DNA of 63,608 nt, counting the filler, from Pelomyxa schiedti (taxonomy: Eukaryota; Protista; Evosea): NCBI GenBank assembly GCA_020536535.1. It is 8 parts of 8 records of this genome, joined end to end, with 100 filler letters (N's around TTAATTAATTAA, not from the genome) between each part and the next. Parts side by side here need not be neighbours in the genome. Positions count along the whole stretch, not along the records: positions 43,010 to 59,197 come from JAHLWZ010001146.1; 7 more parts are not named here. One strand, written 5' to 3'. Below, piece after piece: positions 1 through 63,608 of the stretch; the stretch's first letter is position 1; the number at the start of each line of letters is the position of its first letter. Made by a program: the position numbers and the translations under genes. The notes under the pieces are model-generated. The model saw only the letters and a list, made by a program, of their open reading frames with translations, searched no databases and was not told the DNA's origin.

Positions 1-768
1 TTGACGGGAAAAGCACTCACACGTTGGTAATAATTTCTCGTTTTCCAATCATTTTGAACAAAGTCTGACAAATGCATCACCAGGCTTTTGAATACACAAC
101 GAAATTCTGGGAAACGTACTCTGACGTCCCGAAGTTTGCAGTCACCATGCTCATTGAGGGTCACGAAAACACCGGTCACGTCGCGGCGTTGATGGATCAA
201 GGTTTGTTTGTGGCCTCCCTTTGTATTTTCTCAGACTCTTCTAGATTTAGCCAATCTCGTCTCTGGAAAGACCTTAAATCTGAGTGACACAGCTGTGTTC
301 ATTGTTGCTGACCATGGACTTCACATGGGACCACTCTTTGTGCTTGGTTTGGAGTCTGCTGACCTTGAAAATAAGTTGCCGGTTTTGATTGCACTGTTGC
401 CGCAATCGTTTGTGCACTCCAATCGGCGGCTGGAGGAAACCCTGTTGTGTGTTCCCTTCATTCGGTCTTCCCTGTGTATTGACAAAACCGCACAGTTCAA
501 ACGAGCAAGCTCTGATCACGGCCTTTGACGTACACTCCACTCTTTCTGACTTTTCACTGCCGGAACAAGAGGATTCACACCCCCCAAACAGGCCTACCAC
601 ATCCCTTGCTGCTGATGCTTATGGTACCGAACAATCAAGCAGCCTCTTCCGGCACATTCCGGCAAGGTATATACTTTTTTCATGTTCAAATCAACTAAAA
701 TACTAACCAGCCGGACCTGTGATACTGCCGGTATCCCTCAACAGTTCTGCAAGTGTGTATCACCATAG
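1..768 (+). CDS. DUF229 family (alkaline phosphatase/sulfatase-like) protein, 3' part, spliced
   Basis: Hand-spliced exons read ...MDQDLANLVSGKTLNLSDTAVFIVADHGLHMG...LENKLPVL...NEQALITAFDVHSTL...IPASRTCDTAGIPQQFCKC, stop 766-768. The SDHG-like, LE-x-LP, T-x-FD-x-H and RTC-x-x-AGIP-x-x-x-C-x-C motifs are typical of DUF229. Confidence 0.75.
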
Positions 769-911
769 ACCACCCACTGTTTTGTAAATTTTGGTTCAAA
801 CAATGTAATTAAAATAAACACCAAACATTACACAGCCTTTACAGCCATTTTTTTAAAATTGTCAAGTACAAATAGTAGTGTTTTTAGTTGCGGTTGTGTG
901 TACAAACTCAA

Positions 912-3900
912 TCAAGACTTTTTTGCTGCACTTATTGTGTGTTTGATGTCTTCCATCCAAATCAACTATTATAAAGTTAAAAAAACACGGGAGCCATAGA
1001 GAGGAACATACATAGCCGGCATATTTCTCCAGTGGCCAACTGAATTTATATTTGCGCTTTTCCTCAACCACAAATCCATTGGCTTTGTGGTTGGACACAA
1101 TAATGGCAATAGTTAGGGAAATGGGAATAAAAAAAGGGAGGGAAATCATACAGCTGTGGGTTGGATTATCACGGAGGGAACTTTTTGTCAAATCTAAAGC
1201 ATACAACTTGCTTTTTTTGTTTGGGCAGACTGGACTGAATAAAAACTTGTAATTTGATAGAAGGTATGCAGTAACTTCAGTAGTCCTTCCTTTTTTTGTT
1301 TGTGTGATTGTACCGGTTCTGTGGGAATTATTAGTATCCGCTGTAGAATCTGGAAAGCGGTTACCGAATCACAGAAGAGTCACCAAATAGGGCATCAAGT
1401 TCCTCAAGAGGCTTGTCACCATTATTCTTGAAAGTCTCGATTTCATCTTGCTCTGAAACCTGCCTTTGTAGTGAGACAAGACACCTGTAAACTCACAAAC
1501 CTTCGTATTTACTTCGTCCAGGATTCTTTTAACTTTATCTTCGGCCTCACATAAATTTGAGAACTCTGGTTCTGATTGGTCAATGTACTTCTTTATCTCC
1601 TGTTGGTGTGTAACTACTTTCGCCATATTTGAGAAGAGGGATGGTCTACTCTGATCAGTAACGGGTATTTACATATTCTTTGCACTAAAAAAATAACCGG
1701 TTAAGAGAAGTAGTGGTGGCCAGTCTCATGCCTGGCTTGATTAAAAATCCAGGCAGATCAAGGTTCTTACATGCCGGTACCAATCGGCAGAGCTGTTTGG
1801 AATTTATTTGTTGTTGTCATCTTCGCGGAAATAAGCCGAATTATTGACTTAAATACAGACCTTGAGGAACTCTTTCACTGTTGGGTTGTCCTCACAGAGA
1901 AGGTGGCAAGTTCGCCGGAAGACTGACTGGTTCCCACAGTAAATACTATACACCCGGCATAAATCCTCCTTGATAGTAGCAATGGTCATTGGCAAGAGTA
2001 CATAAATAAGGGTAATAAGGAACAAACTGATGCATCACGGAATATCTTTCCAATTTTCGGGATGAAGAAGTTTTCAAGTGTCAAGCTTGACATTTCTTCG
2101 TCCATTACAGCCTCAACTTCCCTAATTATAAAGTGAGGGTTATGTTAATGAAAAATGGAGAATAGTGTGCTATACTTGGTAACTTCATAAATGTCCAACA
2201 AGTTACTGAAGAGGTTGCGCATATTCCTTTCTGAAATGATTTTGGAGGCAGTTAAAGGTTTGAAGTATTCCTGCACAAAGTGAATAAAAGTTAATTCCAT
2301 TTTATCTGGAGTCACATTGATGATGACTTCCAAGTCCTCCTTGTATGACTTTTCTGTATCTAGTAAAGCTCAGACACAGAAAGATAGAATTTACATACAA
2401 TAAAGCTCGGAAATAGCGTTATACAAGCATATTTTCCTAGAATCAGCATGCGATGCACCCGAAATTCTGGTGGGCTGAAAGTAGGGAGTTATGCCTGTGG
2501 GTGTCATTACAATTCCACTTCCGTCAGTGTCAGAAACGATTGGAGCCGGAGGGGGTGGGGGAGCAGAGATTTCCGTTGCTTCTTCCTCAGAACCTTTTGC
2601 AGGTTACGCAGTTGTTGCCTAGTTGCATATTTACGAGGTTCAGTCTGTTCTAAAGCGTGGGCAATTGTAGCTGTTGAGGCGGCAACTTCTTTTACCAGGC
2701 TGTTAGCTATATTGTTCTGCATTTCGGAGGGATTTGATTTGCAAGGTTCAGCTGGCTTCTCTGCTTTGCTTTCCAGATCCTGTGGATTCCTTGAGGAATC
2801 AGAAGGGGTCATTAGAGTGAAAGTTGAAATTGTACAAGTTGTTGAAAGTCATGCTGGTTCCACTCTATACAGTATTGGTTAAATTGTCTGCCAAAAGGAA
2901 GAAAGATACATTGGATGATATACACATTGAAACCGGTCTGGCAATCTGTTGTTTTATTTCATCTTGCACCTAACATGATAAGAATGGAATAAAGAAACAG
3001 AAAATACCTCTCGTGGAATAATGAGTGTACGTCTCCCCTCCCTCGAGGGGAGTGCAGGTTTTGATGGCGGGGGTTGTAGGGAGTGAGTGGTATCCTGTGG
3101 TGTTGGTGAAGGAAGTGGCTTCCTTGGTGGTTTGGAGACTGAGGGGACTGCTGTCTGTTTACCACCTAAACACATATGAGACACTTTTTTGAGCCAATGT
3201 ATGGGAAATGATACTGTCTGGTGGAACATCGGCTGTGACTCCTGGGTTTTCATTCTCCGATAGTGAGGTGCCTTCTTGCTGTTGTTGTAACTGATGTTGT
3301 AATTCAATAGCAACATTTGGAGTTGCTTCTGTGGAACTCACTGGGGCTTTTGGTGGTAACCGTACAGGTGGTCTGTCAGATGAAGCAACGATGATGTTGC
3401 CGTTTCTTTCTTGGTTGTCTGAAGGGTATTGGTTTGGTTTAGTTGCCGTAGGGGTTTCAGGGAAGCGTGGACCTTGAGGAAGGGAAGGTTGTGGTTTGTT
3501 GGGGGGAGCTGAGTGAACAACCATTGTGGGGATTAATTGAGATACAGGACGCAATGGCCTGCGAACTAATGTAGGTGATGTGGGAGGAGAAAAATGGGAT
3601 GCTGGAGAAGGGAGAGAATTTCTCCCAGAAAGGGAAATTTCTGATCCTAAGGTGGATGAAGGAATTGGTGTCTGAACTGTGGTAGGTGTATCTGCTTTTC
3701 GTTGATTGTGAGTGGTGGCTAAGAGTAAATCTACACCATGGTGAGCATATACATTTTCATCAGTAAGAGCGCGAGGCCGCCTGGGGGGCATTGCAGGTTT
3801 ACAAGTTGGAAGTGGAGTCTTTACAAGTGAAGGTGAAGGTGAAGGTGAAGGTGAATCGGAGCACAAAGGAGATGGCGATTTGGAACGGGGCCGGGGAATT

Positions 3901-4778
3901 GCAGGCGGGGCTCGTGCAGGTGGTGGTCGTGGTCTACCTAGATCAGCTACAGGTTCCTTGTGAGAACTTAGCTTGGAAGATAATGCATAACTCAAAGTAT
4001 CCTAGCTTACCATAATTTCTTCATGTCTGACACTCTGATCTGATAGTGGAGACAGCAATAGTGGTGATGATGAAGATGCTTGTGGCAATGACAAATGAGA
4101 AGAAGGTGGAGGAGGCTGAGATTGACATTGTGATTGTGGTTGTGGTTGTGGTTGTGAGGACGACAAGGATCCATTTTTGGCAGCACTGGGTGATGACGTC
4201 ACAGAAGCAGCCAACATGGCCTCGTTCAACAGAGGAGGGGCTCTCCTTGGTGGCTGCGATACCGCCCTCGTTGGTCTACCCCCTCCCCCAGGACCACAAC
4301 CACCACTCCCATAACCACACCCACCGACATCGGGCGTCGGCGCCGTTTTAACCGGCTTGGTCCCCTCGCCGCCACCGCCACAGCCATCGCCACCCCCACC
4401 CTCATCCTCATCCTGCCCCTCCCCCAACGAACCGCCGCCGCCGCCGCCGTCGGGCTTCGCGACGGTGCAAGACGGCGGCGTAGTGGGAATCCGTGCATCG
4501 GCGGCGCGATCGCCGCCAAGCGGATTATGGGACACGACAACCACCGTCCCCCCTCCTCCGCTTACTCCACCGACATCGGCGGCGTCGCGCCTGGGCGGGG
4601 GCGGCGGCGTAGCGGTGGTTGTAGTCGAAGTAGTACTGGGCGAGGGCGAGGTAGGCGGGGCGCGGGAGGGGGGCCCGCAGCAGCCCCCCCGCTGGGTGCT
4701 GGTGGTGCTGCTGCTGGTGCCGGAGGAAGGAGCAGGGGGGAGAGGGGGCAGCGAAGGGGGCGCCCGCTGCGGGGGCAA
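912..4778 (-). CDS. RhoGEF (DH-PH) with long Pro/Ser-rich N-terminus, multi-exon; start codon uncertain
   Basis: DH helix TEKSYKEDLEVIIN/EYFKPL...MRNLFSNLLDIYE, then LCEAEDKVKRILDEVN. PH-like end WMEDIKHTISAAKKS with stop at 912-914. ORFs 4002-4778, 3159-3995 and 2507-2812 are low-complexity exons on the same strand. Confidence 0.75.
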
Positions 4779-4913
4779 CGACTGCCTATTGATGCTGCTG
4801 GTTGCTGCCGTCGTGTGTCGCTCGGTATATACGGCTTCGACGAATTACCCGAAAAAAATAATCTCAAAAAAGGTCGCGGTTTTGTGTGTTGATTGAGCGA
4901 TTGGGTTGGGTTG

Positions 4914-5703
4914 ATGGCGGCCACAACTACTACCACGAGTACGGCGACGATGGGCGAGGACGTGCTGGGGAGCGTGAGGGACCACACGGCGGCGAGGGAG
5001 GGGTCCATGTGGGTGTGCCGCGTCGTTCCCATAATCACCAATGAGTGGGCACACTTGTCATCAGGTGGCAGTGGGGGGGTGGCAGTTTCTGGCAAGGGGG
5101 ATGTGATCAAGTCCACAGCTGCTGGGGTGTATCTGGCCCTGGACAACAATGCCATAAGTGTGTTTTTGTGTTTGCTTGGGTTTTTGTTTTGGTTGTTGGT
5201 GCCATGAAGTAGGACTGACTGAGGGAATTATGCAGGGGGAGTGTCTCATGTCATCTTCCATAGAAGAGTGATAAATAAGCTGAACTCTACAACAAGTGTA
5301 TGAAAACTAACTATGTTCTTGTATTTATTGATGTCATAGGACTGGGAAAATGTTCCCTTGACATTAGAAGAAGTCACAGGCCAGTACCATCTCTACAAAA
5401 CAGAGTTATATTTCAAGTGCACACTTGTGCCAAAGGCAGGACCTGTCATGTACCAACTCAATCACCTACTGTTAAAAGCTAACTGACACAACACAAAGTG
5501 TGCATAAACATCATGTGTATGAAGGAGTATTCTGTGCAATAGCAAATAATACTGCACATTGGTTGCAACTGCATGTTAACCATAACATTACTATTGAAGA
5601 AGATATTTTGGACCAAGGGGCTGATGTGTTGTCTAAAAGGTGCACAAAGTTTGAACCCCCAACAATTCCTTGGTCATTGTGGAGACATAACATTGAAGAA
5701 TAA
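4914..5703 (+). CDS. hypothetical protein, spliced
   Basis: ATG at 4914 (MAATTTTTSTAT...). GT-AG introns join it in frame to RVINKLNSTTS / DWENVPLTLEEVTGQYHLYKTELYF / VHKHHVYEGVFC...WRHNIEE stop 5703. No family recognised. Confidence 0.55.
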
Positions 5704-5802
5704 ACAAATTCCTTTGTTTTCCAAAAAATAATATTTTTCTAAACAGGTAAACAACAGGTGAGATTACCCAACAAAGTGTGCTTATACATGCAGGCCTCAG
5801 GT

Positions 5803-5876
5803 ACCCAAAAGCACAGCCAGGCAGCGCAACCACGTCGCCTGTCTCTCACACCCAGTCATCCCCTGCGCACACAACG
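5803..5876 (+). repeat. 74-bp direct repeat, copy 1
   Basis: Matches 6366-6439 with three mismatches, all CG versus CA. Confidence 0.95.
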
Positions 5877-6052
5877 GAGCCTCACCTGCCACCTGCTGTT
5901 CCCTCTCCGCGTTGCTGCTCAGGACAGCCTGACAGCCTGTCCTTGGTTTTTTTGGAGCCAAAAAAATTTTTTTTGGAATTTTTGGTGAATTTTCCTTGTT
6001 TTTTTTCTTCTTCTTTTTTCAAGGAGGAAAACAATAAAAACAAAAGTTAGGA

Positions 6053-6135
6053 TGGACCCGGTCAGAATTGAACCTGCGACCTCATAGCTTCTAGATCCCT
6101 GGGGTTCAAGTTCTAAACGACTAAGCCATTCATCT
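6053..6135 (-). pseudogene. degenerate tRNA-like element
   Basis: Minus strand has an A-box-like TGGCTTAGTCGTTTAGAA, a variable-loop/T-arm AGGTCGCAGGTTCAATTCTG and a tRNA-like 3' end CCGGGTCCA. The acceptor and anticodon stems do not pair. Confidence 0.45.
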
Positions 6136-6365
6136 TAACCACAAAACAAGTACCCTAGTCACACCTTAAATATGTAAGACAGCCAAATGCCACTGTCAAG
6201 TGAGTGGGTTTGACACATCAAAGCCATGTTTTGGGTTTGGACCCCCCACAGAGACACTGCGTTCCAATTCTTTGGGTTGTTGGGGGTACTGCACTGCTTG
6301 GCAGGGGTTTCACCCCATGGAGGGGGTGCACCAAGTTAGGTGTCAAATGCAAAGAAAGCAAGTGG

Positions 6366-6439
6366 ACCCAAAAGCACAGCCAGGCAGCGCAACCACGTCA
6401 CCTGTCTCTCACACCCAGTCGTCCCCTGCACACACAACG
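6366..6439 (+). repeat. 74-bp direct repeat, copy 2
   Basis: Matches 5803-5876 with three CG/CA mismatches. Confidence 0.95.
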
Positions 6440-6887
6440 CAGGGTTTCCAGGAAAGGCCATTAGACTGAGCACTATGGCCATTCCTGTGAATGCTCAGCT
6501 ATGCACCAAACTAAGTTTCCCACTGGTTCTTAGGTCTTGCTCTCTGACACCTTACTGTGGAACCCTTCATTTTTCTAAACCAAGATTGGGTATTTGCAGT
6601 ATTTGGTATTTTTCTTGTTACCTAAAGAGCAAAAAACCTGTTTTCATGTGGATGTTTTTGAGGCCAAATAAAGGTCAAGAGTCATTGAGACACATGTATG
6701 AATGCCATAAAAGTGGTCTTAAATCAACACAGTGCAATGTTAATTGCAACCTTCACTGGGGCTGGATGTCCAACAAGACCCAGCAGTATCAATAATCTGA
6801 GGCAGATTCGACATGTCCCCACATGCACTTATGGGTGCCAAATCTACTCTGTTGATTGGGAAACATTGACGGCCAATTCAGAATAAA

Positions 6888-8702
6888 ATGCAGCACCTGG
6901 CCGTCGTAGTGGGCTCCGGCCACCGCAACCGGCTCGTATCGTCCCCGCGGCGCCGAGACGTCCTGCGGACAACAACGACAACACGCCCACGCCAGCAGCT
7001 GGCGGGTTTGCCGAGGCGGAGTCCCGACACGGACAACAACAACAACGGGGGTGGCGAGGCGGCGACGGCGTCGGGCAAGCGCAGGCGCACCGCGACACAG
7101 GGGGACCGAGGTCGACCCAGTAACCAACGGGCAAGGGGGGAACCAGAGGGAGATGGAGATGGAGAGGGAGAGGGAGGGAACTACGAGGAGGGCAAGGAGG
7201 AGAGCGGGGACGGCGAGCGAGGCAGGGAGGGGGACGAGGAGGAGGGCGGCCACGACGACTACGACGACGAGCAGACGACAAAACTGGGTGCCTTGGCTTC
7301 ATTGATAATGGTGCGTCGCGTGGGTGGGGATGAATTGTGGGTGGCTCTGTTTTCCTTTTTTTTTTCTTTTTACATTTTCTTTTTGTTTGTTTGTTTGTTT
7401 GTTTGTTTGGTTGTATTTGAGGAATTGTGTATTTATTTCAGCTTAAGAGGTATGCACTACATGGACGGAGTTTGATACTGGTTGGAACAAAAAAGCAAGG
7501 TACAGCTGTCAAACGGGTTCTCTCCTTCATGGGTAATTTACTGCTTTGTTCTTTCAATTATCTCACAAAAAAAAATTAAAAAAAAGAGGTGGAAAAGTAT
7601 CACTCAGGATTGGACCCTTCACTGAGAAAACAACTTGCTACTTCTTTCCAAAGTGTATGTAATTGTTTGATTAGAATTGTAATTGTCTGTGTAACATTAA
7701 AAAGGCTTTAAAATAAAATCAGGGTGACTTCCCAGTTCTCACTACTTCATTCAGTTGTGCTCAACATGATGAGTTTCTGGCCAATATTTCTGCTGACTTA
7801 GTCATTACTTTCTCCCCTCTGAGGTGCGCAATATTAATAATGAACTTTTCATCTTAAGTAGTCCCTCAGTTCAACTGGACAGTATATTGTAAACTCAAGC
7901 AAAGCTGCTCCAACAGGAATTAGTATCGTGTTGCTCTTTCAAAGGAATATGGATATGTTGAAGCAAATTCAAATCGAAGCAGGTTCATTGGCACAAATCC
8001 CATTGGAATTTAACCTCTTGTAAGGAGTAAAATTCACTCGTATCGGGATTCCACAACCTACAAGCATCTTACAAAATATCGGTGATATTGTTGCTTGTCA
8101 AATTACCGCGCTTCCCGTTGCAATTTCCCCAGAAACAGCAGAGAAAGCATCCTCACAAGTAGAGTTGGTATTCTCCTTTTTTCCTAACTGCTTTGTAGAG
8201 TGGGACTCAACTGATCATATCACGAGCCCTGGCTCTTTTGTCATCGCAATATGTACCACTGGCCGATGTAAACAAACCTATATCCTTTCTTTCCGCACGC
8301 CCGAATCACATCAGCCTTCTTTTTGACTTGGCTGGTCCAATTTCCACCTCAAACCTCCCCAAAAGCCTTGACCTTATGGGCAAAAAGCTGGTATCTTCAT
8401 TTCTATTGCCAGACCATAATAACTAACTCCGCAACTCTCCACAGGGCATCCCACAACTGAGTTCCAACTGTGTGGTTATCTCCGCACCTTCCGCTGAATC
8501 CCCCACAACAAACAACACTACCAAAAAAACAAGCACCAAAACCGGCACTCTGACTCCCTCTTCCCGGCTAATTCTCGATGTTGAGTACAATTCCGCACAA
8601 GTTCTACTCCAAAACGGCGGCTCTATCACCAAAGCCAACACAAACCCTTTCACTCACATAGAGGCACTCACATCAATACCACCCTTCATGCAGTCCTTCT
8701 AA
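6888..8702 (+). CDS. DDX21/DDX50-like protein retaining only a degenerate helicase C-terminal domain and a GUCT-like region
   Basis: Hand-spliced: LKRYALHGRSLILVGTKKQG...YHSGLDPSLRKQLATSFQSGDFPVLTTS...ADLVITFSPLSSTGQYIVNSSKAAPTGISIVLLFQRNMDMLKQIQIEAGVKFTRIGIPQ. This parallels recalled DDX21 sequence GRTIIFCETKK...FRNGSFGVLVAT...VDLVIQ...KAGIKFKRIGVP. Confidence 0.6.
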
Positions 8703-8810
8703 CATATTAATAATAATGCCAGACAACAAAAAGGGTTTGTGTTTCAAAAAAAATTTTTATTCTTTGTGGTGAATGTTGGTTTGGTACTAGCTATTACAAT
8801 TGATGTTTTT

Positions 8811-11547
8811 TTATGGTGATTGTGTGGTGTCTGTTGTTATGTTTTGGTGGTGTGTTGTTGGTGAAAGAAGAAGGGACGATGATGGGGTACTGCCGTCAGG
8901 TGCAAATCCCTTGTGACAGGAGAGGCTGTGATTTGGGATTTGAGTAGAGATTAATGGAATGATGGGGAGGGGGGACTGCATACAAGATTCCGCTTTGAAC
9001 CCGGGCGTGACGGGAGGCCACCCAGCTGGCACTTCTACATAGTACAGGGGATTTGGTTGGGGATGCGGCTAGGTCCGCGGTTGTTTGTATTGGCGTGTTT
9101 GCTGGTGTTGAAGACGAGAGTGTTGTGGGGGATGTTGGTGTTGTGTGGCTGTGTGATGGAGATGGCGGTGATTGAGCGGCGGTATCTTTATGTGTTGGGT
9201 GGGCGGGATTGTCTTGGGAGTTGGAATGGGGTCTAGTAGTCTTCAACTGGCCGGAATCTGTAGAATTTTAGGAAAGTTCGTGAAGCAATTGTGCACGTAC
9301 TCTCAATCTGTTTGTGAATGAGTTGGAAAGTAAAGGGACTGGGTAAGGGAAGATACATCAACAAGATCATTGCAGAATTTGCACACACGGACATGCTTTT
9401 CTGCAACATTCTCCAAAGACCTCTGCCGGCTGCAGTTGCCGCACATAACCTTACCTGAGCTTTCATGAGTGAAACCAACATTGTCTCTAAGAGCAATCCG
9501 TACCACATTTCCGGCAATGGTGCTAGTGGTGAGTTACTATGAGGAGATCACGTGGGAAATTGTATACCCTTCTGATTATCACATTGAACACTTGGCTGCA
9601 TATCATGCAAAATTTTGCATTTTTATCGGGAATCCAGACTGGGGCAGCACCACTTGTATCAATTGTATTCACTTCTTGAAGTGTTTTGTTTACCATATGT
9701 TCTGGGGTGCATTACTAAAAATATGACAAACTTCATTGTCTACTTACTGCCTCTCCTCTCGCCCTTCAGAATTTCATTTAAATCCATAATCTGATAGCAG
9801 GATTCTTAAATTTGTTTCTGCAAAGGTAACGAGCTTACCCAGAAGTCCTTTTCATTTTCAGATTCGGCTCCCACAGTAAATGACTTTTCACTAGAAATTA
9901 TTTGAAAGGCATGCTTGAAATCTGAATGATGATTAGTGAGAAGATATATTTAAAAGAAGGACAACCAGCTGTATCAGTGATTGGTACAACCTTCGTTTTG
10001 GCTAGCATTATGAGACGATGAAACGTGAAAGTCCCAGAAGCTGAGGCTACTTGCGTTCCATAAATAAGACTATCTGTAAACAGCCAAAAGTAACTGTAAA
10101 GTGTGACAGTTAAAGAAGTGGCTGGCAGAAAATGTGATGCAAACCGCTTTTTGACTGTCTTGCGACACACTTTGAAAAGGGGTCCTTCCCGTATGAAAAG
10201 GTGATCAGGATTTTCAATAATTTGCTTGTTGTATGGTTAGGGAATTTCATTTTTTTTTGTTACCTACTTTAGCATCTTTGGAAAGACCAACAAGGTTATG
10301 CGTTATTTCGTATATCTTTTTACAATTTTGTTCCTTTCTAATACTGTCATTTGCAGCCTTTGTTTGTAGGAAGTTAAATGTAAACAGGGATAAAAGGGAG
10401 CACCTACATCAGCCAGTTTCGCTAATCCAGCCATGGCAAGCTGACAATTTGTTTCATCAGGATGCCCTTCAGGCAAATGCTTTGCATAATCCTATTTTGG
10501 TTAGACAGATTGGCATTAGAGGAACTACGTGCCTTGAAGAGCAACAGGTAGCGTGGTATTCTTTGTACTGGGGTGATGAGAAAAGTGAGTAAATCTCTGC
10601 CCTGGCACATGGGTTTATCATGAACTGCCTACCATAAAACCATCAGCCTGCCACAAAAAGGAAATAATTACCTGAAGAAAAGCGACAAATTTATCCTTTT
10701 GCATCAGTTTCTGAGTTGTTTCGATTGCCACATGGTGGTTCTCTAAATACTTAAAATAAATATCAAACCGTGGCAACTATTCCCTTGTTAGGAATGGGCA
10801 AAACATAATTGTAAATACCAATTCCACAATGACGTGAGAAATACAAGATTCAGGCTGCCAACTCTCCACTATAGCTGAGAGAAGTGGTAGTAAGGTATCA
10901 GATAACTCCGCTAGCTCTGTAACATTTTGAAAAAGAGCGGTGTTGTGTGAGGACCAAGGCATGCTCTTAAAGGGTTCCAGGTATTCCTGCCAAGTACGGT
11001 TAAATATTGCTCGAACTTCGTTGGGAATACATTAATGATAATGTGCAGGCCTTTGGAGTATGTAATCTCCGTTGATTGAAGCTCCTTCACAACTTGGTGC
11101 CTGTGCAACGCGTTCATCTCTTCCTGACTCACTAAGAACAGTAAGCAATAGTCGGAAACGTTGGAGGGCAAGAATACTAGGAGGTTCCTCATCAGAGGAA
11201 GTATCAGCAGCATCCGTTGCGGTGGCCGTCGCGCCGCCAGTGGATGATGCTTCGCCTTCCTGCTCCTCCCGCTGCGCGTCAGCTCCGCCGCCGCCAGCGC
11301 CGCTCCCGGTGCCGCTCGCGCTGCTTGTGGTGCTGCTGGTACTACTCCTGTTTGAAGCGTCTTCGCTGAGCGTGGTGGACTCATCGGCACCGGTACTGTC
11401 CGAACGCCGGGGACACAACAACGGCGATGATGACACTACTGACGTTTGTGCGTCATCTTCTGCTTCTACGGCGCCACCGTGTTCGTTGTTGTGGTCCCCC
11501 GGATCTGCGACCACCACCGGAGCGACGTCGTCGCCCTCCCCGCTCAT
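8811..11547 (-). CDS. FGD/frabin-like RhoGEF with DH, PH and FYVE domains
   Basis: DH: VVKELQSTEITYSKGL and LITPVQRIPRYLLLFK. PH: REGPLFKVCRK...WLFTDSLIY. FYVE: APVWIPDKNAKFCMIC...RRHHCRKCG...CGNCS...RVCKFC. Pro/Thr-rich tail with stop at 8811. Confidence 0.9.
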
Positions 11548-11846
11548 ATTTTGTTTTTTATGTTGTTTTTTCTGTCCGTTTTATCGTTCTCGGCATCTCC
11601 TTGACAACGCATCACCTTTTTCTCTTCCGCTAACTGTCTGAAAGATGCAAAAAACTCTCTCGAGAGCCAGGATGGGGCTGTTGTTGAGGTAATAGCAACA
11701 ATGTTGCTATTAAGACACTTATGTCACACGCCTACGTAGGTGTTGAGTATTGTACAGATCTGTGCAGCCACGGCTGTTGGGTTGGGGAGAGGTTGTTTTC
11801 TTCGTGTTTGTGTTGGTGCATTGAGGTGTGTTGTTGGAATCCTCTC

Positions 11847-14800
11847 TCAGTGTTTCGATGAAGATGATAGAGAGGGGCTCCGGTTGTGTGTTGGTTGTTG
11901 ATTCTTATGAGGCTGTTGCTGATGTGGTGGTGGTTCGGGAGTGAGAGAAGGTGAGGGAACGGGAATGCCGGGAAGGATTTGACCAGAGGGAGAGAGGTGG
12001 TGGAGCTGGTTGGAGCTCCAGTATTCGTTGTTGGACTTGATGCACTGAATCATGAGGGGAGTGGGGCACGCGGCGCTGAACGTGGTCAGAAGCGGCTCCG
12101 CGATGATGTTGATGAAGTTGGTTTGCAGCTTGGACAGCTTCGTGACTCCCTCTGTGCCAAGATGTTAANNNNNNNNNNNNNNNNNNNNNNNNNNNNNNNN
12201 NNNNNNNNNNNNNNNNNNNNNNNNNNNNNNNNNNNNNNNNNNNNNNNNNNNNNNNNNNNNNNNNNNNNAATCATGAGGGGAGTGGGGCACGCGGCGCTGA
12301 ACGTGGTCAGAAGCGGCTCCGCGATGATGTTGATGAAGTTGGTTTGCAGCTTGGACAGCTTCGTGACTCCCTCTGTGCCAAGATGTTAACACACACATCA
12401 AAAAAAAAAGGGGCGGGGTAGGGAGAAGTTCAACCGGAACGGTCTGTGAAGGGGCTCACTGGGACACCCAATGCCTTTTCTTGGTCACCTTGGTTGTAAA
12501 ACTCTTGTGTGAGTTGTGACACCCAATACATCATTGGTTTGTGCGGTCGCATCACCTAAACAATTAATAGGTTATTTCCTGGCAATGTGGTGTGTGGATC
12601 GGCTTACATTTGAAATGTCGGCTGTTTTGATTGCAACACACAGGAGTTGTGTTCTGTGTTCTTTGTTTTGCATCATGTCCCGTTTTGGATCTTCCAAAAT
12701 TGTCTGTGGGAAAATGGTAAGAAGTGCGGAAGGAAGGGTAGCACCTATCCACCTTAAATTTTGAGATAATCTCAAAGTGTTGTGCCATATCCGTGGACAG
12801 AACCAAGTTAATCACCAAAGAACGCACTGTGCGGAGTTCAGTTACATGATGGGAGATGGAAGGGTTGGGTGTCTCACAGTATTTCTTGTCATTTGGTGAC
12901 AAATTCCACTCCGTAGTTGCTCGTGTTGACATGATCTTCAATCCCAAGCTTGAATGAAAGTTCTCGAGAACACTCCGATCTGCAGTTGTGTCAATTTAAA
13001 AAAAAAAACAGATGGGACTGTGGGAACCATTGTATCGGAGAGCGAGATCGTTTTCAGTGGCAATCAGAAACGCCTGGTGCAATTATAAGAGAAAAATTAC
13101 AGCAACACGGACGCACATTATTTACACCAGGGTGGCCAACATCGTGAATGATCCCAGAAACAATGAGCCCGAACATGTCCAAATAATTCGTGGGTCCAAT
13201 AATATCTGCCAGCCCATGGACCAAGAAGTAATACAGGCATTGAACAACATCCGCTGCATGTATTTTGTTGTGATACGAATTTTCCTGTCGGATTTGATGT
13301 TAACTGACAAGCACAATAAAGATTGAGTGACAACCTTATACAGCTGTTCGATTTCACGAACAAAGCAACGGAATGACTCGACCGGAATGGCAAGAGCTTG
13401 AAGCAACTCCAGTGAGGATACAACCTGCACGGGGATTGTAAGAAGAAGAAATGAGGGAGGATGTGCAACTTGCATGGCCACACGCTCGAGAATGCCCTCG
13501 GGTTGGATTTCAAAGATCTGGGGGGGATTGTTCAGAAGGTTTTTAAGGGGAAGAAGGGAAAATTACACAAAAATCCAGAGATTTCAGCTCAAAAGTGTCA
13601 CTGCTGTCTGACACAACAGAAACCAGTGGTGCATTCGAACGAGCATCGGAAGTCAAATTCATAATCTTGCTTGGTGCAATTTCTTCATTGAGCCTTTTGA
13701 AGAGAGTCAGATAACATCGTTTTCTGTTGTTGTGGGAAAGCACAACACACACCATTTCTGGATATCGGTGTCCAACAAACTAGTTTGCTTACCCAAATCA
13801 GGCATAAAGAGGCCACCAGTCTGCGTGAGATTCGAGATGATTTCGTCAAGGATTTTGGTTGTTCTTTTCGATGAATGCTTTTTGAGGAAATGCAGTTTGT
13901 CAAGCACCTGTTTTGAACCAAAATGAGACCCTCTCACACCAAAAGCTGATTGGATGTCAAAACCTTGGTGATTCCAGCATCCAAGTCAATTTTTGGTTCC
14001 GGTGACACAGAGTTTCCTTTCTTGCTCAAAGAAATGGCAGAAACCACTCTTCACGCGCAGTTAAGGAACAGAGGGATTGCTTTTGAAACAGGAACAGTGA
14101 ACACACCCAACAACGAGAAGAACCACAACCAATGCACATGTGATGATGATGGAGAACCTCGTGCTAACACGGGATGATTCAATATATTTCCTGTTTACGA
14201 ATAAGAGAGAAGAAAGAATAAATATACGGAGCTTACGTTGATGACAGAGAAATAACAACCAACCATTGCGCACTGGGATGAGGGTGGTAATGGAACACTG
14301 AATTTCGTGTCAAAACAAGAGAAATGAAAAGAAGATGCATCGCAGATTACCTTCTCTGTGGAATGGTTGGTGAGATTATTCTTGGGAAATGTTGGGGAGA
14401 GAGAGAGATAGATATAGATCATACAAGAAATAACTGTCCGTCTCGTCGGAATACTGCATTTTGCACGTTTCATTTTCTGAAATGCTTCCGATTTTGTCTT
14501 GAAGGAGCCCCCATGTGTGAACCACTTTGGTGCTCGATGAGTTTTCTGGAGTGACCGTTCTGGCATTTGTCAAATGTAAAGGGGAGGTGGAAACCGTCAC
14601 ACACCCAAATTCAGTTGAATTAACAGTCAAAGAACCAAGAACAGCCAGGAGTTTACCATGAGAATCCACAATGTATGAAAAGCTGTTTGTTCCCATATTA
14701 ATTCCAGAAAGCAGGGAGGTTAACTTTGTGAAGTCAGGCGATAAAACGAACAAAAAAGGTTGGCCCACACACCGTTGGGACCTCCATTCCTGTGGTAATC

Positions 14801-15548
14801 CACGCAACTGGGGTTTCACCACTGTAAAGGACCTGTTGATGGTAAGAGCAAACAAGAAAGCAGTTCCGAACTGACTTTTTGCACATTGATAACAAACAAT
14901 TCAAGACCCCTATCATTTGTTTTTGGTCAGTAAAACACGAGGAAAAAAGGAAGTGATGTACAAAAATTGAATGCGAGAGGGGTCGAAATATGCAACTTCT
15001 CTTGCTGGAACCGGCATAAAAAATGAAGCACAATCTATCATTCCGTCAAGGCAACCCATTGGAATAAAACCAGGGCTTCTATAAGAAACTTGCCCCATAC
15101 ACGTCTGGCCCATTGATTTGTTTCCCTCTTTGATTGATACAAAGAGGGGATCTGTGAGATTTGCGTTTGCTACTTTGTACACTGAAGCAAGTACCTATTT
15201 TTGATTTTTTTGTTTTTGTTTTCTTAGGTAAGTTCTTTTTACATCTCTGAGCACACATACAAGATCCAGAGATGAGAGGGGACAGGAACCAGAACACTCA
15301 AAGGTATATGGGTCAGTTGGGGCCATTATCATTGCGAATTGAGTTTTTTCCTGTCGGAAATCATTAACGTTGATTTCATCAATAACATAGGCATTAACAA
15401 CATTTAATACAGAAGCGCATATAGTGGTCCACAATTCTGTCGCGCTATCATCTCCAAAGAAGTTTGGATTAAACGTCAGGGCCAAATCAAAGAAGTCGAG
15501 TTGTCTGAACAGAACCTATTCCTTAACTTTAGCTCTCGAGGGGAGTAC
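11847..15548 (-). CDS. class I 3',5'-cyclic nucleotide phosphodiesterase with N-terminal extracellular Cache-like region and one transmembrane helix; 5' partial
   Basis: Catalytic motifs ENSYHNKIHAADVVQ, IHDVGHPGVNN, VLSTDMAQHF, IKTADISN and EFYNQGDQEK. Upstream TM segment FSIIITCALVVVLLVVG, preceded by FSYIVDSHGKLLA and WLVVISLS. Confidence 0.85.
12169..12268. other. 100-N scaffold gap with duplicated flanks
   Basis: About 120 bp on each side are identical (same PDE exon), indicating an assembly overlap. Confidence 0.95.
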
Positions 15549-15648
15549 NNNNNNNNNNNNNNNNNNNNNNNNNNNNNNNNNNNNNNNNNNNNTTAATTAA
15601 TTAANNNNNNNNNNNNNNNNNNNNNNNNNNNNNNNNNNNNNNNNNNNN
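15549..15648. other. artificial contig spacer N44-TTAATTAATTAA-N44
   Basis: Six-frame stop linker embedded in Ns. Confidence 0.98.
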
Positions 15649-17617
15649 ATGGGGCAGAGGGGCTGGAACAGGGACCACCTGGGGACCACTGTGTGTCCAC
15701 ATTGGGAGCTCCCACATCGAGCCCATTGTGATTTTACCTCCACCTTCTCCACTTGGGTAGTGTTTTTTCCCATTTTGAGACCACCCTTTGGGAACAGCTT
15801 GGAACCCACTCTGGGTGTGATTCGAAATCACAGTGTCGTTAGCTCAGAAAGTTAAATCATTTTGTTTTTGTTCAGCCTCGAGGCACCGGGTGGTTCGAGG
15901 GCGGTTAATGGCATCGGTGGGGTGGTTGGTCGGTGTTGTTGGGCACAGCGTCCACTGAACGGCAGTTTTGCATTTTGTGGAAAAAATAACACGGGTTGTG
16001 GCCCACACTGTGATCCGCCACTTTCAAACAGTGACTCCCCACACAAACAGTCGTTTTGGCATTTTACCCCAAGTCCCGGGCGGCATTCCGGGCGCGGGGA
16101 AGCTGCTGCGGCGTGGGTGGGGGGGGTGGCTCGGGCCGTCTGGACACAGCGCAGGGCGGCGTTGCTAATTCCACTTTTATACGGCTATTTAAATGACTTG
16201 TCAATACTTCTTCCTTGTGACTTACAAACACACAGAACCTGCCGAATAGTTCTTTCGTTTATGCTTTGAGTAACAGGCTGGGCTGCAAGGAAAGTGAACA
16301 ACTCGACTTAAGCCAGTCTCATGATTTGACAGATCACTGAATGCGCAAGCAAAGCAGCAGGTAGCATACAGCAGTACCCAGTGTCGGTTACCGGAATCCA
16401 AATCATCAAATCTTTCCATCAGCTCTATATCCTGCTCCTCTTTGTGTGTCATCACTGTGTGGTTTCAAATAAATGTATAAATACATTTCCAAGATGTACA
16501 AGTCCCTCCAAACCACTGTTTCAACCGGCTGTAAGTGGACCATTCAACCGGACTCTAATTACCTGTTTTGGTTCATTTGAAAGCAGGTGGATGGGCCTCA
16601 CGTTGGATGTCACTGGATCCTATGTTTGCTTCTTCTCTGCTCTGTTGGGCTCAAACAAAAGAGGCCATTCATGTTGTATACAGATCACCACCCGCAGCCA
16701 GGGCACAAATACAACAACAGTGTCTAGACATCTTTGATGGGTTTGGGCTTAGCGGTGGCCCGCATTGTGGGATGGCACTGCGTCGATCGGCTGAGCCTTG
16801 TGCTTTTTTGCATGACTGAGAACTCCTTTGTGGCACAACAGATTATTTCACCCTCAGTCTCGGCTGAGGTTAGCAGATCGGAGATCTAGAAACCCGTAAA
16901 TGGTGTCAAACAATAAAACAAGTTAGAAAACAACATATTAAACAAAAGATCTGCGGCACCACCACACATGCGCCGTAACTTCGACAAAACGCCAAACAAT
17001 ACTACGTGCTGTTTGGTACCCACACAATGTATGTGTTCGCGAGTAGGTGTTTCTTTTTCTACTGTTTTACTTTCTGCACGTCACTTCGGTAACATACCCC
17101 AATCACGCCACAAACAAAGTAAACACACCATCTCCGGTGTTTTTATAAATAACATAGTATTTCGAAGAGAAAGTGTAAACACTATGCCAAATTGTGTGCC
17201 ACTCAATCACGTCATGGCGGCGGCCTTTATATTACTACATTTCTTGGGCTGGCTTGAACTTGTTGGGGAGGAGATTTTTGAGACTACTTCGAGATGCATG
17301 CATGCATGTGCAGATTACTACAGCTGCTGAGAGGGAGGACCCCGATTTTATTATTCCCCACACAAGGTAAAACTTTCTTGCGTGATTGATAATATATAAT
17401 CTCACTTGAACTCAGGGGCACTGGCACTCTTCTTGATGATTTGATGATTTTGATTGGCTCAAAAGGTCACAAAGGGGGTTTTTTTCGCAGAAATCATTAT
17501 TTTGAATGTGTTTTTGTTTTTTTTTTATTTTTCTTTTTTTTTTAATTGTCGCAAATCTTGTTGGTGTTGCGTTGCCGAGAGACGTATAACAGCAAACAAG
17601 TAGATAACATAAGCACA

Positions 17618-20600
17618 ATGCACATGGCCGACGGGGCTGCCAAAGGCGGTGTTGGAAAAGTGAGCCCATCACGGAACGGCGAAAGTGCGGCTGCTACGCG
17701 ATGGCGGAAGCGAAGAGAACATGACGATGAGGAGTTGTTTGTTGTGGACGGTCCCCCAGAGGCGCTGGAGATCCCGCGGACGGCCCGCAGGCTGCTTGGG
17801 GTAACTCTGGCTGAGTTGCCGCCGGACGATATTTTCGCATCATTCGCGGGGTGTGTCTTGTTTTTTTTTCCTTTTCCGCAATAATATGTGGCGTTGAACA
17901 ACAATCTTACTCAAACTCAAGATCCCGCGAGATTTGGGAGGTTGGGCGACTGGGAGAGTCAATGCGAATTTATGTGATTTTTGACGCACATTGTTCGGCT
18001 GCCTGTGTTGAAAACAAAGAATTCCATCGAGGTGGGAAAGCCTACTGGTTCGTCCAGCTGAAGGCCGAGTGGGTATATCACTCAGGATCTGAGCGGCCTC
18101 CATTTTCGCCTCCTGAACTGGAGTCCCCCTTGTGCAGGAGGATTTTCAGGCTACACAAAAGCACACCTGTCCAAGCAGTTACAAACCATTTCCTTGCACA
18201 GGGGATAACACCAGATTGGTACTGACCCACCATCAGCTTATATGATCTTTTAGCTAATATTTATGCTCTGTCTCACTATTCTACCAAAGGACACAACCTT
18301 ACAACAATCACTTTTATATTTGTTTCATGGATGAAAGTGACGCTAAAAGGGCCATAAAAATACCTCTTCCTAGTGGCGATTACATCTTCACCAGTGTCCC
18401 GTCTGCGGAATTCCAGATACCAAACCTCACCATCACAAAATATCAAAACGAAAGGTACCTATTTCAGACACCACGAAAGAAAGCTTGTGTATGCGCACTG
18501 CCTCAAGTGATAGAAGGCGTTCAACCCTCCAGTAAGACACAATTCCAGGCTTTTCACGAGGAAGCTTCCAAGTTAAAGTATTTTCCTTTTCGTTCATAGG
18601 GCTGTTCTAAAATTATAAAAATTTGAAAAGATCCTGGTGCATGCAGTGTCAGGAAATTGTGATCGACGGAAGTACATTCATATCAGAGTTTTCAGTTAGA
18701 AAGGTATTCTTGCCAAATGAAAGGATCTCAAAATATTAACTCTTTCCAAACAGACACAATTCAACAACCTGAAGATCCAATGTGATAAACTGGTCGAGAA
18801 AAGAGACCGTACAAGGGCTGCCCTTTCAATCATGGCAAAATTAGCCCCACTGTGGGAAGAAATGGTAAAAAAACATACTGCAGCAGAACTTGTTCTACTA
18901 CATAAGGTTGCCTACTTTCCACCTAAAAACTCAAAAACCATCCAAGTGAAAGTCTGTGCCATAAATTGCAATCCAAAAAAAATGTAATACTCACTCTTGA
19001 ACTCTCTCCCCAAAAACACCCAACAACAGGAACTGGAACAGAAAGATCGTGAGACAAAGTCCTGGCTTGATCAAAAACGCAAGGAGCTCAGTAACGAGGC
19101 AGTTAAGACGTACACAAGCCTGAAGAGTGCAGAGAAAGCAGTCCATGAATTCCGTGTTCTGGAAGTAACACTGAAAAGAGAGGCAAATGTTAAAGTCAGT
19201 AACCTGAAACGGTGCACACTGCACATGCAGGTTTGTGTTAAACACACTCTTGGTGACTGTATTTTACTTACTGTGTGAACAGGAACTTGAGGATGGAACT
19301 GCCACCACCCCAGAGCATCATCATCCTGAGGCTGCTATGATGGATGGAAACGGGCAAGAAGGGCAAGAGGAGGAGGAGGAACGCTCCAGCAGTGGCCTCC
19401 TCAGCCAACTGAGGCCTGAAATAGAAGCAGTGCTGTCTGCCCTCAACGACGAGATTTCAAGGCTCAGTAAAAGCCTACAATCTGCACAGGATGTGAGTTC
19501 ATCACCCACCACTTTTTATTCCCCACAACTCATTTAAACCCAACAAAACCAGGATCTTGCAGATAAAGAAGCCGAAGTGAACCTCTGGGTGACTCAAGAA
19601 CGGGACAAGATGGACACAGCAGCGAAAGGTCTTGCTTACACAAGCGTGAAGCAGGCGCAGCAAGCTCTCTCCAACTTGGAGAGAGATGCTCCAAGCCTGA
19701 AGAAGATGCTAGAGGACAAGCTTAAAGAAAGGCGCACCCTCCAGCTGAGGGTAAAGGTACATATAAGCTAAAACCTTAAAAAAACTGAACAAAAACCACA
19801 GGACATTGAACTCGGTGATGCCGGCTCTGGAGTTGTAATTGCTGCTGCCGATGAAGGAAATGCGGGAGCTCTACTTGATGCCTCAATAGCAACTCTGGAG
19901 TCTGCCCTCAAAGACGAGATTTCAAGGCTCAGCAAAAGCCTGCAATCCTCACAGGATGTGAGTTCATCCACCCACCGCCTTTCATTCTCTCCCATTGCTA
20001 ACTCTTTTTATTTATTCACAGGAATTTGTACAGTGTGCCACAATCGCGTCAAAGTGGTGTTTGGACACCAGTAAGACTTTTGCCATACCAACTGATGCGA
20101 CTTTTGCGCCCCTCGATTTTGGGGACCTCAACCAACAAGTCCATAAGTTCGTTCAAAGTTGCACTGAAGTTATGACTGCCATGAACTTAAGGGTGAAAGA
20201 AGTTTATGCCCTACAGAACCGCCTTACTGTGTGTAACTTGCCGTGTTTGAACCCACTTCTAATACATTGCAGAACTTCGGAGGAACTCCGGACAGCGCCA
20301 CAATTGCCGCGTTTTCAAGTGCTAAGGCGCTACTGGTGCAAGCCATTCGCCGAAGTTGTGAGGCCCACAAAGCCATAGTGGAGAAGATACCGGTACCATC
20401 ACCACCACCACCACCGGCACCACCAGCACCAGCCGCAGCACCAGGCACAATTGTCCTGGTTCCACTGCCGGCACCACCCCGCACCGCCACACTCCCAACT
20501 ATGCCTGGCACCACGGCGGCGACAAGAACCAGAACCGCGGCCGTGGCACATGCTCCGCCCCACCATACGGCAATGCCACCACCCCACTCATCACACTCCA

Positions 20601-20650
20601 CCCATCATCATCATGCTCGTTCGGCAACACCCACTGGGGATTCGACATGA
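17618..20650 (+). CDS. hypothetical multi-exon protein: possible two divergent RRM-like domains, coiled-coil region, Pro/His-rich tail
   Basis: ATG at 17618/17624 with successive GT-AG-joined exons. RRM-like beta/alpha patterns RIYVIFDAHCSAA and YICFMDESDAKRAIK. Coiled-coil exons at 19000-19950; stop 20650. The RRM call is weak. Confidence 0.55.
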
Positions 20651-21025
20651 ACTGTGCATCATGTTAACCACCCAAGTCGCAATCAAGCAATAAACCAACC
20701 AACCACACTCACCCACAAAACAACAACAAGGAGTACTTGTTGTTAGTTGCCCCCAAAATGTGCATAGTCTTACAAACAAATTGGCAATTTTGGTGTTCTT
20801 GCCATTAATGGGTTAACCTTTTAGCTCAGATCCTAAATCACCGGGGAAGCCGATTGAACTCCGTACTAACCGCGGTGAACCGCGAGGAATCGCGATGGAT
20901 CGGTGTCGGTTAGATGGATCCTTGTCTCTTGTAGGCAGGCTGTGCACTGCACAGCTACAAGCTAGGTGGTGCGGGGAGATAAAAGGAAAGTTACTAGCCA
21001 TCAAGGAAACAAACACTAAAAGGAC

Positions 21026-21223
21026 ATGGGGGACGAGGAGTGTGGGTATACTGACGCGGAAGAGGGTCTGGCATCTGTCACGGATGAAGATGTGGAGGAT
21101 GTTGGCAGTGATCAAAAATTAATACTTGTGGCACCATGGGAAGACATGACGATGTACCAACAGGAGCCCACTTTCCCTGATACAACCGCAACAAGTGAGG
21201 GGAATGGTGGACTCAAAGCTGAG
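21026..21223 (+). CDS. hypothetical acidic protein, 5' part truncated by contig end
   Basis: ATG at 21026, reading MGDEECGYTDAEEG..., open to the gap. Confidence 0.35.
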
Positions 21224-21323
21224 NNNNNNNNNNNNNNNNNNNNNNNNNNNNNNNNNNNNNNNNNNNNTTAATTAATTAANNNNNNNNNNNNNNNNNNNNN
21301 NNNNNNNNNNNNNNNNNNNNNNN
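21224..21323. other. artificial contig spacer
   Basis: N44-TTAATTAATTAA-N44. Confidence 0.98.
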
Positions 21324-21533
21324 AACATCAAAGGAAAGTGCACGGTACCGGAATGCAAGAAGCGATCCGTGCTGATTGTTGGTGACTGCAAGTACTGCTC
21401 TGGGCACTTTTGTAACGATCACAGACTACCGGAAGACCACTCATGCAGCGGACTGGACACTTGCAAAGCCGTACACTTTAACAACAACAAAACCAAACTC
21501 CTGAGTGAGAAATGCGTTGCCAGCAAGGTGTAA
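21324..21533 (+). CDS. AN1-type zinc finger protein, 3' part
   Basis: KCTVPECKKRSVLIVGDCKYCSGHFCNDHRLPEDHSC...KCVASKV, stop 21531-21533. Canonical AN1 Cys/His spacing. Confidence 0.9.
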   Translation, partial: NIKGKCTVPECKKRSVLIVGDCKYCSGHFCNDHRLPEDHSCSGLDTCKAVHFNNNKTKLLSEKCVASKV

Positions 21534-21786
21534 ATCCCCTATCCTGCCTGCACCAGTTCCCTGTTTATCACCTATGCCTAGTCCCTACTCACCATCCAGT
21601 CATTTTCTTCGTGGGGTGTTGTTTGCTACAGCACCCCTTTCCCCAGTTTTGAAACCCAACATTTGAACAAAGGAACAATACAATATTGTAGATACTTTAT
21701 CTTCCATTATTCTCAAGAGAAACAGAATTGGGGTGAAGTGAATAGTATAGTCTACTGGTGTGCCAAATGCAAACAACATATGTACA

Positions 21787-22717
21787 TTACATTGTCTGTA
21801 GCTGGGATCTTCTTCGCGCTGTTTTCATCATCTTCTTTATTTTGGTGCGGTCCTTAATTACATCAAACTTCTGTAGCTTTTTTGCAGTCTCGGCCTTGGC
21901 TTTCCTTCTCTGCTCGGCTGCCCGTTTCTCTTTCTGTGATAGTGTTAATTTTCTGGTGGGGTTGTCAGTGAGTAGATATTGTTGGTACCTCTTTCTTCTT
22001 CTTCGCTTCTTCCTTGAGGGAATTTTCCATAGCGCGGAGTTTCTGCATCCTGTCTCTCTCTTCCGTGCGTTGTGCCCAGGTTTTTTTCACCTCATTCACC
22101 GCAACCATGGTCCTGAACCTATTCCCCACATCAGTTAGCATTACTCCCACGCGCCAACACCCAATTCATCTACAATTGCTTTCACTCTTCATAGTACCAT
22201 CCCAATTGTATATGTTTAGTAAATGTGTGTGTTAGAGTGCGCTTAGAGTGCGTCAGTAGGATAATGAAGTATGTGCAAATGTATAGCAATTGGCAGCAAC
22301 ATACACAGGCACCACCGCCACTACTACTACTGGTACTACTACTGGTACTACACACGGTTTTCTGCCCTGAGCCTTCCACGGCCGCCCTGACACGCACAGC
22401 CCCTGCGCCACGGCCCCCTTCTTCTTGAGCTTCCTCTTGGGCGCCCTACGGTCCCCCCCAGCCGTTGTAGTAGTAGTAGCAGTATTACTAGTCGTCGTGG
22501 CCTCGTCCTCTTCGCCTTCGTCCTTAACCGAAGCGTCGTCGTGTGTGATCTGGGGGTCCTCTTGCTTCATGGCGGGTTGTTGTTGTTGTTGTTGTTGTTG
22601 GGGGGATGATGACGCTGGCCTGGAAGCGGTCGCAGTGGCTGTGGCTATGATGGACGCCACCGCCTCGGTCACTGCTGCTGCCGCATCGCGGCGTGCCTGC
22701 TGCCCACTGTCCGTCAT
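21787..22717 (-). CDS. CGR1/CCDC86-family rRNA-processing coiled-coil protein
   Basis: CVSGRPWK motif, KKTWAQRTEERDRMQKLRAMENSLKEE, and basic C-terminus FDVIKDRTKIKKMMK. Confidence 0.75.
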
Positions 22718-23331
22718 CGTCGTTTAATTAATCAGATCTGCAACTGTGCCCTTCCGATAACAATTTGTCGTACATTTCACTCTCAAACTGGGGGGAGAAC
22801 AATGACTTTGCTGTGCAGCAGTGCACGACACAGATGGAGGTGGTGCCAGCGGTGCTAATGGTAAGGTCACTTTCAGGGTGATGAAAAAAAAAACAGCAAC
22901 AAGCCAAAAACAGCCATCAAGGGATGAGGGGTTGGTACCCCCAGGCATAAGCAAGAAAACAGGGGTAAACAGTAATTAAGTGGACTTGGGGATTTGCGTC
23001 AGCGAGGGAAGCAGAGTTGCTAGTGAGTCCGTGATCGTTCCCTTACAGAGAGGACCTGACCCTGACCAACTACCTAGGACCCACGAAGATAGGTCATCTG
23101 GACCCGCACTGACACCATCTTGCATCCAAGACGCAAGGACAGCTGGACTGTGGGCAGTGACGTGCCGGTCCTGTTCCCTTGTTGTGTCAGGAGTAAGAGC
23201 CACACAAGAGCGTTGTTGCCGAATCGACGACACAGCCCGAGAAAAACAATAAGTGAGGGGTCCGGTTTTTCTTTATTGTTCAAACCCCTGTTGGGTTTGC
23301 TGTTTGTGGGTGCTGGGATGATTTCTTATTA

Positions 23332-24681
23332 TTATGAGGAGTGGGTGTCACCAAGATACAAACTGTTCCACTGGGGGTACACAACAGTCAGAATAAGGAA
23401 CTCCGAGAGTGCGTCATAAACAACAACCTGGTTCTGGTTGGCAACCTGTATCACGCAGCACGATTCCAACTGTGTTTGTGGCGCCAAAGTGTCAGCAGCA
23501 GCGCCAGCACCAGCACCATTCGGGGGCTTCTCCTCACCCCCATTCACCTCACGGGGAAGTGACACTTCCTTGAGTGGAGTGTGTTCCGGGTTCTCACAAT
23601 CCCACACCGAATAATCACTTGAATCTGTGTGGCTGATGGTGAACTTGGAACCAGACAACCATGACATTCCAAGCCTTTCGTCTCTTGAGCTGCACGCAAG
23701 CATCCGAGCCGCACCACTGACTTCTTCCACTTGACGTATTTGCCAAGTCTCTCCATCTCCATCCCTTTCACGCAACAAAACAATGAATGAAGAAGAACAC
23801 CCAGTTTGCTCCAGATGGTGATGGCTGCTCCTGCACTTGATGTGAATGACACTTTCCACATGCTCTTCCACATCAATGTTGCTGCGTGTGATGCTGATCA
23901 CAGATAGGCTCTTTGACGAGTGTGTCAGCCTTGCATCAATTCGCACCAAGAGTATGGAGCACCTGGCCTCCCAAGGCTGCACCACCATGATGATTTCATC
24001 CAGGTTCTGTCTATTCAATGACATAAACTGTAACGTGTGAGTGCGGCCAGCGTATGGCAGTGGAACAGTAACAACAGCAGCAGGGGAAGAGGAAGTACTC
24101 CCATCATTTGGTGATGAAGAAGAAACGCGCGGTGTTGGTTGAATCCAGAGCATGAACTTTTGCCCCGAGTCAGTTGTGCCATACCCACACTCCACAAACC
24201 ACATGGAATTGACGCAGTATGCCATGCGGTAGAAGGAACCCTGCGCCCCGCCGACCTGGTCGAATCCTCCCATAGTTGGGATCCTTATGCTTCCCCCGCG
24301 CAGATCGCACAACATGATCTCTGGCGACTGGTACTGGTGCCACGGCGTCAAGTTGATGTAGCGAGTGTCGTCGACCCACAGAGTCGGCCACAGCCTCATC
24401 TCGACGGGCCCCACGACGCCCAGCAGCGTCGGGGAGATCCCGAACGCGAGCGTGCCGAACCCCTCCTTTCGGCGCACCGTGTGCTCGTCTTCGTTGTTGT
24501 TGCAGAGGGCGCCGCACACCTTGGCCGACACGCGCACCTGCGTCGCCGCGACGTGCGACCACACCAGCACCGCGACGGCAGAGTGGGCCACCGACGTGGA
24601 CGACGAGCACGCGAGCACGCCCACTTGGGTCCGTGCAGAGAGACTGGCCCGAGCGACGAAGTTGTGGTCTCGATTCATTCG
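23332..24681 (-). CDS. intronless lineage-specific family protein (motif degenerate); start may be truncated
   Basis: 448-codon open frame. Shares family blocks CVNSMWFVE, YSVWDCENPEHTPL and VVVYDALSEFLIL with other members in the window. Confidence 0.7.
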   Translation of the reverse strand, partial: RMNRDHNFVARASLSARTQVGVLACSSSTSVAHSAVAVLVWSHVAATQVRVSAKVCGALCNNNEDEHTVRRKEGFGTLAFGISPTLLGVVGPVEMRLWPTLWVDDTRYINLTPWHQYQSPEIMLCDLRGGSIRIPTMGGFDQVGGAQGSFYRMAYCVNSMWFVECGYGTTDSGQKFMLWIQPTPRVSSSSPNDGSTSSSPAAVVTVPLPYAGRTHTLQFMSLNRQNLDEIIMVVQPWEARCSILLVRIDARLTHSSKSLSVISITRSNIDVEEHVESVIHIKCRSSHHHLEQTGCSSSFIVLLRERDGDGETWQIRQVEEVSGAARMLACSSRDERLGMSWLSGSKFTISHTDSSDYSVWDCENPEHTPLKEVSLPREVNGGEEKPPNGAGAGAAADTLAPQTQLESCCVIQVANQNQVVVYDALSEFLILTVVYPQWNSLYLGDTHSS

Positions 24682-24781
24682 NNNNNNNNNNNNNNNNNNN
24701 NNNNNNNNNNNNNNNNNNNNNNNNNTTAATTAATTAANNNNNNNNNNNNNNNNNNNNNNNNNNNNNNNNNNNNNNNNNNNN
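24682..24781. other. artificial contig spacer
   Basis: N44-TTAATTAATTAA-N44. Confidence 0.98.
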
Positions 24782-24885
24782 GGATGATAACGTGCAGTGA
24801 GGCACTCTCTGGAATCCACATTGTTTCATTCTTTGTGTGTTCCAACAACTTCAAAACAGTTTTGCACCCTTTTTCAATCTCGTGA
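24782..24885 (+). CDS. 3' end of a tandem paralog of the 25196-26392 family gene
   Basis: MITCSEALSGIHIVSFFVCSNNFKTVLHPFSIS stop; nearly identical to 26290-26392. Confidence 0.8.
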
Positions 24886-25195
24886 AGCTGTCAAATCTCT
24901 GTTGGCATCACTCCCCTGCACATAGGTTTATAAATCCATTTTTGTTACTCCTGTCTTTTTTTCCCTGGCACATTGACTGGAGATTGTTTTTTCAGTGGTG
25001 AAAGGTGTGAATGATGGGAACAAAAGGGGATTTTTAGCTGCAAAAAATGGAATGTACGAAGTAGGTTCAAACGAGATTGTGAGGGAATATGTGGGAAACG
25101 CAGGCAGGGACTGGGGAGATGCCAGCGTGTTTCCGATGTCATCACCATGGTTCGTTTTTTGCCTTTTTGAAAAATCTATTCGTGGAAAACCGAAA

Positions 25196-26392
25196 ATGAT
25201 CAGTGTGAGGGGGCGCGATGGCGGGACTTGCCCAGTGACAGCACAACAACAAGCACTTGCATGGTTGTGCTGTTACAATCAACCCCAGTTCCTTTGTCCC
25301 ACACCCCTGCGCGTTGTCCCACAATCGATTCTGCGCGATTTCGTTCAGAACTGGGTGCTGCCCACCAACAGGCGTGTTGTCCTCGTCATAAACAACAAAG
25401 AGCACGACGAGGATGTCGTTCGCAGAAAACAACGGTTCGTGACCATGTTTGTTGTGATCGGGGTGTCATTCACTCTGGGAATCACACAAGGGCCATCGGT
25501 GACATGGCATGGAATGACTTGGGAGGTTGTCCTTGGGTTCCTCAGCCAGACTGCTGTGCTGTCATGCTATGGGGCATCACTGATGGTGACTGACCTCAGT
25601 GGTGGTGAAAGCAGTCGCTCTGCCGTTGAATTGATTTCTGATGGTTTGTGGAGGTGTGTGGCATACAGCTCAAAGTGGCTTGTTGTTATATTTGAGGAGG
25701 CCAAACTCAAGATATGGAGGCTGAACCAGAAGAACGGCTTACTGGAGGGTGAACCTCTGGAATTCGATGTCTCTGAGATGGAGAAACTGTGCTGGTTCGC
25801 AAGTGCCAAGGTGTTCATGACACACAGCCAGCCATCTGATTGCATTGCAGAGGGTGATGAGATGTGCATTGCTGTGGGCGAGGGTGAATGCTTCTGCCTG
25901 AGGATTTTTGACATCAGAAAGTGCTTTGAAGTGAAAGAACTCGTGGTGATCAAGCAGTATTCCACTGCCAGGAACATACGAAGGGGTTCTGAGGAGGTAA
26001 TCCTTCATGTTATGAATGACCGAAATGGTGGGATGCATGTTGAAACCTGGGTTCCAGAAAATTCACACACTGCCATTCAGAGTGTGGCCACTGGTCATCA
26101 CACTGTGCTGCCAGCCACCAATGGCATCACACCAGTTGATTCAACTCACTTTGCTATCAACCAGTATACTCCTGAAGGAAGCCAGAAGAACCTGGTCTAT
26201 GAAATAGGCTCAAACGAGATTGTGAGGGAATGGGCCGGAAACACAGACAGGCACTGGGGAGGTGGGCTCATGTTCACAAAAGAGAATGATGGGATGATAA
26301 CGTGCAGTGAGGCACTCTCTGGAATCCACATTGTTTCATTCTCTGTGTGTTCCAACAACTTCAGAGTTTCACACCCTTTTTCAATCTTGTGA
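25196..26392 (+). CDS. intronless lineage-specific family protein with N-terminal F-box/SOCS-like motif
   Basis: Open frame; motif AQQQALAWLCC...TPLRVVPQSILRDFVQNWVLP. ATG 25196 chosen because the upstream in-frame sequence is a duplicated C-terminal fragment. Confidence 0.75.
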   Translation: MISVRGRDGGTCPVTAQQQALAWLCCYNQPQFLCPTPLRVVPQSILRDFVQNWVLPTNRRVVLVINNKEHDEDVVRRKQRFVTMFVVIGVSFTLGITQGPSVTWHGMTWEVVLGFLSQTAVLSCYGASLMVTDLSGGESSRSAVELISDGLWRCVAYSSKWLVVIFEEAKLKIWRLNQKNGLLEGEPLEFDVSEMEKLCWFASAKVFMTHSQPSDCIAEGDEMCIAVGEGECFCLRIFDIRKCFEVKELVVIKQYSTARNIRRGSEEVILHVMNDRNGGMHVETWVPENSHTAIQSVATGHHTVLPATNGITPVDSTHFAINQYTPEGSQKNLVYEIGSNEIVREWAGNTDRHWGGGLMFTKENDGMITCSEALSGIHIVSFSVCSNNFRVSHPFSIL

Positions 26393-26957
26393 GTAAATTC
26401 ATTTTGTTACTTTGTGTGTTTTTTCCTTGTAATTGTGTTGAATAATAATAATTTTTTTCGTATTTTATCGATTTTTGTTAAAATAAAAACACCCATTCCG
26501 TTGTCTTTTTTCCTTCCCACTGATTGAAGTTTCTTATGCCTATGCAAAGAAAGAAATAGTCTGTGTGCTCGTCACCAAGTTCCTCTGGGTACGAAGCAAG
26601 CAAAATACTATTTTGCCTGGGTCGTCGTTGAGAAGTATTAGTGGCACTTGGCGGCTGAGAAATGAAGATGTCTATGTCCACGTACACCTCTTCATCACAA
26701 CAACCAACACAATCAAAAAGGCTCATAACCTCCCCAACAACATTTCAAAGCAACAAATAAGGACGACAGAAACAGAGGGGACTGGGTTTGGAGCATTGGG
26801 TTGGTTGTTCTGTGGAAGCTTCCTCAGAGATTTGATTCGCACTTGCACACGAAAAAATGCTTTCCAGAAAAAAAAAAAACAAAAAATCAACACCGAAGTG
26901 GTGGTGCACGCGACGCTTTTTTTCCCTTGTACTCCGCCGGATTAGCGACATACAAAA

Positions 26958-27955
26958 ATGAACGAGGCACAAGCACGACATCACATTACTCAAATGAAGA
27001 ACTTCATTTTGAGGGTTCGTTGTGCTGTTTTTTTTTTTTTTTTAAAAAAATTTATTTCGCCACCTAACATTAAAGTGTTAATGCTTTTATGTTTAATAGG
27101 AGGCCGAAGAGAATAGAGACATGATCCTTGCCAAGGCTCACGAGGAGTACAACGTAGATAAGGCCAAGATCGTCATGAACGAGAAGAAAAAAATGGCTCT
27201 GGACTATGACCGAAAGGAGAAGCAAGCCGCCGTCGCAAAGCGAATGTATTTTACGCGTAACTAACTCCTCAAGTTTCTCACTCCCTCTTCTTAGTGCCAT
27301 CTCTCAGGAGTTCAACCATTCCCGTATTGAAATCCTCAAAGCTCAGGACGATTGCATCCAAACAGTATCCGATCATGCTCGAAAACAACTCGCTTTGGTG
27401 TCCAGGAACCCCGAGAAGTACAGAATTCTCCTCCAAAAACTTATTGTGCAGGTATCATCACGCTTCTACTCCTTAGGTATCTAACTTCCGTAGTGCCTCC
27501 TTATTATGAGGGAGACTGAAGTCATGGTGCGTTCTTGTTTGAAAAATTCAATTTACTAAGGCTATCTTATAGGTTATTTGCAGAGAGGAGGACCGAGCTC
27601 TTGTCGAGTCTGTTCTTGCACCCGCAAAGCAAGCCTATGAAGCTGCTGCATCAGCCACATTGGCATCTCTTGCCATCAATGTGAAGCGACCCCTCCCCGC
27701 CGATTGGTACAAACCCACTCCAAATAGTCAATACCTACTAAACCCCGCGTTGAATTGCCTACTAATTTATTGCATCAAAACCAGCAACAACACTCACTAA
27801 CACTTATTCACAGCTGCGGTGGCGTTGTACTTACAGCCAATGGCGGCCGTGTCTCTTGCAACAACACCCTAGAGACAAGACTTCAACTTGCCATCGAGAA
27901 AAAACTTCCCGAAATCCGCAAGAGTCTGTTCCCCAACGCCCTACACAAGGAGTAA
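26958..27955 (+). CDS. ATP6V1E: V-type proton ATPase subunit E
   Basis: MNEAQARHHITQMKNFILR/EAEE...AHEEYNVDKAKIV...SRIEILKAQDD...CGGVVLTANGGRVSCNNTLETRL. Confidence 0.95.
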
Positions 27956-28402
27956 AAAACACACCACACTATCCACCACAACAGCTTTTTTGATAAAACA
28001 AAGAGGTTCTAATCCTATCGAAATTTACACAACATCCGCTTTTGAAACCCTATTTCAACTTATTCGAACTCTTTTCGCATCAAAGGGCACTTTCGCGGAA
28101 CGACCACAGATCAAACAACAAACAAACCTCAACGACGACGCGTAAACGTGCTCTTTCTTGAGTTGGCATCATTCCCCGGTCAAGCCCAACTTCCGTGTCC
28201 CATAATCGTCAGTCACCAAACAAACGAGCGCACTACTACGCGTGTGAGTGCGCCGAGTGAAACTGAATACAGAAAGAGGTGCCCCTACAAAAACGAAACG
28301 ATATTAAATTCCCTTGTATATATTGTACTGTATACATTAAATAGAGTGAACCAACAAACTCCTAGTGCAGGACAACAAATATACTCTTATTGATAGGTAT
28401 CA

Positions 28403-31400
28403 ATGGGGGATAGTGGACAGGTGCACTCTCTGTCTGACGAGTACTCTTTCACAGCAGCTGTATGTATCCCCCGCGTTATTCGTTGTGCATTGGCACCTTT
28501 GGGTTGGGTTGCTGTTAGTTTCTCTAATTGGCATTCAGTTACAATATGTACCTTTTCGTGGGTCTTCCCATTCCTCAACCGCGGCGGCAGTTCCAGGAAG
28601 TACCACTGACACTGAAGAGTTACCGCGCTGTCAGCTCACGTTCAGTACTGCAATCACTGTTGACAGAGTAAAGGTAATAGTACCATACTACGCTTATCTT
28701 TGTTAATGCTTCTGCATCAAGGCGGAGTTCTATAAAGTTATCGGATCAAGCCACATAAAGGTGAGCCGGTTGGACTCTGTATTAGGGTTAAAAACTGAGG
28801 AACAAGTGCACCCTTTAGATGTTGAGTGGCGGAAATTCATTGCCAGCCATCCAGCAGTTGTAAAATTGCTTGAGGGTGGTGGGTGCATAGAACTTGTATT
28901 ACTTTCAAAACGAGACTTGGATATGCTTAGAACACGCTCTATACAAGCTGTAAGAAGACCTACGAATTCTTCTGGGGCTGTGAGTTCTCGGCGTGCAGTG
29001 ACAGGAACGCCACCCAAAATGACTCCAACAGTTCATACCAACCCCCAATCTTCTGCTGCTAATGGGAGTTCTAATGACCCTTCAACTCCCTCAACTAGAC
29101 ACCGCCGTGCAAATAGTTTTAATAATTCCACAATCCGGCACCGTTCAGCTAGTAGTTCACATGCATCTTCCCATACTTCAAGTAGAACACAAAACTCGGC
29201 GTCAACACCACATATCCCGTCATCAGGCACACAGAATCCTCCTAGTCACCACTATAGCCCCAAAATAAGAGACCGTGATAAAGAGTTTTCAGAGCTGACC
29301 TCTGTAATTGGGGCCTGGGCAAGTGAAAGACAAAAGGAACCTGGTAGAAGCCGAGAAAGCAGTTTCAGGGAATCTAAAGGACGGGACGAAAAAAATTCTC
29401 CATCTACTCAAGACTCAAGAAGTCTCCATGATAGCCACGACAGCAAAAGTCACATTTCCAAAAGTAAGAGGGACAGCAATAATGACCTTAGGACCAGTGG
29501 TGAGAGCAAGAACCTGAGAGGAAGCAGCGAAAGTAAAAATCTGAGAGGAAGTAGTGAAGGAAAAAGTCCAAGAGGCGATACTCGCGATACAAAAAGTCCT
29601 AGAGAGACTGATCCGCTTCGATCAAGTCATGATAGAGACTCACCTGTGCAATCCCCAGCAAAACCTCCTTCACCAGCTCCTTCTTCACCACTATTATTGT
29701 CTTCCACACCGCCATCTTCTCCCCAAAAATCTCATCACTCACATTTGCACTCAAGTTCACACTCTCCTTCCCCTTCCCGCTCTGGCAGTAGTCCAATACA
29801 GATTGAATCTGGAGGAGCAGAAGATGAAGAAGTGCCTCCTCCTCCTCCCTTAGATCCACCCCCAAGAAAGCACCGACACCATTCTCATCATGACTCAGGC
29901 ACTCAGTCTCAAGTTTCTCACTCTGTACTTTTTTTTTCGCACTAATAACTTTGGAACAGACAAGCACAGAAAATAGCCAAGCCCCGTTATCGACTTCATC
30001 CTCTTCACCTAATATACCCTCCCCAAGACTTGTGCCCTCACCCGATCTTAGTTTATCTCCCCAGGAATCTCCTCGACAACCCTTACAAAACTCCGCGGCA
30101 AAACTTCCTGTATCGGATAATAGATGGAGATTCTGGAGAAACCAAAAACCAACATCTGAGACAACAGTAAAGGTATCCCAAAACCCCTGAATTCTATTGA
30201 TAATGGAACTTCATAAGACCGACTCTGCTGCCGTCGAGGCTCCTCCCACTGGCCCTTCACTTTGCCAACCAGTGTGAAATCCTAATACACTTCTTCCTCT
30301 GAAAAACCTATAGTGCAATGGCTTATCCGAACTGGTACTCCCACATCCGGCCTACAGAATCTTAGATTCAAGTGCTACAGACCTCCGGTCATCAAGTATT
30401 TTTCTGGAGGATCCACTATCAAGAGTAAGGCACATGTTTTATTTTGTACTAATTTTCTACAGGAACCTTGGTATAAAGATTTCTTCTACACCAAAGGTCC
30501 AAGCAGTCATTCAGAATTCCCGTTATTCACACTGTATAGAGCATATCAATTTCTTTGGGGACTGTGATGAGGGAGAGTTCATTGCGTCATTGCTTTTCGA
30601 CACAGAAACAAAGATGATGAGAATTATATTCCGAACGAAGAAAGTAACTTTTTATTAACTCACAACGCAGTTCACAAAAATACTTTTTACTTATCTAGAA
30701 AGACCACAAAGTATTACACAACTGCGGTGCCCTAAAATCAACACCCAACATAACTAAGTTGAAGCAGTGGGTTGAAATTCTGCAACCCACTGTTAAGCTG
30801 CCAACAATCAAGAAATGCAAGGCGCAAAATAAGCTGGCGGCCCCAAATAAGGCACTTAATGACAAATTGAAATACTTCGAAGAGAGACAGGTACCTTGAA
30901 CTTGCCAATCATTTTCTTACTCGGCTAAACCCAGCTTATACTTTCCTACAAAATTGGAATAGTTTATTGTAAATATGGGCAATCAACGGAAACAGAGATG
31001 ATGTGTAATGGTGCGTAAGCTCGGCGTTCACGTTTCTGCCTGACTTACAACAGAGAGGGGCAGTGAACAACTTGAAGAGTTCCTCAACGTAATTGGTACA
31101 AAAATTCCTTTGATAGGCTGGACAGGATACAGAGCAGGGCTGGACATACATAGTAAGTGGGGAGGGAACAGTTTTATGCGCACTTATTAAACTAAGACAA
31201 CGAGACTGGAACTCACAGTGTGCACACTGATTTCCAGGGAGTTCAAGTTATGTTTCACGTGGCGACATTACTACCATACAGCAAAGTAGATACACAACAA
31301 GTTGAGAAGAAAAGGCACATCGGGAATGATATTTGTGTCATTATATTCAGAGATAACAAGCCACTTCTCGACCCACCTACACCCCCCGCAACCAAATCCA

Positions 31401-32018
31401 CCAGCACACATTCACATAAATCAAGGAAGCCACCACCGCCCCCACCACCAGAAGAAGATATACCGCTAAAAACAAAGCCCAGGTCCAGATCAGCTTCATC
31501 ACCAGCTAGGCCATCGCAACATCACCGGTCCGATTCCCAATCTCCGGCCCGTGAATCCAATGGACCTCCTCCCTTTGATCCAACTATAATGGTCTCTGAA
31601 TATAACCGTATGAGAGCAGCTTCTAAATGCGGAATTCTGAACCTTATCTACAGATGTATTTATTGTAGTAGAACGTGTCAACCTTGGCGGATCAGCATTT
31701 GGCTACAGGTATTACTGTTTTATTGATGTAGTAAGAAATAACGCTGCTAATAGATTGGACACTGTAGTGAAAGATGATGTTCCGGACTTCAAACCGGCAG
31801 TTCCAAGGAATGCTGTATTCACAGACCTTAATGCCTTCAGGGAAACTATTCTCACCAAAGGTATTACCGTATCCCCATGTCCAGTCATTATTCAATATAT
31901 ACCCGCAGTTATAAATGGAGAGCAATCTGCCTATTCTGCAGCACAATTCCGGCTCAAGATATTGAGAACAAGGCAAGAGCATATATCAATCATTGTAAGG
32001 GAGACCTCATCAAGTTAA
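28403..32018 (+). CDS. Rap/Ran-GAP domain protein with Ser/Pro-rich N-terminus
   Basis: KIGIVYCKYGQ, GWTGYRAGLD, TGTHSVHTDFQGVQVMFHVATLLPYS and QQVEKKRHIGNDICVIIF. Start codon uncertain. Confidence 0.9.
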
Positions 32019-32204
32019 GAACCAAAAAAGCACCAACCTGTACACATGCTATCATGCCATACATTACACAAAATACTATCTCACTCATTTGCACCTGGTA
32101 CTAATATTTGACGGGATGTAAAATGATGTTTTCATCATTATCCAAAAAATTCACGGCACCTTCTCTTAACCGATCTTTGATGATAACAGCAAGTTTTCTC
32201 AAAG

Positions 32205-34457
32205 ATGCTAGGGGTGCTTATTACAACAGTGGCCATTGGATTGATACTATTCAGGCTGTTTTCCAGAACACCAAAAAAGGAACCAAGCTTGGCACACCTT
32301 TTCAGCATTCTGGCCTCATCCTCCACAAACAACAACAAGAACAAGTCAGAAGACAGTGACAAAGTGGACAAAGCTGTTGCGTCATCGTCAAAAGCAAAAC
32401 CAGCAACTGCACAAAAACCGTGGCGGACGTGGTCGTCGTGGAAGAGTGCCACGGGCACCAATTGTGGGTGTGATTGCGATGGTGATGGCATTGATGTAAT
32501 TGTGATTGGGAGCGGTTCATCAGGATTGACTGCTGCTTCAATTTTGGCCAGGGTATACTATAATATAACATAATAGCTATGGAGAAATTTACAATGTGTA
32601 ATTGTATGCCGCACAGGCAGGGAAAAAAGTTGTTGTACTCGAGCAGCATTCTGTACCTGGGGGATGCTTGCACAATTTTTCGGTGTGTATCTCAATCACC
32701 AATTGGTATGCTTTGGATTTACCCTGTTTCTAGCGAATGGGAGCAGAATTTGATACCGGGACACACATGCTTATGGGTTCAAAAGTTATCACACTTGTTA
32801 GTGATGGTGCTACCCCACTAGACTGGCCTTCGGATTCTCCAAGAGAGGTCATGTTTATCGGGGATAAACAGTTTATTATCCCCAATGGCAAAGGATCTTT
32901 TGTACCCTTTCTTGTAAAGACATTCCCACATGAGAGACAAGCCATCTCCACTCTTTTTAAGGTAGTTCAATTGAACTTTTGGACTACTCCTCTAAATATT
33001 GCCTGCACAGTATGCAGCTGCTGCAGACAATTTAGCCCAGATACACGCGGCATATATGTGCTGGAATGACCTGTCGTTCCTCTATAAAATTGCCGTGTGG
33101 CTTGCCATTCAGTGGTCAAAGTGCAGATGGTCAACAATTTCATGGCTTCGCCACCAATCGTTTGAAGACCTCCTAAATAAATTGACGACAGAGAAGCCAC
33201 TGAAAGACGTACGGTCCTTAACCTTCTTAACTCGTGTAACACCATACAAGATTGTGGCTGTCATCCCTTGTGGATGTATGTCAACACCAGCTTCTGCAAT
33301 GCCAGCCTTGTCTGGTCTAACCCTTGTGAACGCTCTCAGAGACGGCTATTGCTTTCCATCTGGGGGTACCTCTCGGATAATACGTCAGCTTTGCTCCAAG
33401 ATCACAGAAAACGGTGGCATGGTTGTAACTGGAGCCTCAGTGACCAAAGTAAGCGTCTTGGGGAGTCTCACTATCTCATTTCATTCAGCTGTCCATCAAC
33501 GAAGGCAAATGCAATGGAGTCTATGTTGGTGACACCTTTATCCGAAGTCAAGCTGTAGTCTGTTCAACTGGGATTGATCAAGCAAAAGAATTGGTATTAC
33601 CTTACCAATCCCATTCTCTTATCCTTAAATCCCCAGGCTGCAGGAAATGTAATTTTACCTGTCAGTGACCTCGACTTGGGCAATGTGTCAGGAAGTGCTT
33701 TTTCCACATTTGTTGTTTTGGATGCTCCCGCACGTGCTCTTTCTTTACCACCGGTTTTATGGATAATGGGATCTGATGGTCATACAGTTTGATAGCGTCT
33801 ATCGTTGTACACTCCTCACTTCTTTTCTAAGGCACTTGAAGATACGGGAGTAGATAAAATCCTTGCCAGGACAGCTGCACTTGTTGCATTTGAGGAGACC
33901 CAGAAGTCAAATAAGCCTGATGAAAACGCTTGTCTGGGAATTTACAGCCTTTGTGGTTTCTCTGACTTCACAAAATGGTCCAACACCCACAGGGGATCCC
34001 GGCCGGAAGACTACCTTGAGTTGAAACAGAAACTCCAAGGTATTTCCAGTCATCGCCATCCAGTCATCGCCAACTACCTTCCAACGCCATTTATATAGAT
34101 GCACAGCTTGATATCCTTTTTAGCCGGTACCCGCACCTCAAGTCACACGTGAAGTACGCGGAATCAGCCACTCCTTTGACCTACCAGGACTACCTCTGCA
34201 AAACTTCCGGTTGCATTACAGGTTTTTATCATCCATCATTCCACTTTCTTTTCACAATCAAACAATACGCAGGGTATTCCAATGGACTTTATACACAGGG
34301 GCAATTTCCAGTGAGTAAAGTCGACGGGCTATTCCTTTGTGGACAAGACCTGTACTGTGGAGTGTCAGGCGCTTCTGTTACTGGGATTATTGCTGCTGGT
34401 GCTGTGCTGCACAGGCCGCTATTGCTGGAACTTGCTGTAATGGGTGTTTTATCTTGA
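32205..34457 (+). CDS. RETSAT/phytoene desaturase-like FAD-dependent oxidoreductase with N-terminal membrane anchor
   Basis: DVIVIGSGSSGLTAASILAR/AGKKVVVLEQHSVPGGCLHNF, EFDTGTH, YAESATPLT and LFLCGQD. Confidence 0.85.
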
Positions 34458-34515
34458 ATACAAGGCTATTGGGTGGAACTCATCACTCAAAAATAAATAC
34501 TACATAGTTCATTAT

Positions 34516-35888
34516 TTACACTGATACAAAGATAATGTCACCATCCTTCAGCCACCTCAAAGCGGAATCACTATTTAGCAGTAGCCGCGGACCAAGCATT
34601 CCGGCCATTGCCCGCTCCACCTGAATGAATGAATGAATGGCCACGGGTGGACATGCATGCATGTTAGAACGGAATATATTAATAAATAATACAATAACAA
34701 CGCATATTATTATATAGTTGTTATTTTTATCCAGGGGTGGTGGGGGTGTTACCTTGATGGTTGCTTCAGGAGGGAGACTGAGCTCGGCAAGTAACCAGGC
34801 CCTCAGCCCCGCAGTCGTGCGCGGTGGCTCCCTCAGAGTGCAGTACTTGAGCGGCAGAGGCATAAGACCCTCAGGGGTGCCCCCAAGGTCAGTAATCAGC
34901 CGCAGGGTCATTGGCCCTGGCCCCCCCACTGCGCTCGCGGCAGGTCTCGTGACTGGCAGCGAGGAAGATGCGCAGGCGGGCAGCGACGCGGCCGCCATAG
35001 AAGGGGAGGGAGAGGAAGAGGGGGAGCGGGGCGCGGGGAGGGGCGACGGGCCCCAGCTGCCTGTTGGGGTGGGGGTGTAGGGCGGGGGAGGCGAGGCGGG
35101 AGCGAGGGGCCGGGGGCAGGGGCTGGGGCTGGTGTACGAGTGAGGAGGGGGGGTGTACAGCAGGCTGGGTTGCGGGGGTGGTTGTGGCAGTGGGTTCCAA
35201 AGGGCTCCTGTTGGGATTGCGTGGTGCGATGCGAGATTCGGCTCCCACAATGTTGTGGGTTGTTGTTGTTGGTGTTGGTGGTGTTGGGAAAATACGGCGG
35301 TCTCAAGGTCTTTAACCTGGATGTTATTTAAGTAGAGTGATGCGAGTATTGTAATGCTTCTATTAATCAGAACCTACCGATTTACGTGCGGTGAGCTGTG
35401 GCCTGGTACCAGTAACTTCAAGAGCAATACTTGGTTGCATTGATGTCCGTTTTTCGGGTCCCTGTTTGATCTTGATCAAAGCTGAGGTGAATGAGAAGGG
35501 AACAAGGGGGTAGATGGAAAACCAGACCTAGTATTTGTCCGGCCTTTCTTTGGACCATCGGGTTGTCAGTGCACTCAGCTGTTCCCTCCAGAATATTTTG
35601 CAGGTTAGCCAGCAGAGAAGCCTCAATGTTCCGGAGTATCATTGGATCTGAGGCCCAATTAGAACCGTAAAGCAACTACTTCGAAGGAACTTTGCTCAAT
35701 AATCGGCAAGAGAAGTGACACTAAAATATCTGGCTTGCACGAAACGGAAAGTACACTCGTCAGAAATTTCTCATTGGAAATAAGCCGTAGAGCACATTTA
35801 TCTGATTAAGGTTTAAAATTTGAACAAAACGGGCATAAATTGGAGCAAGTTACTTTGACTGGGTTTAAGGGTAACGGCAAGTTGCATC
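34516..35888 (-). CDS. hypothetical protein with Pro-rich region and small C-terminal globular (possibly ubiquitin-like) domain; 5' partial
   Basis: Exons at about 35420-35700, 34750-35320 and 34516-34622 joined by GT-AG introns. C-terminus LLLNSDSALRWLKDGDIIFVSV stop. Confidence 0.5.
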
Positions 35889-35988
35889 NNNNNNNNNNNN
35901 NNNNNNNNNNNNNNNNNNNNNNNNNNNNNNNNTTAATTAATTAANNNNNNNNNNNNNNNNNNNNNNNNNNNNNNNNNNNNNNNNNNNN
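35889..35988. other. artificial contig spacer
   Basis: N44-TTAATTAATTAA-N44. Confidence 0.98.
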
Positions 35989-35998
35989 GGGCATGTCT

Positions 35999-38900
35999 CT
36001 ATCTGTGGCCGTTGATGCGTTGGAGTGCACGGCGCCTGCCCTCCTCGGTGCCCAGGACGGGCTTGAGGAGCCCACGTAGCTCGCGCTTGAGTGCTCCCCG
36101 GCTGTATGGGATGTTGTTGTCTGAGCAGCACAGGTCCTGGTTCGCACAGTAGTGGAATATAAGTGCCTATGCCAATCAGTTAGTAGGGAGTGGTGCAAGT
36201 AGTGATTAGTTTTGGTTGTTCGTCGGTGTGTGGTGGGTTGAGTATGTGTCTGTGTTGATGTTGGTTGCCAATCACAGCTTGTTTGTTGGTTTTTGTTGCT
36301 TGTTTCCGGGAGGGAGATTTTAACCTGTTTCCTATCTACAAATAAAGCGGGGTGGCAGAATATGCGGGCCTGGCCGTCTGTTGTTTTCCGCCAGTAGCTT
36401 GTAAGCCTGCCGGAATACTTTATTGGGTGCCCGTATGGCTGGCATGGGTAAGCAACGCTGTCAACAGTTTCCTTGTGTATAAATATCTGGAAAAGCGAGC
36501 CTTAGGCCGGTGTGGTGTGAAATAGCTTGTTAAAACAAACCTGCAGCATATTTCCTGGTGGGTGGTCGCCTGTGGCAGCGGGATAGCCTATTACATGTCT
36601 GCCGCCAGTGCTGTAGTGCCCTGTGGGGAGGTTGTATTTGGCTCCGATTTCAACCGCCCGGTGGGCAACGTTGGCGAGGTCCCGTCCTTTGGAGAAGTTA
36701 TCCAGTGGGATGGGAATAACTTATTTGAATACCCGAAAAGCCACATGCACCCAGCAAGTCGTTGAGCAAGGTGGGCCACTGCACATCACCGCAGGAGTAT
36801 CCTTGCATGAAGCAAGAGAGCGGGTACATCTCGCTTGCCTTTGCAAAAAGCCCACAGCTCACAGAGATAGCAAGGGCACGGAACCTAGGATCGTGATCCT
36901 AAGGAACGAGTGGGTACCACTTAGGAGCGAAAACCGCACATACGTTTCCTTTCATCGACTTGAAGTCTGCCATCAACAGATCCAATGTAGGCTTTCCATG
37001 GAAAGGAGCTTGCAGTAATCTACGTTTGTGTCATCCAACAAAAAAAAAAAAGGAAGACTGGAAACCGCGGAAGTGGTGGAAAATCTGACGGTAAACCATA
37101 TAGAACGGAGGCGATTTCCGATTGCAACTCATAAAGCAAGGAAGCAAGTGAATACTAACACCAAATAAGCTCAAGAAATAAAGTCAATTCCCATACTGAA
37201 TGATAGAAGACATAGTAATCCGTGAAGTATTCCTGCTCCCGCTCCAACATCGTACTAAAGCAGTACGCACAAAATTGTGCATCCTTCGGTGGTAGGCTCG
37301 CAGTTAAGAGGTCAGCGGGATCACCCTTTAAATCATGAGTACAAACAAGAGAATTGAGGAAAAGGTACACTTAGTCCAATATATGACTGGCATGGAGCTC
37401 GCTTATTTAATCTGAAAACTACACCGTTTTTCCTTACAACAACTGGCTTCCCTGTAACTGGCTTGGTACCTGTGCTTGGGTCATAAGAGCCTCCCGTATC
37501 AACATAATCTCCCCCTCCATAGTCTCCACCATCTCCGCCTCCATAATCCCCCCCACCATAGTCTCCCCCATCTCCGCCGTCTCCTCCATCTCCACCATAA
37601 TCTCCACCATCACCCCCAGCTCCAGGAACAACATCCCCCATTAAATAGGCAACAGCTCGATTGATATCTCCACGGCTGTTTTCAACAATTATTATTCATG
37701 AAGCAGAGGTCTTGGTACCTTTCATCTAACGCAGACTTCAGTACAGAAGCTTCAGCTTTAGGGAAGATATACATCAGACGTCTTAAGTCAGGGTGAATAT
37801 CACCTGTGGGTAAAAGTTATTTCATTTTGTAAAAATTGACTTTAAACCAGGAATTACAGGTTCTGGGTCATCTTCTGGAAACAGTGTTGCGGGCCTGGCT
37901 ACCCCAAGTAGCATTGCAACTGCCTGTTCCACGTTACCATGAGCGGACTTCAAAGTTTCACTTAAAACAGCATCATCAATATGAGGTAGCATTTCCTTTA
38001 ACTGTGTTTGGGTTATATTTAGACTGGGAAAAGTGAAAGGATACCGTAAGAAGAGCAGGTGTCATTGGTCCTTTGAAAGTTGAGGTCTTTGGAAAGAAAC
38101 AAAATTAATGCTGAAAATTAAAAGGAATCCTTACAGTGGCTGGTCGTTTAGTAGGGTCAACCCCAAGACATGACGTTACATGGTGTTCCAACTTTGTTTT
38201 CTCAACAAAAAAAGGGGGAAAAGAGACATACAGCTGAAAGAGCAAAAGCTTTGTAGCAAATGGGACACATTCCTTGATCAGCGGGTTTTCCAGTACACTG
38301 GTCAACATGTTCTTGGAACTGTGGGAGTCTCAGTAGAGAATTTTCCCTAGAGGGAACTAGACCATCGAATGAGGTACACTTTGGAAACAGAATGGACAGC
38401 CATCAAAATCCTCTTCTAAAGTGGGCTTCTTAGCTGGGGCTGTGCATGTAGGAACATGGGTAAAAAGCTAGTTCCCGTTACTATGAGAGATTCTAATAAT
38501 ATGATACCTCCTCAATAGTGAAGTGCTTTCCACAAGAAGGACATTGCTCCGAAGCCGCAGAAGATGTAGTGGAAGTTGCCGGTTTTGTGCTGGGAGGGGG
38601 AGTTTTAGGCCTTGTTGTACTGGGAGGTGTTGGAGAAGGGGGTGTTTTTGGTCTGCCCGTAGTTGGTGGTGTTTTGGGCCGTGTTGTGGATGGCGTTGGT
38701 TTTGGTGAAGCATCTGCTAAACAGGCATTCACGTGATCCTCAATCTGATAGGAATCAATGCATGGATGAGAAGGGAAGGGGGATACCATTTTAATTGGGA
38801 ATTGCTTGGAGCATATTGGGCATGTTTCAGTACTAGGTGTCACAGGAGCTGAGGTGGCTGGCTTTGGTTGCACTGTTCCATCACACTTGTCAGCGTGCCT

Positions 38901-41900
38901 TGCAATCTGTAAACGATGAATATCTTTATGATTGGAGATTAAAAGTAAGACCTCTTTAAGTCCAAATGGCTGCCCACATAGAGGGCATTCAACTGTTTCT
39001 TCCGTTCTCAGATATGTAAGGGGCAAACAAAAACAAATGGCCGAATGTACCTTGGTTTTACAGGAGTAACTGGGGTTGGGGTGACTGGAGTTGGAATGGG
39101 AGTTGGCTTGACAGGAGTCACTACTGGTGTTGGTGTGACAGGAGTTGTCACTGGTGTCGGTGTTGGTGGTGTAGGTGTAGGTGTTAGTGTTGGTGTCGGT
39201 GTCGGTGTGAGAACTGGGGTGGCTACAGGCACTTGTGTTACTGGGGGAGTTGCTGCAGGTGTTGGAAGTTTTGCCATAATTGTTTGAAGGAGATCTTGTT
39301 GTTGCTTTAACAGTTCTTCCCATGTTGACTTGTTGGAGGATGCTGGAGGGGACATAGGCACTAGTGTCGCTGTTGAAAGAGGTGTGTTAACCACTGAAGT
39401 CACTGGTGTGGGTGTTGGGGGCGGTGTAGCACTAGCCACTAAAGGTGCGGTTTGAGCTGGCGTTGGTGATGGGGTGGGTGGTACTGTAGACTTTGATGTA
39501 AACAGGGAGTCAAGGAAATCAAGACTGATGGAAGAGGGTGGTTTAGTATTTCCACTTGTTGCTGGTGTTGATACAAGTGTTTCAGAAACTGGAGTAAGAG
39601 TGGCAATAGTCGATATAGTTGTTATTGGTGTTGCCGGAGTTGAAGGGGTATCAAAGGATAAATCAATTAAACTCTCAGTCATCTTGGGAGGTGGAATAGG
39701 TGTTGAAGGTGCAGTGGGAGGTGGGGAAGTTGAGGATGGTGTCATAAACGCAGACTGAGAGGATAATGCTGTAATTGATGGTATAGGTGGCTTAGCATCG
39801 ATGCCAGTTTCCTTTGCACTTGGGCAAGTTGAGGTGAGGGTGGAGGGGCCACTATGGATCTCAGAAAGAGATGGCTCAGAAGGTACCAGAGTTTGAGGTA
39901 AAGGCTGTGGTGGAGCAATAGGTTGCACTTGTGCGGGCGGGTCCATAAAAGCAGAAACAGTGGGGGAAATGATTGACATGTCCGATACTTGAGAAGTACA
40001 TAATACTGGTGTTTCTGGAATGAGTGGCATTGGCTGACTGGCTTGTGAAGTGGGAATGGGAACGCTTCCAGGAGAAGTAGAGGCAGAGGATGATGGCTGT
40101 GTTGCAATATTTGCGGGAGATTTTAGCTCTTCAGAAGGGACGATTGGGGTGAGAGCTGGTTTTTGGGTGAGAGGTGTTGGAGGTAATACCTCTGGGAGTG
40201 GCGATGCAACAGAAGAAGGAATCGATGGTTGGGTACTTACTGGTTCTGGAGAAAGAGGAAGAGGTTTTGATTCCGAACTGCTGGTCATTACTTGGCCAGG
40301 ACCATGAGCAAGAGAGGATACTATGCAGGAGGGGAAATGCGCAGCAATCTGTGATGGAATTAAATGAAATACTCATGGAACAAAGGAACACACTTCCGTG
40401 ATAGGAAACTGTAGGGCACACGAGGGACACTGCTGGGTTGAAGAGTCTGTTTTGACAGGAGGATTGGATTGATGGGTTAGTGGTGANNNNNNNNNNNNNN
40501 NNNNNNNNNNNNNNNNNNNNNNNNNNNNNNNNNNNNNNNNNNNNNNNNNNNNNNNNNNNNNNNNNNNNNNNNNNNNNNNNNNNNNNGAAATACTCATGGA
40601 ACAAAGGAACACACTTCCGTGATAGGAAACTGTAGGGCACACGAGGGACACTGCTGGGTTGAAGAGTCTGTTTTGACAGGAGGATTGGATTGATGGGTTA
40701 GTGGTGATGATGATACAGAAGTTGTGGAAGGCGCTTCATTTTGGACGGGAAATTGTGCTGGGGGTATTGGCTCTTTACAAACGACTGGAAGGGCAGGTAC
40801 TAGTGGCAGTGTAGTGGAAGCTATAATTGTTGGTGGAGCTGGAGTTGGCGTTGGAGCTGTTGGAGTTGACGTTGGCGTTGGAGTTGGAGGTGTTGATGTT
40901 GGTGTTTGCATTTGTGTTTGTGTTTGTGTGTCTGGTACTGGTGTTGGGGTTGTTGTTGGCAGCATCGTTTGTGCACTTGGTGTTGGTGTTGGTGTTGGTG
41001 TTGGTGTTGGTGTTGGTGTTGGTGTTGGTGTTGGTGTTGTTGGATTGGTCGTTTGGCATTGAACTGAACTTGCTGGGGGTTGAGTGGGTGTTGGTGTGGT
41101 TGTTGTGCCCGGTGCTGGGGTTGTTGTTGGCAGCACTGTTTGTGCACTTGGTGTGGGTGCAGCAGTTGGTGCCAATGTTGGAAGTTTTGCCATAATTGTT
41201 TGAAGGAGATNNNNNNNNNNNNNNNNNNNNNNNNNNNNNNNNNNNNNNNNNNNNNNNNNNNNNNNNNNNNNNNNNNNNNNNNNNNNNNNNNNNNNNNNNN
41301 NNNNNNNNNNACTGCTGGGTTGAAGAGTCTGTTTTGACAGGAGGATTGGATTGATGGGTTAGTGGTGATGATGATACAGAAGTTGTGGAAGGCGCTTCAT
41401 TTTGGACGGGAAATTGTGCTGGGGGTATTGGGTCTTTACAAACGACTGGAAGGGCAGGTACTAGTGGCAGTGTAGTGGAAGCTATAATTGTTGGTGGAGC
41501 TGGAGTTGGCGATGGAGCTGTTGGAGTTGACGTTGGCGTTGGAGTTGGAGGTGTTGATGTTGGTGTTTGCATTTGTGTTTGTGTTTGTGTGTCTGGTACT
41601 GGTGTTGGGGTTGTTGTTGGCAGCACTGTTTGTGCACTTGGTGTTGGTGTTGGTGTTGGTGTTGGTGTTGGTGTTGGTGTTGGTGTTGGTGTTGGTGTTG
41701 GTGTTGGTGTTGTTGGATTGGTTGTTTGGCATTGAACTGAACTTGCTGGGGGTTGAGTGGGTGTTGGTGTGGTTGTTGTGCCTGGTGCTGGGGTTGTTGT
41801 TGGCAGCACTGTTTGTGCACTTGGTGTGGGTGCAGCAGTTGGTGCCAATGTTGGATTTGTAGGTGCAGGGGGTAATTCCGGTGTTGTTAGTACTGTTGGT

Positions 41901-42482
41901 TGTTGTGTTGCCTGTGATAATAGTGGCGGTTCTGGTAATGCTGGTAATGACACTGGCATGCCAGGCGCAGTTGTCTTTGCGGTTACACATACAGACACAT
42001 GGGTGCCTATCTATTTTCCCATTAAAACTACAACAAAAATAANNNNNNNNNNNNNNNNNNNNNNNNNNNNNNNNNNNNNNNNNNNNNNNNNNNNNNNNNN
42101 NNNNNNNNNNNNNNNNNNNNNNNNNNNNNNNNNNNNNNNNNNAGTGGCGGTTCTGGTAATGCTGGTAATGACACTGGCATGCCAGGCGCAGTTGTCTTTG
42201 CGGTTACACATACAGACACATGGGTGCCTATCTATTTTCCCATTAAAACTACAACAAAAATAAATTTTCCGTTGATCAGAGCACCTTGTCAATTGCGAAA
42301 TAGGAGCCACACAACGGGCAACATTGTTGTTGTTGCGCGCCGTTGTTGTTGCCGTTGTCGTTGCTGTTGTCGCCCGGTGGTTTCGTCACAGCAACAACGC
42401 TGCGCGTGGTCGCCACGTTAGTCGTCGCAGCATCGGCGTTGCTACCCGTCGCTGGTGTCGCACCCCCCGACGCAGTGGACAT
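35999..42482 (-). CDS. large multi-exon protein: 7 UBZ4-type zinc fingers, Pro/Thr linkers, 2 CUE domains, Gly/Asp/Tyr linker, orphan C-terminal domain
   Basis: ATG 42482. Seven C-x2-C-x11-H-x3-C fingers after splicing. CUE-like LKEMLPHIDDAVLSETLKSAHGNVEQAVAMLLG and LRRLMYIFPKAEASVLKSALDESRGDINRAVAYLM. Reading frame continues across GT-AG introns to a stop at 35999-36001. The middle is disrupted by three assembly gaps. Confidence 0.85.
37476..37625 (-). repeat. coding GGD(Y)GG-type repeat
   Basis: GGDGGDYGGDGGDGGDGGDYGGGDYGGGDGGDYGGGDY between the second CUE domain and the C-terminal domain. Confidence 0.85.
40487..42142. other. three 100-N gaps (40487, 41211, 42043) with duplicated flanks inside the Pro/Thr-repeat region
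   Basis: 40587-41210 and 41311-41860 are near-identical copies that differ in (GTGTTG)n unit number. This is an unresolved or collapsed repeat, or two alleles. Confidence 0.9.
41639..41712 (-). repeat. (CAACAC)n coding Thr-Pro repeat; second copy at 40978-41038
   Basis: Perfect hexamer array encoding TPTPTP. Confidence 0.95.
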
Positions 42483-42540
42483 TGTTTTGTTTCCCTTCTT
42501 TGATTCTGAATCGGAAACTACGGTTACCGTTCACGAAGGT

Positions 42541-42556
42541 TGATCAGGCCTGATCA
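42541..42556. promoter_or_regulatory. perfect 16-bp palindrome TGATCAGGCCTGATCA upstream of the UBZ-CUE gene
   Basis: Self-complementary 16-mer about 60 bp upstream of ATG 42482. Regulatory function is inference only. Confidence 0.3.
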
Positions 42557-42689
42557 CAGTGTTGCGGCGACGTCGCCCACAATGATGATGGGAGCAAACA
42601 CGAAGAAATATTTGTGCAAGGCACAATTGATTATTTGACCCTATAAAAAGTGTACAAATGTTTGCCGAGTCGGGTGGCGAGGAATGTGG

Positions 42690-42909
42690 ATTGGGTTCTG
42701 AATCACGTGGTGTAATGGTGGGTGCTGGACACGTTTTTGTTGTGTGATGCTTGGTGGGTGCTGAATCACGTTGTGTTGTGATGGTGGATGCTGAATCACG
42801 TTTTTGTTGATGTGATGCAATTGGGTGCTGAATCACGTTGTGCTATGATGATGGATGCGGAATCACGTTTTGGTTGTGTAATGGCGGTGGGTGCTGAATC
42901 ACGTTGTGA
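42690..42909. repeat. minisatellite with conserved core GTGCTGAATCACGTT and alternating ~30/36-37 bp spacing
   Basis: Seven cores starting at about 42699, 42726, 42762, 42792, 42829, 42859 and 42895; runs into the contig end. Confidence 0.9.
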
Positions 42910-43009
42910 NNNNNNNNNNNNNNNNNNNNNNNNNNNNNNNNNNNNNNNNNNNNTTAATTAATTAANNNNNNNNNNNNNNNNNNNNNNNNNNNNNNNNNNN
43001 NNNNNNNNN
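42910..43009. other. artificial contig spacer
   Basis: N44-TTAATTAATTAA-N44. Confidence 0.98.
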
Positions 43010-43128
43010 AAACAAACAAACAAACAAACAAACAAACAAACAAACAAACAAACAAACAAACAAACAAACAAACAAACAAACAAACAAACAAACAAACAAA
43101 CAAACAAACAAACAAACAAACAAACAAA
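43010..43128. repeat. (AAAC)n microsatellite within the first intron of the minus-strand gene
   Basis: About 30 perfect units next to the GTGTAT donor at 43135. Confidence 0.98.
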
Positions 43129-43135
43129 CATACAC

Positions 43136-43450
43136 GAGGCGGTGGTAGTGCCATGCCAGCCCAACTACCCGTGAAATCTCCTTGGTGGGTATCATCCTCA
43201 GCTGCGCGAACGGAACCCGCGACTCCCTCGCCGCCGCCCCCCCCGCCCCCGCAGCCACCGCCTGTGCTTGCCCCACTGCCCCCCCCGTTGTGTTGTTGTT
43301 GTTGTTGTTGCTCGCCGCGGTGGTCGGCGCCTGCTGCGGGTGCGGTGGCGCCACGACGACGACCGGTGCCCGCCGCGGAGCCTGCTGTTGCTGCTGCTGC
43401 GGGGCGCCTGTGGGCCCCGCTGTGTTGGGTGCTTGTTGTGCCCCAGACAT
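43136..43450 (-). CDS. hypothetical protein, first exon only
   Basis: ATG 43450, reading MSGAQQAPNT...PFAQLRMIPTKEISRVVGLAWHYHRL, followed by a GT donor. The rest is lost at the contig end. Confidence 0.6.
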
Positions 43451-43513
43451 CGTTTGGTTGGTTTCGCGAAGGTGAGACCTCTTGTTTTTTTTTTGTTGGT
43501 TGAAACGTCACGC

Positions 43514-46112
43514 ATGGCTTCCAGCACTACGCCGGCACCACCACCACCACCAGCAACAACAACAACAACAACAGGAGGAGGAGGCAGCAGCTCGATGCTG
43601 AGGCACGTGGGGATGAGCGGGTCGTACGGGGTGACGTTCTGGCACCAGCTGGGCAAGCACAAGCTGGACGTCATGAGGCTCAGCGAGCAACCCCTGCCCC
43701 TCGTGGCAAAGTACGCGACCCCCTCGCCTTCGTCGTCGTATGCGACGAGTGAAACACAGTCTCAGAGGTGCGAGCTGAGCATGGACTATAGTTCGTTCGA
43801 GGCAATTGCTAGCGAGGGGGACGACGTGGGCAGGGGATTGGTGTATCGGGGAACCCTGTACAACGCAAACACACAGGTCGGATTCAAGGAGATGAAAAAG
43901 GCTGAATTGTTCGCGGCCGAGGCTAACAAGGTCCCTTTCTCTTGTTAATACTTCATGTCAATGGGAATGTTATATATATATATATGGGGAGTTGTAATTG
44001 TTGTAGAGTTGTGGTAGTAATTTGATTTTGTGTCCAGATATTCGAAGATATCAAGTCGGGAGCTGCACTTCGGGACACCACTCTCCTTAACAGGTTTCTT
44101 ATCGTAACTTATGCTGATTTGAAAAAGTACCACTTCTCCTATATGCTGGGAGTACCCGCAATTCGCTTCGATTCCCCTTCAGCCACTCAACCTACACCGG
44201 CTTCAGACCCTGCCACCAACATCAGTATACCTCATCTCGTTGGCTCACCGGTTCATCTGTCGGCATTACTTTCAGCTCCTCTTACCACAGAGCTTCATAA
44301 GAAGTACTGGTCCCCTCAGTGCAGGTGGCCATTCTTTGTAGTCAAAGTCAGCACTGAGAACCCCGAATCTCTTGACGTTTTACCACTATCGTCATTGCTT
44401 ACCATTGTCACTCCAAATACTCCACTTCCTCCCTCTGTATGGGTGGCATTTGTGGATCCTTCTGGCATGAAAGATAACCCAGGATGGTTCTCTACCTTTT
44501 TTTTAATTATTACCTTTTGACATTACCTACAGGCCTCTCAGGAACTTGTTGGTACTGTTAGCTGTGCAATTCCACTTGCGAACCGTAAAAATTCTCTGTT
44601 ACCGCGATCAGGCACCTTTTGCAGGTACTGCAAAGTTTGTTGTTTTCATTGCACTACCTGACCTCCTCATAAAGAGACTTCTCAAAGTGTAGTTATTGAA
44701 ATTTCTCTCCCTCCTCCACCTGAAGTGGCCAACGCCGTTGGATGGGAACCACACCCAAATGGTAAAATCCAACCGCAATTCGTATCTCTGAGTGAGAGTA
44801 TGGACCCAATCAAGTAAAGAAAATTTCCTATACGAACTTGCAATAAATCATACTGCAGGCTTGCCACAACCGCTGTGGATTTAAATTTAAAGTTGGTGAG
44901 GTGGCGGATGTTTCCTGAACTTGACCTGAATATGCTCGCAAATACTCGCTGCCTTCTTCTAGGAGCAGGTACTCTTGGGTGCAATGTAGCTCGCACTTTG
45001 ATGGGATGGGGGATCAGGAAGATCACTTTTGTGGACAATGCACAAGTGTCATATTCCAATCCAGTCAGGCAGTCTCTGTTTGGTTTTAATCACTGTACAA
45101 CTCAAACGTGGAAAGCAAAGCAAGCCGCCGAGTCACTGATGCAAATATTTCCCGGCATGGTGTGTAATCCTTCCCGAATTCTGGAGTTGAACTTTCTTGC
45201 CAGGTTGCTGAAGGAATAGTAATGAATATTCCAATGCCTGGTCACCCTGTTGTAGCTTCCACACAGGGCATTGTTCAAGAAGCGTGTAGTAAACTTGCAC
45301 AACTGGTGAAGGATCATGATGTTGTTTTCTTACTTGGGGATTCTAGAGAGATGCGGTGGCTGCCTTCATTACTTTGTGCAGCTGAAAACAAGGCACATCC
45401 ATACCTTTCCTCAGGTCAAATACTAAAATATTTGGGTTGTATCAGATTGCCATCACTGCCGGCTTAGGTTTTGACAGCTTTGTTGTCGTGCGGCATGGAG
45501 TAATACCACGCGAACCATCCCCCAGGCTTGGCTGTTACTTCTGCTCTGATGTAGTGGCTCCAAGAGATGTAAGACACCAATTGAAAAGCTTTAAAGTAAT
45601 TACCCTTTCCGATAGTCAATGACAGACAGGACATTAGATCAGACATGCACAGTTACCCGCCCTGGCATCTCCATGGTTGCGTCCGCTATGGCTGTTGAGC
45701 TTCTCATTTCTCTGCTCCATCACCCCCTCAAGTAATTCCCACTATGCATCATATTCTGAATTCTAACCACGGCACCAGAGCGCAAGCGCCGGGAGAAGAA
45801 AGAGATGCAACAAGCATGGGACTTGGCTCTGTTCCACACCAACTAAGAGGATTCCTTTCCCAATGGAATATCCTCACTCTGACCGGCTTTGCTTATTCCA
45901 AGTGTCCTGCCTGTTCTCCGATTGTGTGTACATTTCCTTTGTGATTCCCAACCAACCCTGGAAATACACAGGTCATAGAGGAGTATCAGAAGAGAGGATT
46001 CGAGTTTCTGCTGCAAGTTTTCAACCAACCAACTTACCTGGAGGAACTAACGGGGCTGAACAAGCTATCTGAGGAGCACGATTGGATCTCTGAAGAAAAC
46101 GACGATTTTTAA
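43514..46112 (+). CDS. ATG7: ubiquitin-like modifier-activating enzyme ATG7
   Basis: [82 protein letters not shown] and VPHQLRGFL. Confidence 0.97.
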
Positions 46113-46599
46113 TCATTCAAATCTTAAAGTCGTACGATTCACCAGAATTACTACCACTGTTTCAAGCCAACCCTTCAAACACACAACAGTGCTTGCCCAG
46201 TGGGGATATGCCACAAGCAAGGTTGAGGGTGCTAGCCTGTCGCCAGTCACCTCCCCCCCCGTGTCTCGGCTTGGCGCATTGTGCTCCCACCCGCTGTCGC
46301 TGATCCGAACGTCGTTGAGGGTTTGTTTTTTTCTTATGGGAGGGCACTCAGAAGTGAAGTACCAATCAAATGATGTTCGCACGCAACGCCATCTCAGCTG
46401 CGACAAGCAGACGTCCTTTCGCAAATGAGCAGTGAGTGGTGCTGTGTTATCTTTAGCACCCAATTTTTGGTTTGCAATAGCAAATCAAGGAATAATAAAA
46501 AAAAAACAAAAAGCCAACACCCGATCGGCAGGCCGACGCAGCTCCGTAAAAGCGACACATACATAAAGAAAGCCGGCAACAGCACAACCACAACCAAGA

Positions 46600-49088
46600 A
46601 TGTCGGCAACATCCACACCGTCTTCCATAATTTCGCTTCCGCACACCACGTACACCGGCGCCGGAGGGAGGACAACCGACGAGGAGAGGGAGGGCAGAGA
46701 CGGCGACAGGTTCTCGCGGCGACCCAGGCGCGATCGCTTTGGGGACGAGGACGAGCGCCGGCCTCGGCTCTCCTCGAGCGTCGTTCCCTCGACTATTGTG
46801 GCGTCGAGCGTGGAGGGCGAGGGCGGCGCGGCGGCGGCGGCGACGGCGGCCAGCAACAACACGAAGCACGAGGGCTTCTGTGTGTATGACGAGAAGGATG
46901 CTGATATCTCGGCCTTGATCAAAGAAATGCAAACTGTTTCTTCTGATAGGACTAGTGCGGAAAGGAGCATTCGTGATTTGGAGATACAAGAAAGAATTAC
47001 CTTGTCCAGGCCAAGGTATAGCAGCAACCTTTTTCATTTTTTCTCCTTTTTAACTGGTTCCTTTACTCCAGGCCTCGTAGGGGGGGCGGGGTTGGCCTTG
47101 GAACGGGTATGCGTGGTGGACGTGGCGGTGGCAGAGGAGACGGATCGAGGCGTGGCATGCCGCCTGGTGGACAAGCCTTTTCTCGGGCAATGCAAGCAAT
47201 TAAGCGGCCGCCTGCAGATGATTTGTCTCGCAGAAGTGAGAGGGAGAGATCACGTGATGAACCAATTGATGAGAGTGATGACTTGAAGGGGCCTGCAGCC
47301 CAAAGACGGCGCTTGGTTACACCAAGATTAGCCTCATCTATAAAGAGTGCCAAGTCTGAGGATGAAAAGGAAGGAGAGGGAATGCAACTTGATGAAAAAC
47401 TGCAGGTACTTTGAGAGTGAATTATCGATAATTCTCCCTAACAGAACTTAGGCCCCCCGCATCCCTTCAGTAGTCTCCCGCATCATAAAAGAACGCACAA
47501 CGGAAACCACAGAATCTACTGGCGATAGTGTAAATGAGGGTAGTGAAATTAGTGTTGGTACTGCAGCCTCAGACACTTCCCTCCCTGATTCATCTCACAG
47601 CACACCACGAAGTGGTGTTCCTAGTAAACGTAATGAACAAGTGTTGCGAAATAGAAGGATGTTTGGTGTAATCGTTGGGACACTTCAGCAATTCTCCAAG
47701 AAAGAAACTGAAAATGCTGAACTTGTACTTACCACTTGTCTTCTCTTAATATCTAACTTACACAAGATGGCACGCCGTGAAGAGCTGGAGTCCGAAGTTG
47801 ACAAAAAAGTTCAACAAGAGCACCAAGCCCTTATTGAACAGGAAGTTGCACGAATTCGTGCACAGAGGGAGAAGCAGTTTGAAACAATCACTGCACTCCA
47901 ACTCCGAGAAGAGACATTGTCAACGCAACTCCTGGTGTGTCAGCGGACATGTCCTAACAACCTAACTCCCTAAAAGGAACTCCGTTGGAATAAGCACAAG
48001 CAGTCCCTTACACGTTATATTAAGACAACAACGACCCCATGTATTTACTATTTGCCTAAAAAACCTCTTCCCTCTCAATTACAACCAAACTCTCAAATCA
48101 GTACTTCCACTACAACTTCAATCTCCTCTGGGTCTGACTCCAGTGCAACAATACCTACACAAACCCCACCTTCACCTACTGCTGTGTCAAACAAGGGAGA
48201 TAAAGAAGTAGACTCTGTAGTCACAGATGCAACTCAAAAGCCAGATACAATTACCATTCCCGCAAAAGAAGACACAGCAGAAGAAGGTAGCGTTACTATC
48301 ACTAAAATCTCTCAACCTTACTTTCTTTAGGCAAAGTGGAGGAAGAGAAATCAAAGATTCTCAGCGAGAGGAGCCCGAGAAGAAAATCGAGAAGTTCTAA
48401 GAGTAGGAGTCGCAGCCCAATGCAAGATTCAGTAACCAAGTCAGCAGCAAAGGAAGCAGAAAAAGACAGTGCCACACAAGACAAGACAGGGGGCAAAGAA
48501 GAGGCTGCGCCGTCCAGTTCCACTGACACAGCTCCAAAAGAAAATATGGAAGTGGAAGAAAAGGAGAAGCCGTCATCAGAAGCAGTACCGGTACCAGTGG
48601 TGGAGATCAAGATCGAAAAGCCGGAAGAACCCATGCCAGCTACCACCGCGCCGGACAAGACCGGCAACAAAGAGCCAGAAAAACCTAAGGAGCCAGAGAA
48701 ACCAGAAGCGAAAGAGCCAGAGAAACCAGAAAAAGAGGCCGAGCACAAGGAACCAGCAGCGGCAGCGACGGAAAGCAAGCCAACCCCAGCACCAGAGCCA
48801 AAGGAAAAACCCAAACGTGGAAGGAGCTCATCAAGTTCCCGATCCAGTTCTGGCTCTAGCTCATCAAGCAGCAGCCGAAGCAGAAGTAAAGGTAAGAAGA
48901 AGAGCAAAAGCAGAAGCCATAGTAAAGGGAGAAGAGGGGGAAGGGGCAACAGTGGAAGAAACACCCACAGGAGTAAGAGCCGTGATAGAAGCCGCGGAAG
49001 GAGGACATCACCCAGGGGCAGTAAAGACAAGAGGAGTACTCCAGGGAAGAAGGGGAGCAAAAGCAGAAGCAGGAGTAAAGGAAGATAA
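46600..49088 (+). CDS. PNN: pinin/SDK/memA-family protein with RS-rich C-terminus
   Basis: RNRRMFGVIVGTLQQF motif, coiled coil, YIKTTTTPCIYYLP, and a C-terminal RS/SR-rich tail. Confidence 0.85.
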
Positions 49089-49188
49089 CCTCAAGCTAAA
49101 TTAGAAAATATCAAAGACAATTATCTTGCTCATTTCTTGTTGTCAATCAAAATGGAATGTTGTTATTACAGTTATTTTTGTTTTACAG

Positions 49189-52101
49189 TTAGTTTTTGAG
49201 GGTGCGTGCACATAAGGAGTCCACAATCGGCACAAGTTTCTTGAATGCTGGTCTTGCTAGTGAAAGTGTAATTACAGAGAACTAATTCAAAGGAAACAAA
49301 GCAAATCAACCTTCAGGGTGTTGTGCCCAGCAGCAAGTAATCAAGTCCCGGAAATGTGTTGCGGAATCGGGTATAGGTAGCCGGCTACCGTTGCGGACAA
49401 ACTGGAAGATATCTAATTAAACGAATGAGTGGGACGGTACAGGCGAGGATGATCAAACCATATTGGTCCTTGAAATCGCTGTAGGGTTTGGTTTCACTAC
49501 ATAGGTGGAGGAGGCACACTGCAAAACTGAAAACATCAGCTTTTTTGGTGAATTTCAGTGTGCCGAATACTTCCGGCGCTGCGGATATTAGTACATATGT
49601 TGTTGATGGTGAGAAAAGTTATACCTGTGAAATGGGCTGGTATTACCGCTCCACAACTACTTGCACCTCTTTTCAGGGATGGTGTGGACTTGGTGTATCC
49701 ACCACCTCCCACTACTACGCCACTTTTGGGTGTGGTGGTTGGAGATTTTACAAACAAAGAGCGGGCTACTCCGGCATCTGTTTTAGACATGAAAAAAAGT
49801 TAGAGTGAAGTTTTCATTTACCGGTTATCTTGACAAGGAAGTTTGTCTCGGAACCTTGAGATACAAGCTACATGATTCATGAAACCGGTCAAATAATAAT
49901 AGGAAGGAACCATTAAATTCTCAGTACAGAGATGACCGTGAACGAAGTTTGCTTTGTGAAGTGCAACCATACCGCCAACAATTCCTCGTGCAATTTCCAT
50001 CTGGAGTAGATTTAATCTTACTCTCCCAGATACGTTGGTGGGGTTTACCTGTTGGGCATTTGTGAAAGACTTGGATTCCAGATATTTTGCAATAGACCCC
50101 AAAGTAAAAAACTCCCGCACTACACAAAAGTGCTCTGTGGTTTGGCAGGTTCCAACACAAAACCTTGTAGTAACTTAGAGGGACACTGCAGCAAAGGAAG
50201 AACGCACGCCAAATTTGGGTTCCTTATTGAGCAGCACGCGTCTATCTGAGACTCTAATTCATCCCTCCACATGTTATCATCACTAACACCACTTCCACTT
50301 CCCGCACTTCTTGCTCCACCAACACTAACTCCACCAACGCTCCTGCTACTACCAATTTGAGCTGCAGAAGCGGTAGGTGGTGTGATGTGAGTGGGTGTGT
50401 TTGTTGTGATTACTTTCACAGCCACGTTCGATCCTCTCCAGGTTGCCACAAATACAGTTGAAAAGGTTCCTGTATAATCTGGAGGTGGAAGTGAAAATGC
50501 TGGTGGCAAAACGGACGATGAAGAAGGTGGAGAGGCTGAAGGTAATTTTGACATCTTGTTAGATGCTACAATATGAGGGCTTGTGAAATGCATGTCTTCG
50601 AAGCATAGTTTTGAGCCATAGGCGGTTATATCAATAGGTATTAGAAGTAGATTGGAGCCTATAAAGGTTTAGGATTGAGATCCATCAAAGGGGGAGCGCT
50701 ATGAAGCACACTTTGGGGTGAAGTGAGAGTAACAGCAGTATTGAGAGTTGTGGCTACATGCATTACGAAAGTGAACCTAATTTCCTTAGATTCACCCTAC
50801 GAAAAGTTACTTCTAGACACCCAGTGGAAACAACTCACAGGAAGAAGGTGGCCTTCCGTTATATCCACAGCAATGTCAAAAATAGTTGGGTTGGGTTTTG
50901 GGAGTCTGATGGCAAATGGGAGGGGATTAGGTGTGGCTGTATTTATAGTGGAAGGTGTAGGTGTTATAGTAGGTGAAGGTGTAGAAGTGGGGGATGGTGT
51001 AGATGAAGAATTTGAAGATGTGGGGGCGGGTGAATGAGACATAACTGGAGAAGGTGATGGTGAGTCAGGTGCTTGAGGGTGTATTAGTGTGAGGATATCA
51101 AGGTAAGTATGTCCAATGCGTGTAGACCCACTTTCTGGGTCTCCAAAGTTGAGGGCTATCTTTGAAACCTAACAATTAATGAATTTAATGTTAATTAACG
51201 GCAATATAAAACCTTGAACGGAAACGAATTGGCGACCTGCCTGCCTTACAAATGTAAAGGAAATGCACCATATATATATATAGATATATAATAATATTAT
51301 TATAGAGAAACAATAAAATAAAAAATAAAAAAACATAATAAAATAGAGAACGCACTGTTGAAATAACGAAGCATTTCTTGGTCTTGAAGCCTGGTCAGAG
51401 AATCCCCCCAGACTATGTGGCATTGGTGGCAGGCTGTGCGACGGAGGCCGCCCCAGGACCAGCCCTGCACCTATCCCTCCCACAATGCAGTTCACGCCCC
51501 CGCTAGCGTGATTCCCAACGCCGAAGCCAATCCCAACACCGCCGCCGCCACCTACCCCGCTAGTAGCCTCCTCCATGCCCAAAATAGGAGACACGCTCGT
51601 GGTGGTGGTGGTCGTGGTCGTGGTAGTAGTGCACGAGTTAGTAGTTGTCATCGTAGTAACGGCCACAGGATCTCCGCTTCCGGGAGGGTGATGATTTCTA
51701 CTAGCTGTGCTGCCGGTCCTGCTTTTGGTGGTGCTGGTGCCGCCGTTGGAGCCGAGCGAGTCGCTCCGGGCCAGGGCCACCTCGTCCATCTCGGCCACGT
51801 GGACGTCGACGACGCTCGATGTCGCGGGGGCGACGTACACGGTCCCGACGAGTTGTTCCTCCAGATCAGCCCTCGTTGTGTTGGTCGACGACGCCGTCGA
51901 TGATGACGATGACGACGACGACGAGGAGGAGGAGGACATCCTTGTGTGGGAGCCTCGGCGCTTTCTGCACCACCCGCAGCAGGCCACTCCCATAACACCG
52001 AAAAGCAACACCCCCGCCAGGACCATCACGAGCGCCGGCCACGACGACGAGTACGGCGAATACGTCGCATACGAAAACGACGAAGACGTGTGGCCCACCA
52101 T
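49189..52101 (-). CDS. membrane-anchored TKL-type protein kinase-like protein, probable pseudokinase
   Basis: N-terminal TM WPALVMVLAGVLLFGVMGVACC. Kinase motifs GTFSTVFVATWRGSNVAVK, LHKANFVHGHLCTENLM (HRD replaced), VKITDAG, APEVF, KADVFSF and RPAF. Confidence 0.8.
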
Positions 52102-52239
52102 ACGGTTTGGTGTTCAACGTGTTTGCTTTGGATCCAACAAAGGGAAACGAAAAGGGGTAATTCCCAGAATCACCACCCATAAGTACGGCTCGGGGCTCCG
52201 TATTCCAACACTTGTGTCGGATCCAGGGGGCACATTTTC

Positions 52240-52326
52240 GCCGGAATGAGCCGGGATGGTTCTCGGAGTAGGCTTCAAACCTACTTACGCTGAGATGCGT
52301 AGAGGTCCGATTCCTCCTTTCTGGCG
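52240..52326 (+). tRNA. trnU: tRNA-Sec (anticodon UCA), eukaryotic 9/4 fold
   Basis: 87 nt. Acceptor GCCGGAAUG/CUUUCUGGC with discriminator G; 6-bp D-stem CCGGGA-UGGU-UCUCGG; anticodon arm GUAGG-CUUCAAA-CCUAC; variable arm UACGC-UGAGAU-GCGUA; 4-bp T-stem GAGG-UCCGAUU-CCUC. Confidence 0.95.
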
Positions 52327-52328
52327 TG

Positions 52329-52342
52329 TTTTTTTTTTTTTT
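52329..52342 (+). terminator. Pol III oligo-dT terminator
   Basis: T14 run beginning 3 nt after the tRNA-Sec discriminator base. Confidence 0.8.
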
Positions 52343-52353
52343 GCTTCTGTGTT

Positions 52354-53622
52354 TTAGAAATGACTGACATGCGGGATTGAAAAAAGACCAGGAATGTCAG
52401 CACAGATACAACACATGCCAGGGAGAGCATCAACAACACGTATCTGGTTGTGGTGGCATAGGAAAAGGAACCCTGAAGAAGCTACTGCCATTCCATAGTC
52501 ATATTGGGGTCCATACACAGTTGTGAATTCAATAACCCTCAGTGGCTGCTGTGTGTTGTTGCAATCCCACAGTTCTGCACAGGTGCCAGTCATGGTGGAA
52601 ATGCAGAAGCAGTTTGGGCTCAATGCAGATACTTGAAGGTCATGGTTTACTTTGCTTTTGATTGGTTGCACAGTCCCTGTGCCTTCAGTTACAAGGTGAA
52701 CAAGGTCACCACTAAACGTGGTTTTCAAAGCAAAGCAGTGCACTTTGTTTGTAATAACAAATCTCCCAACAGCGTATACAATAATACCAGCATGGGATCC
52801 AAGTAGGAATTTGGTTGATGACACAATAGATAGACTCCTTCCAGAAAATGACTTGGAGAGGTGAACAACAATCAAGGAACAACGGTCCAGGTGAAATGCA
52901 TCACTCCAAGTAATAATGACCTCATCTGGGTGGAAAGAGTCGAAGTGTGCACCCCAAATTGTGCCCCCGGGGCCCTCAGCAACCTGATGATACAGGGTGA
53001 TACTTTCCTGAATCGACATGTCTTTCAGCTTTCCAATGGTAATTTGGAACCCACTCAGCCATTTGAAGCAGGTAACAGCCCATCTTGGATTTGCATTACT
53101 GGCACTGATCCAAGGAGCAGGTATTGCAAACTCCCTCGTGTCACTTCTGATATCCACGATGCCAAACTCAATTCCAGCTGGAACCGGGTCGATTGTGCAA
53201 TAGTGATTTGGTCCAATCCACCTGCCTGTTGTGCCATTGTAACATGGTGGTTTTCCCAGAATGGTCTGGTGCAATGTCACAGGGGTAGTTACACTCATCA
53301 GAATACGTGATACACCAAAGTAAATTGCCTTGTACTCTTGGTGAGGCATTGTCAGATCCAGCACAAAGTGGTCTCTGGTACTCATCACAAAACGATGCCA
53401 CAACCTGCGAACGAACGAAATCCACACAGATGCGCCCCCTTGCCCCCCGCCGCATGCAGCCCCGCCGTCACCCTCGCCCGGTACCACATGCAACCAACAA
53501 CTGGAGCCACACCGCCGGTGCGACGCCAGGGCCAGTGCCACCATCTGTGATACAGCACTCACCCAACTAACGACGCCTGCCTGCCGCCCAGAGTCATCGA
53601 CGTAAAGCCACGTTGTGTTCAT
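52354..53622 (-). CDS. intronless lineage-specific family protein with N-terminal F-box/SOCS-like motif
   Basis: ATG 53622; SAVSQMVALALASHRRCG; family blocks NANPRWAV, ELWDCNNTQQPLRV and IRVVDALPG. Confidence 0.8.
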   Translation of the reverse strand: MNTTWLYVDDSGRQAGVVSWVSAVSQMVALALASHRRCGSSCWLHVVPGEGDGGAACGGGQGGASVWISFVRRLWHRFVMSTRDHFVLDLTMPHQEYKAIYFGVSRILMSVTTPVTLHQTILGKPPCYNGTTGRWIGPNHYCTIDPVPAGIEFGIVDIRSDTREFAIPAPWISASNANPRWAVTCFKWLSGFQITIGKLKDMSIQESITLYHQVAEGPGGTIWGAHFDSFHPDEVIITWSDAFHLDRCSLIVVHLSKSFSGRSLSIVSSTKFLLGSHAGIIVYAVGRFVITNKVHCFALKTTFSGDLVHLVTEGTGTVQPIKSKVNHDLQVSALSPNCFCISTMTGTCAELWDCNNTQQPLRVIEFTTVYGPQYDYGMAVASSGFLFLCHHNQIRVVDALPGMCCICADIPGLFSIPHVSHF

Positions 53623-53755
53623 CTTAACGTAGTGGCGATGGATTTTCCAGTTGTGGGAATAGTGTGACTGTCCTCGGAGGACCCAAACCGCAAGTGTGAT
53701 GGAACCTTGAGACCTTCTCAGAGCCAATTTGGTTCCGATCTCATATCTGAAGACA

Positions 53756-54823
53756 ATGAGTGGGCGTGGTGGACGCGGTCGCGGAAGAGGGCGAGGAGGG
53801 CGAGGGCGTGGTGGTGGCGGTGCTTCAAGTGGCGGTGGGGGCGACCCACAATTGTCCTCCGCCTTCGCGCAGGCGGCCAGCGGCGGCCGCGGCTCGGGCG
53901 ATGCGTCGGCCTCCTCCTCCTCGTCGCTGGTGCCCCGCCCCGTCGCCGTGCCCAAGACCTACCCGGACGTCGAGTGGCACGAGCTTGCGGAGGAGCCCAC
54001 GCCGCCGGCGGCGCCGGTCACCGCGGCGGGGGCGCTGGCCTTCAGCGGGCCCATGTCGCGGTTCGTGTGCGCGATGGACCCCTTCGGCACGCTGCAGTCG
54101 GCCGCAGACGCCGCCGCCTCCTCGTCTTCCTCCAAGCGGCGGTCGTCGACGACAAGCACAACGAGCAGCAGCGGTAGCACATCAACAACAACGTCGTCGT
54201 CGTCGTCGTCGTCGGCATCGTCGGCATCGTCGCACGCGCCGGGGACTGTGCTGCCCAAAATGCCGGTTGGACCCAATGAGGACAAGTGCGACAGGTTTGT
54301 GGACTACGAGGCTGATAAGCTGTATAGCAAGATGAGGCAGTCGTGCTGGTACTATATGGGCCATGGGGTATGTTGCCATGTTGTATCTTCTTGGCTATCT
54401 GGCTATGTTGATATGTTTGTGTGAATGCGAGGAGTGTTTGTGCTGTTGTGGTGGGTATTGACTAATACCCTCTCTTCCATACAGGAACTTCCTGGCCTGT
54501 GTATGAGTGCCGATGTATTTCCTCCGGAACTGTTGGCTTCTGGGTCCGCTCCCGAGCGTTCTGATGCCAAGAAACATGTTGACCAGATAGCAAAGCAGGA
54601 AGCAGAACAGAAAGCCAAGAAGACAACTGGTGCCGCAAAAAAGAAGGACAAGAAGAAAGGAGAAGGTGAAAAGGCTGCAGCCAACAGTGATGACAGTGAT
54701 GCTGACCCCAACCCTGCTGATGCGGAAAAGGATGAGGATGACTATGTAACAGACTGGAAAAATTTGGAGGATAACGGCGACGATGATGCTATGGATAATA
54801 TGGGTGGGGGTGACGACGATTAA
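53756..54823 (+). CDS. RNA polymerase III subunit RPC7/RPC31-like protein
   Basis: MSGRGGRGRG N-terminus, YSKMRQSCWYY, FPPELL, and acidic tail DEDDYVTDWKNLEDNGDDD. Confidence 0.6.
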
Positions 54824-55075
54824 CTGAACTCAGGTAAAACAAAAAAGTAAAGAGAAGCGTACTTATATTTATGCCTGTAGGTGGAAATTGGGGAAGCAAG
54901 AGATTTACATTTTGTGTTGTGCAATATTTTCTCGAAATCCGGCATGAACTGAGCACTGTGAAGCTAAACTTCCAGCTGGAACCTTTGGAGCTCATACCAG
55001 CTCATGAATAACCTTGACTTCGATTTGTTAGCAAAAAGAAATTAAGGGAAAGTGAACGACACCGTGCGGCTTCCT

Positions 55076-55830
55076 TTAGGAACTTTTCGTCTTATGTGAA
55101 GTTGGTGACTTGGTAGCCCTCAGATGGTTCAGGCCTTGTGTTACGTAGTCCAGTGTCCTCAGAGCTTCTTCCTGCCTGGAGTGAGCTGTATTTGCCATAA
55201 CAGCCACTTGGTTTGATTTGAGAGGTGCAAAAGCTGCCAACTCAGCATCAGACATCGGCAGATAGAACCCCAGTCCCACATTCACAAGCGGCTTCTTTAA
55301 TTCACCAGGAGGCTTCGTCCCCTCAATAAAAACACCTCCCGCAAGATGAAAATACGAGGAAGGAACCTGAAGGCTTGCTCAGTGACAGCAAGAGATAATC
55401 AATATATTTTAGTATACACACATATAATAATTATAATACGAGTTTGCTTTTCAATACTATATATATACACATAAAAGCAAACACCCGGCACCATCAATGA
55501 ATCTGTTGCCTGAGCCAAAACGGCGGGCATTGCCCCATAAGCCTCTGCGGTCAGTGCCCACCGGTCGCCATCAATACCGCTCGCCGCCGCGTCGCTGGCA
55601 ACCCGGCGCTCGAATTCCTCCATCTTCGCGAGCCTCCCTTCGTCCACCGTCGCCGCCGCCGACGCGGCGTCCCCCCGTCGCGTTGCGCTGACGCTGTCGC
55701 CGCCGCAGTCGTCGGCCACGTCGTCGTCTATTGGCACTTGCACGCCACCGACACTGCTCACTATTCCCATAACCATCGCGTTGCTGTCGTGTATCCTTTC
55801 TGGCACAGGCCCATTTGCCTCCGTCGCCAT
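55076..55830 (-). CDS. prefoldin alpha-type subunit, UXT-like
   Basis: Spliced product contains PLVNVGLGFYLPMSDAELAAF...TLDYVTQGLNHL, matching the prefoldin alpha hairpin consensus V-x-(V/L)G-x-GF-x-x-E-(M/L). Confidence 0.6.
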
Positions 55831-56203
55831 GTTTTTTTTGGCTTGTCCAGACAAAGAGGCCTTGTTTTCTGGTAACCATCAAGTTCAACCTTTCTTGGGA
55901 GGCGGGGGGGGGACATACCCCAACCATTACCATTAACACGACGCTCGTAATAGCGACTTAGCTTTTCCTTCTCAAGACCAAATAACTCAAACGCAACAAT
56001 AGTTTATTCAAGCATCTAAAGTCTATCTCACTAGCTACCGAGAACACGTTAACGTAGGAAAACCATCCAAAGTGTGTTAAACACCCCTCTGTCGGTTGGA
56101 CCCTACAAAACCTCTGGCTCATTGCGCCAATCCCTTGGTTTTGATTAAGGTTGAGTGCTGCGTGGAAGGTGTTGAATCATTTTGAAGCCAAATGGTGATT
56201 CCA

Positions 56204-57469
56204 TCAGGTGTGGAATCCACGGGGACAAGCAAAGACCCTGGAACCATGGTCTGGAAATGTGTGTGCTGTTGTGAATGACAGCATCTTGACACCACTCATT
56301 GCATCCATCAAACTGAACGTGTGACCACAGCTGCCACTTCCATCATCATCCTCTTGTGTTTCTGCATGACTTTGCTGGCGTGAAATCAACAGGAAGCCAC
56401 AACCAGCGGTCACTGTTGCATGAGGATACTCGCACACAGGGTGGCTCAGGTCATTGATGTTGTACACCCCCGTTGTGTGGCTCGGTGTGTCATCTGAAAG
56501 GCACAGGTGTTGGTCGTCCACAACGTGGAGTGTGCCTGTGTATTTGCACACCACATTCCCTGTCATTGGGTTGACTACAACTGCGCTGCGGTCATTTCCA
56601 TTGTGGATCATGAGTATCAGGAACACGTTGTCTTCGCTGTCACGCATAAGCCTGGTTGGCATAAAATTCTGGATCGGAATCAATTCCTCAGTTGGCACCC
56701 TGGCCTGAGAAATGAAAGAGAATCTGAGGACCCTGTCTCGGTAAGTCCTCTCCAAGTCGATGAGCAAAACTGGCCCACACCTGGACCTGTCACCTCCAAT
56801 TGCAATGAGGCCATCACCCTCACCTATTCTCGAATCCTCACTGGTGCTTCTGATATTCCATGATGAATTCGCTGTTGTGAAGTGGAAGTGGCTGTAATTA
56901 CTGACTGGAAGTTGCACTTGCAGTAAGTTGATTGTGTGGAGCCTCAGCAAGCTCCACAGCTTCAGAACAGTACCATTCATTGCGGAGCACACACACCACT
57001 TCCTGTTGCATGTCACCACAGCCATGAAGCTATCAGCCAGTGTGTGATTACCCCTTATTAATGGATGCTCTGGCACCGCATCACCTTTTGCCAAGGGCTC
57101 GGCGGAGATACGCATGAGGGTGGTGTAGAAACCGGTGTAACTCCCACTCCCAACAACCATGGTCTCACTGTCAACCAGGCCATAAACAGGACAGTCGTGT
57201 GTCTCAGTCATCACACTCGGCGGGTGGACGATCCCACAAGTCGGTGACACCGTGGCGGTGATGTTGAGAAACCGTGAGGGGTCAGTTGAAATCCGAGCTG
57301 AAATCACCAACCTCGTTGACGGGGCCGTCACCCATAACTGAGAAATATCGCGCAACACAGTGGCAGGGAGTATTCCGGCAGGACTGAGTGTCCCGCACCT
57401 CGAGTGGTGGCACATCACAAAAGCCAGCGCTTGTGACCTCGCTTTGATGTGAACGATGCTCCTCTCCAT
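56204..57469 (-). CDS. intronless lineage-specific family protein, tandem copy A (alternative in-frame ATG at 57577)
   Basis: MERSIVHIKARSQALAFVMCHHSRCGTLSPAGILPATVLRDISQLW; highly similar to 57639-58895. Confidence 0.85.
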   Translation of the reverse strand: MERSIVHIKARSQALAFVMCHHSRCGTLSPAGILPATVLRDISQLWVTAPSTRLVISARISTDPSRFLNITATVSPTCGIVHPPSVMTETHDCPVYGLVDSETMVVGSGSYTGFYTTLMRISAEPLAKGDAVPEHPLIRGNHTLADSFMAVVTCNRKWCVCSAMNGTVLKLWSLLRLHTINLLQVQLPVSNYSHFHFTTANSSWNIRSTSEDSRIGEGDGLIAIGGDRSRCGPVLLIDLERTYRDRVLRFSFISQARVPTEELIPIQNFMPTRLMRDSEDNVFLILMIHNGNDRSAVVVNPMTGNVVCKYTGTLHVVDDQHLCLSDDTPSHTTGVYNINDLSHPVCEYPHATVTAGCGFLLISRQQSHAETQEDDDGSGSCGHTFSLMDAMSGVKMLSFTTAHTFPDHGSRVFACPRGFHT

Positions 57470-57638
57470 CAAACGCTCACAGTGATTGTTTTCGTTTTTC
57501 ACCAAGTTGGCACCTGTCACCTCCTCACACACTACTTCCCTTTCTCCTACCTTTTTAACCCGTCTTTTCCCTACCATGTTGGACAAAGTTTTTAAATCAC
57601 ACCCTCTTTTCTTCCACTCTATCTCCCTGTTCTATGGA

Positions 57639-58895
57639 TCAGGTGTGGAATCCAAAGGAACAAGCAAAGACCCTTGAATATGGGAATGTGTGTGCTGTTG
57701 TGAATGACAGCATCTTGACACCACTCATTGCATGAATCAAACTGAACATGTTACCGCAGCTGCCACTTCCATCATCATCCTCTTGTGTTTCTGCATGAGT
57801 TTCCTGGCGTGAAATCAACAGGAAGCCACAACCAGTGGTGACTGTTGTGTGAGGATACTCGCACACAGGGTGGCTCAGGTCATTGATGTTGTACACCCTC
57901 GTTGTGTGGCTCTGTGTGTCATCTGAAAGGCACAGGTGTTGGTCGTCCACAACGTGGAGTGTGCCTGTGTATTTGCACACCACCTTCCCTGTCATTGCGT
58001 TCACTACAACTGCGCTACCCCTATTGTAGCTCCTGAGTATCAGGAACACGTTGCCTTCGCTGTCACACATAAGCCTGGTTGGCATTAACCTCTGGTCTGG
58101 AATCAGTGTCTCAGTTGGCACAGTGGCCTGAGAAATGAAAGAAAAGCTGAGAACCCGGTCTTGGAATGTCTTCTCCAAATCGATGAGCAGAAATGGCCCA
58201 CACTTTGACCTGTCACCTCCAATTGCAATGAGGCCATCACCCTCACCTATTCTCGAATCCTCACTGGTGGTTCTGATATTCCATGATGAATTCGTTGTTG
58301 TGAAGTGGAAGTGGCTGTAATTCCCACCGACTGGAAGTGGCACCTGCAGTAAGTTGATTGTGTGGAGCCTCAGCAAGCTCCACAGCTTCAGAGCAGTGCC
58401 ATTCGACGTGGAGCACACACACCACTTCCTGTTGCATGTCACCACGGCCATGAAGCTATCAGCCAGTGTGTGACTGCCCCTTATTAATGGAGCTTCTGGC
58501 ACCGCATCACCTTGTGCCAACGACTCGGGGCCGGAGCTGATAGGGATCACGGTGGTGTAGTAAGTGGTGTAACTCCCAACAACCATGGTCTCACTGTCAA
58601 CCAGGCCATAAACAGGGCAGTCGTGTGTCTCAGTCATCACACTCGGTTGGTGGACGATCCCACAAGTCGGTGACGCCGTGGCGGTGATGTTGAGAAACCG
58701 TGAGGGGTCAGTTGAAATCCGAGCTGAAATCACCAACCTCGTTGACGGGGCCGTCACCCATAACTGAGAAATATCGCGCAACACAGTGGCAGGGAGTATC
58801 CCGGCAGGACTGAGTGTCCCGCACCTCGAGTGGTGGCACATCACAAAAGCCAGCGCTTGTGACCTCGCTTTGATGTGAACGATGCTCCTCTCCAT
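57639..58895 (-). CDS. intronless lineage-specific family protein, tandem copy B
   Basis: Same N-terminus as copy A; open 419-codon frame with small indels relative to copy A. Confidence 0.85.
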   Translation of the reverse strand: MERSIVHIKARSQALAFVMCHHSRCGTLSPAGILPATVLRDISQLWVTAPSTRLVISARISTDPSRFLNITATASPTCGIVHQPSVMTETHDCPVYGLVDSETMVVGSYTTYYTTVIPISSGPESLAQGDAVPEAPLIRGSHTLADSFMAVVTCNRKWCVCSTSNGTALKLWSLLRLHTINLLQVPLPVGGNYSHFHFTTTNSSWNIRTTSEDSRIGEGDGLIAIGGDRSKCGPFLLIDLEKTFQDRVLSFSFISQATVPTETLIPDQRLMPTRLMCDSEGNVFLILRSYNRGSAVVVNAMTGKVVCKYTGTLHVVDDQHLCLSDDTQSHTTRVYNINDLSHPVCEYPHTTVTTGCGFLLISRQETHAETQEDDDGSGSCGNMFSLIHAMSGVKMLSFTTAHTFPYSRVFACSFGFHT

Positions 58896-59197
58896 CACAT
58901 AAAAAGGTTCCCCGAAGGGTTATTGATGGGCGAAGATTGGAGAGTACACCAAGCATTTGAGTGCAAGTCAAATGAGAAAAACAGATTTTTTGTGAGCAAG
59001 GCAGGGTGAAGCGGCCCGATTTTGCCGGGATTTGTTGATGTTTTGTGCCGCGGGGCGGTTGGCGCGGCGGCGGCATCGCGGCGTGTGTGTTCGTTGAATC
59101 GGGTCTCGCCGCGGCTGCGCGGCCTTGACATAAATGGGTTTTGGTGATTGTTCAGTGGCTTGTGTCTTTTGATTATCGCAAGAACCACAATAAAAAT

Positions 59198-59297
59198 NNN
59201 NNNNNNNNNNNNNNNNNNNNNNNNNNNNNNNNNNNNNNNNNTTAATTAATTAANNNNNNNNNNNNNNNNNNNNNNNNNNNNNNNNNNNNNNNNNNNN
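59198..59297. other. artificial contig spacer
   Basis: N44-TTAATTAATTAA-N44. Confidence 0.98.
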
Positions 59298-60006
59298 ACT
59301 GAAGATGCCTGACAATTTTGACACGGACAGACTCCCCAGGTAATGAATGTCCTTGCCTTCTGCATGTTGATTTCAAGTCACAGCCCATTTCATCCATATC
59401 GAGCATGCAATCCACTGGACATCACATATCCTTCAGGGACTTGGTTAATAATAATATTATTATGACAGGTATTAGGATCAAGCAAACCCTGGAGTTATAA
59501 TGTCGGTTATTGGGTGCAACCACCAGAAGATTCTAGAGCCCTAGGGAAATAACTACTATGTGAGATAGACGAAAATCAAAGAAAAAAAAAACCCTAGCAC
59601 CTCATTTTCAGAGCCGATTCTCTTTTTAGTTGTACAGCGCAACTTGAATCCTAGGTTTTTTGTTGCTCGTGAAATATCTGTGACACTTGATCATTGTTAC
59701 AATTAAAATATAGATGAAGGAACAAAACTTGAATAACTTTCCAGTCTTAGCCAACAGAAATTCGATTTGTTCAGCGCTAGTGGAAGACCCTTCTTTACAA
59801 ATAAATTCTTTCAACATACATAGAACCTCTGGTGACATCTTTGTTGGCCGACCTCCTCCATGTCGTGGTTTGTAGCCCAAAGGTCTTTTCTTATATTCGT
59901 ATACAGTAGAAAGAGCCACCCCTTCTTCAAAGGCCACTTGTTGTGCATTCTCATTGTGGGCACGATGTAGCAGCCGGTTCCGCTTCTGTGCAACCCACTG
60001 GTCCAT
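59298..60006 (-). mobile_element. IS630/Tc1-mariner-type transposase remnant with spliceosomal introns
   Basis: HTH region AQQVAFEEGVALSTVYEYKK...GGGRPTKMSPE...TSAEQIEFLL and DISRATKNLGF, then first catalytic-Asp motif VDCMLDMDEMGCDL...RRQGHSLPGE. A stop and a frameshift lie upstream of the DDE motif. Confidence 0.7.
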
Positions 60007-60451
60007 TCACTGAGAAGACAGTGACAGGTTAAGTCGAAAAGATCTTTGCAGGTGCCGAAAGGATCGCCCACAAGTGTCGATATCAGTCGAAATATTGTCG
60101 CTAAAACTATCGCGAGTGCCGATAAATGCCGGAAAGATCGCAACCAATCCACCCCCACAGTCTTGACGGAATGCCACAAGCCACACAAATATTGTTGCAA
60201 AGACTGTTATAAGGAATGACGAAAAAAATGAGGAAAACGTTTGTGGAGGTATTAATATGACACATAACAACATGTCACAGGCACAACGAGCCACACAATA
60301 CACTGTGCTGCCCCCCGCCCACACACACACCACACACAATCCCAAACCTCTTCCTTTTTCTTTTCCCCGAACACAACTTTGTTGGTAAAACTGTTTAACT
60401 TATGGGACGGCCAATCACAAAATGTTTCCTACAACACCAAGTTGGTTTTTT

Positions 60452-61616
60452 TGTAGTTAACTACATTTTACCGGAAAAGATGGCTGGTTCCTTTCTTTTT
60501 TGCACCTGGTGGGAATAAAATAAACAACAGACTGGAACACTGTACTTTTCCTTATCATCACTCAGGATCAGTGGTATGGTGTTTTTTTATTCTGCCACCT
60601 AAAGAGTTACTTTGCCCTCACACAAGTCTCATACTCTGGGTTGGTATGCTGTTTTCTTTTTTGGAGAGGGGACTGGGTTCAGTATTGGTTGGAGCTTCCA
60701 TAAGAATAAGTGTGGGCCAGGTTGGGAACAGGTGGGCACTCCAGCCTTTCATCTTGGCACTTGCAACAGACAACAGAACAGTGGACAAGAAGAAGGATAA
60801 GAAGGGAAAAAATAGCAAGAAGAAGGACAACAAAAGAATGGCAAGAAGAACAAAAACAAGGAGACAACAAAGAAGGGTCACAAGGGTAACAGGAGAGCTG
60901 CTAGGGCTGAGAGCCCCTTCTCCTCTTTCCTTTCTATTGTGCGATTGTTTCCCCAAAGGATGGAACCTCCCACTCCTTGGAATGAAACATAGTATGCTCT
61001 GTGGCCACAGGAACCACCTGACAGTGGTTGCTGGTCGTCTTTGTTTTGAGCATTGTTTATTGAGGTTGGGGCATTGCCTACAGGGGATACACACGCATTG
61101 TTTATGGAGAGAAGAAAACCTTAACTACGTGTAGAAACAATCACAACACACGAGTTTTCTCAAGACGGTGTTGTTTGCTTTGGTACCGACGTACCAACTT
61201 GGTTTGTAGTTAACTACACCCGATTTTTCGTAGTTTACTACAAAAAAGTGTTGATCTTTCCCGTTTTCTCTTCACTGACAACCAAAACAGCCCCACCTGC
61301 GACATCACATACTCCCACCCATTTGTGGGCGTACCCACTATGACTAGACTCTAGACTGAGGACCCAACCCAGCCCAAGAGTCAAGAGATCTAACATCCGG
61401 AATAGCACGATAGCCGTGACGTCAGCTAGCACCTGCAACGCAAATGATAACCAGAGTAAACGAAGAATAATAGATACCCCCAAAGTTATCCCACTTTATT
61501 CCTTAGAAGACCGTCGACAACCACACATTTTTACGTATTTGTCGTTGTGGTTTCACGTCGATTGAGGGTGTCCTGATTGAGAAAACTATTTTTCACATTT
61601 TTTGTAGTTAACTACA
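60452..61616. repeat. three perfect copies of the 14-bp palindrome TGTAGTTAACTACA (60452, 61205, 61603) plus variant GTAGTTTACTAC (61230)
   Basis: Seen directly in the sequence. Confidence 0.95.
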
Positions 61617-61808
61617 TTGGCCATCCCATAAGTTAAACTCTCTGGCAAAGTTCGTGTTCGCTGTTAAGCTGCTTTTTGCACGAAGTTTTACCCACTTGCA
61701 GCAAATTCCAGCCCCAAAAGCACTCCAGTGTGGGTGCCTCCAGCATCCACAACAAAAAAACCACAGTCCAAAAAGTTCGGTAGCCCCACCAGGATTTGAT
61801 CCCCTAGA

Positions 61809-62028
61809 CTTACACATTTTGTGTGTTGTTCTGACGCGTTGAACGCCTGAACAAGTGCAACCTGAACATTTGGAATTTCCAAGTACAACTGTTTGACAAC
61901 TGGAACCCGGGTTGGGTGTTTTCGTCCTGCAACCTAGATTTCCTTCACCCTGTCAACCTAACCCATTGTTCGGGTTGCACTTGTTCGGGCGTTCAACGCA
62001 TCAGAACAACACACGCAAAATGCGTAAG
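61809..62028. mobile_element. MITE-like inverted repeat, ~60-bp arms (61809-61868 and 61967-62028)
   Basis: Arms are reverse complements with four substitutions and one CG indel; ~98-bp spacer with no coding capacity. Confidence 0.6.
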
Positions 62029-62446
62029 GCATATCTGGTTCATAGGGGCGAAATTTCTTCCTCAGGAAAAGCCTCTATGTTTGGAAAAATTTTCACCCGG
62101 GCGAAACAACCGTTTTCCTCTATGATGTATTGTGTGGACTTTTGCCTGGGGCAAAAGCCATGGGTGGCTCAAACAACGTTGTTGTCTCAGGAGGTGTTAT
62201 ATATTTGTCATCAACAAGCACTTTGCCCCACTCAAATCATCAACATGACCTCCGACCCAGACTGAGGAGTTTCTGATTCTGTTAGGTGAAGATTCATTTT
62301 TCCTGTTAGGGATTGAATAACTGTTGAACTGTGCACTGTGACGTGGTGCGTTGTGACAGTTAGCCAGTGTAGAGTTGTTTGCCCCCAATACTGGTGCTGC
62401 CGGAAATGCGACAGTTGAATGAGGGAAAAAAAAGCGCTTTTTTTTT

Positions 62447-62546
62447 NNNNNNNNNNNNNNNNNNNNNNNNNNNNNNNNNNNNNNNNNNNNTTAATTAATT
62501 AANNNNNNNNNNNNNNNNNNNNNNNNNNNNNNNNNNNNNNNNNNNN
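62447..62546. other. artificial contig spacer
   Basis: N44-TTAATTAATTAA-N44. Confidence 0.98.
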
Positions 62547-63239
62547 CGTATCTCTCTGCACCACAGCGCCGTCCTGTACCCTCCACAAGTATAGCGAGAA
62601 GGGCGTGTGAACAACAACCCACAGGAAGCTGCAGTACACAGCAGTCAAAGGGCGTTCCAAAGTAGGCTCCCAGTACAACGCGCAGACCGCGTCGCCGCAT
62701 CCATCAACAACAGTAACAGAAGTCTGATAAGGGGCAAGGTGGGTAACAACGAACCTGTTGCGCCCAATGCACCCGTTCACCCAGTCGTCCCCAAGGTTGC
62801 AGAATGACGTCCACAGCCCAAAATAGACGCCCGCAGTTGCAGACACCTGCATGTGCACGTGCAACTGCGGCCGCGTGATCGCGCCCTCGACCGGGGGAAG
62901 GGCCCAGTTGGCCGTGAACGCGAGGGCGCGGACTGGGCCGACGACCCACTCGCGGCCCAAATGGGCCAGCAGCGACGGGGAGGCCGACAGCGCGCGGGCG
63001 GGGCTGAGCGCGCCGCAGCGGGCAGAGAGGGCCCCGCAGGCAAGCGCGAGGAACTGATTATGGGAATGGGGCAGCGTGGTGGACATCGACGCGGCTATGG
63101 TCCCGCCGTTGTTTTGGATGTCGTTGCTGGTGGCGATACTACCACTGGAAGAAGTTGCAATTGGGGTCAGTTGTTGGGTTCTGGGTCTCTTTGGTGGTTT
63201 TGGTTGTGACGGACATATGCCTGCCTGGTGTGGGTGCAT
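62547..63239 (-). CDS. intronless lineage-specific family protein, 5' part
   Basis: ATG 63239; HNQFLALACGALSARCGALSPARALSASPSLLAHLGREWVVGP; YCSFLWVVV block; truncated by the contig end. Confidence 0.8.
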
Positions 63240-63514
63240 CTTATTTATTAATTAAGAATTTGTATTTCAAAAAAAAAAAGTGCTTCACTACTTTTATCGT
63301 CTTTGATGGATTCGGCCAAGTTGGAGAACTTGTGTTGCAACTTGAGTTGAGCTCTTCTAGCCTGGATCGATACTGCTCCCCCAGTCGATGTATCACTGCC
63401 ACTTTGAAGTCCTCGCCCATCTCTCAGCGAAGTGATGGGTGCAATTCTCTCCTCAGAAGACTCATCAAGTCATTTTCCTGTAACTAGCCCTTAAACTCGT
63501 CTGACGGTCAGACA

Positions 63515-63608
63515 ATGTCTTCAACAAGTGAATGTGAATCTGTGGCATTGAGGCTGAGTGGAACGGGTGACATGATGCCACGCGTAGGTTTCGGCACCTG
63601 GTATGCGT
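63515..63608 (+). CDS. aldo/keto reductase, N-terminus only
   Basis: MSSTSECESVALRLSGTGDMMPRVGFGTWYA matches the AKR N-terminal L-x-x-G-x-x-MP-x-(V/L)GFGTW motif. Confidence 0.75.
   Translation, partial: MSSTSECESVALRLSGTGDMMPRVGFGTWYA

What the first reader, a model, noticed from the sequence alone, without database searches (positions are those of the whole stretch)
35999..42482. Nine ubiquitin-binding modules fused to an orphan enzyme-like domain
Hand splicing gives 7 UBZ4 (Rad18-type) fingers, long Pro/Thr spacers, 2 CUE domains, a GGDY linker and a ~290-aa globular C-terminal domain. UBZ4 and CUE are established ubiquitin readers. I do not recognise any characterised protein with this many of both plus a terminal catalytic-looking domain. 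Inference: an avidity-driven polyubiquitin sensor that delivers an effector activity. This is the strongest candidate for an undescribed system in the window.
Basis: partly seen in the sequence, partly recalled or inferred. Interest (0 to 1): 0.82.

Follow-up and report, generated by a model that had tools for sequence, protein, structure and literature searches.

The report
Ubiquitin-reader array with orphan enzyme domain
A single spliced protist gene strings seven (possibly eight) Rad18-type ubiquitin-binding zinc fingers and two CUE domains in front of a conserved C-terminal domain that no database describes, that has a distant ADP-ribosyltransferase-like fold, and that other protists always attach to ubiquitin- or poly(ADP-ribose)-reading modules.

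Summary
On the minus strand, ATG 42482 to stop 35999-36001 gives one 1,471-aa reading frame once two false gaps are collapsed. It has seven CxxC-x11-H-x3-C fingers (0.0006 expected by chance), each split by a phase-0 intron at the same residue. Pro/Thr spacers, two CUE domains, a GGDY linker and a ~330-aa C-terminal domain follow. RNA contigs confirm 16 GT-AG introns, and one transcript contig joins fingers 5-7 (reaching back into the exon behind finger 4), both CUEs and the C-terminal domain.

Gaps 1 and 3 are unmerged exact 121-nt overlaps. Gap 2 is real and may hide a tandem copy carrying an eighth finger.

The C-terminal domain matches nothing in Pfam, NCBIfam or PDB sequences. It defines a protist-wide family (Archamoebae, kinetoplastids, dinoflagellates) always fused to CUE, UBZ, NZF, UBA, WWE, PBZ, FHA or RING modules. 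Its AlphaFold model is confident (pLDDT 93.6). The only recurring structural matches are weak hits to ADP-ribosyltransferase toxins, PARP16 and DarT. Closer predicted relatives are in Legionella (next to a SidE phosphodiesterase domain), giant viruses and a polymorphic toxin.

Best reading: a multivalent ubiquitin-targeted enzyme with an atypical ART-like core. Its activity is untested.

The parts
35999..42482 (-). Whole coding region: 20 exons after collapsing the assembly duplicates, 1,471 aa. Collapsed path: 42482-42143, 41921-41311, 40428-35999.
   Evidence: splice junctions from RNA contigs
42208..42320 (-). UBZ finger 1 (CPLCGSYFAIDK | IGTHVSVC), split by inferred intron 42232-42284
41312..42207 (-). 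Pro/Thr-rich spacer 1 (aa 75-299). Contains false gap 3 and its 121-nt duplicate (41922-42142).
40587..41210 (-). Extra contig between gaps 1 and 2. It is a 98.9% copy of 41311-41855 plus the N-half of finger 2, and ends in a KLPT|LAPT junction. It is either the boundary of a ~1.7-kb tandem duplication (an eighth finger) or an allelic or chimeric assembly product.
40325..40429 (-). UBZ finger 2 (CPSCALQFPITE | IAAHFPSC), split by inferred intron 40349-40393
38988..40324 (-). Ser/Pro/Thr-rich spacer 2 (aa 320-750). Includes the conserved short motif STWEELLKQQQDLLQTIMAKL (39254-39328), also present in the Pelomyxa paralogs.
   Evidence: RNA contigs 39077-40149
38883..38987 (-). UBZ finger 3 (CPLCGQPFGLKE | IARHADKC), RNA-confirmed intron 38907-38951
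38721..38822 (-). UBZ finger 4 (CPICSKQFPIKM | IEDHVNAC), RNA-confirmed intron 38745-38786
38444..38543 (-). UBZ finger 5 (CPSCGKHFTIEE | LFTHVPTC), intron 38468-38507
   Evidence: (piece boundary at 38508 and contig length)
38295..38398 (-). UBZ finger 6 (CPFCFQSVPHSM | FQEHVDQC), intron 38319-38362
   Evidence: (contig length)
38168..38267 (-). UBZ finger 7 (CPICYKAFALSA | LEHHVTSC), RNA-confirmed intron 38192-38231
37900..38001 (-). CUE domain 1 (LKEMLPHIDD...AVAMLLG)
   Evidence: Pfam PF02845, E 1.3e-9
37636..37801 (-). CUE domain 2 (LRRLMYIFPKAE...AVAYLMG), split by RNA-confirmed intron 37676-37718
   Evidence: Pfam PF02845, E 1.2e-3, below the cut-off. The equivalent CUE pair is found in homologs.
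37501..37626 (-). Gly/Asp/Tyr low-complexity linker (GGDY repeats). Absent from the Pelomyxa paralogs.
36002..37452 (-). Conserved orphan C-terminal domain (aa ~1133-1471; 8 exons, all 7 introns between them RNA-confirmed). Family-invariant or near-invariant residues in model numbering: FYH1202SY, D1259-H1260, F1264-R1265, S1270, E1281, G-Y-S-C1294-x-D1296, Q1362, G-Q1401-A-R1403.

Best explanation
This is one intron-rich protist gene, probably from an archamoeba close to or identical with Pelomyxa schiedti. It encodes a ~1,470-aa protein (~2,000 aa if the duplication behind gap 2 is real).

Architecture. The N-terminal two thirds are a flexible array of ubiquitin readers. There are seven (perhaps eight) Rad18-type UBZ4 fingers, two on long disordered Pro/Thr tethers and five clustered, followed by two CUE domains. 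The C-terminal ~330 aa are a folded, strongly conserved domain. It belongs to a protist-wide family that has no database description. In different lineages this domain always sits C-terminal to modules that read ubiquitin (CUE, UBZ, NZF, UBA), poly(ADP-ribose) (WWE, PBZ) or phospho-threonine (aprataxin/PNKP-type FHA), or next to a RING.

Proposed mechanism.
- The C-terminal domain is the catalytic payload (inferred from conservation and from which domains it is fused to).
- Its core is a very divergent ADP-ribosyltransferase-type fold with large helical insertions (weak but consistent structural evidence).
- Its site is atypical. A His sits on the first core strand (FYHSY), a Ser-x-Ser on the second, and Q-x-R sits where toxins carry E/Q-x-E. 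There is no conserved catalytic Glu there.
- I therefore expect it to bind NAD+ or an ADP-ribose-type ligand and to modify, or process a modification on, ubiquitin or ubiquitin/PAR-marked substrates.

The exact chemistry is not predictable from the data.
For: Gene and transcript.
- Single continuous ORF after collapsing exact 121-nt overlaps.
- 16 RNA-supported GT-AG introns, and one RNA contig spanning from the exon behind finger 4 (38706) to the 3' end.

Fingers and CUE.
- 7 fingers against 0.0006 expected.
- A profile of the orthologs' fingers hits the RAD18 UBZ best (2MRE, E 3e-6), then RAP80, WRNIP1, FAAP20 and SLX4.
- CUE1 by Pfam, E 1.3e-9.

Family.
- phmmer with one 55-aa exon found 69 cluster representatives. 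Full-domain E-values against my spliced model reach 1e-182 to 1e-40.
- Pfam confirms CUE, FHA_2, WWE, PBZ (zf-CCHH), RanBP/NZF and UBA as partner domains. A RING-type E3 and a WWE protein appear among the AFDB family hits.
- 23 invariant or near-invariant residues, many of them polar, across 56 sequences.

Fold.
- The AF2 model has pLDDT 93.6 and pTM 0.92.
- In a Foldseek-independent search of 48,161 PDB representatives, 17 of the top 50 are ART-fold proteins: ExoA, cholix, DarT, pertussis S1, PltA, ParT, TreX, scabin, DT homologs, the CNFy ART-like domain, and Agrobacterium 6b.
- AFDB relatives beyond the family are: a Legionella 'SidE PDE domain-containing protein' at residues 399-691 (E 1.7e-9, TM 0.52), a polymorphic-toxin domain, and, at non-significant E-values, a type III effector and DUF4433/DarT.
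- Giant-virus proteins match at E 2.6e-8.
Against: - No sequence method links the domain to any ART family.
- The canonical H-Y-E or R-S-E triads are not evident. My mapping of motifs to strands comes from reported alignment ranges, not from residue-level superposition, because I could not inspect coordinates.
- I could not see where the PDE domain lies in the Legionella hit. I inferred that it is N-terminal because SdeA PDE structures did not appear among the PDB matches.
- Only 2 of 7 fingers keep the Asp that I recall as important for ubiquitin contact.
- CUE2 is sub-threshold.
- No RNA covers the 5' third, so fingers 1-2 are joined to the rest only by the open reading frame.
Confidence: 0.5

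Rival explanations
1. The C-terminal domain is a thiol hydrolase, for example a new deubiquitinase or an eraser of a ubiquitin-linked modification. It would use the near-invariant Cys1294 (GYSC) with the invariant Asp1259-His1260 (DHDP). The reader array would deliver it to ubiquitin chains for trimming.
For: Cys, His and Asp are among the best-conserved residues of the family. Reader-plus-protease is a common design for deubiquitinases (established knowledge: ZUFSP/ZUP1, USP5, OTUD1).
Against: No papain-like, NlpC/P60, CE-clan or other peptidase fold appears in any structure search. My first candidate His (GGRHVIGY) is not conserved in homologs. Peptidase_C1 appears once in 56 members, at E 0.12, which is noise.
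Confidence: 0.13
2. The C-terminal domain is a non-catalytic pseudo-ART. It would be one more reader or adaptor module, for example for ADP-ribose or NAD+ or for a partner protein, and the whole protein would be a scaffold that bridges ubiquitin and PAR signals.
For: No conserved Glu sits on the strand where ARTs carry the catalytic Glu (with the ranges). Pseudo-ART domains are known (PARP13; LRRC9, PMC7955679).
Against: More than 20 invariant or near-invariant polar residues across distant protists is more than a binding surface usually needs. Distant relatives sit in bacterial effector and toxin contexts, where domains are normally enzymes.
Confidence: 0.2
3. The domain is a nuclease of the Cap4/DUF4297 (PD-(D/E)xK-like) kind, recruited to ubiquitin- or PAR-marked chromatin.
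Against: Only 80-116 residues align, mostly helices. There are far fewer such hits than ART hits. No D...(D/E)xK motif is among the invariant residues.
Confidence: 0.05
4. The reader array is partly an assembly artefact. The extra contig and the gaps would inflate or scramble the N-terminal third, and fingers 1-2 might belong to a neighbouring or paralogous gene.
For: Three gaps lie in the N-terminal third. There is a contig with a chimera-like microhomology junction. The DNA comes from single-cell amplified libraries. A high-depth DNA contig leaves the locus at 41904 into a sequence resembling this gene's 5' UTR. No RNA lies beyond about 40150.
Against: Independent Logan DNA contigs run uninterrupted from 35989 to 40428 and on through 41311-41629. 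The ORF stays open and in frame through all joins. The Pelomyxa paralogs have the same layout, including two identical fingers around the W-x-x-LLK motif.
Confidence: 0.1

Closest known systems
Pelomyxa schiedti Pelo_14432, Pelo_14436 and Pelo_14437 (hypothetical proteins, all on one 40.8-kb contig; 14436 and 14437 adjacent) and the P. schiedti protein labelled 'E3 ubiquitin-protein ligase DTX3L' (P0001)
   Same: Same architecture: 6 UBZ fingers, a W-x-x-LLK motif between two identical fingers, 2 CUE domains, and the same C-terminal domain. They are 49% (P0002, aa 870-1471) and 65% (P0001, aa 1040-1469) identical to this gene.
   Different: They have 6 fingers, not 7-8, no GGDY linker and shorter Pro/Thr tethers. 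None is characterised. The 'DTX3L' label has no support: no RING or DTC domain by Pfam, and no structural match to DTX3L in Swiss-Prot models.
SidE-family effectors of Legionella (SdeA: DUB-PDE-mART) and Lem26 (mART-PDE)
   Same: They combine a ubiquitin-directed ART with other ubiquitin-handling modules (PMC12522546, PMC12977470). A Legionella protein carrying a SidE-type PDE domain has a region (399-691) that is the closest non-family structural relative of this domain.
   Different: There is no sequence or Foldseek match to the solved SdeA mART or PDE structures, no R-S-E/ExE motif, and no PDE domain here. This is a eukaryotic host-type gene with introns, not an effector.
WWE-containing PARPs (PARP7/11/12/14) and Deltex/DTX3L-PARP9
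   Same: A reader of ADP-ribose or ubiquitin signals sits in front of an NAD+-using catalytic domain. Family members in kinetoplastids and dinoflagellates are WWE + this domain, or RING + this domain. PARP16 is among the weak structural matches.
   Different: Not detected by the Pfam PARP, ART or DTC models. The H-Y-E triad is not evident. There are ~200 extra residues of helical insertions and a C-terminal helical cap.
RAD18 / WRNIP1 / FAAP20 / SLX4 UBZ4 fingers
   Same: Identical C-x2-C-x11-H-x3-C spacing and CP-x-C start. The ortholog finger profile hits the RAD18 UBZ at E 3e-6.
   Different: Seven to eight copies in one protein, against one or two in the known proteins. Most copies lack the Asp before the last Cys (sequence). 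Single fingers score below Pfam cut-offs.
Reader-plus-enzyme proteins such as ZUFSP/ZUP1 (zinc fingers + MIU + C78 peptidase) and Cue2/N4BP2 (CUE + SMR nuclease)
   Same: The design principle is the same: several ubiquitin-binding modules deliver a C-terminal catalytic domain (established knowledge).
   Different: The catalytic domain here is unrelated to C78 peptidases or SMR. No Pfam or fold match.

Membership tests
UBZ4 (Rad18-type) zinc finger | C-x2-C-x11-H-x3-C zinc ligands with the CP-x-C start | tested here: met
   All seven fingers have it, against 0.0006 expected by shuffling.
UBZ4 (Rad18-type) zinc finger | Sequence similarity to solved UBZ4 fingers or curated models | tested here: inconclusive
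   A profile of 10 ortholog fingers hits RAD18 best (E 3e-6) and WRNIP1 at E 0.009. Two of this gene's own fingers scanned alone score below Pfam cut-offs (zf-C2HC_2 E 2e-4, zf_UBZ E 0.02).
UBZ4 (Rad18-type) zinc finger | Acidic residue two positions before the last Cys (H-x-D-x-C) used for ubiquitin contact (from my own knowledge of Rad18/WRNIP1) | tested here: inconclusive
   Present in fingers 3 (HADKC) and 6 (HVDQC). Replaced by S, P, N, P, T in fingers 1, 2, 4, 5, 7.
UBZ4 (Rad18-type) zinc finger | Binds ubiquitin | not testable with these tools
   Needs pull-down or NMR.
CUE domain (PF02845) | Match to the Pfam model above the gathering score | tested here: met
   CUE1: 37.9 bits against 21.1. 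CUE2: 18.9 bits, just below.
CUE domain (PF02845) | M/I-F/L-P motif in helix 1 and a di-leucine-type motif in helix 3 | tested here: met
   CUE1 has MLP ... MLL. CUE2 has IFP ... YLM.
ADP-ribosyltransferase (ART) superfamily | Split beta-sheet ART core fold | tested here: inconclusive
ADP-ribosyltransferase (ART) superfamily | H-Y-E or R-S-E catalytic/NAD+-binding triad | tested here: not met
   There is a conserved His on the first core strand and S-x-S on the second. The strand that aligns with E/Q-x-E carries Q-x-R, and no invariant Glu is there (ranges). The mapping is approximate.
ADP-ribosyltransferase (ART) superfamily | Sequence-profile link to a described ART family | tested here: not met
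   No Pfam, NCBIfam or PDB-sequence hit for 56 members.
ADP-ribosyltransferase (ART) superfamily | NAD+ binding and ADP-ribose transfer | not testable with these tools
   Needs biochemistry.
Deltex / DTX3L (the label carried by the Pelomyxa homolog) | RING finger plus Deltex C-terminal (DTC) domain | tested here: not met
   No RING or DTC hit by Pfam in P0001 or in the family. No DTX3L among Swiss-Prot structural matches.
Papain-like / NlpC-P60 cysteine peptidases (deubiquitinases) | Papain-like fold with a conserved Cys-His pair | tested here: not met
   No such fold in any search. The His I first paired with the Cys is not conserved. A conserved Cys and a separate Asp-His do exist.

The most novel reading that the evidence does not exclude
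The C-terminal domain founds a new eukaryotic enzyme family. It would be an ART-derived catalytic domain with a Glu-less H / S-x-S / Q-x-R site that chemically modifies ubiquitin itself or ubiquitin- or PAR-tagged substrates, for example by ADP-ribosylation or by processing ADP-ribose-ubiquitin hybrids. That would make it a host-side counterpart of the SidE and Deltex chemistries. Different protist lineages would aim it at its targets with interchangeable ubiquitin, PAR and phospho readers.
Probability: 0.2. Interest if true: 0.9.

Novelty: new variant of a known kind. Interest (0 to 1): 0.68.

Why it matters
Crosstalk between ubiquitin and ADP-ribose is currently known from a few animal enzymes (Deltex, RNF146, PARP9/DTX3L) and from Legionella SidE effectors.

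Here a well-folded, highly conserved domain without any database description is attached, across Archamoebae, kinetoplastids and dinoflagellates, only to readers of exactly these two signals. Its nearest distant relatives are in Legionella, giant viruses and bacterial toxins. That makes it a concrete, expressible candidate for new ubiquitin/ADP-ribose chemistry in free-living protists, and possibly for the eukaryotic source or target of related effector domains.

The locus is also a clean example of a reader array built by repeated duplication of a two-exon finger unit, because all seven fingers share the same intron position and phase.

If the domain turns out to be inert, the finding reduces to an unusually long ubiquitin-binding scaffold.

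Tried and rejected
1. My first guess was a papain-like NlpC/P60-type peptidase (Cys in GYSCGD, His in GGRHVIGY 50 residues later). I rejected it because that His is absent from homologs and no peptidase fold turned up.
2. Pfam on the eight C-terminal exons singly, on 10 + 10 full homologs and on all 56 domain sequences at E<=10, and NCBIfam, found nothing for the domain.
3. A profile search of PDB sequences found nothing.
4. ESM Atlas searches by features and by shape found nothing usable. Scores were <=0.60 and TM <0.3, with one ART-PolyVal row.
5. The Swiss-Prot AlphaFold library gave no match, so the 'DTX3L' label is unsupported.
6. I considered similarity to the SidE PDE domain rather than to an ART-like region of the Legionella hit. 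I judged it unlikely because solved SdeA PDE structures are not among the PDB matches. I could not see the hit's own domain map.
7. Scans of bacterial/archaeal genomes and of viral contigs for close relatives found none. The first attempt, with the 56-sequence alignment, had no usable conserved stretch.
8. Literature searches for a described CUE/WWE/PBZ-linked ART-like family found none. The LRRC9 pseudo-ART family (PMC7955679) is unrelated.
10. I could not submit the spliced protein of this window to the structure or family tools, which take references only. I therefore used the 65%-identical Pelomyxa homolog P0001:43-392 as the modelled sequence.
Full report
**Reading the locus.** All long open frames with finger, CUE and Pro/Thr content lie on the minus strand. 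The first ATG after an in-frame stop is at 42482. The frame ends at TAG 35999-36001, ten bases inside the edge of the piece.

**The gaps, tested first.**
- Gap 1 (40487-40586) is flanked by exact 121-nt direct repeats: 40366-40486 = 40587-40707.
- Gap 3 (42043-42142) is flanked by exact 121-nt direct repeats: 41922-42042 = 42143-42263. This is the signature of neighbouring contigs that share a k-mer and were scaffolded with 100 N instead of being merged. Nothing is missing there, and collapsing the repeat keeps the frame open.
- Gap 2 (41211-41310) is different. The 624-nt contig between gaps 1 and 2 copies 41311-41855 with 6 substitutions and one 12-nt (two Pro-Thr) indel. It then switches, through the microhomology TGTTGGA, into 35 nt identical to 39260-39294. 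In protein terms, '...DLLQTIMAKLPT' is joined to 'LAPTAAPTPSAQ...'.
- Independent DNA contigs from two public runs run from 35989 to 40428 and continue directly at 41311. They carry four substitutions clustered at 40084-40365.

The simplest account is two ~99% identical copies of a ~1.7-kb unit (spacer 1 end, finger 2, spacer 2) in tandem. The assembler collapsed them, and the odd contig is the copy-to-copy junction. An allelic variant or an amplification chimera is the alternative, since the DNA comes from single-cell libraries. The three Pelomyxa paralogs each have two identical fingers on either side of the same W-x-x-LLK motif, which makes a real internal duplication plausible. I put it at about 55-60%.

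**Gene model.** Single-cell RNA-seq contigs from a second sample give 14 listed GT-AG junctions. One 1,988-nt RNA contig is laid from 38706 to 35989 over 1,982 nt. That equals the 2,718-nt genomic span minus the 14 introns in that span (12 of the listed junctions plus the two I had inferred in fingers 5 and 6), so the combined length of those two is confirmed. The contig's piece boundary at 38508 also fixes the upper end of the finger-5 intron. Three more introns are inferred from GT-AG and frame only: before finger 3, in finger 2 and in finger 1. With the collapsed path the CDS is 4,416 nt with no internal stop, 1,471 aa. RNA contigs also cover 39077-40149 inside the giant spacer exon. Nothing covers the region beyond about 40150, so the link of fingers 1-2 to the rest rests on the open frame and on the paralogs' architecture.

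- Seven fingers have the pattern CP-x-C-x11-H-x3-C, at aa 55, 300, 751, 791, 870, 905 and 934. 5,000 shuffles of the protein give a mean of 0.0006 such matches.
- Every finger is split between its 12th and 13th residue, counted from the first Cys, by a phase-0 intron. This points to growth by duplication of a two-exon unit.
- Scanned alone, two spliced fingers (4 and 6) score below Pfam cut-offs. Their best families are C2HC/UBZ types.
- A profile of ten fingers from the Pelomyxa and EukProt orthologs hits the RAD18 UBZ best in the PDB (2MRE/5VF0, E 3e-6), followed by RAP80, WRNIP1, FAAP20 and SLX4.
- CUE1 is a clear Pfam CUE (E 1.3e-9). CUE2 is borderline (E 1.2e-3) but has the expected motifs. 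Several homologs have two CUE hits.
- Only fingers 3 and 6 retain the H-x-D-x-C aspartate. From memory, this residue matters for ubiquitin binding in Rad18-type fingers. How many of the nine modules are functional is therefore open.

**The C-terminal domain.** None of its exons, and none of 56 homologous domains, matches Pfam or NCBIfam. A family profile finds no PDB sequence.
- A phmmer search with the 55-aa exon 36734-36898 against 1.84 billion cluster representatives returned 69 proteins. My spliced domain matches them at up to E 1e-182.
- Sources and names place the family in Pelomyxa schiedti, a Mastigamoeba-type gene set, Bodo saltans, Neobodo designis, dinoflagellates (Symbiodinium, Effrenium, Ceratium) and many protist transcriptomes and metagenomes. 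All are 'hypothetical', apart from a few automatic labels: one Pelomyxa protein is called 'DTX3L', one UniRef entry 'WWE domain-containing protein', one 'unnamed protein product'.
- No close relative exists in one-genome-per-species bacteria and archaea, or in IMG/VR.
- The domain is always C-terminal. By Pfam it is preceded by CUE, UBZ, RanBP/NZF, UBA/GIP1_N, WWE, PBZ or aprataxin/PNKP-type FHA. In Symbiodinium it sits in a protein named RING-type E3. All of these are readers or writers of ubiquitin, poly(ADP-ribose) or damage-linked phosphorylation.

**Fold.** I could not submit this window's spliced protein, so I modelled the 65%-identical Pelomyxa domain with the 56-sequence alignment. The model has pLDDT 93.6 and pTM 0.92.
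- Foldseek finds nothing significant in the PDB. Its top rows are PltA, exotoxin A and cholera toxin A1.
- The aligned ranges (for example model 54-306 against ExoA 410-577) put the conserved FYHSY strand where ARTs carry His or Arg. They put 'AISxS' on the next core strand. They put the invariant G-Q-A-R strand where toxins carry E/Q-x-E. This mapping is my inference from ranges only.
- In AlphaFold DB clusters, after five family members, the next hits are a Legionella 'SidE PDE domain-containing protein' (residues 399-691, E 1.7e-9, TM 0.52), CPR and other bacterial unknowns, and a region of a polymorphic toxin (E 1.3e-6). A type III effector and a DUF4433/DarT protein follow only at non-significant E-values (0.17 and 0.36).
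- Two giant-virus proteins match at E 2.6e-8 and 1.8e-6.
- In all characterised Legionella proteins the SidE-type PDE is paired with an ART domain (PMC12522546, PMC12977470). This fits, but does not prove, an ART-like role for the matching region.

**Interpretation.** Shown: one gene (for at least two thirds of its length), the domain inventory, the conserved orphan family and its fusion partners, and a confident fold model. Inferred: that the array binds ubiquitin multivalently, that the C-terminal domain is catalytic, and that its core descends from the ART fold. The absence of a conserved Glu at the expected place means canonical ADP-ribosyl transfer cannot be assumed. A thiol-based hydrolase using C1294 with D1259/H1260, a pseudo-enzyme reader, or another NAD+/ADP-ribose-linked chemistry all remain possible.

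**Novelty.** The architecture itself already sits unannotated in public Pelomyxa proteins. The best-supported kinship, a divergent ART-type enzyme behind signal readers, makes it a new variant of a known design, not something without precedent.

Noticed in passing
window 42672-42908: Upstream of the gene's 5' end there are about six imperfect direct repeats, spaced 30-37 nt apart (one step of 63), each containing TGGGTGCTGAATCACGTT (families D4 and D8). They run to the edge of the piece. They could be a promoter-proximal or satellite-like array.
   Followed up: no
window 41789-41904: Short DNA contigs at about 5-fold (X1) and 2.4-fold (X2) the depth of the main contig (84-94 against 17-35) match 41789-41904. 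They then leave the locus into a sequence that resembles this gene's own 5' UTR (42491-42514, 20 of 24 matching). This suggests another paralog or haplotype in which the Pro/Thr region directly follows a similar leader, without finger 1.
   Followed up: partly
L001 583-5593 and 5796-10966 (Pelomyxa schiedti JAHLWZ010000937.1): Two paralogs with the same architecture (1,217 and 1,270 aa, 93% identical) lie head-to-tail 200 nt apart. A third (Pelo_14432, 1,300 aa) is on the same 40.8-kb contig. This is a recently expanded tandem gene family.
   Followed up: partly
window 39254-39328: A short conserved, probably helical motif (S-x-W-x-x-[IL]-L-K-x-Q-x-x-x-L-x-x-[IL]-M-A) is embedded in the disordered spacer. 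All three Pelomyxa paralogs have it between their two identical fingers. It might be a further interaction motif.
   Followed up: no
window 36451-39858: RNA contigs from the second sample differ from the window at about 15 positions and carry a 12-nt in-frame insertion (GGTGTCGGTGTC) behind 39191, in the Pro/Thr-coding repeat. The DNA contigs agree with the window there. This is strain or cell polymorphism, including length variation of the PT repeats.
   Followed up: no
window 37020-37065: This RNA-confirmed intron contains a T13 run. DNA contigs from both DNA runs have loose ends at 37033 and 37053-37055, so assemblies break or branch at this homopolymer.
   Followed up: no

Follow-up and report, generated by a model that had tools for sequence, protein, structure and literature searches.

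The window analysed here, meaning the whole stretch of DNA of 63,608 nucleotides along which all positions are counted, carries at positions 43,010 to 59,197 the whole 16,188-bp contig JAHLWZ010001146.1 of assembly GCA_020536535.1 of Pelomyxa schiedti, an anaerobic, free-living amoeba related to Entamoeba. Analysis of this contig with ARAGORN revealed a single tRNA, a tRNA-SeC with the anticodon tca at 52240-52326(+). The Rfam search agreed with this call: RF01852 matched the same interval on the same strand over the full model (1-91) with 67.9 bits (E 2.5e-12), about 21 bits above the gathering score of 47 bits, and clan competition preferred tRNA-Sec over tRNA. RF01852 was the only Rfam family over threshold on the contig, and Rfam found no RNA gene there besides the tRNA-Sec. 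The features of the gene and its flanks are collected in Table 1.

Table 1 Features of the P. schiedti tRNA-Sec gene and its immediate flanks
Feature	Position in the window	Strand	Evidence
[quoted passage not shown]
tRNA-Sec gene, 87 nt, 9/4 cloverleaf, G73 end, CCA not encoded	52240..52326	+	ARAGORN, RF01852, fold, stem-pair comparison
Anticodon TCA (reads UGA), U33 present, loop CUUCAAA	52275..52277	+	Sequence, ARAGORN, fold
T-arm / internal B-box-like segment GGTCCGATTCC, 10/11 against what we take to be the usual GGTTCGANTCC	52304..52314	+	Sequence, Rfam alignment
C at tRNA position 55 (gene position 68), U otherwise invariant	52307..52307	+	76 environmental genes; PMC5330540
T14 run, RNA polymerase III terminator, starting 3 nt past G73	52329..52342	+	Sequence

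The contig starts with 31 AAAC copies (43010-43134). It bears spliceosomal introns, and its ATG7 gene, the exons of which were searched one at a time, is spread across four or more reading-frame segments. After ATG7 come a pinin-like gene, a fragment of a protein kinase, a membrane ORF rich in Ser/Thr, and several ORFs without a family. The Ser/Thr-rich ORF (51169-52101, minus strand), which contains a membrane-spanning segment, and a kinase-domain exon (49821-50174) lie within one annotated 777-aa gene, and by its sequence this gene looks like a mucin-like receptor kinase. Toward the other end of the contig, two tandem intron-less ORFs on the minus strand (56204-57586 and 57639-58898; 460 and 419 aa) are 85% mutually identical; neither contained a Pfam domain or had a homologue among 5.8 billion proteins, and the pair looks like a lineage-specific duplicated gene. 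The 533-aa ORF adjoining the tRNA-Sec is unrelated to these paralogs. An NCBI model of 340 aa (52281-53349, minus strand) ends in about 20 codons (with KTQKQKKKKHARKEESDLYASQRK before the stop) that follow a 46-nt intron and are read from the strand opposite the T-run and the tRNA-Sec's 3' half. This antisense end is probably an artefact of the published annotation, which lacks the tRNA-Sec and runs a coding exon across its opposite strand.

Folding of the gene gave a minimum free energy of -36.9 kcal/mol (z -3.58), which 0 of 200 shuffles equalled, and the same structure was obtained as the centroid fold, a 9/4 cloverleaf of the eukaryote/archaeal type. The acceptor stem consists of 9 bp with a U·U at pair 8 and is followed by a 2-nt linker; the D arm has a 6-bp stem and a 4-nt UGGU loop with G18 and G19, and the anticodon arm a 6-bp stem and a 7-nt loop. 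The variable arm is long (5 bp plus a 6-nt loop), and the T arm has a 4-bp stem and a 7-nt loop, the acceptor and T stems together amounting to 13 bp. Every feature on which the earlier note had based its call (9-bp acceptor with U-U at pair 8, 6-bp D-stem with UGGU, UCA anticodon, long variable arm, 4-bp T-stem, G73, 87 nt and oligo-T) was verified by the sequence, ARAGORN, RF01852 and the fold. Its description of the gene as intact, with every hallmark in place, stood for these features and for the stems, in which 29/29 pairs are Watson-Crick or G-U, but not for position 55, which carries a C where U is otherwise invariant.

For comparison, a degenerate pattern in which only AUGA (positions 7-10), UGGU and the anticodon-arm core were fixed was scanned against JGI metagenome contigs. 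The scan yielded 120 loci with 81 distinct eukaryote-type tRNA-Sec sequences, 76 of which were confirmed by ARAGORN. The identity of the Pelomyxa gene to these 76 environmental genes did not exceed about 70%, and its RF01852 score lies within the range of 57-79 bits seen in 20 environmental loci, near the low end. Comparison of the stems revealed 12 pairs, G14-C25 among them, in which both bases differ from the commonest pair in the 76 genes. The U·U mismatch that 74/76 environmental genes have at acceptor pair 8 is kept. In simulations of random substitution, the probability that all pairs remain intact was 0.51 after 1 change, 0.07 after 4, 0.0016 after 10 and 0 after 26. Since simulated substitutions break pairs this quickly, no more than a handful of changes can have accumulated free of constraint, and the unbroken stems, despite the low identity and the 12 two-sided changes, indicate divergence under structural constraint. 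The pattern thus points to helices maintained by compensatory change under long structural selection. A loss of Sec already in the ancestor that Pelomyxa shares with Entamoeba is inconsistent with the present look of the gene.

The genomic settings of the environmental genes were diverse. Three metagenome contigs (L026, L029 and L056) carry tRNA-Sec within dense arrays of ordinary tRNA genes, one has it beside a 5S rRNA gene (L071) and one beside RNase MRP RNA (L019). Six contigs (L004, L028, L050, L070, L073 and L074) carry tRNA-Sec in two or three tandem copies spaced by a few hundred bases, with slight differences among some of them. The Pelomyxa gene, unlike the arrayed environmental loci, stands alone between protein genes.

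The T loop of the Pelomyxa gene reads UCCGAUU where UUCRAUU is expected, and the RF01852 alignment shows the conserved U mismatched in the T-arm segment. In tRNAs, U55 is converted to pseudouridine and contacts G18 at the elbow, and the base at position 55 is also part of the internal B-box promoter. By textbook tRNA structure, the G18-U55 elbow contact should be weakened by C55, and judged against GGTTCGANTCC, presumably the usual B-box sequence, the change also appears to weaken the B box (10/11 match). Position 55 was U in 76/76 environmental genes, and it belongs to the six positions that are 100% conserved in 553 eukaryotic tRNA-Sec (G18, G19, U33, U55, C61 and C66; PMC5330540); the Pelomyxa gene has five of these six, U55 being the one that is missing. 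This absence makes full function less certain but leaves the homology unaffected. At positions conserved in at least 95% of the environmental genes, the Pelomyxa gene departs three times (C25, U47 and C55). C25 is compensated by G14, a G14-C25 pair being found in none of the 76 genes, and U47, which replaces the G47 of 76/76 environmental genes, makes an extra variable-arm U-A pair with the conserved A62. One environmental tRNA-Sec (contig L039, 642-727, minus strand) has the T loop CUCAAUU, with C54 and U55, and still scored 71 bits; of the sequences examined, it and the Pelomyxa gene are the two whose T loop does not open with UUC. If the Pelomyxa gene works, C55 would have one of three explanations: a variant that is specific to the lineage and tolerated, correction of the base in the RNA, or a wrong base call in the single-cell assembly.

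A motif scan of the upstream region revealed ACCCATAA, an exact match to DUSE, an element that in Dictyostelium lies ~63 bp upstream of the genes for spliceosomal RNAs and Class I RNAs, works for Pol II as well as Pol III genes, and has been described only in Dictyostelia, its authors expecting none outside (PMC3188802, PMC7919456). The Pelomyxa match resembles DUSE in the exact motif and in lying about 60-65 nt upstream of a gene for a small non-coding RNA, and differs in that the motif is known here from one Pelomyxa gene and one anonymous contig. In that contig, L039, ACCCATAA occurs at -74 of the tRNA-Sec; its GC content is 65%, and its variable arm is the most like that of Pelomyxa among the environmental contigs. 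The 8-mer was found in 1/124 environmental loci with enough upstream sequence, namely L039, and ACCCAAAA is located at -47 in two environmental loci. The motif occurs 8 times over both strands of the 16-kb contig, which corresponds to a ~0.003 chance for an 11-nt window at the right distance; the match is suggestive but post hoc, and a chance occurrence is not negligible. The sequence hints at a candidate snRNA-type promoter. Vertebrate tRNA-Sec genes have an extragenic snRNA-type promoter (PMC2943599), and ACCCATAA may, by analogy, be a parallel to that upstream element. With transcription driven from upstream, the weakened B box would matter less. No TATA-like box was present near -30 of the Pelomyxa gene, an absence that is uninformative because only 23/104 environmental tRNA-Sec genes have one. 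The output of a sigma-70 promoter scan was disregarded as irrelevant to a eukaryote.

A chance tRNA-like sequence, or a mis-called suppressor or serine tRNA, would account for the call without any tRNA-Sec, and ARAGORN and RF01852 do give false tRNA-Sec in some eukaryotes, with specificities of 83% and 90% (PMC5330540). However, the E-value, the margin of 21 bits over threshold and the outcome of the clan competition are set against this, as is the complete tRNA-Sec-specific architecture (13-bp acceptor plus T stem, 6-bp D stem with a 4-nt loop, G73 and U·U). The RF01852 score, the fold and the stem-pair comparison effectively refute this reading, the chance of which we regard as vanishingly small. 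The contig could also derive from a contaminating eukaryote (prey) or a prokaryotic symbiont, and the tRNA would then be uninformative on Archamoebae. P. schiedti hosts bacterial and archaeal symbionts (PMC10579272), and the genome was obtained from wild-type polyxenic material (PMC8887013; PMC10579272); the assembly itself was made from seven micromanipulated cells in single-cell mode and was decontaminated (PMC8887013). On the other side, the contig has spliceosomal introns and eukaryotic ATG7, pinin and protein kinase genes, the tRNA has a 6-bp D stem and a 9/4 fold as opposed to the archaeal 7-bp D stem and the bacterial 8/5 fold (PMC5330540), and a 37-mer scan gave no match in prokaryotic genomes; the introns, the D stem and the fold exclude bacterial and archaeal symbionts as the source. 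A search of the ATG7 exon against 1.84 billion protein representatives matched a single protein, KAH3732602.1, 'autophagy protein 7 [Pelomyxa schiedti]', at 96% identity, and the guess in the earlier note that the organism is an archamoeba was correct. With full-length ATG7 (5.8 billion proteins searched; best 120 of 8000 scored candidates), no relative exceeded 46% full-length identity among the matches listed, and the most identical named match among those listed was the amoebozoan Balamuthia (46%); Planoprotostelium (44%), Dictyostelium, Polysphondylium and Cavenderia were also among them, with plants and fungi at similar levels, and P. schiedti proteins stand roughly as far from one group as from another. 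These ATG7 distances, together with the two large tandem ORFs without any homologue, fit a poorly sampled amoebozoan and argue against contaminating prey, as commonly sequenced prey would give closer matches. We consider contamination very improbable, and it is almost certain by homology that the locus holds a genuine, structurally maintained tRNA-Sec gene of P. schiedti.

At the genome level, benchmarks show the presence of tRNA-Sec to be a near-perfect marker of selenoprotein use (PMC5330540). Reasoning from the tRNA gene, we regard it as plausible, and on the whole somewhat probable, that the gene functions and that the amoeba recodes UGA as Sec; with C55, the copy may instead be impaired. 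The earlier statement that no selenoprotein gene was found holds for contig JAHLWZ010001146.1: neither selenoprotein nor Sec machinery genes were seen on its 16,188 bp, and Rfam at a permissive threshold detected no SECIS element on it. In the mechanism that we envisage, RNA polymerase III would transcribe the nuclear tRNA-Sec gene, probably from the DUSE-like snRNA-type element ACCCATAA at -65, with assistance from the internal B box and with termination in the T14 run. The ends of the transcript would then be processed and CCA added. SerRS would charge the tRNA with serine, PSTK, recognising the long D stem, would phosphorylate it, and SepSecS, with selenophosphate from SPS2, would turn it into Sec-tRNA. 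Finally, eEFSec and SBP2 would deliver Sec-tRNA to UGA in SECIS-bearing mRNAs. On this scheme P. schiedti would keep the Sec trait, the loss in Entamoeba would be secondary, and some gene models would probably be cut at Sec-UGA.

Two readings of C55 compete with a working gene that truly carries it. The C at 52307 may be an assembly base error, so that the true gene has U55 and is an ordinary functional tRNA-Sec. A single transition exactly where a real change is least expected favours this, as does the origin of the assembly from seven micromanipulated cells in single-cell mode (PMC8887013). However, per-base errors are rare in short-read assemblies and the rest of the gene is undamaged. An exact 37-mer of the gene had 0 matches in the prokaryotic genomes and viral contigs scanned for an independent copy. 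We judge such an error improbable. Alternatively, the locus may hold an impaired copy or a very young relic, that is, a true homologue crippled by the change from U55 to C, either after a very recent loss of Sec or beside another, intact copy that serves in its place. The invariance of U55 in the 553 and 76 eukaryotic genes is consistent with this, and 1 to 3 neutral hits leave all stems intact with a simulated probability of 0.51 to 0.14. The related Entamoeba lineage is not known to have the Sec pathway. Some other genomes are known to hold additional tRNA-Sec copies that do not function, but most Sec-using genomes have a single tRNA-Sec gene (PMC5330540). The unbroken stem pairs, the intact G73 and anticodon, the terminator and the plausible upstream element also weigh against impairment, and the loss of Sec would need to be extremely recent. 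We regard an impaired copy as unlikely, though less so than a base error. The most specific form of the working-gene reading is that P. schiedti decodes UGA with a true C55 tRNA-Sec, the first exception to U55, either tolerated or C-to-U edited, under a DUSE-like promoter, and that this snRNA-type promoter and its use for tRNA-Sec are both older than the split between Archamoebae and Dictyostelia. Taken as a whole, this proposal is possible but tentative.

Comparison with known systems places the gene within the eukaryotic type. It shares with eukaryotic tRNA[Ser]Sec (RF01852, e.g. vertebrate) the length of 87 nt, the 9/4 fold, the U·U at pair 8, AUGA at positions 7-10, the UGGU D loop, the anticodon arm core AGGCUUCAAACCU, G73, the absence of an encoded CCA and the T-run terminator. 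It differs in having C55 and not U55, U47 and not G47, the G14-C25 pair, and no TATA-like box near -30. The 9/4 fold is part of the definition of eukaryotic tRNA-Sec, and the discriminator G73, which the Pelomyxa gene carries, is required in tRNA-Sec (PMC5330540). Dictyostelium and Acanthamoeba belong to the same supergroup as Pelomyxa, and selenoproteins are proven or strongly supported in both. The tRNA-Sec of Dictyostelium discoideum was reportedly dealt with by Shrimali et al. in 2005. Five selenoproteins and 75Se labelling are on record for Dictyostelium (PMC2375036), and Acanthamoeba castellanii has a Sec-type thioredoxin reductase (TrxR-L), a tRNA-Sec (RNAcentral entry) and a SelB-like factor (PMC8038987). 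Pelomyxa differs from both as an anaerobic archamoeba, and we found no report of Sec use for Archamoebae. Given the selenoproteins of Dictyostelium and Acanthamoeba, an ancestral amoebozoan Sec system is expected, and since Sec is known elsewhere in Amoebozoa, the Pelomyxa gene would represent retention and not a surprise gain. In the anaerobic diplomonad Spironucleus salmonicida, a tRNA-Sec in a genome survey was the first hint of Sec use (PMC1805757); the same logic applies here, as both are anaerobic protists with a tRNA-Sec, but the lineage is unrelated (Metamonada).

None of the articles covered by our literature search connects Pelomyxa, Mastigamoeba or Archamoebae with selenocysteine or selenoproteins. 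There is no mention of tRNAs or selenium in the paper on the P. schiedti genome, and the string 'seleno' is absent from its text supplements too (PMC8887013). The tRNA-Sec thus appears to be unreported for Archamoebae. Current views are not overturned by this finding, as Sec use is scattered among protists, with Amoebozoa already included (PMC4561486). The two oddities of the Pelomyxa tRNA-Sec are C55 and the DUSE-like element: C55, if real, would test how absolute the U55 rule is for tRNA-Sec, and the motif, if confirmed on snRNA genes, would extend across Amoebozoa an element so far described only in Dictyostelia. Should the gene work, models that are cut or mis-spliced at Sec-UGA would be among the 19,876 predicted P. 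schiedti proteins. The Sec trait would also extend to Archamoebae, a strictly anaerobic group, and its absence in Entamoeba would be a secondary loss tied to that lineage and not to anaerobiosis.
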